A stretch of DNA of 62,752 bases, the filler included, from Basidiobolus ranarum (lineage: Eukaryota): the NCBI GenBank assembly GCA_040143965.1. It is 35 parts of 35 records of this genome, joined end to end, with 100 filler letters (N's around TTAATTAATTAA, not from the genome) between each part and the next. Parts side by side here need not be neighbours in the genome. Positions count along the whole stretch, not along the records: positions 52,117 to 53,807 come from JASJQH010004546.1; 34 more parts are not named here. One strand, 5' to 3'. The notes under the pieces were generated by a model, which worked only from the letters and a program-made list of their open reading frames with translations, was not told the origin of the DNA and did not search any database. The position numbers and the translations under genes were made by a program. This document shows, piece after piece, positions 1 through 62,752 of this stretch. Numbering within the stretch: the first letter of the stretch is position 1; every line of letters begins with the position of its first letter.

Positions 1-200
1 TTTCTCAAAACTTCTCCAAATCACCTCAAATTTTCACCCATGCTTAACAGGCATGTTTGTTATGATCTAAGCACGTCCAATAGTCCTATTTCATAGTAAA
101 CTATAAATAGGGCATATTCAATTCAATAAAACTTAAGTGTCTAATTCACAAATCCAAATCTTGTCCAAAACACTTCCAAATCCCCTAAACACTTTTATCA
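1..200 (+). repeat. Copia LTR family L2, 3' part
   Basis: Matches 1411-1610 and ends ...aaacacttttatCA. Confidence 0.9.
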
Positions 201-1260
201 ATTTTTGCATGTATCCTAAGGCAGTAAATAACTTCCCTAATCACGTAGCTTCTTGTGTAGTAGCAGTGGCAGCCATATACTCTGCTTCTGCATTGAAAAA
301 TGCTGTGGTTGGTTGTGTTTTCTTATTCCAAATTATGGCTCTATTAACATCAAGAAAAGTGTACCTAGTTCAGAACTAGATCTTCAGTCCCTTGCAAATA
401 CCTGAATATTTGTTTCACAACAGTTTAGTGGTCAAATACTGGATTTTTGAAATATTAGCTGACAATTCCCCCTGTGACAACAATGTCTGGACATGTGCCA
501 GCCATGTATACATTAAACTACCAACCATGAATTGATAACAGAACTCCTGGCTTTGATTTCTGTCATTTTTAGCCAGGTTGGATAAAGTTTGATTAATTTT
601 ACATTAGGATCAATTGGTAATGATATAGGCTTGCTATTCTCCATGTTAGAGTGCTTTAGGTTGTCTAGGATATATCTAGACTGATTCAGCATGATTTTCT
701 AATTAGATTTATCTCTCTTAACTTAGGTTCCAAGAAAATAACTTAATTCACCTGTATCAGTCATATGAAATTGATTTGATAAGCAGCTTTTTGTCTAATA
801 CAGTGCTTCTAGATCCTTTGTGGCTACAATCAAGTCATCAACATATAGGGCCAAGATAAGGATCCAATTTCTGGTTGTTTTGAGGTAAAACTGTGAGCAG
901 CCATGCATTTTTGGAATTCCAGTGATGCCAAATAGGCATCTATCTTGTTGTGCCATGCCCTGGGTGCTTGCTTGAGTCCATATAGTAGTTTTTGCAGCTT
1001 ACAGACAATATTAGGGTGCTTTGGGTCAACAAATCCATCTGGTTGCTCCAAATGGATTTTTATTTCTATATTTCCATGCAGAAAGGCTGTTTCTAATTAC
1101 ATTTGATATAAATAAAGATTATGGATGGCTGAGAGTGCCAGGATTGATCTAATGGAGCTCAACTGTGCCACTGGATCAAAGGTTTCATTAAATTGATTAC
1201 TGGAGTCTGGGAATAACCTATTGCAACTAATCTTGCTTTGTATCTTACTATGGTTCCATC
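201..1260 (-). mobile_element. Degenerate Ty1/copia reverse transcriptase-RNase H
   Basis: [17 protein letters not shown] and YVDDL motifs with stops and frameshifts. Confidence 0.92.
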
Positions 1261-1704
1261 TGTTGAAATTAGATAAATAGCAACTGATTATTACATAGTT
1301 AGTTTATTAATATACTGAATATTTAGCACTCAATTCTACTATTCAAAAATATGTGTTTATTGCCCTAATTAATAGGAATATCAATTTGATCATTTTACCA
1401 ATTTTCACTATACTCTCAAAACTTCTCTAATAATCACATATTTTCACCCATGCTCAACTGGCATGTTTGTTATGGTCTAAGCATGTCCAATAGTCCTATT
1501 TCAAAGTAAGCTATAAATAGCACATATTCAACTCAATGAAACTTAAATGGCTAATTTACAATTCCAAATCTTTTCCAAAACACTTCCAAATCTCCTAAAC
1601 ACTTTTATCAGGTTATGATTGCAAGCTAGCTATTGAAGGAATATCTACCAGTACTATTACCAATGCTTTGCATCCACATAGAAGTTTGATGGTGAACACT
1701 TTCA
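1261..1704 (+). mobile_element. Copia L2 5' LTR (1261-1610), PBS and start of gag
   Basis: 350-bp TGTTGAAATTAG...TTTTATCA, followed directly by GGTTATGA and then a KFDGEHF gag-like stretch. Confidence 0.88.
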
Positions 1705-1804
1705 NNNNNNNNNNNNNNNNNNNNNNNNNNNNNNNNNNNNNNNNNNNNTTAATTAATTAANNNNNNNNNNNNNNNNNNNNNNNNNNNNNNNNNNNNNNNN
1801 NNNN
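1705..1804. other. Artificial contig linker (first of 34): 44 N + TTAATTAATTAA + 44 N
   Basis: The same 100-bp block recurs about every 1.8 kb (3508, 5311, 7114, 8916 ... 60965). The core has stops in all six frames, and contig lengths fall steadily from 1704 to 1688. Confidence 0.99.
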
Positions 1805-1953
1805 ATCTTGAAATTTCACTCCTGAAACTGAAAAAATTGATTAAAATCAAATTTAACTTGACAATTTTATGATGGTAAGTAAATGTTCAATCCCTAATGG
1901 ATTAAAATTTTGACTGTTTTCCTACAATAACAATCCTCAAATTTCTGGTAGGG
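1805..1953 (-). mobile_element. EnSpm-like DNA transposon, end A
   Basis: Reverse complement of the multicopy CCCTAACAGAAATTTGAGGATTG... terminus. Confidence 0.88.
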
Positions 1954-2715
1954 TACATGACTTCAGATTTTTCAGATCACCAGTAAAAGCCAAGTAACTG
2001 TTTGGACATGAAGGCAGCTAAATTACTGTAGGCTTATAGCAATATGCTTGACAGGTATTTTCAACATGTATCAGTTCTGTGGCTAGCCAAAGTTGCCAAT
2101 CAACTGTGGTAAATGTGTTGAAAGCTAGTAAACAACTGGTTGCTAAAGTTGGATTGAACTCTCCACTCCTCAAAAAACAAAGGTGCTTACTTGACTGTAA
2201 GCATTCTGAGTGGACTAATACTTGCCAAAACTAAAGATTCCATATTAAAGTTGCCATCTTCCACTTCATCATCTTCTAATATATTGCTGTCAGTACTAAA
2301 ATAACCAAGGTCTACATCTAGCAGTATGTTTCAGAGTTTTCTGGACCTACTGGCTCAACCAAACTTGCACTTCTATCTACATCATTCTGATCATGTAAAT
2401 GTGGTAACTCCATGGCATACTCACTGACAGCAGTATTACCAACATTTTGAGGTAAACCACAGCCAATGGACTCAGTGGGCAAAAGTGAAGTAGTCTGAAT
2501 GCACTCATTACTATTGATACTCACCAGGCTTGGTGCAGCTGGTGGCTTTGTACAGAGACCATGCTTGCAACTATTTTTTTATGAAGCCTTGGGCTTTTAT
2601 ACCACAGATATTTATGACAATAATAGCAAGTCTACTTTATGCATTTGTGTCATGGCATAGGAAAGCTATTGCTCCAAAAAAGAACACTAACTACATAAGG
2701 GTGGTATTTTTGGAA
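1954..2715 (-). pseudogene. EnSpm-like transposase, N-terminal fragment
   Basis: ATG at 2658 gives MP*HKCIK*TCYYCHKYL..LH and later LPSCPNSYLAFTGDLKNLKSC. Homologous to 52272-53029 and to 43240 onward. Confidence 0.75.
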
Positions 2716-2722
2716 TAACTAA

Positions 2723-3358
2723 TCCCAACAAAAATGAAATCAATGTGATCCAGATCAGATCACCTGTCTGCGGCACAAAACCATCAGAAGACTACCATAT
2801 TATTGGTAGCTTGCATTCTCCCAGAGATTTTGATTGTGAAATGATGGCCTCTTGATGGTATTATGACAGTATTTGTAAATGATGAAATATAGATCATATA
2901 TTTTTGCATGCTTTATTTAATTTCCAATGGTTATTGGAAAAAAACCAATTTTGAAATGGCAAACCACTGGGCTTGCTGCTGTAGCAATTCAAATTAATAT
3001 GCCCACCTGTATAAAGATTCTTTAGGCTGCACATTCCAGCCATGATGAGAATGAAAGAATTATGAATCTTGTTGTGTGTATTCTCTACATATGCACTTTC
3101 TTGATAGATCAGACAAAACTCAGCAATATGAATATATTTTACCAGCAAACTAATGGTGGAGAATTGCTAAGTATTTAAAATAGAGAGATGCACTGATACT
3201 TTGAATATAGCTGACTCTTGTCATTAATGACCTTGAGAATAAGCTCTTGGATTATGGCAAATTTCCATAAAGAATTCAGCCAAAACATCTCTGGCTTACA
3301 GTGAACAAATGTACTGCCATATGTAGATGTGTAATTGCTTGAATAGATTGCCTCATGG
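2723..3358 (+). mobile_element. EnSpm-like DNA transposon, end B and subterminal region
   Basis: Diverged copy of the CCCTAACAAAAATAAAATCGATTTGATCC... terminus seen at 41892 and 44504. Confidence 0.85.
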
Positions 3359-3507
3359 TGTCACAATAAGGAACTGGACAAGGACTGGAAACAATGACAA
3401 GAGGCTAGAAGGCAGGAGAGTACTTGGGTGTAGACCACAAGACAAGACAAGACAGGACAAGGAAGATACTTTGGCAAGAATCTTTATTGATAACTGGCAT
3501 TGATCAG
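3359..3507 (-). repeat. Gypsy/chromovirus LTR family G1, 3' end
   Basis: TGTCACAATAAGGAAC... also occurs at 11768, 30218 and 33730, and reversed at 48142. Confidence 0.9.
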
Positions 3508-3607
3508 NNNNNNNNNNNNNNNNNNNNNNNNNNNNNNNNNNNNNNNNNNNNTTAATTAATTAANNNNNNNNNNNNNNNNNNNNNNNNNNNNNNNNNNNNN
3601 NNNNNNN

Positions 3608-3735
3608 AACTGAAAAAATTGAATAAAATCAAATCTAACTTGATGATTTTATGAAGGTAAGTAAACAGTCAATCCCAAATGGATTAAAATTGTGCTGTTT
3701 TTCCTACCATAACAATCCTCATATTTCTGTTAGGG
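3608..3735 (-). mobile_element. EnSpm-like end A
   Basis: Ends ...atttctgttaggg. Confidence 0.9.
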
Positions 3736-4103
3736 GTTTGGATCAGGAGAAAGTTACTTTAGAAAACTGCAGTTGTGAATAGCTTTGTGAGATAATTGTT
3801 TATTATCCAGATGTAAAGCATTTAAACATTTTGATGGAAATATACAAAACTAACACTGGGGTTGTTTTCAGAACATCTGTAGAAGTAAAATGAGCTATCT
3901 TGGGGCAATTTGGACAAGTTTGAAATTTCCAATATGGAATTGCTTATTCTCACATCATTAACATATAGATATATTATATGCTCTGATTTTCAGCCAAGTG
4001 ATATTTTATTAAGCAATGTTAACTAACTAATATGTGATATATAAAATAGTTAGGTGTATAAAGATAAAGATAACACATATAATAAAGACAACAGACTTCA
4101 ACA
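3736..4103 (-). repeat. Copia LTR family L1
   Basis: Matches 18962-19339 and ends ttcaaca. Confidence 0.88.
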
Positions 4104-4133
4104 AGGTTTAGCTTCAAACCAAGGTTGACATGC

Positions 4134-4850
4134 CCCTAACAGAAATTTGAGGATTGTCAGCATAGGAAAACCATCACAATTTTAATCCATTTGAGATTGA
4201 CTGTTTACTTACCATCATAAAGTCATCAAGTTAGATTTGATTTTAATCAATTTTTTCACTTTCAGGAGTGAAATTTCAAGATCTTACAAAATAGATGCAC
4301 ATGATTGGCTACAATCTCAGAGAACTCTGATTCAACACATGTGCAAGAAACATAACTCAAATTTTACAAAATACCACTTGAATGCTAATTTGTCACCTTT
4401 GAAATCCCTAGTCTCTTTGATATATTCTCCTGCATATTTTTATAGAGTTCTTCATATGCAAGGTTTTGCTCATATGCACCCAAGTTTGTATCAATATCTC
4501 CATCCAAGCCCACCATTATATTAGCATAGCTGAATCAACATTCTTCCAGCTATCTGGCTGATACCCGGAGCCTCGGTATTTAGAAGGTGACAAGTTAGCA
4601 ATCAAGTGATAATTGTGTAAAATTTCAGTTATGTTTTTTGCACATGTGTTGATCATTAGTTCTCTGAGATTGTAGCAAATCATGGGCACCTATCTTGTAA
4701 GATCTTGAAATTTCACTGCTGAAACTGAAAAAATTGATTAAAATCAAATCTAACTTGATGATTTTATGACCATAGATAAACAGGCAATGCCAAATGGATT
4801 AAAATTGTGATGGTTTTCCTATGATAACAATCCTCAAATTTCTGTTAGAG
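4134..4850. mobile_element. Two EnSpm-like A ends in inverted orientation (4134-4567 +, 4568-4850 -)
   Basis: CCCTAACAGAAAT at 4134 and ATTTCTGTTAGAG ending at 4850; this is the centre of an inverted duplication. Confidence 0.85.
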
Positions 4851-4880
4851 GCATATCCACCTTGGTTTGAAGCTAAACCT

Positions 4881-5310
4881 TTTTGAAGTCTGTTGTCTTT
4901 ATTACATGTGTTATCTTTATCTTTATACACCTAACTATTTCATATATCACATATAAGTTAGTTAACATTGCTTAGTAAAATATCACTTGGCTGAAAATCA
5001 GAGCATATATTATATGTTTGATAGGTGTCTTCCAAGGCTTTCCATACCTTCTTTTCAGTTTTAGCTTTTGAACATTGAATTAGCACTCTGTCTTTATCAT
5101 TAAGACAAATCATGTTAAAGGTACTTTGCTCTTTGTTAACCTGGAGTAAAACTTTGGTTTCAGATAGTTTTACATTGTTTTCTCCTACAACAGTGTCCCA
5201 ATGACCTTTTTCTTGCAGCAGGATTTTCACTTTAACTTTCCAAACTTGATAATTGGTTCCATCCAATTTTTCAGAAGAGGAAAAAGTTCCATAAATTCGA
5301 GCAATAGACA
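4881..5310. mobile_element. Partial L1 LTR (+) followed by copia gag N-terminus (-)
   Basis: LTR match 4881-5020; LDGTNYQVWKVKVKILLQEKGHWDTV is a typical copia gag start. Confidence 0.85.
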
Positions 5311-5901
5311 NNNNNNNNNNNNNNNNNNNNNNNNNNNNNNNNNNNNNNNNNNNNTTAATTAATTAANNNNNNNNNNNNNNNNNNNNNNNNNNNNNNNNNN
5401 NNNNNNNNNNTGGGACTGATCTGCTGTATCCTCAATATATTGATTTCAGAGCGTATATATACACTAACTATTAACTTTAAAGACTATTTCTTGAAGTATA
5501 AGGTTCACTAAAAATTATCTAAAATATTAGCCAAGCAGATCCAACTCATTTACCATAGTGTACAGTAAGAGTGGGGTATGTGAGGTGTGTTCACAGAATG
5601 TAAATACACCAATGAAATCATGAGTCTGCTTAGAAGGCTCCACTCAAAGCCTTATCCAGCTTGATTAGAACTAGCCAAGCCCATACCCAAGCCTAATTGC
5701 GACCATCAACGCTTAGCAGGCCAACAGAGTGGGCTGAACCTGTACAAGTGGTAATATATAGCACATACTTGCGACCCATGACAAGACAATTCCGTATCAG
5801 AACATCTAGCTTTGCCATTCTTCATTTTTGGTGTTACTCACGATACCCACTATTTGCTGGATATTAGCTTTATACACACTCGATAATATAGGAACACTAC
5901 C

Positions 5902-6546
5902 ATGTATCACAGGTGCTCAGTGCTCATCATTGTGCTAGTTATCTCGTTATGGGGATCATTGGTTCATGGGCGATCATTTGGTAGTCCCATTTCTGATGGA
6001 CCTTTTACTCCAGATGCGACAGAAAGGTCATCACATTCAGTTGGTGATGCAGTAAGTGAGTCATCCGACCTTTCAAGCAAGCCAAAACCATCCACGGCTC
6101 AAAGTGGAGGCCATTCAGGACAACCTTTCCCCATCACCACTGACATCTCTCAAGGAACAAAAGTATCAATGGTAGGAAGTAAATCTTCAGGGATGTCAGC
6201 TACAGCTAGTCTCGGTGCTAGCGCTGGTGCTAGTCCTAGTCCTAGCTCCAGCATCAAAATTCACTTGAGTGGTATGATCCCACCAGAGGCTCCAACAGCA
6301 TCTCTATCCTCTATTATCGCCTCCCCCTCTCTCCCAGCTAGTGCTGGCTCCTCTGTAAGTACTGCATCGGGTCTGTTATCCACCAGAGCCTCAGGAACTT
6401 CTTTGGGTACAGGAATGGCGGGTCCACCGGTAGCAACCTTTGTACCCAGTGAAGCAAATCTCAAGCAGGCAGGAGGCATATTCTGGATATCAGTGGTGCT
6501 AAGCACAATGGCTTGCCACTACTACCTCCAATTATCCGCCCTCTAA
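5902..6546 (+). CDS. Ser/Gly/Ala-rich secreted, possibly GPI-anchored protein (214 aa)
   Basis: ATG ORF in non-repetitive sequence with an N-terminal hydrophobic signal (VLIIVLVISLWGSLVHG), a low-complexity Ser-rich body and a hydrophobic C-terminal tail. Confidence 0.7.
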   Translation: MYHRCSVLIIVLVISLWGSLVHGRSFGSPISDGPFTPDATERSSHSVGDAVSESSDLSSKPKPSTAQSGGHSGQPFPITTDISQGTKVSMVGSKSSGMSATASLGASAGASPSPSSSIKIHLSGMIPPEAPTASLSSIIASPSLPASAGSSVSTASGLLSTRASGTSLGTGMAGPPVATFVPSEANLKQAGGIFWISVVLSTMACHYYLQLSAL

Positions 6547-7213
6547 GCCTGTCATTGTCAAAATACCAGACTAGCAATTCTATGCAACTCAACTCAATTC
6601 AATCGAATGAAACAACTACTACGCCCTCACCCTCGCCTTCACCCTTCCCCTCTCCTCACCTCGCTTTCCATCCATTCTTCTCTTCTATGCTCCTTTCTTT
6701 GCTCAAAGTAGGAGCCGCTCAATACGATACTTTTTCTAGAGACGTGCTGACAATGCAGTTTCAAAATAGATCGCACCCCCTTATCTTTGCAGACCAAATA
6801 CAACACAGCATAACATAACATGGAGTATATTATCGACCTGACCACAGATCTGGTCATTGTCGAGTCTACCCTCTCACAAGTCACTTTCACCTGATTCATA
6901 TCACAGCCAACCTTTATGTGGCATTTGGTACATCTGTCGCTTTGGGAGGATTATAATGATGAGTATGAACATAAGCATAAACCCTAGTCATTCCATTACC
7001 CTAGTGGCCTCGAACACTTCAACTCGAGTGTAATTATTACCATATAAACATCTCAATGAAACCAAGTCCTTCATGCCAATACTGGTGTAACTCTTGACAC
7101 CAAGCTTTACAGANNNNNNNNNNNNNNNNNNNNNNNNNNNNNNNNNNNNNNNNNNNNTTAATTAATTAANNNNNNNNNNNNNNNNNNNNNNNNNNNNNNN
7201 NNNNNNNNNNNNN

Positions 7214-7666
7214 GTCAACACATGAGATAATAAAAGTGGTAGTAGTGGTTGCTGTCATGCTGTAAAGGTTAGAACATGGTTGGCAGGGCCTAGTGGGAAA
7301 ATAGGGGCTGTTTGGAGGAACTGTAGAATAGTGGAGTTGTGAAGAGCTTTGTGAGATAATTATTTATTGCCCAGAAATAAAGCATTTATACATTTTTGTG
7401 GAAATACAAAAAACTAACACTGGGGTTGTGTTCAGAACATCAGTTGGAGTAAAATAAGCTATTTTTGGTGCAATTTGAATGAGTTTGAAGTTTCTAATAT
7501 GGAATTGCTAATTCTCACATTCTTCACATATATATAATATATGTTCCAATTTTTAGCTAAGTGATATTTGACTAAGTAATGTTACCTAACATATATGTGA
7601 TATATGAAATAGTTAGGTGTATAAAGATAGAGATAACAAATATGATAAAGACAATAAACTTCAACA
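7214..7666 (-). mobile_element. Copia L1 5' LTR (~7291-7666) plus gag start
   Basis: LTR match; the downstream leader and ATG match 18900-18960 and 21880-21930. Confidence 0.88.
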
Positions 7667-8255
7667 GCCAATACTTATCAGGCAGAAATCTTTTCAAGAT
7701 TCCATTTGAATATATACAAATCCAACACTTCTAGTCTTTGCATTTGAATAAATGCCAAGATGAGTGGTTATTGATGGAAGTCCTGGTAAAATATGATGGT
7801 ATCTTGATGTTTTCAAGCATTTTCCTGATTCATTCAAACTTTGATCCTATCTTGAATGGCTCATGCATATTGAATTTTACACTATATAGCTGAATAAGTG
7901 GTATTGCAATGTTGTTGGATAGTAAGTGCATAGTGCCTAATGGGAAGCTCAAGCTCCAGATGATCCCCTTTAGCAATATAATCTTAGGCTAACAGCTAAC
8001 ACCAAGCTTGATGTTAGACTGACTATTTGGTGAATTGATGTCACTGATCATGTTGAAATCTGACCAGGCTCTTGATGGTAAAATCATGTAGTTTAGTTTT
8101 GTATCTGGATAGTAGTAATTCATATGTCTGATAGAGTAGACTCCATTGATTTGACAAAATCTACAGCAAGATAGTGCATTGTGCCTGCAAAAACCTCCAA
8201 GTTTACTGATGGCAGGAGTGTCACCAATACACACAATGATATCAGCTTTAATAAA
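7667..8255 (-). pseudogene. EnSpm/CACTA transposase catalytic-core fragment
   Basis: CIGDTPAISKLGGFCRHNALSCCRFCQING matches the D-x-P-A...C-R-F-C block of Tnp2/Transposase_21-type proteins. Confidence 0.85.
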
Positions 8256-8586
8256 CCCTAACAGAAATTTGAGGATTGTTGTTGTAGGAAAACCATCACA
8301 ATTTTAATCCATTTGGGATTGACCGTTTACTTACCGTCATAAAATTGTGAAGTTAGATTTGATTTTAATCAATTTTTTCAGTTTCAGGAGTGAAATTTCA
8401 AGATCTTGCACAATAGCTGCAAATGATTGGCTAAAATCTCAGAGAACTATGGATCAACACATGTGTAAAAAACATAACTCAAATTTTACACAATTACCAC
8501 TTGAATGCTAATTTGCCACCTTTGAAATCCCTAGTCTCTTTGATATATTCTCCTGAATATTTTTATAGAGTTCTTCATACCCAAGG
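8256..8586 (+). mobile_element. EnSpm-like end A
   Basis: CCCTAACAGAAATTTGAGG at 8256; retains some CpG. Confidence 0.92.
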
Positions 8587-8915
8587 CACAGTACTTTACA
8601 AATATCTGAAAATCCGCTTAACTGCTATGATTTGATCAGATCCATAATTTTGAAGATATTGGCACATAACTCCCATAGAATATGCAATATCTGGCCATGT
8701 TCCAACCATGATATACATCAAACTACCAACCATAGATTGATAAGGAAATTTCTGGCTTTCATTTGAGTCCAAGAATGTCTGATTTGAGCCATTTTTGGTC
8801 AAGTTAAGATTTGTCTCCATTGGGGTAGATACTGGATTACATTATTCGATTTTAAACTTCTTTAGTATATCTAGGATATACTTAGACTGGTTTAAAGTTA
8901 TTGTTTTGGTAGTTC
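8587..8915 (-). mobile_element. Copia RT C-terminal fragment
   Basis: PYQSMVGSLMYIMVGTWPDIAYS...KRIFRYL. Confidence 0.9.
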
Positions 8916-9100
8916 NNNNNNNNNNNNNNNNNNNNNNNNNNNNNNNNNNNNNNNNNNNNTTAATTAATTAANNNNNNNNNNNNNNNNNNNNNNNNNNNNN
9001 NNNNNNNNNNNNNNNTTTGAATGGATATTTAATTAGAGAAAAATCTAACAAAAGTTCTGTTTTGAAGCTAAACTTACGCGTATAGATATATAATCTCTAC

Positions 9101-9777
<677 letters not shown>

Positions 9778-10564
9778 TTAATAAAATAAGCAATGCAGGC
9801 GGAAATAAGGTTGAGGAGGGTGGTTGTTAAAGAGAGAGTTGTCGAGTTTGGGTATTGTTTCGATGACGATTTGGCCTAGTTACGAGATTTGATAAATGTG
9901 ATTTTCATATGTTTTTGAATTTCAACCCAATCAAAGCTAATGAACACCCAATTTGATTTAACTCGCAGTATTTCCACTCTGAGACTCAGTCAGACAAAGG
10001 TATTTTTAATCTGACTTCTGTATTAAGCAGTGAATAAACAGGATTTACATACAAAATTTGAAGAAATACACATACCAATATATTTATTACATCCAGTATC
10101 CGATTATAACATTGGCTTCTTTTTGTAGGAATCGTTAGTGTGTATGAGAAGCAATGCAGAGCTCTTAGTTCAGTTTATAATCTCTTAAAAGCTGATATAT
10201 TTATTGATCATGTCAATAATCAAGCCTTTACTCAAGTACTTTATTATTAGCATATAGTCATGAGTTATCGAATTTTTGATATATAAATAAAGCAACCTAC
10301 TTCTGTCACTTAAGCAATGAATAATTCACCCTTAAAACATTACCTTCGCTCTCAAGAAAGTTCAACTGGAAGCTTAGAGAGTGCAAAAATCCCGTTGGTG
10401 ATTCTTTTAAACAAAGAGAATATCGAAATCTGTGATAATGCAAAGAAGTTATTTCTTGAACATGGTTTCCAACCTAGGCGTACGAATATCTTATATCTTT
10501 AATATTGTGCTCCATTATTTAACATGCCAGTTGTAATAGTAGCTAAAGTTACACTCGGCTCACC

Positions 10565-10717
10565 CGCGGATCAATTTTTGGTTGTTTTTCTTGATCCTGG
10601 ATTGTTTTGATTGAAAATTTTTCTTCTTCAGCAAATTCCACATCCCTTGACTTGATTAGCTTCTTATTTTCAGTGTCATACAGTCTGTACCCTTTTGTCC
10701 CATCACAATATCCCAAA
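10565..10717 (-). mobile_element. Copia integrase C-terminal fragment
   Basis: LGYCDGTKGYRLYDTENKKLIKSRDVEF. Confidence 0.85.
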
Positions 10718-10817
10718 NNNNNNNNNNNNNNNNNNNNNNNNNNNNNNNNNNNNNNNNNNNNTTAATTAATTAANNNNNNNNNNNNNNNNNNNNNNNNNNN
10801 NNNNNNNNNNNNNNNNN

Positions 10818-11767
10818 CCCATTTGTTATGGTATGTTTCATCCTGCAATATCTATATAAGCTCCCTGTTTTCCTTGATCAGACCCCAGTCTGAACAATGC
10901 CAGATATCAATAAAGAATCTTGTCAAAGTATCTTCCCTGTCTAGTCTTGTCTTGTCTTGCCTTGTGGTCTACACCTAAGTACCCTGCTGCTTTCTAGCTT
11001 ATTGTTGCTGTTTCCAGTCCTTGTCCAGTTCTTTATTGCAACTGTTTGATCATACTAGTTACACTTGCCTGTAGACCCCTTGGTATCCATATTCTCCAAC
11101 CTTGAAACCTCCCAAGGTTGGCTTCCCTCTTATTACCCATCTTTCCCAAGCTTCCCTGCTAAGGCAAAGGAACCTTCAGCCTTTGGATAATTGCTCCAAG
11201 TGCATCCTTGTCAAGACACTACTGGTTGCGCTTACAGTGGTTTTTGATCAAAGAAGCTTTAGTGCTTGATCAAGATCAAAGAATGTTGATACCAACTTAT
11301 TCTTCTGTCAAGGTGCCAATCATTTCTTCAACAGAGAGTTGGACATTGCATTGTGATTATCATTCCTAGAGAAGCTTGAGGTTTTAAAACTATGCCCCAC
11401 CAGCATAGTAAGTATTAAGTCTACACCAGCCCCCACAATGGGAAATATCATACTAGGCCTTGTTCAGCTTCAGCAAGAAAGTCACCAACTTTGTGCTTTG
11501 CTTGCTCAAGCAAAGAATCCCACTGCACCCAATTATCCTGCAATTCCAACTTCTGAACCAAATATCTCCATACCTAATAAGTTTGATGGCACTTGCCAAA
11601 GCTATTGTGGTCCAATCTACCAATTAAAACTCAGCATCCAGGTACATCCCCATCACTACCCCTCTGATCAAACAAAAGGAGGCCTATTGGGAATACTATT
11701 ATTAAGAATAGCTCTGTATTGGTTTGCTCAAGTAATGGAAAGTCAATCTCTACTTCTTTCACACTTC
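10818..11767 (+). mobile_element. Chromovirus-type gypsy: G1 5' LTR end (to ~11043), leader and gag (11438-11767)
   Basis: EPNISIPNKFDGT...QLKL...PHHYPSDQTK...ALYWF resembles Tf1/sushi-type gag. Confidence 0.85.
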
Positions 11768-12215
11768 TGTCACAATAAGGAACAGGACAAGGACTGGAAA
11801 CAACAAAAAGAGGCTAGAAGGCCAGAGAGTACTTGGGTGTAGACCACAAGACAAGACAAGGCTGCACAGGGAAGATACTTTGGCAAGAATCTTTATTGAT
11901 AATTGGTGTTGATCAGACTGGGGTCTGTGATCAAGGAAAACAGGGAGCTTATATATATATTGCAGGATGAAACATACCATAATAAATAGGGAATGTACTA
12001 TGGCAGGTTCAACTGTTGGCATGTTTGGGTGAAACATAATATTTGGAATAGGGAATATACTGTGGCAAGTTCAAGTGTTGGGGTGTTGGGGACTACAAGG
12101 ACCAATACAAAGAGGGACAATGTAAGGATGATCAGGTGACCTTCCATGGAAGAGCTTGGTGTAAATACACTTTGTATGGGTTGACATGATTGGTTAGGTT
12201 TCATTGAATGTTCCA
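11768..12215 (-). repeat. G1 LTR inserted antisense into the gag of its own family
   Basis: TGTCACAATAAGG at 11768 interrupts the gag reading frame. Confidence 0.85.
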
Positions 12216-12518
12216 ATTAATTGATCTGAGATTCAGATACATATATTCTTATGAGCATAAGGATCAAATTGGATTTAGTGATGCAGATTGGGGATGCAAT
12301 ATTGAGGACAGAGATCTATAACTGGATATAACTTAGGGAAGCTATTCAGAATAAGCTGACATTTGTACCAAACCATTACACAAGCCAAAATTTGGAAAAT
12401 TGAGATTTAAATTAGGATTGGGATATATGAATTTTTAGTTGAGTGGGAGTGTTGAAGTTTATTGTCTTTTTCATATTTGGTATCTCTATCTTTATACACC
12501 TAACTGTTTCATATATTA
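12216..12518 (+). mobile_element. Copia RNase H remnant, PPT and L1 3' LTR (from 12450)
   Basis: IGFSDADWG and ADICTKPL; TTGAGTGGGAG immediately precedes TGTTGAAG. Confidence 0.88.
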
Positions 12519-12618
12519 NNNNNNNNNNNNNNNNNNNNNNNNNNNNNNNNNNNNNNNNNNNNTTAATTAATTAANNNNNNNNNNNNNNNNNNNNNNNNNN
12601 NNNNNNNNNNNNNNNNNN

Positions 12619-12749
12619 ACATTTGCAATATGTGTAACCATGCTTTCAGACTTTTCCATCTTTATATTGAAGAATTTTCATTTGAGAAAGAGTGTATTAG
12701 CATGACACTTTGCTTCATAATACTCTTCCAATATAGTCCAAGCTTGCTG
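12619..12749 (-). mobile_element. Copia gag fragment
   Basis: Homologous to 22150-22280. Confidence 0.85.
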
Positions 12750-14317
12750 CCCTAACAGAAATTTGAGGATTGTTATTGTTGAAAAACCATCACAATATTA
12801 ATCCATTTGGGATTGACCATTTACTTACCATCATAAAATTGTCAAGTTAGATTCGATTTTAATCATTTTTTCAGTTTCAGGAGTGAAATTTCAAGATCTT
12901 GCAAAAAGGTTGTGAATGATTGGCTAAAATCTCAGAGAACTATGGGTTAATACATGTGCAAAAAACTTAACTCAAATTTTACACAATTATCACTTGAACG
13001 CTAATTTGTCACCTTTGAAATCCCTAGTCTCTTTGATATATTCTCCTGCATATTTTTATAGGGCTTTTCATACCCAAGGTTTAGCTCATACCCAACATGA
13101 GTTTGTGTCAATATCTCCATCAAAGCCCACCATTGTATTAACATTGCTGAATCATGATTCTTCCGGCTATCTGGCAGATACCCTGCAATATTGTGCCACT
13201 CTGTATTAAGTTCTTCCCAGATATCTGCATGGTCAACACCAGACTGAACATGAAGTTGAATATTCTTCTTCAGAAGCCACTTTCTGCATACTTGCACTGT
13301 GTTTTTCCCTTCATACTTTTGAAAATACTTCTCAAGCACTTTGACTATTTTGTATGTCCTTGTAGTGTGACACTACGGAGGGTGCTTTGCGGTGTTTGTG
13401 CAGCTTTTGTTTACCTTTACCTTTGGGATTAATTTCAACACTTTGAAAAGTAATAGTCAAGGTTGGAGAGCTGCGAGTTTTATTTGCTGGTGTATTGGCT
13501 TGTTGAAAGGTGCCAGGTGTTGGATAAACTTCTGAATTTAGCACTCTTCCAACTGGTGTACCTGGTTCGATGGTGAAATTAAGCTTTTTTGCCTCTATAT
13601 GGGACTCTGGAAATGCAGATGTTTGTAATGGTATGAAGAATTTGGTAAGTGGGACAGTAGAGGCTAAACTCACTTGCTCCTTTGCTCTTCCCTTGGGTTT
13701 ACTAACTTCCTGCTCCTTCAGTACTTTTTTAGCTGCTTTTCTTTCATTTCCAAGTCAATAATTGCATACATTTTTGAGATGTTTCATGAATAGGCCTATA
13801 CCAGCCCAATTGCCATTTGCTTGCAAAAACCCAGGATAAGCCACGTGAAATAAGTCAAGAACCTTCAGAGTAATTCCTAGTTTTTGGTTTTTCCACAATT
13901 GACTTAAATCCAGGTGATTTTAGGCAATATTCGCCACAGTTTGCAAAATGTTAAACCACTCATCATCAGAGCAAATGATGGCCGCTCTGACATTCAGAGT
14001 CTTTTGGTTTGCTGGTTTTCCTATGAGATTTCTACTTTTGTGTGCCAAAGCAATTTTGGGTTGTTGTGTAGGCTTAATGGTCCACCACATATTCTGCTCT
14101 TCTTGATTGTCATGGTGACATTCATATGTATGGTGTGGGATTGACTGAAATCCCATATGAGAATAGATGGAGGGAGCAGCATGTAGCTATAGCTCAAGAA
14201 CAGCATTCTGAAGGTCTTGTATCATTGTTGAGTGACTCTCTAACTGTCAACTAGTTGCTTCCAAATGCTGCATTAATTGTAATATTGTGGTGTTATTGCT
14301 TGTCATGGCCTGTATAG
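12750..14317 (+). mobile_element. EnSpm-like end A with 1.57 kb of internal sequence
   Basis: CCCTAACAGAAAT at 12750; collinear with 27890-28700 and 48534-49193. Confidence 0.92.
13001..14317 (-). pseudogene. Transposon ORF2 (unknown function), central and C-terminal part
   Basis: One frame runs through ORFs 13920-14156 and 13332-13673, broken by TGA/TAG/TAA that look like C>T changes (the stop at 13920 is CAA in the 18016-18195 copy). A frameshift then leads into 13001-13339. Confidence 0.75.
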
Positions 14318-14417
14318 NNNNNNNNNNNNNNNNNNNNNNNNNNNNNNNNNNNNNNNNNNNNTTAATTAATTAANNNNNNNNNNNNNNNNNNNNNNNNNNN
14401 NNNNNNNNNNNNNNNNN

Positions 14418-15340
14418 AAATTTGAGGATCAATAATTTAACATGTATGAATACCGCCAAGATACCGTCAAGAAACCGCCGTCACATCATCAGAATCCCTG
14501 GCAGAATGCAAGCCAACGATATTGTGACAGTTCTCTGACGGTTTTGCTATTTCAGAGGGTGGATCCGATCCGGATCAAATCGATTTTATTTTTGTTAGGG
14601 AATTTGGACTAATTTGTTTGTGTAATAATCTGATGGTACTGCAAGGAAAGCTGCAAGACAGACTTCTTGGTGAGATAGATCAAGATATGCAGTATTATTG
14701 TTTTAGCCATGAGGTAATCTATTCAAGCAATGACACATCTACTTGTAGCAGGACATTTGTTGACTGCAAGTTGGGGATATGTTGGCTGAATTCTTAATGG
14801 AAATTTGCCAAAATCCAAGAGCTTATTCTCATTGTGAATGGTAACTAGAGTCAGCTATTTGTCAAGTGTTATTGCTATTCAAAATTTTAGATGTTTAGCA
14901 ATTTTTTCATCATTAGTTTGCTGGTGAAGCATAATGATGTTGTTGAATTATGTCTGATCAGTCAAGTATGCACATGTGTGGAGACTTAACACAATAAGAC
15001 CCTTGTATTTTTGGATTCTCATTATGGCTGGAATACAAAGCCAAAAATATCTAAATCAATGCATGCATATTAATTTGAATCCTGCAGCAGTAAACCCAGT
15101 AATTTGCCATTTGAAAATTTTATATTTGCAAAAGTTCCTAGCAATTAATAATGCATGCCAAATATGAGGATCAAACTTTAACATATATGAATATCGTCAA
15201 ATTACCTTCAAGAAACCACCATGATACCATCAAAATCCCGGCAGAATGAAAGCCACCAATATTGTGACAGTTCTCTGATGGTTTTGTGATTTAGAATGGT
15301 GGATCTAATCCAGATCAAATCAATTTTATTTTTGTTAGGG
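14418..15340 (-). mobile_element. Two nested EnSpm-like B ends (termini at 14600 and 15340)
   Basis: ATTTTTGTTAGGG occurs twice; the CpG-rich copy abuts internal sequence of an older copy. Confidence 0.9.
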
Positions 15341-15845
15341 AATGTATGGTATCTGTGTCTCCTAGAGGCACATGCCAGAAACACCTTGCATGGCCAATCC
15401 ATTAACTCACCCCTAGCAATCCAATTAGAAAAACACTCTGAATATGAAGTTAGCAAAATTCTTGATTCCAGTATTTTTTGATGAAAATTGCAATATTTAG
15501 TGTACTGGAAGGGATACTCAACAAATAATCAATCATGGGAGCCAGCAACAAACCTTTCCAACTCTAAGGTGCTTTGTCAGGAGTTTCCTGAAGCCTACCT
15601 AAAAAAACCTGGCCCTATGATCTCTGGAAGTCATCAATAAAGGAGGTCACCTGATCATCCTTACATGATCCCTCTCTGTATTGGTCCTTGTAGTCCTCAA
15701 CACCCTGACACTTGAACTTGCCACAATATATTCTCTATGCAGTATATTCTGTCTCACCCTGTAATATCTATACATGCTCCCTGTTTTCCTTGATCTGACC
15801 TCAGTCAGATCAACACCACTTACCAATAAAGATAGTTGCCAAGTG
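15341..15845 (+). mobile_element. Chromovirus integrase C-terminus/chromodomain plus partial G1 LTR
   Basis: EYEVSKILDS...LQYLVYWKGY...SWEP, followed by LTR-matching sequence. Confidence 0.88.
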
Positions 15846-16116
15846 GAGACAACTGTTATCTTGACCATTAATGCCTCAAATTATCTGCAAATATCATGAA
15901 AAATCTGGACTGATTAAATTATAGCAGTTAAGTGGATTTTCAGATATTTGAAAGATATTATGTATCTGTTCTTAAATACACATGTTGTAGATCAAGCTCC
16001 AGTATGATGGGATATTCAGATGTAAACTGGCAAAAAGATATTGAGGATAGGAGATCTAAACAGGATACTTATTTCTTTGCTGTAATAGAGCTATTTCTCA
16101 GAATTCAAAGAAACAA
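15846..16116 (+). mobile_element. Copia RT/RNase H junction fragment
   Basis: MGYSDVNWQKDIEDRRS. Confidence 0.8.
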
Positions 16117-16419
16117 NNNNNNNNNNNNNNNNNNNNNNNNNNNNNNNNNNNNNNNNNNNNTTAATTAATTAANNNNNNNNNNNNNNNNNNNNNNNNNNNN
16201 NNNNNNNNNNNNNNNNTCTGTTACTTTTGTTGTCTCCTTGATATTTCCACAGAAGGAACTTTGCTTGAACCTCTGCGCTGAGTTGGTTGGTTTGATCCTG
16301 CTGAAGTTCCTCTACCTTGGCCAGCATTAGTTGTGGCTTGAGGTCAATGCACTGTGGTATGCATTGGCTTGTCTGGTCTAGTTTGTGGTTTGTTTGTATC
16401 TACAGTCTCTTCTTCAGAT

Positions 16420-17135
16420 GTGGAGCCTTCACTTAATAGGGCAACCAGCTATTACTGCTGGCATGCAGCTCTACATGTTGACCTGGAATGTCTCACTTGA
16501 GGTTTGTGCTCAACAGTTATTGCATCTTCAACAACTGTAGAAGCTTCATCTCTTTTAACTGGCCACCGTGACCTCTGTTGCATGGCAGAACATGTTGGAG
16601 CAAGTTGTCTACCTTGAGGTTTGTGCTTGATAGTTATTGCCTTTTCAATCATGGTGGACTCTTCATCTCTTTCAACTGGCCATGACCATGGTTGCATGGC
16701 AGTACATGTTGGAGCAAGTTGTCTACCTTGTGGTTTGTGTTGGGCAGTTCTTGCCTCTTCAACCATGGTAGAAGCTTCATCTCTTTAGACTGGCCATGGC
16801 CACAGTTGCTTGGCAGTACATGGTGGAGTGAGTCATCTACCTTGTGATTTGTGTTCTGTGGTTATTGCTTCTTTGACCACAGTGGAAGGTTCATCTCTTT
16901 CAACTGGCCATTGCCGTGGTTGCATTCCAGTACATGTTGGAGCAAGTCATATACCTTGAGGTTTGCATTTGGCAGTTCTTGCCTCTTCAACCATGGTAGA
17001 AGCTTCATCTGTTTCAACTGGCCGCCATGACCTCTGTTGCATTGCAGAATGTGTCAGAGCATATTGTCTACCTTGAGATTTGTGTTTGACTGTTGTGGCT
17101 TCTTCATGCTCAGTAAAAGCTTCACTATCTCTCTC
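16420..17135 (-). repeat. Tandem array of about six 114/117-bp units (38/39 codons)
   Basis: Anchor GGAGCAAGTTGTCTACCTTG at 16597, 16711, 16825, 16939 and 17056; minus-strand unit ~KHKPQGRQLAPTCTAMQPWSWPVERDEASTMVEEARTA. Confidence 0.92.
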
Positions 17136-17466
17136 AAACACCCATTGTCTTGTTCTTATAGGGCTACGCATTGTAACAGATTGAGTCTTAGTGAATTGCT
17201 CTTAGGTGTCAGATCTTCATCCAACAAAGTGGAAGGTTCTATAATTCTTGTGGTTGGCCTTTGTTGCTGTCACGGGGTTGTATGTGTTAAACCGTTATCT
17301 TTCTGGAGGCAAGCTCCTTGGAGCTGACTCTTCTCCAGATGTAAAAAGCTCACTGGTTAGTTTGGTTGAATCAGGTAAATTGCATGCTACAATGTGTGAA
17401 ATTTGGCTTATTATAAGCTGTTTCTAAGCAATTTCATTACACCAAGTTTACCATCTGAAAATTTCA

Positions 17467-17915
17467 ATGCCATTTAAAAAGTGTTCAAAATTTAAGTCAA
17501 AATTGACTTCCAAGCCAAAGCCTGCTGGCCCAAAAGGAAAAAAACCAGCAAGAACAGCGGATTAAATTGATGAACAGTCTAGCGATCCACTATCCACTTT
17601 GGAAGGCATTAACCTGCCGCAAACTAACTCAAGCAATGATGAAGCATTAATCAATTTACCAGATGTGTTCCTTTCCAGCAATAGTGCAAGTGAAGAGATT
17701 TTAATTCCCCAATTACATAGTAAATCAATAGTTGAGCAAAGTTCAACCAAAACACTGTCAAGACCTTCAACTTCCAAAATGGCTACTTTGCCCACAATTA
17801 AGCAACCCTCAGTAGAAAATTTGAATAGAATTGTTACAACAAGGGAATCGCAGGCAGAACACCATAATGATTTGTATGCAATCATAAGTAAAAACTATGA
17901 AGTTGCTATACAGGC
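17467..17915 (+). pseudogene. Transposon ORF2, N-terminal part
   Basis: MPFKKCSKFKSKLTSKPKP... has one internal stop and is in frame with ORF 17599. Homologous to 53247-53530; its last 10 nt overlap, in frame, the reverse complement of 14308-14317. Confidence 0.7.
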
Positions 17916-18015
17916 NNNNNNNNNNNNNNNNNNNNNNNNNNNNNNNNNNNNNNNNNNNNTTAATTAATTAANNNNNNNNNNNNNNNNNNNNNNNNNNNNN
18001 NNNNNNNNNNNNNNN

Positions 18016-18195
18016 CCAAAATTGCTTGGGCACATGAAAGTAGAAATCTCATAGGAAAACCGGCAAACCAAAAGACTCTGAATGTCAGAGCTGCCATCAC
18101 TTGCTCTGATGATGAGTGGTTTAACAGTTTAGAAATTGTGCGGAATGTTGCCCAAAATCACCTGGATTTGAGTCAATTGTGGAAAAACCAAAAAC
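18016..18195 (+). pseudogene. Transposon ORF2 internal fragment
   Basis: Closely matches the reverse complement of 13880-14060. Confidence 0.85.
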
Positions 18196-19339
18196 AAATT
18201 ATTTCTTGATTTGCAATCTTTTATCTGATGTCCTGGTTTGTTCCTACCATAGCATAAACCTGGTTTCCTTCTTTTGTAACCTTTGTACTGGCCAAAGCTA
18301 CATTTTCCAGCCCCAAAAAGAGCCTCTTCCACAGGTTCCTTTTTGAAATTCTTACTTCTGAGATGTTGATCCATTAGCCTTGCTACCACAAACTCCAAAG
18401 ACAACTTGTCAGATCTTACTTCTAAAGCTGTGACCAAGGTTGAGTACTGTTCTGGTAGACTACTTAGAGGAGTCAGAATGACATCTTCTTCTTGTAAAGT
18501 TGCACCAATACTTTCCAGTTGTTCTGCCAAAGATCTCACATATGCAATATGAGTAACCATGCTTTCACACTTTTCTATCTTAATATTGAAAAATTTTTGT
18601 CTGAGAAAAAGTCTATTAGCACAAATCTTTACTTCATAACACTCTTCCAATGTAGTTCAAGCCTGATGGGAAGTCTTTGCATATTGAATATTCACAAGTT
18701 GTGAAACCTTCAAACTTTGACATATGACATTAAGAGCCTTCTTGTTTCTCTTCTTGTAAGCTTCTAATAAAGAAAGGTTAGAAGGTTCCTTTTTATCTCC
18801 AGAGATTACATCCCAAAGCTCCCTGTCTTGCAGCATGATTTGCATCTTGAACTACCAGAAATAATAATTTTCTCCATCAAGCTTTTCAACACTTGAGTTA
18901 ATAAAAGTGGTAATAGTGGTCTCTGTCATGCTGTAAAGGTCAGAACATGGGGCTCATGACCTATTAGGAAAATAGGGGCTGTTTGGAGGAACTTTAGAAA
19001 AGTAGAGTTTAGAATAGCTTTGTGAGATAATCATTTATTGTCCAGAAATAAAGCAGTTATACATTTTGATAGATATACAGAAAACTAACACTGGGGTTAT
19101 GCTAAGAACATCTGTGGGAGTAAAATGAGCTATCTTTGGGGCAATTTGGATGAGTTTGAAATTTCCAATATGGAATTGCTAAATCTCACATTATTAACAT
19201 ATATATAAAATATATGTTCTGCTTTTCAGCAAAGTGATATTTAAATAAGTATTGTTAACTAACTTAAATGTGATATATGAAATAGCTTGGTGTATAAAGA
19301 TAGAGATAACTAATATGATAAAGATAATAAACTTCAACA
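18196..19339 (-). mobile_element. Copia L1: 5' LTR (18962-19339), PBS and gag with zinc-knuckle remnant
   Basis: 378-bp LTR, GGTCATGAGCCC PBS, EKLDGENYYFW...CYGRNKPGHQIKDC. Confidence 0.93.
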
Positions 19340-19713
19340 AGTTTCCTATCTTCTGTCAAGCAAAGGAGAAGTGTTTCAATATTTCAAGATATATGAAGCA
19401 ATGGTCACAGCCATAACAGGAAGAAGAATCAAATACCTGTGCAGTGATAATGGAACTGAATTTAGCAAGGAAGTCATGACTAGCTTTTGTCGAGAATAAT
19501 GAATTCAGCAGCAATTTACTATTCCATATAGTGCAGAACAAAATGGAGTTGCAGAAAGGATGAATAAGACTTTAAAAGAGAAAGCATGTACAATGCTGAT
19601 TGATTCAGATCTGCCTAAGATCTATTGCGGTGAAACTATTTCAACAGCTACATTTTTGCAACTAGCTTCTGGGAATCAGCATAATATCTCTGCCAATGTA
19701 AAATATTGGAATC
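19340..19713 (+). mobile_element. Copia integrase core fragment
   Basis: SDNGTEF and EQNGVAERMNKTL. Confidence 0.88.
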
Positions 19714-19813
19714 NNNNNNNNNNNNNNNNNNNNNNNNNNNNNNNNNNNNNNNNNNNNTTAATTAATTAANNNNNNNNNNNNNNNNNNNNNNNNNNNNNNN
19801 NNNNNNNNNNNNN

Positions 19814-21511
19814 CTATGATTTGATCAGATCTATAATTTTGAGGATATTGGCACATACCTCCCACAGAATATGCAATACCTGGCTGTGTTCCAACCATGA
19901 TATATCTCAAACTACCAACCCTAGATTGATAAGGAAATTTCTGGCTTTCATTTAAATCCAAGAAATCTAATTTGAGCCATTTTTATCAAGTTAAGATTTT
20001 TCTCCAATGGTGTAGAAACTAAATTACATTCTTCCATTTTTAACTTTTTTAGTTCATCCAGGATATATATAGACTGGTTTAAAGTTATTGTTTTGGTAGT
20101 TTTATCTATCTTAATTGGGATTATAATATAGTTTGTCAATTCACCTAGATCAATCATTCTCAATTTGGCAGAAAAGCTGGAATTGATTCTATCTAAAATC
20201 TTTGAGTCATTGGTTGCTATTGTAAGGTCATCTACATATAAGACTAATAACATAGGGTTTGTCTTATCAGGCTGGAAGTAGATACTATAGTCAGCATTAC
20301 TCCTTTGAAATTTGAGGTTTTCCAAAAAAGTGTCTATCTTGCTATTCCAAGCTCTTGAAGATTGTTTTAAGCCATAGAGTAATTTCTGGAGTCTGCAAAC
20401 TTTTTTAGGGTTTTCAAGGTCCATAAATCCATCTAGCTGGCCCATATATATTTCCTCAGCAAGCTCACTATTCAAAAAAGCAGCTTTAACATCCACTTGA
20501 TTTAATATAAAATGATATTAAGCTGAAATTGCTAATATATTTTGACTCAAATTATGATTGGCTATAGGAGCAAAAGTTTCTGTATAATTTATTCCTGGTG
20601 TTTGGGAAAAGCTTTGACTATTAGTCTAGCCTTGTACCTCTCTAAATTGCCAATAGGGTTTTATTTAACCTTAAACCCTCATTGCCAGCCAATTGATTTT
20701 CTATCATCAGGTAAGTTGGTTAAAATCCAAGTTTGATTATTAATCAAAGCCTGGTACACATCAGCCATTGCAGATCTCCAAAATGTTGTGTACAGGCCAT
20801 TCAGGACCACTTTTACTATCTGGGGTTTATTTATTTGAGCTGTGCAGGCATAGGCCCAATTTTGAGACTCATTAATATAGTATTTAGGGCTGCATCTAAA
20901 CCAGCTTGATTGCCTGGTATAGCATAAAGGTAATATAGCTTCTGGCATAGTATCAGATACTTCACTAGGTAGAATCTTGGTTGAAGTGTCCACAGAAATG
21001 TTATTTTGTTCAATATTTTGGTTTGAATCAATTTGAATGATTGGGTCAGGAGAAAATGAATTTTATCATTGTGAGGTCATTTTAAGTAGACATTTTTCAT
21101 TTTGATTAAACAAAACATCCCTGGACCTGATTAACTTTGAAATTTTGACATTGCAGAGTGTGTAGGCCTTATTCTGAGCACCATAACCCAGAAATATGCA
21201 TTTCTTACTTCTTGGATCAAACTTAGACCAAGTGTTGGTCATAAATTTGACATAAGAAATGCATCCAAAGAAACTCAAATATTTTTGGTCAGGTTTAACT
21301 TCCAACCAAGCTTGATATGGCTCACAGTTAAACAAACTTCTGCCAAAACTCTTATTCTTCAGATATACAGCTGTATCAACAGATTCCACCCAAAAATTAT
21401 GTGTTATATTTTGCACATTTATCATAGATGTTGCTATTTCCATTTTGGTCCTGTTGGCGCTCTCAGCAACTTCATTTTGCTGAGGTGAATAGGGGCAGTA
21501 GTTTCTTGCTT
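19814..21511 (-). mobile_element. Degenerate copia integrase-RT
   Basis: MDVKAAFLN, LYGLKQSSRAW, LYVDDL and SKFDPRSKKCIFLGY, with integrase upstream of RT. Confidence 0.95.
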
Positions 21512-21703
21512 NNNNNNNNNNNNNNNNNNNNNNNNNNNNNNNNNNNNNNNNNNNNTTAATTAATTAANNNNNNNNNNNNNNNNNNNNNNNNNNNNNNNNN
21601 NNNNNNNNNNNCTTATCAGCCATTGCAGATCTCCAAAATTTTGTATGAGGGCTGTTCATGGGCTCTTTCACAGTCTGGGGCTTATGTATTTGAGCTGTGC
21701 AGG

Positions 21704-23309
21704 TGTTGAAGTTCATTGTCCTTATCATACTTGTTGTCTCTATCTTTATACACCTAACTATTTCATATATTGCATATAAGTTAGTAAATATTACTTACTC
21801 AAATCTTGCCAAGCTATTCAAAACTCCACTTCTCTAAAGTTCCTCTAAGCAGCCAATATTTTCTCAATAGGTTATGAGCTGCATGTTCAAACTTTACAGC
21901 ATGACAGAAGCTACTATTACCACTTTTATTAACTCAAGTGTTGAAAAGCTTGATGGAGAAAATTACAATTTCTGGAAGTTCAAGATGCAAATCAGAGGAG
22001 CTTTGGGATGTAGTCTCTGGAAATGAAAAGGAACCTTCTTACCCTTCTTTATTGAAAGCTTCAAGAAAAGAGACAAGAAGGCCTTTAATATCAATTCTCA
22101 AAGTTTGAAGGATTCACAACCTGCAAATATTCAATATGCAAAGACTTATCATCAAGTTTGGACTATATTGGAAGAGTGTTATGAAGCAAAGAGTCTTGCT
22201 AATAGACTCTTTCTTAGACAAAAAGCTTCAATATAAAGATGGAAAAGTCTGAAAGTATGGTTACTCATATTGCAAATGTGAGATCTTTGGCAAAACAACT
22301 GGAAAATATTGGTGCAACTTTACAGGAAAAAGATATCATTATGACTCTTCTAAGTAGTCTACCAGAGCAGTATTCAAACTTGGTCAGAGCTTTGGAAGCA
22401 GCATCTGATAAGTTGGCTTTGGAGTTTGTGGTGGCTAGGCTAATGGATCAACAACTCAGAAGTAAGAATTTGAAAAAAGAATCTGAAGAAGTGGCTCTTT
22501 TTAGAGCCGGAAAATGTAGCTTTGGCAAGTACAAAGGTTTCAAAAGAAGGAAACCAGGTTTATACTATGGTTGTAACAAACCAGGACACCAGTTAAAAGA
22601 TTGTAAGTCAAGAAATTACAACAAAAATGAGAAGTAAGAACAAGCAAATCAGGTTTCAACAAAAGCGGAAGCTTTATTCATTTCTGCACTATCAGTGACC
22701 TCTGAACAAGACTGTAGGTTGTGGTAAATTGACTCTGGAGCCTCTCAACATTTCTCTAATCAAAAAAACTGGTCAAGACACTCAAAACTGACATAAACAA
22801 GAAGATTTATATGGGAGATGACCAGCCACTAGAAGCTCTGGGAGTGGGAGAAATTGAAGTACATCAAGGGGGCATCTCTGGGGATATGTATTTGCCCCTG
22901 AAAAACATGCTATATGTGCCTGGGTTAGCAAAAAATTTGTTATCAGTGAGTAAAGCTACATCTGAGGGATATAGCTTTAATTTTGATCAAAATGGCTGAA
23001 CAATTAGCAATCAAAAAGGGAATTATGTAGCTTCTGGAACTAAGCAAAATAACTTGTATGAACTTCATTATATTAGGCCAATATATGAACAAGTTAGTAT
23101 TGCCACAGCTGAAGAGAGATGCTGGAAAATCTGGCATAGGAGATTGGGTTTTCTGGGAGCTGAAAATATGAGAAATTTAATCAAAAACAAGATGGTTTTG
23201 GGACTAAATTTTGTAATTCCACCGGATCTGGAGCTATGTGAAGGTTGCCTATATGGTAGGCAACACAGACAGCCATTTGTGGGCTCTGGAATGAGCAAAA
23301 TCGATCAAA
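21704..23309 (+). mobile_element. Copia L1: internally deleted 5' LTR (21704-21869), PBS, gag, protease, GAG-pre-integrase
   Basis: GGTTATGAGC at 21870, ATG at 21901, IDSGASQH, WHRRLG...CEGCLYG. Confidence 0.93.
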
Positions 23310-23409
23310 NNNNNNNNNNNNNNNNNNNNNNNNNNNNNNNNNNNNNNNNNNNNTTAATTAATTAANNNNNNNNNNNNNNNNNNNNNNNNNNNNNNNNNNN
23401 NNNNNNNNN

Positions 23410-25106
23410 AGTTTGAATTTATCTCAATTAGGATAGCTACTGGATTACATTCTTCCATTTTAAACTTCTTTAGTATATCTAGGATATACTTAAACTGGTA
23501 AAAAGTTATTGTTTTGATAGTTCTATCTATCTTAATTTGGATTCCAAGACAGTATGTCAGTTCACCAAGATCAGTCATTTTGAATTTAGCAGATAAGCTG
23601 CATTTGGTTTTCTCCAAAGTCTTCAAGTCATTCATTGCTATAATAAAGTCATCTATATATAAGGCTAATAGAACTGGGTTTGTCATATCTGGTATGAAGT
23701 AGATACTATAGTCAGCTTAACTCTTTTGGAATTTGTGTGTTTCCAAAAAGCATTTATCTTGCTATTCCAAGCTCTAGAGATTGATTTAAGGCATAGAGTG
23801 TTTTCTGGAGTCTGCAAACTTTTTTAGGGCTTTCTGGGTCCACAAATCTATCTGGCTGGCCCATATAGGTTTTCACAGCATGCTTGCCACACAAAAAAGC
23901 AGCATTAACATCCATTTGATGTAAAATAAACTGATATTTAGCTGAAATTGCTATAATCAATCTAACTGAATCAAACTTTGCTACAGGAGCAAAAGTTTCT
24001 GTATAATCCATTCCTGGTGATTGGGTATAGCCTTTGTCTAATGGTCTGGCCTTGTATCTTTCTATATTGCCATCCATGCTGTATTTTGTTAAAATTAGCA
24101 TTGCTTAAACATCTATATAGGCATATATAACTTAGTATTTAGTTATTTTATAACTCACTAGGATATTATCAATTATTCTCAATTGGAATGTACTTAGAAT
24201 ATTTTTACCAACTTAGAAGTTCTCAGATATATAGATTTTTCAAACTTGTGCTAGAAGCCCAAACTTTGCTCACATGTTCCTGGGAACTTCCTTAACACAT
24301 TCTACATGTTAGTTTGTTTACATCTTGACAAAACTATAAATGTCAACTTTTTACTCAATAAATCAATAAGAGAAAACCGCCAATTCCTCTATTTCTCCAA
24401 ACCACTTCCAACAGGCTCCCAAATACTTTAACATATTTAACCTTAAACACCCATTGGCAGCCAATTGAGTTTCTATCATCAGGTAAGTTGTTTAAAGTCC
24501 AAGTTTAATTATCAATCAAAGCCTGGTACTCATCAGCCATTGCCAATCTCCAAAACTCTATATGAGAGCCATTCTGGGATTCTTTTACAGTATGGGATTT
24601 GTATATTTGAGCTGTGCAGGCATAGGCCCAATTTTGGGACTCATTGATATAGTAATTGGGGCTATTTCTGATCTGATTGATCTCCTGATTTGGGATAAAG
24701 GTACTGAAACTTCTGGCATTATATTAGGCACTTCAGTAGGCGAAATTTTGGTTGCAGGGTTCACTGGAATGCCATTTTCTTTGTTGTTTTGGTTTGAATT
24801 AATTTGAATGATTGGATCAGGAGAAAATTGATTTTTGTCATCATCTGAGGTCATTTTGGGTGAACATACTTTATGTTCATCCAACAAAACATCTCTGGAC
24901 TTGATTAACTTGGAAGTTTTGGTTTCATAGAGTCTATAGGCCTTAGTTTAAACTTGATATGGTGTAGAGTTAGACAGACTTCTAGGAAAACTCCAATTCT
25001 TCAGATATACAGCTGTAGCAACAGATTCTGCCCAAAAATTATGAGATAAATTTTGTGCATTTATCATAGATCTTGCCATTTCTGTTATAGTCCTGTTAGC
25101 TCTTTC
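23410..25106 (-). mobile_element. Degenerate copia integrase-RT interrupted by a solo LTR
   Basis: DYTETFAPVAK and LYIDD; WVFKVKY|SMDGNIERYKAR is split by the LTR. Confidence 0.93.
24087..24433 (+). repeat. Copia solo LTR family L3 with 5-bp TSD TATTT
   Basis: TGTTAAA...TTTAACA flanked by TATTT at 24082-24086 and 24434-24438; matches 46432 onward. Confidence 0.93.
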
Positions 25107-25206
25107 NNNNNNNNNNNNNNNNNNNNNNNNNNNNNNNNNNNNNNNNNNNNTTAATTAATTAANNNNNNNNNNNNNNNNNNNNNNNNNNNNNNNNNNNNNN
25201 NNNNNN

Positions 25207-25309
25207 AGAGGGTGATGGAAAGTGCCAAATTGTGCCGCATAAGTTTTAGAATACTTTATCCAATATAAAATATACAGCACAATCTGGCACTATCACGGAG
25301 AACAAGTCC
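25207..25309 (-). mobile_element. End of an unclassified TIR element (family C)
   Basis: Ends GAACAAGTCC, the inverse of the AGACTTGTTCC start at 53726; carries TGGCAC/GTGCC subterminal motifs. Confidence 0.55.
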
Positions 25310-25889
25310 AAATTTGACATAATCCAAGAGCTTATTCTCATTGTGAATGGTAATCAGAGTCAGCTATTTGCCAAGTGTCAGTACTATTCAAAATTTCAAA
25401 AGTTTAGCAATCTTTCTACCATTATTTAGCTGGTAAAGCATATTAATGTTATGATTTATGTCTGATCATTCAAATATGTGCATATGTAGAGACTAAACAC
25501 AACAAGATTCCTGTTTTTTTGATTCTCATTATGGCTGGAATACAAAGCCTAAAATAACTAAATAAAGGCATGCATATTAATACAAAGAAAAAAATATCAA
25601 AATAGAAGCATGCATATTAATATTCAAATTCCTATGGCAGTAAACCCATAATTTGTAGTTCAAAAATCATATTTTTGCAAGAATTGTTGAAATTTACAAT
25701 GCATGCAAGATATGAAAATCAATATTTTAACATTTACAAATATTGTCAAAATATCATCAAGAAATTGCCATCACATCATCAAAATCCCTGGCAGAAAGCA
25801 AGCCACCAATTTTATGACAGTTTGCCAACAGTTTTGCAATTTAGATGGGTGGATCTAATTTGAATCAAATTGATTTAATTCTGTTAGGG
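25310..25889 (-). mobile_element. EnSpm-like end B
   Basis: Matches 14800-15340 and ends ctgttaggg. Confidence 0.88.
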
Positions 25890-26330
25890 GGTTTCGTGCT
25901 ATTCCAAGATATGGCTGCTTCACTACAGAAAAAGGTTTATACAGTGATAGATCTTATGTCCTCAATTTCATGTCCCCAATAGCATTACTAAACCAAATTA
26001 GGTCCTTATTCTTGTAAGAATATGTGTATCTTACTCCCAGATCAATTGTCCCCTTCAAACCTCAGGAAATTTGCTTAACTGCTGATGATGCTCTGATCCT
26101 GGGTTTTGCCCATGTAGGCTAACTACTCCAACTGCAAAACAGATAGCTGGTCAGGTTGCAGTCATAGCTTATATCAAACTGCCTACCATAGATTGGTAAG
26201 GGAACTCAAGGCTTTCAAAAGACATATTTTGAGCCATATTTGTCCAAATTTCATCATGTTTGATGGGATTTTTGACTAGTTTCACACCTGTATCCATGGG
26301 TGTTGCTACTGGCTTGCAATTCTCCATCAT
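25890..26330 (-). mobile_element. Copia RT/RNase H fragment
   Basis: Homologous to 54450-54890. Confidence 0.85.
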
Positions 26331-26513
26331 TAGCTAGTGTGAGAGTAGTAACCAGGCAGAGATCTCATCCTTTTGGATATCCTAAGATAGGAAATTGGCA
26401 CTACAACTTCTGGTACTAACTTAGGCAATTAAACCACCTCAGGCTTGGTTGAGGAGACAGCAGGTGAGGAATTTTCAATGTTTTTCTCTCCAATCATGAT
26501 CTGGTTAGAGAAA

Positions 26514-26903
26514 AGACTTGCTCCATTTTATTGAGCCAGATCAGGCCAGCTAAAAAGTGTGTCAACACAAATTGGCATGATTGGGCACTATCTGGCATGA
26601 TGTTATTTACCATTTTGGAAACAGTTTATTTTACCTATGTGGTATGTTTAAGAAAAGTACTTTTAGACATTATTGCACATTCAAAAGATAATGAAAGCTT
26701 TATTCATAGTGTCTTAAGTCTAGAGCTCTCAATGGACATCTTTGAGTATGAATGTATTGAGAATTAATCAAGATTTTGACTACTTTGCCTAACTTTGATT
26801 GAGGCCCACAAAATGATTTTCCTCTATACTTTCCTGCTACAACGCTATATCTCTTTAGGAAACCAAAGCTATGTTCTACTCTTGCTCCAAAATGGAAAAA
26901 AAT
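26514..26903 (+). mobile_element. Unclassified TIR element (family C), terminus plus internal sequence
   Basis: The first ~90 bp closely match 53726-53807, with different upstream flanks. Confidence 0.6.
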
Positions 26904-27629
26904 NNNNNNNNNNNNNNNNNNNNNNNNNNNNNNNNNNNNNNNNNNNNTTAATTAATTAANNNNNNNNNNNNNNNNNNNNNNNNNNNNNNNNNNNNNNNNN
27001 NNNTATATGCTGCACTTGTCTCCAAGGCCACCAAGAATGTGATTACAGGATTGAAGGGCACTACTCCCAATCTTTTGGTTTTCAACTCTAATCAGTAAAC
27101 TGTGTTATAATGGCCTTTCAACTGTATTTAATGAAAAATGTTGCAAACTAAAGTACTATTTTACTATATTCAAGAAGCATTATATTCATATGGAAGCACA
27201 CTCTAAAGTTGTAAAGCATTGGTAAGTGTATGGTAATTAGTGACCGTTGTCTAGGATTATGTGTGATAAAGTGTGAAATATTGGAAAGTATATATGTTCA
27301 CGTCCAGAGTTACATGAATTTTTATTTGGCATTAGCAATGATGACCAATATCAGGAACCAATTTTAATTCTAAGGTAATCAAATAGAAATATCCAGTGAA
27401 AAGAAACTTATTCATTATAGAATACTGATTTTTCCAAGTGTTATCTCATTTAATTGGGGTCTTCCCAGAGTCTCTCAATATATATATATATACATATATA
27501 AACTCATCAATTCCACCATTTCAGCTATCAATGCTGCTTGTATATGAATACACTATTCTCACCAGTATGATCACAAATATTGATGAGTTTGGCTTGCCCT
27601 GGTTTCCTACTTTTGTACCAGCAGGATTT

Positions 27630-27889
27630 AGGTAAACTCATGATGAGATATTTGTAGTGTCCATATCTTGACCTAAAGGCAGTCTTGGGTATATCTTCTG
27701 GTCTCACTTACATCTAATTGTAGCCTGACATAAGATCAATTTTGCTAAATATTATGGTTCCATTAAATTGATCCAGTAGCTCATCTATCCTAGGGATAGG
27801 ATATTTGTACTTTGCAGTGACTGAGTTCAGTGCTTCATAGTCAGTGCTCATTTTTGGGGTTCCATCTTTCTTCTTGACAAACAAAACCA
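27630..27889 (-). mobile_element. Ty3/gypsy RT fragment
   Basis: VLFVKKKDG...DYEALN...[11 protein letters not shown]...[10 protein letters not shown]...DIPKTAF. Confidence 0.92.
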
Positions 27890-28700
27890 CCCTAAAAGAA
27901 ATTTGAGGATTGTTATTGTAGGAAAACCATCACAATTTTAATCCATTTGGGATTGACCATTTACTTACCTTCATAAAATCATCAAGTTGGATTTGATTTT
28001 AATCAATTTTTTCAGTGGCAGGAGTGAGATTTCAAGATCTCACAAAATAGTTGCACATGATTGGCTACAATCTCAGAGAAATATGGATCAACACATGTGC
28101 AAAAAACATAACTGAAATTTTACACATTTACCACTTGAACACTAATTTGTCACCTTCAAAGTCCCTAGTTTCTTTGATATATTCTCCTGAATATTTTTAT
28201 AGAGTTCTTCATACCCAAGGTTTAGCTCATACCCAATATAAGTTGGCATCAGTATCTCCATCAAAGCCCACCATTGTATTGACATTGCTGAATCAATATT
28301 CTTCCAGCTATCTGGTGGATACCCTGCAATATTGTGCCACTCTGTATTAAGTTCTTCCCAGATATCTGCATGGTCAACACCAGACTGAATGTTGGGTTGA
28401 ATGTTCTTCTTCTGAAGCTACTTTCTGCATACCGGCACTGCAGTTTTCCCTTCATACATTTCAAAATACTCCTCAAGCACTTTGACTATTTTGATATATC
28501 CATGTAGTGTGATACTAAAGAGGGTGCTTTGTGGTATTTGTGTGGCTTTCTGTTTGCCTTTAAGCTTTGGGCTAATTTCAACACTTTGAAAAGTACCAGT
28601 TGAGGTTGGAGAGCCATGAGTTTTATTTGCTGTTGTTTTGGCTTGTTAAGAGATGCCAGGTGTTGGATAAACTTCCTAATTTAGCACTCTTCCAACTGGT
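27890..28700 (+). mobile_element. EnSpm-like end A with the ORF2 3' end on the minus strand
   Basis: Collinear with 12750-13560. Confidence 0.92.
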
Positions 28701-30217
28701 NNNNNNNNNNNNNNNNNNNNNNNNNNNNNNNNNNNNNNNNNNNNTTAATTAATTAANNNNNNNNNNNNNNNNNNNNNNNNNNNNNNNNNNNNNNNNNNNN
28801 AGATGATATTCTACACGATGAAATATAATATCAAAAAAACGTCAAAGAGTATTTAAATGCAGGACAAATAACCAACATTTAATTATAAAGATTCAGCTTA
28901 AAAGGACATGTGAGATTACTTAAGTCAACAGTATGTTCTTCCAACATTATACGCTTTCCTCAGCTCGTATATATTTAAGCTGAATTGGATGTCAAAATTA
29001 ATGTACGATGATAGGACAAACCTATCCTATTTCTAGAATAATTTCCACGTTCTCCGCCATGACCACTGCTATAGGTTTTTATTATGCTACATTCCACATG
29101 CTTCTTCTTATATACTAATTTGAAACCGTGTGTGCACAGATTTGATAGTAGAAATACGGTTTCATACTTGGCGGAAAGAGTTCGCGATATGAACTCTATA
29201 TCACCCTATTTCACCACGTATTTTATGTATATAGCTATTGATATGGATTGTAAGGGTCAATTTCACTCAGAGACATCCATTGAAGTTTATGTGAGCTCAG
29301 GTTGGCGACTGTTACGAAATTCTGGCAAACAATTAGATGTTATTGGTTCCATGGGTAAAGATTCAAGACTGTTTAACCTATAATTATGAGCGCATGCTTT
29401 AAAGAACGCATATTTTAGTAAGTATGGCTACTAAATTATATATACCTGGGAGATAAAAGCCAGCTACTTGATGCTAGTTCAATGAAGCAATACAGAATTG
29501 ATATTCTTACTCAGTATTGAATTCATAAGTATTTCTGTACATCTGGTTATGCTATAAATGGAAATTTAGAATATATATCGAATTTCATCTTCAACCGGTT
29601 TCCCAAACCGCCCATCAAATTAATCCCTGATTGATGATTACATCTGCACCAATTTAGCATGAAAAGATGGCACGTACACTCTATAGTTGACGCATTGTAA
29701 TTCTGCCTCTTCTTATGTCGGTCATTCTTTCGTTTTTCAGAAGCTCGATAGAAGCCATAAATATATCCTAAAGATTAATGGGTTATCGCATTAATAGCAA
29801 CACCGACCATTGAGGTGTACGTTTAATTGAAGAATCGCTTTATGGGCAACGTTGATAGGGTCTTTGATGATAAATCTGGCTCCCGATTGTTTCCCAGCTA
29901 TCATACCATAGTATTTTTCTAAGATAATTCTAGAAAATGAAGCAAGTTAGTAAGCACAACCATAAGGAAGGATAAAGCGATGAAGAAATGCAAAAGAACA
30001 TTCGCGTAAGCATAAGCAAATATGGATTTTATATCATCTTTGCTAATTATGATATAGCTGTGTGAAAATGCAAGAATGAAATAGAACACTGTGTCAAAGC
30101 CTAGTAATGTAGTAACAGATATGTAGTGTCTGGATATATTTGAAAACATCAATTCTAATAGTTTCATACCTAAGGTGAATATTATGAGTGGATCATATAT
30201 CACAAATATGAAGTTAT

Positions 30218-30496
30218 TGTCACAATAATGAACTGGGCAAGGACTGGAAACAACAACAAGAGGCTAGAAAGCAGGAGAGTACTTGGGTGTAGACCACAAA
30301 GCAAGACAAGATAGAACTAGACAGGGAAGATACTTTGGCAAGAATCTTTATTGATAACTGGCATTGATCAGACTGAGGTCTGATCTGTTGAAGTTTATTG
30401 TCTTTATCATATTTGTTATCTCTACCTTTATACACCTAACTATTTCATATATCACATATAAGTTAGTTAACATTACTTAGTCAAATATCACTTGGC
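30218..30496. repeat. G1 LTR end (30218-30385, -) interrupted by an L1 LTR (from 30386, +)
   Basis: TGTCACAAT start; TGTTGAAG begins right after the GATCAGAC-TGAG-GTCTGATC hairpin. Confidence 0.9.
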
Positions 30497-30596
30497 NNNN
30501 NNNNNNNNNNNNNNNNNNNNNNNNNNNNNNNNNNNNNNNNTTAATTAATTAANNNNNNNNNNNNNNNNNNNNNNNNNNNNNNNNNNNNNNNNNNNN

Positions 30597-30835
30597 ATTG
30601 TGTAAAATTTGAGTTACGTTTTTTGCACATGTGTTGATCCATAGTTCTCTGAGAATTTAGCCAATCATTTGCAACTATTTTGCAAGATCTTGAAATTTCA
30701 CTCCTGAAACTGAAAAAATTGATTAAAATCAAATCCAACTTGACGATTTTATGACGGTAAGTAAACGGTCAATCCCAAATAGATTAAAATCGTGACAGTT
30801 TTCCTACAATAATAATCCTCAAATTTCTGTTAGGG
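30597..30835 (-). mobile_element. EnSpm-like end A, CpG-retaining (young) copy
   Basis: Ends tttctgttaggg; has CG where other copies have TG or CA. Confidence 0.92.
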
Positions 30836-32292
30836 TTAGTGAACTCAATAGTCAAATCCTGCCTAGGCAAATCACACCTTTGGCCACATAAGCTGCACTT
30901 AGCACTATGGGCTGACAGGATCACTACAGAGAGAACAACTGGAATGTCACCAAACAGACTGATTTATGGACAAGAATGCACCTTCCTATTGAAACAGAAG
31001 CCATAACCTGGAACACTTTGAACTGGAAGACTAACATGACCACCAAAGAGCTTCTCATCAATAGGATAGCCCAAAATGACAGACACAATGTTGATTTGGA
31101 AAAAGCTGCTGAAGAACTAAAGAAAGGCAGAAATGCTAACAAGGACTATTTTGACAAAACACATCCTCTCCAACCAAAGCCACTACTAGTTGAAGAACTT
31201 GTCCTGGAATATGATTCCACTCTTTACAAACAATGGACCAGGAAGCTTGACAATCAATGAAGAGGCCAATACAAAATTGTTAAAGTTGTAGGTAATGGAA
31301 GCTATTGCACAGTAGAACTAGATGGAACAGAACTCAGACTACCAGTTGCAGAGAACAGACTAAAGTTATTCAATACTTGAGGAAACAACTCAACCTGCTG
31401 AGTTTGGTATTTCACCTGAGTTTATAATTCAGAGGGGGGTGGATATAGTGGGGCAGCATTGCTGCCCACTGGCAGGTTGACTTATTCCACTCCAGCTTAT
31501 ATCAATACTATTGCACAATCTCTATCTTGTTATCCAAATCTGATTTACCCGTATTTTCTAGCCAATCAAATCACACCACTAGTATCCCCTATTATTTCAG
31601 ATTTATCAGTATTCACCCACACTAGCCCTATCATTTTCTGGAAAATTCCACAATCTTCCAGAACATTCCACAAATTCTTGGCATACTTGATGATTAATTG
31701 AGTTTTGACCAATCCAAACTTGGTCTTGCCAGAAAATTCCATGACTTTCTGGATTATTCTACAATCTACCGGAACATTGCATGGATTACTAATCTTATAA
31801 TTTATGATGATATCATGATCCCAGATCCCTACCAATAGAATTCTCTGGAAGTTTCCAAAAATTGTCATTAGTAATCATATCTACCTTTAGAAAAGTATTA
31901 ATAGGAGCCCTATCTATTCAAATAAAAATTATTAAGGTTTTCTACTAAAAATTACTACTGGCAATCATCTCTTATTGTCATCACCACTTACAAGACCTTT
32001 GATGGGGAAGCTCAAGAGAGACTACTAAAGACAGTTACAGGCTACTGTGTGACTAGAAAGGACTTGACTGGCTCAAAGGAAGAACTGACAGGTAGTCGTT
32101 ATATTTATGATACTTTATATCTTTTTCCCTGGCTCTGTCTTCACAGGCAAGGAACTTTTCATATCCTTGGATAAATCACTACTAGTACATCCTTGTTCAA
32201 GACCCTGCTGGCTGAGTTTACAGTAGTTTTTGATTGGATATACCCTTTTTATCTGATCTTTCTTGGAGGATGTTGAAGCCAGTATATTCATT
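30836..32292 (+). mobile_element. Second gypsy family (G2): integrase C-terminus, PPT (31431-31443) and probable 3' LTR from 31444
   Basis: RKLDNQ*RGQYKIVKVVGNGSY...ELDG...NRLKLF (degenerate GPY/F region), then AGAGGGGGGTGGA. The LTR end is not seen. Confidence 0.75.
31636..31668. promoter_or_regulatory. Heat-shock-element-like array in the G2 LTR
   Basis: TTCtgGAAaaTTCcaCAAtcTTCcaGAAcaTTC: seven in-phase nGAAn/nTTCn units with one mismatch. Confidence 0.6.
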
Positions 32293-32392
32293 NNNNNNNN
32301 NNNNNNNNNNNNNNNNNNNNNNNNNNNNNNNNNNNNTTAATTAATTAANNNNNNNNNNNNNNNNNNNNNNNNNNNNNNNNNNNNNNNNNNNN

Positions 32393-32567
32393 TCAAATTT
32401 TCACCCATGCTTAACAGGCATGTTTATTATGATCTAAGCACGTCCAATAGTCCTATTTCATAGTAAACTATAAATAGGACATATTCAATTCAATAAAACT
32501 TAAATGTCTAATTTACAAATCCAAATCTTGTCCAAAACACATCCAAATCCTCTAAACACTTTTATCA
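32393..32567 (+). repeat. Copia L2 LTR, 3' part
   Basis: Matches 27-200. Confidence 0.9.
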
Positions 32568-33729
32568 ATAGCCACCCATCTGAACCCCATTAGATAAGCA
32601 TTTAAATTCCACAATTCAAGGCTCCAAGAAGCTATCTATATGAACTGGTGATTTAGGTCCAGATAAGATGGATAGTATCAAAATGTTATAGCTGTTTTAC
32701 CATTAAGAAGGAGGAAGATGTAAGTTAATTAAAATTGTTGGCCAGCAAGCCTTTCCAGTGGTATATTTGCTTGGTAAGAAACTATCCAGAGCCAATGCAA
32801 ATGCATGATCATATGTATTTTCAAAGAAATTTTGACATTTCCAATTCTGGTAGTGATATCCATCAAGAGTATTGGTAATATCATCAGCTTTACAGTGAGT
32901 ACTATGGTACTGGATCAATGATCTATATTTTGGTCATTTCATCAAAACTTTAAGATGGGGAATCAGCTGTATGTCAGCCAAATACAAACAATATTTACCT
33001 GATACAATAATTGCCAATGGTGTGCAAGCAATAAGTGGCTCCAGGCCTTTCAGATCATTGGTGAAAGCCAAAGAGCCATTTGGACAGATGATGAAATCAC
33101 CCAAATATAGATTGTTGATCCAATACCAAAGTACTGACAATAAAGCTGATGGTATTATCAATATACTTGATGGATATCACTACTAGAACTTGAAAAGTCA
33201 AGGTTTCTTGAGATCACATATGATGACACATTTGCATTGGCTCTGGATGGTTACTTGCTAAACAAATATGCCATTGGAAAGGCTTGCTGGCCAATAAATT
33301 TAAATAACTTAAATCTTCCTCCTTCTGAACTAAATACAAGTCATCATATTTTGATATCATCCATCATATCTGGACCTATATAACCTTTACTTATAGATAG
33401 CTTCTTGGAGCCTTTATTTGCAGAATTTGAATAGTTATCTAATGGGGTTCAGTTGGGTGAATATTTTATTAAAGCTAATATCATTGTAAGTATTGGTGAC
33501 ACTTCTACCATCCATAAACTTGGGGGTTTTTGCAAGCTCAATGCACAACATTGCTGTAGACTTTGTTAAATCTATAAAATCACTCTATCAGGCAAACACA
33601 TTACCACTATCCAAATACAAAGAAGACTCTATAATTTTACCATCAAGAGCCTTGTTAGATTTCACCATGATCATTGATATGTATTCACCTAATAGTCAGT
33701 CTAACATCAAACTTGGTATTAGCTGTAAG
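32568..33729. pseudogene. Two inverted EnSpm transposase fragments (32568-~33088 -, ~33088-33729 +)
   Basis: The FALALD(S/G)..., ACWP...NL(H/N)LPPS and SGP blocks typical of Tnp2-family transposases occur on both strands. Confidence 0.85.
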
Positions 33730-34087
33730 TGTCACAATGAGAAACTAGACAATGACTGGAAACAATGTCAAGAGGCTAGAAGGCAGGAGAGTACTTGGGT
33801 GTAAACCACAAGAGAAGAAAAGACAAGACTGGACAAGGAAGATACTTTGGTAAGAATCTTTATCAATAACTGCCATTGATCAGACTGAGGTCTGATCAAG
33901 GAATACATGGGGCTTATATAGATATTGCAAGGTGGAACATAATATACTGAATAGGGAATATACTGTGGCAAGTTCAAGAGTTGGGGTGTTAGGGACTACA
34001 AGGACCAATACAAAGAGGGATGATGCAAGGATGATGTAAGGATGATCAGGTGACCTTCCATGGAAGGTCTTGGCGGAAATACACTAT
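33730..34087 (-). repeat. G1 LTR
   Basis: TGTCACAATG start; contains the perfect hairpin at 33876-33899. Confidence 0.9.
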
Positions 34088-34187
34088 NNNNNNNNNNNNN
34101 NNNNNNNNNNNNNNNNNNNNNNNNNNNNNNNTTAATTAATTAANNNNNNNNNNNNNNNNNNNNNNNNNNNNNNNNNNNNNNNNNNNN

Positions 34188-35882
34188 AGCAACACATTCT
34201 CTGATTAATCTAAAAGAACTGGCCATTTAAGCAAAGATTGCTTTAAAAGAATTGCAAAAGAAGAAAAATGTACTGAATCTGGAAATGTGGTTACAACAGA
34301 AGATCACTTATTCATATCTGCTTTATTTATGACTACCAACAAGGATTCTCAGAAGTGGTTTATTGATTCTGGAGCTCCCCAACATTTCACAAACAAAAAA
34401 CATTGGTTTGTGGATTATGAAGAAATCCCAATTAGAAAGGTTTTCATGGGTGATGACTGCACATTGAATGCTATTTGAATAGGAATAATTCAAGTCAATT
34501 TAACTGGAGCTTCTGAAGAGAAATAATATACTTTTAAGGATGTAATATATGTTGCAGATATTGCCAAGAACTTAATATTGGTATGCATGGCCACCTCAGA
34601 AGGGCTAAAATTTTAATAAGTCAAGATGCACCATCACTGATCAAAATGGGATTTATTTAGCTTTGGGAGAAAAGGATCAGAACTTATACAAGCTTACATA
34701 TAATCCAAGAGGTTTTGGTGTAAAAATAAGTCATTCCAATCAAGAAACTATTCAATTATGGCATAAGATTTGGCTGTATTGGATTTGATTATTGGAACAA
34801 AAAGATCAAAAATTGTTAATTTCTGGAATTCAAATTAACCCTCCTAGCAAAATGGAAATTTGTGAGGATTGTAAATATGGAAAACAAGCCAGGCAACTGT
34901 TCATGAGCTCTGGTTTCTTAAAATCTGTCAAAAAATTGGATTTAATTCATTCAGATTTGTGTGGACCAATGCTTTAGGCAGAAAAAGATATTTAATCACA
35001 TTTAGTGACGATTGTATAAGATACACTGGGTTTACTTTATGGAAGGAAAAGAAGAAGCTCTCTCTATCTTTAGAAACCTTAAAACACTTGTGGAGACTGA
35101 AACTGGAACTAAAATCAAGAAATATCATACTGATAATGGTGGTGAGTATACTTCAACACTATTTAAGCACTTTTGCAAAGTTCATGGAATTAAGCAAGAA
35201 ACAGCTGCCCTCTATTCACCTCAACAAAATGGAGTTGCTTCAAGAGCTTACAGGACTGTAATAGAAATGGCAAGATCTATGATAAATGCACAAAAATTTC
35301 TCATAACTTTTGCATGGAATCTGTTGCTACAGCTGTATATCTAAAGAATAGGAGTTTTACTAGAAGTCTGTCTAAGTCTACACCATTTCAAGCTTGGTTT
35401 GGAGTCAAACCTGATGTAAAACATTTGAGGATCTTTAGATGCATTGCTTATGTCAAAATTATGACCAAAAATTGGTCTAAATTTGATCCAAAAAGTAAGA
35501 AATGCATATTTCTGGGTAATTGTACTCAAACTAAGGCCTACAGACTCTATGATACCAAAATATCCAAGTTAATCAAGTCCAGGGATGTGTTGTTCAATGA
35601 AAATGGAATATTTTCACCCAAAATGATCTCAGATGATGACAAAAATCAATTTTCTCCTGATCTAATCATTTAATTTGATTCAAACCAAAACAACAAAGAA
35701 AATAGCATTCCTGTGGACCCTTCAACCAAAATTTTGCCTAAATGTGCCCAATACAATGCCAGAAGTTATAGTACCTTTGTCCCAAACCAGGAGATCAAAT
35801 TGGATCAGAAATAGCCCTGATTACTATATCAATGAGTCCCAAAATTGGGCCTATGCCTGCACAGATCAAATACTTGAACTCC
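34188..35882 (+). mobile_element. Degenerate copia gag end, protease and integrase
   Basis: WFIDSGAPQH, IHSDLCGP, TDNGGEY, SPQQNGVA. Confidence 0.95.
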
Positions 35883-35982
35883 NNNNNNNNNNNNNNNNNN
35901 NNNNNNNNNNNNNNNNNNNNNNNNNNTTAATTAATTAANNNNNNNNNNNNNNNNNNNNNNNNNNNNNNNNNNNNNNNNNNNN

Positions 35983-37676
<1,694 letters not shown>

Positions 37677-37777
37677 ANNNNNNNNNNNNNNNNNNNNNNN
37701 NNNNNNNNNNNNNNNNNNNNNTTAATTAATTAANNNNNNNNNNNNNNNNNNNNNNNNNNNNNNNNNNNNNNNNNNNN

Positions 37778-38814
37778 TACAAGGCTATGCTCAGAAACAT
37801 GGCATTGACTATGATGTAACATTTTCTCCCGTTGCTAAGTGTACCTTGATCAGAGTAATCCTAGCCATTGCTACCCACCAAGGAATGCTGATTGAACAAA
37901 TGGATGTCAAGACAGCATTTCTTAATGGCAAAATTGATGAAGATATATACATGGATCAACCAGAGGGATATACTGCAAAAGGAAAAGAACATCAAGTATG
38001 CAAGCTACACAGGGGTCTATATGGTCCAAAACAGGCTCCTTGCACATGGAATACCAAAATCAATCAGATCTTCATGAAACATCTTTTCCATTGTAGCAAA
38101 GCTGATCACTGCATATACTTCAAGACTATCAAAGCCACCAAAGTGATAATTGCTCTCTATGTTGATGATATCATAATAGTTAGTAATTGCTCAAATCTGA
38201 TGAAACAAACTAAGACCTGGCTATCTACCAAGTTTGAAATGCAAGATCTTAGATCACTAGCACATTGTCTTGGAATGCAGATATATCAAAATTCCACTAT
38301 TGGAACACTCTGTATTACACAAGAAAAATATATTGGAGATGTTTTAAACAGATTCAATATGTCAGAATATAAAACAGCTTCAAATCCACTACATATGCTG
38401 AAACCCACTGAGGATGTGAAACCAAAGACCTCTGAAGATTTTGAAAACATCAAACATATTCCTTACTATAGTGGAGTTGGAAGTCTCATATATGTAACAA
38501 CTGGTACTAGGCCTGATATTGCTACAGCAGTAGGCATAGTAAGCAAACATATGGAGAATCCTGCAATGGAACATTGGATATCTGTGAAACAGATAATACA
38601 CTATCTGAAAGGAACAACACATCATGGAATTCAATTCAGTAAGCAGTATAACATGTCTCTTATTTTGGAAGGATATGCTGATGCAGACTGGGCTAACAAT
38701 GCAGAAGACTGTCAGTCAAGAACTGGATATGTGTATAAGCTAGCAGATGGGCCAATAAGCTGGACTAGCAAGAAACAACAAATTGTTGCATTATCTACTA
38801 CAGAAGCAGAATAT
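37778..38814 (+). mobile_element. Copia RT-RNase H with a largely open frame
   Basis: QMDVKTAFLNG, LYVDDII, TRPDIA, GYADADWA, VALSTTEAEY. Confidence 0.96.
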
Positions 38815-39340
38815 TATTGGAAAGATATGGGCTGTTTGGAGGAACTTTACAAAAGTGGAGTTGGGAATAGCTTTGTGGGATAATTGCTTATTGTCCAGAA
38901 ATAAAGCATTTATACTATTTGGTGGAAATAGAGAAAACTAACACTGGGGTTGTGTTCAGAACATCTGTGGGAGTAAAATGAGCTATCCTTGGGGCAATTT
39001 GGATGTGTTTGGAATTTCCAATATGGAATTGCTAATTCTCACATTATTCACATATATATTAAATATGTGTTCTGATTTTCAGCTAAGTGATATTTGACTA
39101 AGTAATGTTAACTAACTTATATGTGATATATGAAATAGTTAAGTGTATAAAGATAGAGATAACAAATATGATAATGATAATAAACTTCAACACTCTCACT
39201 CAACTAAATATGCATATATCTTAATCCTAACTTAAATCTTAATTCTTCAAATTTTGGCTTGGGTAATGGTTTGGTAAGGATGTCAGCAATCATGTCCTCA
39301 GTTGGAAAGTACTCCAGTTGGATGTGCTTATTCTCAATGT
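38815..39340 (-). mobile_element. Copia L1 3' LTR (38815-39192), PPT and RNase H end, inserted into the preceding copia
   Basis: 378-bp LTR; TTGAGTGAGAG PPT; MIADILTKPL. Confidence 0.92.
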
Positions 39341-39571
39341 TGGTGGATCTTGACATAATGGGGGTAGACTTTGAGTATTAGAAGCAACTTATGATAGTGT
39401 GTTTTAGTTAGTTTATTCTTAAGAGTATATGGTGACTTATATGGTAGAAAAGTAAATCAATTGTTTGAGATNNNNNNNNNNNNNNNNNNNNNNNNNNNNN
39501 NNNNNNNNNNNNNNNTTAATTAATTAANNNNNNNNNNNNNNNNNNNNNNNNNNNNNNNNNNNNNNNNNNNN

Positions 39572-41263
39572 CCATACCACTTGGGCTGGGGTTGACAGGT
39601 TCTTCCAGAAAAAAGATGTGCGCAAAATGTCATGTCGATTGACTACACATTGGGCTGCGTTCAGGTAACAGTCAAGTGTGTCTCTATTTGGAAAGGTCAT
39701 CTGAGCTGCTAGTAGATGGGAATCACCAATGGTTGACAACATGTGATGGAACAAGATACCATCTTGAAGTGGAGATAAAGAATAGATGTCCTGGATATTG
39801 GATACCCCACCTGGGACCTGAGCTACAATGCAGTCGATATCAAATTGATTGAGATTGATGAAAGGTAGAAGGTCTGGCGTCAAAATCGCAGTGTTGGCCG
39901 ATATCAAGTTGGGTGCAATGGCTGTTTCCTGGAACTTTTCTAGAGACTGAGCCAGTGTGCTAAGCGTAGGAGTATCAAATAGCCCCCGAATAGAAACCGT
40001 AAGCCCGTGGCGACGCAATCGCTCTACCATCTGTACGGCGAGCAGTGAATGTCCACCCAGCTCAAAGAAGTTACCGTGACGACTCACGCGTTCCAGACTC
40101 AGCAATTCCTTCCAGATTCCTGCTAGCAATATCTCGATCTTACCTTGCGGGGCCTCATATATCCCATGGATAAAAGCTTCTATGCCTGGTGGTGGCAGTT
40201 CCTGACGGTCAAACTTTCCATTCGGTGTCAATGGCCAGGAATCCATGCGTACAAAGGCGGCAGGCAACATGTAATCAGGTAACTTTGATGACAAATGTGA
40301 TCGCAATGCATGGACGAGGTGTTCATCTGGCGCTGCTACAACATACGCAACTAATCGCTTATCGCCTCCTTCACCCAGAGCCAGAACAACAGCTTCTCTT
40401 ACCTGAGGGTGGTCAACAAGATGTGCCTCAATCTCCTCAAGTTCAATTCGATGCCCACGGATCTTAACCTGACAGTCATTACGACCCAAGAGTTCCAAAT
40501 TACCATTAGGTAAATAGCGTCCCAGGTCACCAGTCTTGTACATGCGGGCCCCTTCTGCGGTACTAAATGGATCTGAAATGAAGCGTTCGACAGTAAGCTC
40601 AGGACGATTCAAATAGCCACGTGCCACACCTGCTCCACCAATATACAGCTCACCTATTGCTCCCAATGGGACAGGATGACCATACGGATCCAGTAGATAA
40701 ATTCGCGTGTTAGCAATTGGTCGTCCAATATGAAGCTGGCTGTCATCTATTCTCAATTGGCCAGATGTAGCTAAAATTGTCGTTTCAGTTGAACCATAAT
40801 TATTCATTATTGCAAGTCCAGGAGGTAGTGATTTCAGTGAACTAGGAAACCGATCTCCACCGGTCATTAGGTAACGCATGCTTGAGGGAACTAGACCCTC
40901 TCCAAGAGCAAGAACTGCAAGTGGTGTGACTAAAATAGCGACCACTAAATTTTGTCGACTCCACCATTGCAGTAAAGTAGATACATCTTGAGAAACAGAA
41001 CGATCTGGTATTGCTAGTGTGGCCCCACAAATCATTGCAGGCCAGATCTCGCACGCAGTTGCATCAAAGGCAACCCCAGATGTTGATGTACATATTGTAC
41101 CAGAACGTATACTAAAACTACTGTTATACCATGTACAAATATTAGACAAGTTCCGATGTTCGACCATCACACCTTTCGGAGTGCCGGTAGAACCAGAGAT
41201 ATAGATCACGTAGACGAGGTGACACGAGGTCAGGCCTGGTATATACGGATTGCTTGTACATGA
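39572..41263 (-). CDS. Nonribosomal peptide synthetase fragment (A domain, PCP, start of a dual E/C-type condensation domain); partial at both ends
   Basis: YISGSTGTPKG, YKTGDL, QVKIRGHRIEL, NGK, FFELGGHSL, VPGGVSNIQDIYSLSPLQDGILFHH; intronless across the whole contig. Confidence 0.96.
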
Positions 41264-41364
41264 ANNNNNNNNNNNNNNNNNNNNNNNNNNNNNNNNNNNN
41301 NNNNNNNNTTAATTAATTAANNNNNNNNNNNNNNNNNNNNNNNNNNNNNNNNNNNNNNNNNNNN

Positions 41365-41891
41365 CTTGCAGCTTTCCTAGATGTACTGTCAGATTATCAC
41401 ACAAACAAAATAGTCCAAATTAAAGAGGTACTTACTGTGAGTCCATGGATTGGGTTTTGTTGCTGTTATTGTGCTCAAACAATGCAAAAACTCATGATCA
41501 CATTGAAAAGAGCCCTGTGTTGGAAGGTTTATATAGTCTGGAGTCTCCTTAACCCATTGCATTACATCCATCACTGATTTTGCAGATACACTATTAATCA
41601 GATTAGCATATGGTAACATTGACAATTTCATACAAATAATCATTTCACCACCAGTATGTTCCATTGGGAACTCCCAGAAAGTATAGCAAGGGCCCATAAT
41701 CTCTAAGCATTTTGAATGATGCAGCAGGAAATGTATTAAGTACTGGCATAGAGTCATTCTATATTCTTTAAACCTGTAATAAATTTTCTACTTCCTGATT
41801 ACAAAATCTTTGCATGTTTGCTGTATTTGCCTGAGATCTGCCAATGTGAGTTGATGCCATAAGAATATATTAAAAATATCCACAAACAACT
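41365..41891 (-). pseudogene. EnSpm transposase C-terminal catalytic fragment
   Basis: HFLLH...MGPCYTFWEFPMEH resembles the H..H...GP...W.F.MER motif. Confidence 0.85.
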
Positions 41892-43057
41892 CCCTAACAA
41901 AAATAAAAATGATTTGATCCAGATTGGATCCACCCTCCAAAATAGCAAAACCATCAGAGAACCATCAAAATATTGGTGGCTTGCATTCTGCCAGGGATTT
42001 TGATGGTGTAATGGCAGTTTCTTGATGGTATTTTGATGGTATTCATACATGTTAAAATATTGATCCTCAAATTTGGCATGTGTTATTCAATATCTGGCAA
42101 TTTTAGCAAAAATCCAATTTTTGAATGGCACATTTCTGGGTTTACCGCTATTGGATTTTGAATTAATATGCTTGCCTTTATTTTAATATTTTAGGCTTTG
42201 CATTCCAGCCATAATGAGAATCAAAAAATACAAGAATTTTGTTGTGTTTAGTCTCTACATATGCACATACTTGACTGATTTGACTTAACTCAACAACATC
42301 AATATGCTTTACCAGCAAACTAATGGTGGAAAAATTGCTAAACATCTGAAATTTTGAATAGCATGGACACTTGGCAAATAGCTGACTCTTGTTACCGTTC
42401 ACAATGAGAATAAGCTCTTGGATTTTGACAAATTTCCGTAAAGAATTCAGCCAATATATTCCCAACTTGCAGTCAACAAATGTCCTGCCACATGTAGTTG
42501 TGTCATTGCTTGAATAGATTACCCCTTGGCTAAAACAAAAATACTGCATATATGATCTATCTCACCAAGAAGTTTATCTTGCAGCGTTCCTAAAATTACC
42601 ATCAGATTATCACACAAGCAAATTAGTCTGATTATAGAGGTACTTACTCTGTGTCCATGGATTGGGCTTTGTTGCTGTTATTATGCTCAAACAATGTGAA
42701 AACCTATGAGCACATTGAAAAGAGCCCTTTGTTGGCAGTTTAATATACTCTGGAGTATCCTTAACCCATTGCATTACATCCATCACTGATTTTGCTGATA
42801 CATTGTTAATCAGATTAGCATATGGTAATACTGACAACTTCACACAGAGCATCATTTCACCACAGGTGCACTCCATTGGCAACTCCAAGAATGTATAGCA
42901 AGGGCCTATAATCTCTAAGCATTGTGAAAGATGCAGCAAGGAATGTATTGAATACCAGCATAGATTCAGTCCATCTTCTTTAAACCAGTAAGAAAGTTTT
43001 TCATATCCAATTACAAAATCTTTGCACAATTGCTGTATCTGCTTGAGATCTGCCAAT
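41892..43057 (+). mobile_element. EnSpm-like end B joined to the transposase 3' end (42178-43056, - strand)
   Basis: CCCTAACAAAAAT at 41892 is continuous with HSLLHLSQCLEIIGPCYTFLELPMECTCG, so end B lies downstream of the transposase. Confidence 0.92.
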
Positions 43058-43157
43058 NNNNNNNNNNNNNNNNNNNNNNNNNNNNNNNNNNNNNNNNNNN
43101 NTTAATTAATTAANNNNNNNNNNNNNNNNNNNNNNNNNNNNNNNNNNNNNNNNNNNN

Positions 43158-43508
43158 TGTTGCTTGCCACCAACCTAGTACAAGTGGAAAACACTTGTCA
43201 ATTGTATGACTTATAATTGTTCAGTAATTAAGCTACCTTCATGTCCAAATGGTTGTTTGGCTTTCACTGGTGATCTGAAGAGCCTGAAGTCATATACTGT
43301 TTGTACACAATTAGCAATTGGTGAATCAGGAAAACATTATTTATATTCAGCCCACATACCATTGAATCCCATCTCAAAGCTTTGATGACATCACCCAAAT
43401 ATGGATCATTGATTCATTACCAAAGTACTCACCATAAATCTGATGGTAACACTCATGTATTTGAAGGATATTACAACCAGAATCTAAAAGTCATGGTTCC
43501 TTTGTGAA
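43158..43508 (+). pseudogene. EnSpm transposase N-central fragment
   Basis: CPNGCLAFTGDLKSLKSYTVC...HIPL. Confidence 0.8.
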
Positions 43509-44849
43509 CCCTGACAAAAATAAAGTTAATTTGATCTGGATCAGTTCAACCCTTTTGGATTACAAAACCATCAGAGAACCTTCAAAATTATGAGGGCTAG
43601 CATTCTGCCAAGCATTTGGATGGTGAGACAGTGGCTTCTTGATGGAATCCATACACAGTAAAATATTGATCCTCATATTTGGCATGTGTTATTTAGTCTG
43701 CCACCTTTTTGGCAAAAAACCAATTTTTGAATAGCATTGTACTTGGTTTACTGCTCTAGGAATTTCAATTAATACACATGCCTTTGTTTAGAGATTTTTG
43801 GATTTGTATTCCAGCCATAATGATAATCAAAAAGTATAAGGATCTCATTGTGTTTAGTACCTACATATGCACATACATCACTGATCAGACATAACTCAAC
43901 AACATCAATATGCTTGACCAGCAAACTAATGGTGGAAAAGTTGCCAAACATCTGAAATTTTGAATTGCACTGACACTTGGCAAATAGCTGACTCTGGTTA
44001 CCATTCACAATGAGAATAAGCTCTTGGATTTTGGCAAATTTCCACAAAGAATTCAGCCAAAATATCACCAAATTGCAGACAACAAATATCCTAACACAAG
44101 TAGATGTGTCATTGCTTGAACATATTACCCCATGGCTAAAACATAATACTACGTATCTTGATCTATCTCACCAAGGAGTCTGTCTTGCAGCTTTCCTGGA
44201 TATACTGTCAGATTATCACACAACCAAATTTTTCTAAATTTTATAGGTACTTACTCCATATACATGGATTGGGCTTTGTTGCTGTTATTGTGCTCAAACA
44301 ATGAAAAACATGTGAGCACATTGAAACAAGCCCTTTGTTGGAAGGTTAATATACTCTGGACTCTCCTTAACCTATTGCATTACATCCATTAGTGATTTTG
44401 CTGATACATTTCTAATCAGAATAGCATATGGTAATACTGATGATTTCACATGGGGCATCATTTCACAAGGTTCCCATTCTTCCAGGACCTGGGAAACATG
44501 AATCCCTAACAAAAATAAAACTGATTTAATCTGGATCGGATCCACCCTCCAAAATAGTAAAACTGTCAGAGAACCGTCACAATATCATTGGCTTGCATTC
44601 TGCTAGGGATTTTGATGATGTGATGGCAGTTTCTTGATGGTATCTTAGCGGTATTCATACATGTTAAAATATTGATCCTCAAATTTGGCATGTGTTATTC
44701 AATATCCAGCAATTTTAGCAAAAATATAATTTTTGAAAGGCAAATTACTGGGTTTACTGCTGTAGGAATTTGAATTAATATGCATGCCTTTATTTAGATA
44801 TTTTAGGCTTTGTATTCCAGCCATAATGAGAATCAAAAAATACAAGAAT
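43509..44849 (+). mobile_element. Two EnSpm-like B ends (termini at 43509 and 44504)
   Basis: CCCTGACAAAAAT and CCCTAACAAAAAT, each followed by B subterminal sequence. Confidence 0.88.
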
Positions 44850-44949
44850 NNNNNNNNNNNNNNNNNNNNNNNNNNNNNNNNNNNNNNNNNNNNTTAATTA
44901 ATTAANNNNNNNNNNNNNNNNNNNNNNNNNNNNNNNNNNNNNNNNNNNN

Positions 44950-46641
44950 TCTCAGACATGGTATATTGATTCTGGAGCTTCCCAACATTTCACAAATGAA
45001 AAACATTTGTTTGTGGAATATGAAGAAATCCCAATTAGAAAGGTTTTCATGGGAGATGACTGCACCTTGGATGCTGTTGGAATGGGAACAATTCAAGTCA
45101 ATTTAACTGGAGCTTCTGAAGAGAAAGTATATACTTCTAAGGATGTACTACATATTCCAGATATTGCTAAGAATTTAATATCTGTATGCAAGGCCACCTC
45201 AGAAGGGCTAAAATTTAATTTTGATAAGTCAGGATGAACCATCACTATTCAAAATGGGAATTATTTAGCTCTGGGAGTAAAGGATCAGAAATTATGCAAA
45301 GTTGCATATAGTACCAGAGGTTTATGTGTATATATAAGTAATTCCAATCAAGAAACTATTCAATTATGGCATAAGAGATTTGGCCATAATGGATTTGATT
45401 ATTTGAGCAAAATGATCAAAAATCACCTAATTGCTGGAATACAAATCAACCCCCCCAACCAAAATGGAAATTTATGAGGGTTGTATATATGGAAAGCAAG
45501 CCAGCCAACCATTCAAGAGCTCTGGTTTAATCCAATCTGTCACAAAATTGGATATAACTCATTCAGATTTGTGTGAACCTATGCAAAATTTATCTTTAGG
45601 TGGAAAAAGATATTTAATAACATTTATTGATGATTATGCAAGATACATTTGGGCCTACCTGATGAAAAGAAAAGAAGAAGCTCTCTTCATTTTTAGAGAC
45701 TTCAAAACACTTGTGGAGACTCAAACTGGAGTTAAAATCAAGAAAATATGTATTGCTAGTGGTAGAGAATATACTTCAACACTATTTAACCACTTTTGCA
45801 AAGTTCACAGAATTAAGCAAGAAACTATTGCCCCCTATTCACCTCAACAAAATGGAGTTGCTGAAAGTGCTAACAGGACTATAATAGAAATGGCACAATC
45901 TATGATAAATACACAAAATTTATCTCATAACTTTAGGGTGGAATCTGTTGCTACAGCTGTATATCTGAAGAGTAGGATTTTTAATAGAAGTCTGTCTAAC
46001 TCCACACCATATCAAGCTTGGTTTGGACTTAAACCTGAGGTAAAACATATGAGGACCTTTGAATGCATTGCTCATGTCAAAATTATAACCAAAAATTGGT
46101 CTAAATTTGATCCAAAAGTAAGATATGCATATTTCTTGGCTATTGTACTCAAAATAAGGCCTACAGACTCTATGATACCAAAATTTCCAAATTAATCAAG
46201 TCCAGGGATGTTTTGTTTAGAGAAAAAGAAAAACCTTCTCCCAAAATGACTTCAGATGATGACAAAAATCCATTTTGAGAGACTATAGAGAATAAGTTTA
46301 TTGACTTAACTTATTGTTCTACAGAAGACATGATTTGCTGATATATTAACCAAACCATTAGCTAGACAGAAATTTAAGAAATTTAGACCTTTATTAGGAT
46401 TAGTTTATATGACTATTTAGTTGGGGGAGAGTGTTGAAATTAGCATTGCCTAAGCACCTATATAGCCATATATAACTTAGTAATTAGTTATCTTATAACT
46501 CACTAAGATATTATCAATTATTCTCAATTGGAATTTATTTAGAATATTCTTACCAACTTAGAAGTCTCAGATATATAGATTTTTCAGACTTGTGCTAGAA
46601 GCCCCAAACTTTGCACATATGTTCCTGGGACCTTCCTTAAC
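44950..46641 (+). mobile_element. Copia protease-integrase, internal deletion of RT, RNase H end, PPT and L3 3' LTR (from 46432)
   Basis: WYIDSGASQH, HSDLCEP, YSPQQNGVAE; jump near 46275 to MICADILTKPL-like sequence; TTGGGGGAGAG then TGTTGAAATTAGC. Confidence 0.92.
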
Positions 46642-46741
46642 NNNNNNNNNNNNNNNNNNNNNNNNNNNNNNNNNNNNNNNNNNNNTTAATTAATTAANNN
46701 NNNNNNNNNNNNNNNNNNNNNNNNNNNNNNNNNNNNNNNNN

Positions 46742-47261
46742 AAGAAGAACATTCAACTTGACAGTCAGTCTTGTGTTAATCATGCAGATATCTGCAAAGA
46801 ACTTAATACAGAGTGGCACAATATTGCAGGGTATCTACCAGATAGCTGGAAGAATGTTAATTCAGCAACTTTACTACAATGGTGGGCTTTGAGGAGATAT
46901 TGATACAAACTTGTGTTGGATATGAGCTAAACCTTGGGTATGATGAGCTCTATAAAAATATTCAGGAGAATGTATCAATGAAACTTGGAATTTCAAAGGT
47001 GACAAATTAGCATTCAAGTGGTAAATGTGTAAAATTTGAGTTATATTTTTTGCACATACATTGATCCATAGTTCTCTGAGATTGTAGCTAATCATGTGCA
47101 ACTATTTTGCAGGATCTTGTAATTTCACTCCTGAAACTGAAAAAATTGATTAAAATCAAATCTAACTCACAATTTTATGATGGTAAGTAAATAGTCAATC
47201 CCAAATGAATTAGAATTGTGATGGTTTTCTTACAACAACAATCTTCAAATTTCTGTTAGGG
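46742..47261 (-). mobile_element. EnSpm-like end A
   Basis: Ends ttctgttaggg. Confidence 0.92.
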
Positions 47262-48142
47262 GTTATATAACAAGCATCTTGACATTCCAGACTATACTTC
47301 CAGGCTCATAATGATGCAGGAAAGACATCACTCACTGCTTGAAGGACACTTTGGTAATACCAAATCATAGATGTTGGCATCCAGAGATCTTTGGTGGCCA
47401 AAAATGTTTGCATGTTTCAAGACTTATGTTTCCACCTGTGATACTTGTGGTCAAGTTAAGACTTGAAGACATCAGCCCTATGGCCTCCTACAGCCACTAC
47501 CAATTCTTGATTGGCAGTGGAAATCCTTATCTCTGGATTTCATTACTGATCTTCCCTTGTCTGCAAAATATGATTCAATTCTGGTAATTGTTGACCATCC
47601 AACAATGATTGCACACTTTGTGCCCTGCAACAAGTTAATTGATGCAAAATAAACAGCAGAATTGGTATGATATCTGGATGCCATCACTAAAGGAGGGGAT
47701 ACTCTCATGATTCCAATCTTTCTACATGCAGCTGCTACAAAGAGGATTTTTCTACTATTAGAATATGACATCATATCTGCTGTGCCATTCTTTCTGAGCA
47801 TTCTCATGCTAGTTCATCCATGCTACCTTATATGGAAGTGATGTTCTTTGGAATATTTCATGAAACCTTAGAGTTGGAACTTGTCACATTACCTTCCCTA
47901 TTTAGTATATGATTTTCAACCTGTAATATCTATATTGCTCCCTGCAATTTCTATATAAGCTCCCTGCTTTCCTTGATAAGACCTCAGTCTAATCAATTCC
48001 AGTTATCAATAAAGATTCTTGCTAAAGTATCTTCCCAGTCCAGTCTTGTTTTCTCTTGCCTTGTGATCTACATCCAAGTACCCTCCAGCTTTCTAGTCTC
48101 TTGTCTCTGTTTCCAGGCCATGTCCAGTTTCTTATTGTGACA
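47262..48142 (+). mobile_element. Chromovirus integrase fragment, PPT and G1 3' LTR (~47703-48142, internally deleted)
   Basis: WKSLSLDFITDLP; AAAGGAGGGGATAC; the LTR ends ttattgtgaCA. Confidence 0.85.
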
Positions 48143-48433
48143 CTGCTTCCAATATAGAGCCTTCACCGTCGGGTTAACCATCTATTGCTACTGGTGCACA
48201 GCTCTAGAATTCAACCAAAAGTGTCTTTCTTGAGGCTTGTGTTAAAAAGTTATTCACTCTTAACCATGATGGATACTTCATCTCTTTGAACTGTCTATTA
48301 CCACTGATGCCTGACACAGCACATTGGAATGTATTGTCTACCTTGAGGTTTGTGCTCAGCTTTTGTAGCTCATTTGACCTTAGTAAGAGCTCAAGTATCT
48401 CTCTGAAACACCCATTGCCTTGGTCTTGTTGGG
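48143..48433 (-). repeat. Diverged homolog of the 16420-17160 repeat-ORF region with fewer units
   Basis: Shares TATTGTCTACCTTGAG.TTTGTG and TCTCT..AAACACCCATTG with 17061-17150. Confidence 0.7.
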
Positions 48434-48533
48434 NNNNNNNNNNNNNNNNNNNNNNNNNNNNNNNNNNNNNNNNNNNNTTAATTAATTAANNNNNNNNNNN
48501 NNNNNNNNNNNNNNNNNNNNNNNNNNNNNNNNN

Positions 48534-49193
48534 CAAAAAGTCCCACAACCACTGCGCAGCACCCTCAGTAGTGTCACACTACAATGATGTATGAAAATAG
48601 TCAAAGTACTTGAGGAGTATTTTCAAAAGTATGAAGGGAAAGACACAGTGCGAGTATGCAGAAAGTGGCTTCAGAAGAAGAACATTCAACTTGACATTCA
48701 GTCTGATGTTGATCATGAAGATATCTGGGAAGTGCCTAATACAAAATGGTGCAATATTGCAGGGTATCCACTGGATAGCTGGAAGAATGCTGACTCAGCA
48801 ATGTTAATACAATGGTGGGCTTTGATGGAGATATTGATACAAACTTATTTGGGTTATGAGCTAAACCTTGGGCATGAAGAACTCCATAAAATGTTAAGGT
48901 GAATATATTAAAGAAACTAGGGATTTCAAAGGTGACAAATTAGCATTCAAGTGGTAAATATGTAAATTTGAGTTATGTTTTTTGCACATATGCCAATCCA
49001 TTGATCTCTGAGATTGTAGCCAAGCCTGTGCAACTATATAGCAAGATCTTGAAATTTCACTCCTGAAACTGAAAAAATTAATAAAATGAAATCTATTTTG
49101 ACAATTTTATGATGGTAAGTAAACATTGATTTCAAAATGGATTTAAATTGAGATGGTCTTCCTACAATAACAATCCTCAAATGTGTGTTTGGG
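48534..49193 (-). mobile_element. EnSpm-like end A with the ORF2 C-terminus (48591-48902, +)
   Basis: KVLEEYFQKYEGK...QWWALMEIL matches 13001-13339. Confidence 0.9.
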
Positions 49194-49626
49194 TAATACT
49201 TGGTTAGCAAGTCATCTTCTTAGAGTCTGGCAACTTTGTGTCTGTCCCAATGGACTAAGCATTCCTTGGTGACTACTTGTTTATCCATTAGCTGATATGT
49301 CTGGAATGGGTATTTGCTGATTACTTTGAAAGGTCCAATCCCAAGAGGCTCAAACTTCCTCTTGGTATTATTTCTTAACTGTACAAAGGTTCCTTTAACA
49401 ATTGATTATGAGTCTACAATATTGCCTAAACAAGTCTTCATTTTTGAGGCACTGGTCTCAACTTTGGCTTTTGCTGCATTTCTGTACTGAGTCAGCTTCT
49501 CCTTTGCTAGGGTTGGTTAAGCTGACCTTCCAAAAGTCAGTGAGTTTTGGTTATAATGTGTCTTCTGGAATCTTTGGGAGACATCCATTGACCAAGTAGA
49601 TAGGAGACTTCTGAGTTGTACTAGGG
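49194..49626 (-). mobile_element. Gypsy integrase C-terminal (GPY/F) fragment
   Basis: KFEPLGIGPFKVISKYPFQTYQL...LVHWDR. Confidence 0.75.
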
Positions 49627-50225
49627 CTCTGATGGAAATTTGAGGATTGTTATCATAGAAAAACTCTCACAATTTTAATCCATTTTGGGTTGACCCTTTA
49701 CTAACAGTCATAAAATTGTCAAGTTAGATTTGATTTTAATGAATTTTTGTTGCAGTTTATTGTGTTTAACCTATTTGTTATCTCTATCTTTAACTACTTA
49801 ACTATTTCATATATCACATATAAGTTAGTTAACATTACTTAGTCCAATATCACTTAACTTCAAATTGGAATATAAATTATGTAAATTTATGTGAATAATG
49901 TGAGAATTAGCAATTGCATATTAGAAATATCAAACTCATCCAAATTGCCCCAAAGATGGCTCAATTTACTCCCACAGATGTTCTGAACATAACCCCAGTG
50001 TTAGTTGTCTGTATTTCCACTAAAATGTATAAATGCTTTATTTCTTGCTTCCCATCAAGCTTGGACTACATTTGAAGAGTGTTATGAAGCAAAGAGTCTT
50101 GCTAATAGACTCTTTCTCAGACAATAATTCTTCAATATAAAGATGGAAGGGTTGGACAGCATGGTTACTCATAGTGCAAATGTGAGATCTTTGGCAAAAC
50201 AACTGGAAAATAGTGGTGCAACTTT
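49627..50225 (+). mobile_element. Nested fragments: EnSpm end A (49627-49747), L1 LTR (49748-~50045), copia gag
   Basis: Each segment matches its family elsewhere in the window. Confidence 0.85.
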
Positions 50226-50325
50226 NNNNNNNNNNNNNNNNNNNNNNNNNNNNNNNNNNNNNNNNNNNNTTAATTAATTAANNNNNNNNNNNNNNNNNNN
50301 NNNNNNNNNNNNNNNNNNNNNNNNN

Positions 50326-50789
50326 TCTGGGAATAACTTAATTCAGAGTGGCACAATATTGTGGGGTATCCACCGGATAGCTGGAAGAATGTTGATTCAG
50401 CAACATTAATACAATGGTGGGCTCTGATGGAGATATTGATACAGGCTAGTGTTGGGTATGAGCTAAACCTTGGGTATTAAGAACTCTACAAAAATATTCA
50501 GGAGAATATATCAAAGAGACTAGGGATTTTGAAGGTGACAAATTAGCATTCAAGCGGTAATTGTGTAAAATTTGAGTTTTGTTTTTTGCACATGTGTTGA
50601 TCAATAGTTCTCTGAGATTGTAGCCAATCATGCTTTACTCTTTTGTGAGATCTTGAAATTTCACTCCTGAAACTGAAAAAATACAAATGTAAGTTGACAA
50701 TTTTATGATTCTAAGTCAATGGTCAATCTCAAATGGATTAAAATTGTGATGGTTTTCCTACAATAACAATCCTCAAGTTTCTGTTAGGG
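50326..50789 (-). mobile_element. EnSpm-like end A inserted into a G1 LTR
   Basis: Ends tttctgttaggg at 50789. Confidence 0.92.
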
Positions 50790-52016
50790 ACTATGTAGGG
50801 GATGAAATGATTTGTAAGGTTTCATGGAATGCTCCAAAGAACATGACTTCCATATATGGTAACTGGATGAACTAGCTCAAGATTGCCTAGAAAGGATGGC
50901 ACAGCAGATATAATGTCATAATCCAATAGTAGAAGAGTTCTATTTGCAGTGGATGAGTATGTGAAGATCAGAATCATGGCAATATCCCCTCCTTTAGTGA
51001 TGGCTTCCAGACATCATAAGGCTAGGTCTTTCTGGGTTGGTTTCATGAAGCTCCTGGCAAAGTCCCTTAGAATTGGAAGGATTTGTTGCTGGCTCCCATG
51101 ATTGATCATTTGTTGAGAATCCCTTCCAGTCCATTAAAGATTGCAACTTACATCAATAAATTCTGTAATCTAGAATTTTGCTAACTTTGTATTCAGGATG
51201 TTCTTCACTCAGATTGCTGGGGATGGGTCAATGAATCAGCACTCAAAGGTGCTTCTGGCATGTGGCTTTAGTATGGACATATGGAATATATTGCGGACAT
51301 TGAAATGTGCAGGGATTTTAAGGTGGAAGGCTACTGAATTGACTTGCTTAATAATCTTAAAAGGCCCTAGTCTTGTATGATCAAATTTATCACAAGGTCT
51401 AGTAGTTTTGATATTTTTCCAAAGTAGTCAAACATAATCTCCTGGCTTGATATCAGGGCTTGGCTTTCTTTTCTTATCAGCAAAGGTCTTGTATTGGGAT
51501 TGAGCATGCTCCAACTCAGATATTAATTGTTTATGGATGTCCTTAAGGAAAGTGGCATGGTCTGAGGCAGCAGGGCAAGGTAGATTGGATGGTGGGTGAA
51601 CTGTGAAACAAGGATGGAATCCATAATTTGCAAAGAAAGGAGTTTGCTTTGTTGAGGTACAATAAGAGTTGTTGTAAGCAAATTGAGCTAGAGGCAAGAG
51701 TTGTGTCCAGTTATCCTGATTATAGTTAATAGTGAATTGCAAATATTGTTCCAAAACTTGATTAACTCTCTCTGTTGGGCCATCAGATTGGGGATGAAAG
51801 GCAGTGGAGAGATTGGCAGAGATACCCAAGGTTTGGAGAAGATGTTTCCAGAACTTGGAAGCAAACTGAGGTCCTTGGTCAGAGATGATAGTTTCAGGGA
51901 GTCCATGTAGGTGGAAAATATTTTGAGTTACCATTTCTTCTGTTTGTTTTGCATCAAATGACTTGTTGCTGGCCACAAAGTGGGCCATCTTTTTTAGACA
52001 GTCAACAATTGCAATC
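50790..52016 (-). mobile_element. Chromovirus integrase core, GPY/F region, chromodomain, PPT (50982-50995) and start of the G1 3' LTR
   Basis: HGLPETIISDQGPQF, STAFHPQSDGPTERVNQ, LGPFKI, EYKVSKILD...WKG...SWEP. Confidence 0.95.
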
Positions 52017-52116
52017 NNNNNNNNNNNNNNNNNNNNNNNNNNNNNNNNNNNNNNNNNNNNTTAATTAATTAANNNNNNNNNNNNNNNNNNNNNNNNNNNN
52101 NNNNNNNNNNNNNNNN

Positions 52117-52271
52117 CTCACATAATTCACATATATATAAAATATATGTTCCGATTTGCAGCTAAGTGATATTTGACTAAATAATGTTGACTAACTAATA
52201 TGTGATATATGAAATAGTTAGATGTATGAAGATAGGGATAACATATATGATAAAGACAATAAACTTCAACA
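52117..52271 (-). repeat. Copia L1 LTR, 5' part
   Basis: Ends cttcaaca at 52271. Confidence 0.9.
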
Positions 52272-53029
52272 TATTTTGGCAGCTTCTTCAACACTTTGAA
52301 ACAATGTTGCAATGGTATATAAGCCTTGTATGATTTATATTTCCCCAAATCACTGATTGCTAATTCTCTGCAAATAGTGCCTGATATTTGATTTTTCAGC
52401 TCACCAGTAAAAGCCAAATCACTATATGGGCATGAAGGAAGTATAACTACAGAAGGATTGTATGTCAAATACTTGACAAGAGCCTTCCACTTGTACTAGG
52501 TTTGTAACATGCAATAATCAACCCTCAGCAGTCACAGATGTTTAAGAATGTCAGTAAATGTCTAATTACTTAAATTTGTTTACACTCAGCAATCTTTGGT
52601 GATCCAAACTGATCCCTGACTATAAGAGCTATAAATGGATTTATGCGTGCTGATAATAATGACTCTCTGTCTCTATCCTCATCTGCTATACTTGTGTCAG
52701 AATCAGTGGAAGTCAAGTCCTCTGCATGAAGCAGCATGTCTTCAAAATTTAATCAACATGCTGGCTCAAGAGAATTAGCACTGCTTGCACCAAGATTGTG
52801 AACAGGTGATTGGGATCACTGAATAATATCTTGACTTTCATAAGTATTAATGAAACCTTGAGGCCAAATATAACTCATAGACTCAGTAGGCAAAATTAAA
52901 GTGTTTCCAGAGCTCTTCAATTGGTGGCTTTTTTTTGTGAATTCTCTTTCTGTGAAGAACTTGGCTGTCAGAGCAAAAGAGTTTGTGGCAAGCATAGCAT
53001 TGCTTTTTTGTAAGTTTCTGTTTTTGCAT
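52272..53029 (-). pseudogene. EnSpm transposase N-terminus
   Basis: MQKQKLTKKQCYACHKLFCSDSQVLHRKRIH ... LPSCPYSDLAFTGELKN ... AYIPL, with frameshifts. Confidence 0.75.
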
Positions 53030-53246
53030 GAAAAGGATATTCTGCTTGAAAAAAACAAAGCAAGTTTCATAAGGGTGATATTGAGTTTATATTCAATAGA
53101 AGAGATTGTCTGATCTTTGGATGGTATTAGAGATGTTCATCAGGGTATTTTCAAGTCAAACCCAGTAGTGTAGTATGGTTTTGGTTTTAGCTTATCAAAA
53201 TTTATAAAAACAATTTGTTTAAAAAGTTTACCTCATAAATATTTTG

Positions 53247-53530
53247 ATACCATTGAAAAAACAACTGCAATGTAAGTCAAATTTGCAATCCAAGCAAAAG
53301 CCGCTAACTGGAAGAGAAATAAATCCACAGAAGACTTAGCCAATGAACTGCTGTGCAATATTTTGCTCTCCACTGGAGACATTGAGAAGTCAAGAACTAA
53401 CTAAAATAATGATGAACTTTTACTTCCTATACCAGAAATGTTGTTTTCTACCAACATAACAACTGAAAAGTTTTGATATGCCAATCATGTAGGAATTAAT
53501 GGCTGAATAGGCAGGTTCCATAGTTGCACT
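53247..53530 (+). pseudogene. Transposon ORF2 N-terminus, divergent from the transposase
   Basis: IPLKKQLQCKSNLQSKQKP and NNDELLLPIPEMLFSTN align with MPFKKCSKFKSKLTSKPKP and SNDEALINLPDVFLSSN at 17467. Confidence 0.65.
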
Positions 53531-53807
53531 CCCAAACAGAAATTTGAGGATTGTTGCTGTAGGAACACTTGTATAATTTTAATCCATTTTGGATTGACTG
53601 TTCACTTACCATCATAAATTCATCAAGTTAATTTTGATTTTAATCAATTTTTTTAATTTCAGAAGTGAAATTTCAAGATGTTGCAAAATAGCTGCAAATG
53701 ATTGCCTACAATCTCAAAAACTATAAGACTTGTTCCATTTTATTGAGCCAGATCAGGCCAGCTAAAAAGTGTGCCAGCACAAATTGGCATGATTGGGCAC
53801 TATCCGG
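53531..53807 (+). mobile_element. EnSpm end A (53531-53725) interrupted by a family C terminus (53726-53807)
   Basis: CCCAAACAGAAATTTGAGG, then AGACTTGTTCCATTTTATTGAGCCAGATC. Confidence 0.8.
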
Positions 53808-53907
53808 NNNNNNNNNNNNNNNNNNNNNNNNNNNNNNNNNNNNNNNNNNNNTTAATTAATTAANNNNNNNNNNNNNNNNNNNNNNNNNNNNNNNNNNNNN
53901 NNNNNNN

Positions 53908-55597
53908 ACAATGAAACTTTTGCTCCTGTAGCAAAGTTTAATTCCATCAGAACCGTACTAGCAGTAGCAGCAAAACACAGCTTAAAAATCCATCAAATGG
54001 ATGTTAAAACTGCTTTTTGAATGGGGACTTGGAAGAGGATATATTCATGGATTAACCAGATGGTTTTGTGGATCCTGAGCACCCAGAGGACATGTGTAAG
54101 CTACAAAAAGGACTTTATGATCTTAAACAAACACCCAGGGCCTGGTACACCAAGATACACACATACTTGGAAGCACTTGATTTCCAAAAGAGTATGGTGG
54201 ATTCTGGAATCGACTTCAACACATATAAGAGCAGTGAGGTGATACTTGCCTCATATGTAGATAATCTGATAATAGCTACCAATAATGCTGAAGCTCTAAG
54301 GAACACCAAAAGGGATCTATCAGTCCGATTCAAGATGACAAGTTTAGGTGAACTTTCATATTTTTAGGCCAGTAGACACATTCAGATATATTGAGCTAGT
54401 CTATCACTCTGAATTATTCTAAGTACATCTCAGACATTCTCAGATATTACATGAAGGAGAGTTGTAAGCCAGTAGCAACTCCCATGGATCCAGGTGTGAA
54501 ATTAGTCAAAAATCCCATCAAAAATGATGAAAATTGGCCAAATATGGCTCAAAATGTATCATTTGAAAGCCCTGAGTTCCCTTATCAATCTATGGTAGGT
54601 AGTTTGAGCCATGCTACCACTGGCACCTGGCCCAATATCTCTGTTGCAGTGGGAGTAGTTAGCCAACATGTTCAAAACCCAGGATCTGAATATTATGCAG
54701 CAGTTGAGTGGATTTTCAGATATTTGAAGGGGATACTTGATCTGGGACTAAGATACACATATTCTTGTGAGAATAAGGATTTTATTGGGTTTAGTGATGC
54801 AGATTAGGGATGTGATATTGAGGACAGAAGATCTATCACTGTATAAACCTTTCTCTATAGTGAGGCAGCCATATCTTTGAATAGCAAGAAACTACCCACT
54901 GTAGCACTTTCAACAACTGAAGCAGAGTTCATGGCAGCATCACATACAGCAAAGGAGGCTATGTGGTTAAGGAAACTGCTCAAAGACTTAGGCATTTTTC
55001 AAAGTTCACCCACCATAATTTTCAAGGATAATCAAAATTGTATTTCTTCAGCTAAAGATCCCAAATTTCATGCTAGAAGTAAGCATATTCACATTAAACA
55101 TCACTTTGTTATGGATGCTATGAGAATGAGCATGTCCAACTAGAGTACTGTCCAACTGAGGAGACAATTGCTGACATCCTTACCAAATCATTACCCAAGC
55201 CAAAATTGCAGAATTAAGATATATGAATATTTAGTTGAGTGGGAGTGTTGAAGTTTATTGTATTTATCATGTTTGTTATCTCTATCTTTATACATATAAC
55301 TATTTCATATATCACATATAAGTTAGTTAACATTACTTGGTCAAATATCACGTAACTGAAAATTGGAACATATATTATATATATATGTGAATAATGTGAG
55401 AATTAGCAATTCCATTTGGAAATTTCAAACTTGTCCAAAATGCCCCAAAGATAGCACATTTTACTCCCACAGATGTTCTGAACACAGTGTTAGTTTACTG
55501 TATTTCCACCCAAATGTATAAATGCTTTATTTCTGGACAATAAATAATTATCTAACCAAAGCTATTAACAACTCCACTTTTGTAAAGTTCCTCCAAG
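53908..55597 (+). mobile_element. Copia RT-RNase H, PPT and L1 3' LTR (from 55246)
   Basis: ETFAPVAK, YVDNL, VALSTTEAEF, FHARSKHI, IADILTK; TTGAGTGGGAG|TGTTGAAG. Confidence 0.95.
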
Positions 55598-55697
55598 NNN
55601 NNNNNNNNNNNNNNNNNNNNNNNNNNNNNNNNNNNNNNNNNTTAATTAATTAANNNNNNNNNNNNNNNNNNNNNNNNNNNNNNNNNNNNNNNNNNNN

Positions 55698-56512
55698 AAG
55701 AAGGGACTCAAGATTTTGGACAGCAATATCAGCCACATTGGAATTTTTACTTTGAAGCTGGGCAGCAATCCATTGAAAGAAGTCTTTAAGATCAAGCCCA
55801 ATGCTCTTCTTGGCGGTACTATAAACGCGAATAGCTGTTAATACCTCCAGGGAATAGAGATGTATATGCCATCATATTTAGACTCACGATAAAAGAGTAG
55901 TCAAGATTTTACTGGATTTTAAAGCGAGAAAATCGTCATCCTTAGCTAAACACCTATGAAGGTAAGTTTGTTCGTAGTCGATTAAGAATATATCATTGAG
56001 TATAGGTGTTAAATGTGCGAATCCTTACTTCAACAAAGGAGAATAAGGAAATTTGGGGTTCTCGGTGGACGTTTGGTGAAAGAAAGACACGTTGGCTTCT
56101 TTACTCTCAAGAACATCATCGATGATGACCAACAGATGTTGAAGAAGATCGATACGGGTAATCTTGTCAGTAAGATTTACCAAAACCCGAGCCAAAACCG
56201 CACCTTCCTCCTTTTTGTATTCAAATTCAGGACCCAGGTTCTGAAGAAAGCAATTTGAAAGCATCATTTACCTGAGAGATTTCTTTATATTTTTGGTCAG
56301 GTTTATCATAAGTATTCAAGAGACGTAACTCTTCCTCGTCAATGAGACCAGCACCACGACAGTCCTACATATAGAGTGTGAGAGAGGAAAAGAGGCTTAT
56401 AGTATATGTATGAGTGAAATACCTCCCAAGACACCGGCTTTTGACGAGCAACGGTGGTTAACTCGTCTAGATGGGCATTTAAAACAAGAGAAGTAGGAAA
56501 TGTTTCAGTCAT
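55698..56512 (-). CDS. VMA13: V-type ATPase V1 subunit H, 5' part, multi-exon
   Basis: Spliced reading across four short GT-AG introns: ARQKPVSWE / GLIDEEEL / RIDLLQHLLVIIDDVL...PYSPLLK / CLAKDDDFLALKSSKIL / FFQWI...DIAVQNLESLL. The intron 2 acceptor is uncertain. Confidence 0.85.
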
Positions 56513-57223
56513 ATTTAGCAAACTAAGAGTGGATTAGGATTAGAAGAAAAGTGGAGTGTGGAGTTAAACAGAACAATAAGCAGAGATAATTATGTATTAG
56601 CGAGGACCTCAACCTGTCAATACCTGGTTGAGACTGGGTAAAATTGGCCCCAGTTGATTTAAGCTCATAAGGTCTGGAATTAAAACTAATGCTCCTCGGA
56701 TTTTATTCAACATCGCCTATTTTGGAATCGAATCTCACCATAATCATTCACACAGACTATGGCAACCAATAGGATACGGTTGATTGAAGTTTATTTCGCA
56801 GGTTGATGGTGGCGTTTTAGTATTTATCGAACTTATGCACCACTGCACTACATCCAGACTCTTCAAATCAAGTGCAGAGATTCTCAGGTATATGGGGTGG
56901 GGTTGGAAACATTTAAGGGACATCAAAATAGTGGCAAGTAGGACGAACAATCAACCCGCTTATCAAAGACTAGCTTCTTCAACAGAGTACGCAAGGTAAC
57001 TAGTCATTCATTTAAAAGCATGGCTTTTATTTGACAAAACTTCGTGTGTATTGGAGAGTGATTCTTATTGAATCCAAATGATTGCTACGGAAAATGTGAA
57101 GAGAAAAGTAACCATTAAAGGAGTGTATAAGGATGGAAAGATGCAGCTTCAACTGGATGAACAAAAACAGCGCCAATGCGATGCAGATACAAAAAACCCT
57201 AAATAAACAACAGAGTAATCAAC

Positions 57224-57385
57224 CTAGCCAGAAGGCTTGCGTCTAGTAGTGTCATAGGCCCGAATTAAGCCAGCTTGGCCAGATTCGGTCTGCGAAAAAG
57301 CATACCCACGAGTCAGCTTCATTCTTTGAATGATCCGAACCTTGTTCACTGCTTTCCGGAACCTCTCCATACGCGGACGATAATC
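57224..57385 (-). CDS. DRS2: P4-ATPase phospholipid flippase, C-terminal 53 aa
   Basis: DYRPRMERFRKAVNKVRIIQRMKLTRGYAFSQTESGQAGLIRAYDTTRRKPSG* contains the Drs2 G(Y/F)AFS tail. Absent from the ORF track. Confidence 0.9.
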   Translation of the reverse strand, partial: DYRPRMERFRKAVNKVRIIQRMKLTRGYAFSQTESGQAGLIRAYDTTRRKPSG

Positions 57386-57486
57386 ANNNNNNNNNNNNNN
57401 NNNNNNNNNNNNNNNNNNNNNNNNNNNNNNTTAATTAATTAANNNNNNNNNNNNNNNNNNNNNNNNNNNNNNNNNNNNNNNNNNNN

Positions 57487-58335
57487 ACTACTTCAATGGT
57501 AAGGAACCCAACAAATCCATCAACCCTGACGAGGCTGTAGCCTACGGAGCTGCTGTTCAAGCAGCTATATTGTCTGGAGATACTTCCGAGAAGACCCAAG
57601 ATTTACTCCTACTCGATGTCGCCCCACTCTCATTGGGTATTGAGACTGCTGGTGGAGTAATGACTCCTTTGATCAAGAGAAATACCACTGTTCCTACCAA
57701 GAAATCCGAGACTTTCTCTACCTATGCTGATAATCAACCTGGCGTATTGATCCAAGTATTTGAGGGTGAGCGCGCCCGTACCAAGGACAATAATATTCTT
57801 GGCAAGTTCGAACTCTCTGGAATTCCTCCAGCCCCTCGCGGAGTTCCCCAAATTGAAGTTATTTTTGATGTTGATGCCAACGGTATCTTGAATGTATCTG
57901 CATTGGATAAAACTACTGGTCGTTCCAATAAGATCACCATTACCAATGATAAGGGCCGTCTTTCTAAAGAGGATATTGAACGTATGCTCTCCGAAGCAGA
58001 AAAATATAAAGCTGAAGATGAAGAAGCAGCTTCTCGTATATCCGCTAAAAATGGGCTTGAATCCTATGCCTACTCACTTCGGAACACCCTTCAAGATGAA
58101 AAAATTACTGGTCAATTAGATGTCAATGATAAGAAGAAACTTGAAGAAGCCATCAACTATCAGTTGGTTGGACGCAAGTCAAGAAGCTTCTAAGGAAGAG
58201 TACGAAAAGAAGCAAAAAGAGTTGGAAGGTGTTGCAAACCCTATTATGACCAAGATGTATCAGGCTACTGGTGAAGCCCCTGGTGGCTTCCCAGATGGTG
58301 ACAACAGTGAACCAACTGTTGGAGAATTAGATTAA
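57487..58335 (+). pseudogene. HSP70: Cytosolic HSP70 (SSA-type) 3' half with a frameshift near 58158
   Basis: [40 protein letters not shown]; the frame breaks between EEAIN and TISWLD, and the protein ends EPTVGELD. Confidence 0.8.
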
Positions 58336-59275
58336 ATTGAAATTTAAGTTTCGTTCCATAATTTGTACAATATTTACAAAAGAATACTCGATTCTCAATA
58401 ATACCAAGTATATCTTGGATATCTATAATAATATGATCCAATTTATTCATAACTCTTTAGCATCCACTTTATACTCTCAAGATATATAATGGGAGGCTCA
58501 GTGATTTCTGGGCATTTGAAGATATTCATGGAGTATCTAAATTTTGAAAGCATCGACTGCTTGCTTGCATTTGACATAATCTATTTAGTTAGGGGTAGAG
58601 TAAGTTGAGGTTATTTACCGAATACTGGAAAGCACGAATATGGGAAAATCTCACTTTCATATTTCTTGTAAGCTCACCCTAATCAGTGACATCACGAGGA
58701 CGTACATACCATAAAAATTCTTATTCTTTCTGCTTCGAGCATATCAGTGATGTAATTTAATCTAAAACTTGAAGCTTGTTTAGCGTGTTTCCAGAGTGGT
58801 TTATGATCAGCACAAATTAGTGACAGCATCAAATAAACTAAGTTTTAATTGGGTTTTTGATGAATTTCTTGTGGAATGCTTACTCTAGATCGTAAATCCA
58901 AATGCGAATATGAGCGCTATGGATATATCTATTATGGTTACTTGTACGTAATATTCTGTGTAATTCAATTGATATTGTCCAGTCACAGTCTTAGTCAGTG
59001 TACGTGCGTTAGCTGTACTTTAGCTAAATAGTAACATTTTATCACATCATATGTAATCTAATTCTAGATGACTGTACCATCAATGATATTGCCCGATCAT
59101 AGAGGGAATACATTTACATAAATATCAGCACCAAAACGTTCGGGAATTTCAGAAACCTAACTTTAACATTGTATANNNNNNNNNNNNNNNNNNNNNNNNN
59201 NNNNNNNNNNNNNNNNNNNTTAATTAATTAANNNNNNNNNNNNNNNNNNNNNNNNNNNNNNNNNNNNNNNNNNNN

Positions 59276-60964
59276 CAATTAGAGCAATAAACACACATTT
59301 TTGAATGACAGTATTGAGTACTAAATAATCAGAATATGAATAAACTAACTACTAAATAATGAGTTGCTATTTACCTAATTTCAACAGTCATGATACTGCT
59401 TGGGAGCCTGCCAGACCAGTTTGTAAACCTCATAACTGCCTCAGAATTAAGATCAGAGCCATCAATGACGGAATATGTTGGTGTTAGGCTTTTGAACAAA
59501 GAATTAAGGAGATCTAATTCTCAGCAAAATATGCAGAACAGGCATTTTTTGGAGCTGTAAACTGTCCAACAGGCTTCAACAATAGTGCCCCTGATAGGAA
59601 ATTAATTATCTTTAAGTATTGCAAGAAACCAGGCCATTTAATCTAAGATTGCAGAAAAAGGATTTTTGCCAAAAAGCTATAATTGCAACAAGCAAATCAA
59701 GTAACCACTCATAGAGATCATCTATTTGTGTCTACCCCATCAGTAACTACTAAAGAAGACTCAGAAATGTGGAACATTGATTGAGGAGCTTCCCAGCATA
59801 TGTCAAGCAGGAAAGATTGGTTTTCCAGCTTGAAACCAATCCAAACAAGGAAGTCTACTTAGCTGATGACTATGCACTAGATGCAGTTGGTAAGGGCACA
59901 GTTGTACTCAACTTAGACCAAAATTCAGCTACACCATCTGCAAATTAGATGATGTACTCTATGTACCAAATATAGCCAAGAGTCTTCTCTCAGTAAGCCA
60001 AGCTATAACTCAAGGACTAAATTTTGTGTTCAGTAAGGATGGATGCACTATCACAGCTCAGAATAATATTAAATTAGCAACTGGGATCAAAACTCAAAAC
60101 CTTTACAAGCTTGAAATCAACAAGTTGCATTCTGAGCATGCAAACTTGGCCAAAACTGGTGAAATAAGCTGTCAAACATAGCATAGAAGACTATGCCACA
60201 TTGGGGAACAAAAACTGACCCTAACAATCTGAAATGAGCTTGTTGCAAGCTAAGAAACTGGATATATCACTAAAATGGATATGTGTTAAGAGTGCATATA
60301 TGGAACATATCACAGACAGCCATTTTCAAGCTCTGGAGAGATCAAATCCATTTAGAATTTTGCCCAGATTCATTCTGACCTATGTGAGCCCATGACAAAC
60401 ATCCACTAGATGGGAAAAGGTACTTTTTACCGTTATCAATGACAAAACAAGATATACTTGGGTATGCTTAAAGTGTTTTGGGGATATGGTCATGTTTAGT
60501 ACAAGATTTTGATTGCTGAATTAAACACCTAAGTTTTATTGAATTGAATATGTCCTATGTATAGTTTACTATAAAATAGGACTATTGGACGTGCTTAGAT
60601 CATAATAAACATGCCTGTTAGGCATAGGTGAAAATATGAGGTGATTTGGAGAAGTTTTGAGAAAATAGTAAAAATTGGTAAAAGTGATCTAATTGATATT
60701 TCTATCAATTATAGCAATAAACACACGTTTTTGAATGACATAATTCAGAGCTAAATAATCAGTATATGCATATACTAACTACTAAATAATGAGTTGCTAT
60801 TTACCTAATTTCAACTGGGTATTCTTTCTCAAACCAAAATCTGAAGCCCTAGCTTTGTTCAAGCACTACAAAGCAATGGTAGAGATAAATTCAGCACAAA
60901 AAATAAGGGTACTAAGGAGTCATAATGGTTGAGAATACTGCTCTAATGACTTTGCTAGTTTTTG
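59276..60964 (+). mobile_element. L2 LTR piece (59276-59386, -) and degenerate copia gag-protease-integrase
   Basis: CKKPGH..DC, WNID*GASQHM, IHSDLCEP, DKTRYTWV|FFLKPKSEA. Confidence 0.92.
60465..60816 (-). repeat. Copia L2 solo LTR with 5-bp TSD GGGTA
   Basis: GGGTA at 60460-60464 and 60817-60821; removing the LTR restores the integrase frame. Confidence 0.92.
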
Positions 60965-61064
60965 NNNNNNNNNNNNNNNNNNNNNNNNNNNNNNNNNNNN
61001 NNNNNNNNTTAATTAATTAANNNNNNNNNNNNNNNNNNNNNNNNNNNNNNNNNNNNNNNNNNNN

Positions 61065-62752
61065 AGTCACCATACTCCATACTTTCCTCTTTGGGAATTA
61101 CTGCTTGTACCACAAGTCACCAGACTTTCAACAGATACTGGATTTCATTCTTCCATTTGGAACTTCTTTAGTATATCTACAATATACTTAGACTGGTTTA
61201 AAGTTATTGTCTTAGTATATCTATCTTATTTTAGATTACAAGATAGTGTGTCAGTTCACTAAGATCACTCATTTTGAATTTGGCAAATAAGCTGGATTTG
61301 GTTTTCTCCTAAGCCTTCAAGTCATTGGTTGCCATAATAAGGTCATCTACATATAAGGCTAATAGAAATGGGTTTGTCTTATCTGGCCTGAAGTAGATAC
61401 TATAGTCAGCATTACTCTTTTGGAATTTGAGTGCTTCCAAAAAAGCATCTAGCTTGGTATTCCAAACTCTTGGAGATTGTTTAAGCCATGGAGTGTTTTG
61501 CAGAGTCTGCAAGCTCTTGTAGGGTTTTCTGGGCCCACAAATCCATCTGGCTGGTCCATATAGATCTTCTCAGCAAGCTCACCATTCAAAAAAGCAGTTT
61601 TAACATCCATTTAATGTATAATAAACTGATATTTAGCTGAAATTGTTAAAATCAATCTGATTGAATTGAATTAAACTTTGCTACAGGAACAAAAGTTTCT
61701 GAATAATCAATTCCTGGTGCTTAGGAATATCCTTTGGCTACTAGTCCAGCCTTGTACCTTTCTATATTGACATCAGAGTTGCATTTAACTTTAAACACCT
61801 ATTGGCAGCCAATTGATTTTCTATCATCAGGTTAGTTGGTTAACATCCAAGTTTGATCATCAATCAAAGCCTGGTACTCATCAGCCATTGCAGCTCTCCA
61901 AAATTTTGTATGAGGGCCATTCTGGGCCTCTTTTACAGCCTGGGGTTCATGTATTTGAGCTGTACAGGCATAGGCCCAATTTTTGGACTCATTAATATAG
62001 TAATCAGGGCTATTTCTGATCCAATTTGATCTCCTGGTTTGGGATAACTGTACTACAACATCTGGCATGGTATTGGGCACTTCAGTAGGCAGATTTTGGT
62101 TGAAGGGTCCACAGGAATGCTATTTTCTTCATTGTTTTGGCTTGAATCAATTTGAATGATTGGATTAGGAGAAAATTGATTTTTGTCATTGTCCAAGGTC
62201 ATTTTGGGTGAAAAATCCTCATTTTCATTAAACAAAACATCCCGGGTCTTGATTAACATGGAAATTCTGGCATCATAGAGTCTGTAGGTCTTAGTTGAGT
62301 ACATTAACCCAGAAATATGCATTTCTTACTTTTTGGATCAAATTTAGTCCAATTTTTGTTCATAATTTTGACATAACCAATGCTTCCAACCATCTTTCAA
62401 TGTTTTATATCAGGTTTGACTCCAAACCAAGCTTGATATGGTGTAGAATTAGACAGACTACTAGTAAAACTCCTATTTTTCAGATATACAGCTGTTGCAA
62501 CAGATTCTGCCCAAAAGTCAGGATATAAATTTTGTGCATTTATCATGGATCTTGCCACTTCTATTATAGTCCTGTTAGCTCTTTCAGCAGCTCCATCTTG
62601 TTGCAATGCATAGGGGGTGGTAGTTTCTTGCTTAATTCCATGAACTTTGCAAAAGTGCTAAAATATTGTTGAAGCATATTCTCAACCATTATCAGTACAT
62701 ATTTTCTTGATTTTAGTTCCAGTTTCAGTCTCCACAAGTGTTTAAAAATCTC
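61065..62752 (-). mobile_element. Degenerate copia integrase-RT
   Basis: AERANRTIIE, LKQSPRVWN, LYVDDL; same family as 19814-21511. Confidence 0.95.

Follow-up and report, generated by a model that had tools for sequence, protein, structure and literature searches.

The closest described relatives of the elements treated here are the EnSpm/CACTA transposons. The genes of maize En/Spm are co-oriented, and target-site duplications measure 2-5 bp in the EnSpm-related clade and 3 bp in EnSpm. Among the EnSpm-related elements of fungi, Plavaka of the Agaricomycotina has short target-site duplications and ends in TGT..ACA (PlavakaA) or CATCA..TGATG (PlavakaB), as given in the accessible sections of Kojima (2025; PMC12730594). 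For Basidiobolus itself, huge CMC-EnSpm expansions are described in the accessible part of Muszewska et al. (2017; PMC5751038), and the initial annotation, which had raised the possibility of an uncharacterised fungal lineage, was thus overstated at the superfamily level. Here, we describe from Basidiobolus ranarum a family that is abundant, dead and of the Tnp2/EnSpm type, and that carries non-canonical CCCTAACA termini.

The whole stretch of DNA that was analysed, the window, comprises 62,752 bases and chains 35 separate contigs (1,688-1,704 bases each), which are sorted by length and divided by N...TTAATTAATTAA...N spacers, so that features in different contigs are no genomic neighbours. 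The region under study, 52272-53530, sits in the contig 52117-53807. Overall, the contigs are largely repeat mosaics of ~35% G+C, and when the 76 frames of at least 90 codons were all scanned against Pfam, many pieces of Copia-type gag, integrase and reverse transcriptase were found. The same scan found a few host genes (44-47% G+C), namely ATP sulfurylase/APS kinase, a piece of a non-ribosomal peptide synthetase, HSP70 and Arf, with the gene pieces at 35985-37676 (-), 39572-41263 (-), 57489-58190 (+) and 9104-9777 (-). Three of them are held by contigs of normal G+C: an ATP sulfurylase fused to an APS kinase, a non-ribosomal peptide synthetase module (AMP-binding, PP-binding, Condensation) and HSP70; the Arf piece lies in an AT-richer contig.

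Ends of the transposon family, which fall into the two types End A and End B described below, are present in 17 of the 35 contigs. In some contigs, two repeat ends face a short unique segment: 1805-3507 consists of End A, 771 bp and End B; 3608-5310 and 48534-50225 each hold End A, ~400 bp and End A; and 7214-8915 and 52117-53807 each hold an LTR-like repeat, repeat X, followed by a segment and End A. Since short-read assembly breaks inside high-copy repeats, repeat ends that face unique segments are to be expected and are no evidence of linkage. A linkage between repeat X and End A, which face the same way in four contigs, was considered and rejected for the same reason, the contigs being unique pieces capped by repeat ends. 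Separately, the composite of repeat X, 30 bp and End A occurs as an inverted duplicate (3969-4415 versus 5015-4568) with arms 90.9% identical over 449 bp; an assembly hairpin was rejected as the origin of this structure (3969-5015), given that the arms are just 91% identical.

The region 52272-53530 is nearly unique within the window, and we are confident, short of certainty, that this low-copy fragment derives from the interior of an autonomous, now dead Tnp2/EnSpm (CMC) DNA transposon. Both of its limits, 52272 and 53530, proved to be true repeat borders. On the left, 52117-52271 (+) is the 3' end of repeat X (83-91% identity to the copies in the window), which truncates the transposase gene fragment; its end, ...CTTCAACA, is common to 11 aligned copies, whose right flanks are mostly different. 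On the right, 53531-53724 (+) is a nested End A of another copy, with the terminus CCCAAACAGAAAT and with 75-86% identity to other End A copies that begins exactly at the terminus. The interior of this End A runs right, away from the region, and is replaced after 194 bp by another repeat (53725-53807; 95% identical to 26513-26595).

Between these borders, the minus strand of 52272-53029 carries the start of a transposase gene. The start at 53029 (-) that had been proposed for it is borne out by an ATG, which is followed by a Cys-x2-Cys...His-x4-His stretch, of which a second, more diverged copy exists at 2741-2420. Downstream of this stretch come, in this order, an acidic segment and the CP..(C)LAFTG block (52432-52274); stops separate these conserved parts, which occupy three different frames. 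Paralogues of this 5' part are found at 2741-1949 (-), 43179-43385 (+) and 33086-32928 (-), and the first of these belongs to a second, more diverged 5' copy (1954-2716, -) that is flanked by nested copies of End A (1805-1953) and End B (~2724-3358). The segment 52274-52432 matches 33086-32928 with 47% identity over 53 residues. Because the latter is continuous with a stretch that aligns to PF02992 proteins, it ties the 5' piece to the transposase core. The CP..LAFTG block also finds a collinear match in several full-length relatives, located ~90 residues before their PF02992 domain, although the E-values are weak (0.002-0.5; 142 proteins compared). On its own, the block retrieved no relatives from the database and had no Pfam match. 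We conclude that 52272-53029 (-) represents the putative first ~250 codons, or 5' third, of the transposase gene in decayed form.

The assignment of this gene to a family draws on pieces in other contigs. The most informative one is the C-terminal frame at 42613-43056 (-), which contains HSLLH and a GPCYTF.E.PME block and matches the C-terminus of the Tnp2-like protein P0001 (residues 216-350) with 47% identity. A full phmmer search with this 148-residue frame returned 142 proteins at E <=0.001, the best at 2e-30 with 47% identity, and among them are two Panaeolus cyanescens proteins that bear the name Tnp2 or transposase. We scanned 22 of the 142 against Pfam, comprising several top matches and most of those longer than 500 residues. 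PF02992 (Transposase_21, Tnp2) is present in 14 of these 22, upstream of the matched part, DUF4218 is also present in two, and none matches a Plavaka model.

Further pieces of the gene were recognised. A second copy of the C-terminal region at 41392-41787 (-), which is 84.6% identical to 42578-43057 and hosts the nested End B at 41892, aligns to P0001 residues 199-351 at E 1e-37. A core piece with GDTPA and CCRFC at 7668-8252 (-), cut by repeat X on the left and by a nested End A on the right, aligns to P0001 residues 2-195 (52% identity, E 8e-62). Two further, diverged pieces with ALALD and WP..NLPP blocks lie in inverted order at 32580-33086 (-) and 33127-33566 (+), and PF02992 proteins align to them at E 8e-15 to 1e-9. 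At this site, 32567-32944 and 33465-33089 are transposase gene pieces that stand head-to-head, inverted, 82.6% identical and ~145 bp apart; here, too, an assembly hairpin (32567-33465) was rejected, since the arms are just 83% identical.

Taken across contigs, E-values from 8e-15 to 8e-62 were obtained when PF02992-bearing relatives were aligned with 32580-33566, 7668-8252 and 41392-43056, so that the window holds pieces of a nearly whole transposase, decayed and from different copies. The PF02992 profile itself, to which the initial annotation had pointed, is found in the relatives, whereas the window's own pieces stay under its gathering cut-off of 28.6 bits: the core piece scores 15 bits and the pieces at 32580-33566 score 12.8 and 17.1 bits. 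These three fragments of 70-88 residues match the profile collinearly, at positions 17-63, 32-81 and 120-156, and the complete domain is found in no single contig. Pfam matches are absent from the N- and C-terminal pieces of the transposase. Likewise, the motif blocks GDTPA/CCRFC, WP..NLPP and GP..W.FPME that had been read as hallmarks of the family are real but lie in contigs other than that of the studied region (7989-8255, 32703-33383 and 41392-43056). GDTPA...CCRFC at 7989-8255 and HSLLH followed by GPCYTF.E.PME at 42613-43056 are thus read from different decayed copies, and particular residues in these motifs would presumably have a catalytic role. The placement in the Tnp2-type CMC-EnSpm group nevertheless holds, given the homology to PF02992 proteins and the order of the motifs across the pieces: as judged from sequence comparison, the transposase is homologous to Tnp2 (PF02992-bearing) proteins and hence Tnp2/EnSpm-like.

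The family was delimited by its termini. The 13-bp terminus CCCTAACARAAAT has 17 matches at <=1 mismatch in the whole window, where 0.27 are expected, and none of 100 shuffles reached this number. Beyond base 13, the matches split into two unrelated families, End A with 11 and End B with six copies, so the proposed sharing of one terminus by two unrelated subterminal sequences is well founded; A and B have 12 of the 13 terminal bases in common. Both families have sharp borders and unrelated outside flanks. These flanks differ in every copy, save for the two End A copies of the inverted duplicate in contig 3608-5310, which is the signature of a mobile-element end. Homology adds three diverged ends, an End A at 49193 (three mismatches), a degenerate End A at ~49627 and an End B at ~2724 (two mismatches); the resulting totals of 13 End A and 7 End B copies are the same as those counted in the initial annotation. 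A third family with the shared terminus was not found in the window at <=2 mismatches, and the few extra matches lie inside other repeats.

All 20 ends start with CCCTA or a near variant (CTCTA, CCCAA, CCCTG), in which base 2 differs from CACTA; the expected CACTA / CA..TG termini are found in none of the 20. The first six terminal bases of End A and End B, CCCTAA, are what we take to be one unit of the common telomere repeat. Past the terminus, the two families share five subterminal 10-mers, where 1.6 are expected and 7 of 300 shuffles reach five; no excess is seen at k = 9 or 11, and shared subterminal motifs thus appear weakly enriched. Scans of metagenomes with the 24-base End A terminus gave no match.

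Each family leads into the 3' end of a different gene. In the best copy of End B (41892, +), which was delimited by its terminus and by family alignment, the terminus and subterminal region (41892-42609) extend ~718 bp inward to the stop of the minus-strand frame 42613-43056, and the view that End B is continuous with the transposase 3' end is thereby confirmed with a Tnp2-like C-terminal frame. Inside the End B subterminal region, a minus-strand frame of 127-132 codons is open in two copies, 42181-42561 (-) and 43772-44167 (-), with 76% protein identity. It lies downstream of the transposase stop on the same strand, has no Pfam match and no counterpart among the transposase relatives, and might represent either a final exon or a third, small gene.

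In the longest copy of End A (12750-13879, +), identified by terminus and homology, 251 bp separate 12750 from the stop codon of ORF2, a frame on the minus strand (13004-13372) that a second frame, 13335-13754, overlaps upstream. The initial annotation had joined End A to the 3' end of a different ORF over 12750-14317. The 3' end of ORF2 is indeed there, but the element accounts for no more than 12750-13879, and the stretch 13880-14059 consists of Copia gag DNA with 91.7% identity to 18195-18016. Copia gag DNA in fact lies on both sides of this copy and in opposite orientations, 12619-12749 being similar to 18538-18668 (+) and 13880-14059 to 18195-18016 (-), and the opposite orientations imply that this is not a simple insertion.

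The last ~116 codons of ORF2 recur in seven contigs with 74-81% protein identity, in some copies with stops or frame changes. Only three relatives near its length were found, two hypothetical proteins of Basidiobolus ranarum and one unnamed ENA protein. There were no longer relatives and, in word-based searches, none outside Basidiobolus; ORF2 has no Pfam family and no match in the ESM Atlas, and a search of metagenomes with its alignment was likewise negative. The AlphaFold model is all-helical but poor (mean pLDDT 48), and no start codon was identified for ORF2. Given these properties, one might ask whether ORF2 is a gene at all, or merely conserved subterminal DNA with frames that are open by chance. 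The want of a Pfam family, of an ESM Atlas match and of relatives beyond Basidiobolus would fit the latter, as would the poor fold model, the missing start codon and the fact that protein identity among the copies (74-81%) is lower than DNA identity (84-92%). Yet decay at the neutral rate is expected in dead copies even of a real gene, the ~116-codon frame has been kept in seven contigs, either whole or with one or two breaks, and ORF2 also occurs in two gene models of Basidiobolus ranarum and in the ENA protein. We therefore regard chance-open frames as an unlikely explanation and treat ORF2 as a gene which, on these searches, is apparently lineage-restricted.

How, then, do the two ends relate? 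It is moderately probable that A and B are the two ends of one element, and a layout of the form TIR-A <-ORF2 | Tnp-> TIR-B, as had been proposed, is a plausible and the most economical reading of the sequences, because all 17 terminus matches at <=1 mismatch fall into just two families. A pairing of either family with itself is precluded by the outward-pointing gene whose 3' end it contains. If A does pair with B, this geometry suffices to make the transposase gene and ORF2 divergent. The other part of the proposal, the sight of both gene starts in the contig 52117-53807, is not supported. As the initial annotation had noted, no single contig holds both ends of one element, and none joins the interiors of A and B. 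Within the window, A is linked to B neither by a joining contig nor by a target-site duplication or an outside locus, and mapping of every flank to paralogous "empty" sites placed none of the A flanks next to a B flank.

We consider it rather unlikely that A and B instead represent different elements which share only the terminus bound by the transposase, such as an autonomous element with End B and a second element with End A, either ORF2-bearing or non-autonomous, which was amplified more recently and is mobilized by the same enzyme. The numbers would agree with such a scenario, in that there are 13 A and 7 B copies and the A copies look younger, with a median pairwise identity of 85% (12 copies) versus 76% for B (7 copies); so would the little subterminal sequence that the two have in common, and interiors that are joined in no contig. 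However, both families would then require partner ends whose subterminal sequences differ from their own, and a third or fourth terminus family is not seen at <=2 mismatches in this small sample of 35 contigs.

A pairing of A with B makes it tempting to look for the divergent gene starts, and the initial annotation had placed them in the contig 52117-53807, as the centre of an intact layout in which the transposase start (53029, -) stands head-to-head with an ORF2 start (53247, +) at a distance of ~217 bp. The transposase start is indeed plausible, and an A-B pairing, if true, forces the genes to diverge somewhere in the element. Nevertheless, 53247 has no ATG, and the ATG at 53270 runs directly into a TAA stop. 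No plus-strand frame in 53030-53530 exceeds 42 codons, and neither blastn (word size 7) nor Smith-Waterman alignment against shuffles nor six-frame tblastn reveals any similarity of this stretch to ORF2 or the End A interior. We thus describe 53030-53530 as sequence upstream of the transposase start that holds no supported gene.

The sole relative of this stretch is 17426-17701 (+), a diverged copy of the upstream sequence that is ~70% identical to 53208-53474. Changes between the two are not in excess at third codon positions (0.38/0.26/0.31 by phase), and since the differences are spread evenly over the codon phases, no coding constraint is visible in 53208-53474. The contig of 17426-17701 does run on into a plus-strand frame (17566-17913) of at least 116 codons, which is open to the contig end and has no Pfam match, and because of this continuation we leave a small chance that a gene starts in 53030-53530. 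On balance, a head-to-head pair of gene starts in the contig 52117-53807 appears highly improbable, and we prefer to read the region as a transposase 5' fragment with its upstream sequence. Adjoining the diverged upstream copy is a tandem array (16489-17106) of 5.4 units of 114 bp with 77% matches; similar units occur at 48143-48433.

From these observations, a history of the region can be sketched. The element would have moved by cut-and-paste: a DDE-type transposase (ALALD ... GDTPA ... CRFC ... HSLLH ... PME) would have bound the shared termini, excised the element and reinserted it. A and B would probably have formed the two ends of one element, with the transposase gene and ORF2 pointing outward in opposite directions. 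In the copy studied here, the 5' part of the transposase gene is interrupted by stops and frame changes and adjoins 500 bp of upstream sequence. The fragment is bounded by two later insertions, the LTR-like repeat on the left and End A of a copy of the same family on the right.

Compared with known systems, the Basidiobolus family is closest to the EnSpm/CACTA elements of the CMC (CMCT) clade (Tnp2, PF02992 and DUF4218), to whose transposase its own is homologous. Like these, it would, with A and B as its two ends, combine short terminal inverted repeats with subterminal regions that differ; a gene besides the transposase is another common trait. Two features set it apart: its termini are CCCTA, whereas those of EnSpm/CACTA are CACTA / CA..TG "in most cases", and its second gene has no detectable relation to a known family. 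This gene would also be divergent from the transposase if A pairs with B, in contrast to the co-oriented genes of maize En/Spm. The D..D..C(2)C..H(3)H..E order of the EnSpm-related clade, as given in the accessible sections of Kojima (2025; PMC12730594), can be read across the pieces of the Basidiobolus transposase. Plavaka resembles the family in being fungal and EnSpm-related and in having short termini; membership in it was rejected, because the Plavaka termini are not CCCTAACA and because none of the 22 scanned relatives matches a Plavaka model, whereas 14 match PF02992.

It is conceivable, and we suggest it only tentatively, that the family represents an uncatalogued two-gene EnSpm-related lineage of early-diverging fungi (Basidiobolus), in which the CCCTAACA termini are a one-base variant of CACTA with one telomere-like CCCTAA unit and a lineage-restricted accessory gene diverges from the transposase. 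Neither a new kind of mobile element nor a new mechanism is revealed by this. With the expansions described by Muszewska et al. (2017; PMC5751038), the family shares the superfamily, the very high abundance and probably the host genus, two of the three ORF2 relatives being named Basidiobolus ranarum proteins. In its accessible part, that study counts elements by superfamily, without termini, gene content or a family consensus. The present analysis adds a first anatomy of one expanded Basidiobolus CMC-EnSpm family, covering the termini, the ends of the genes and a propensity for self-insertion, which would aid the repeat annotation of fragmented Basidiobolus genomes.
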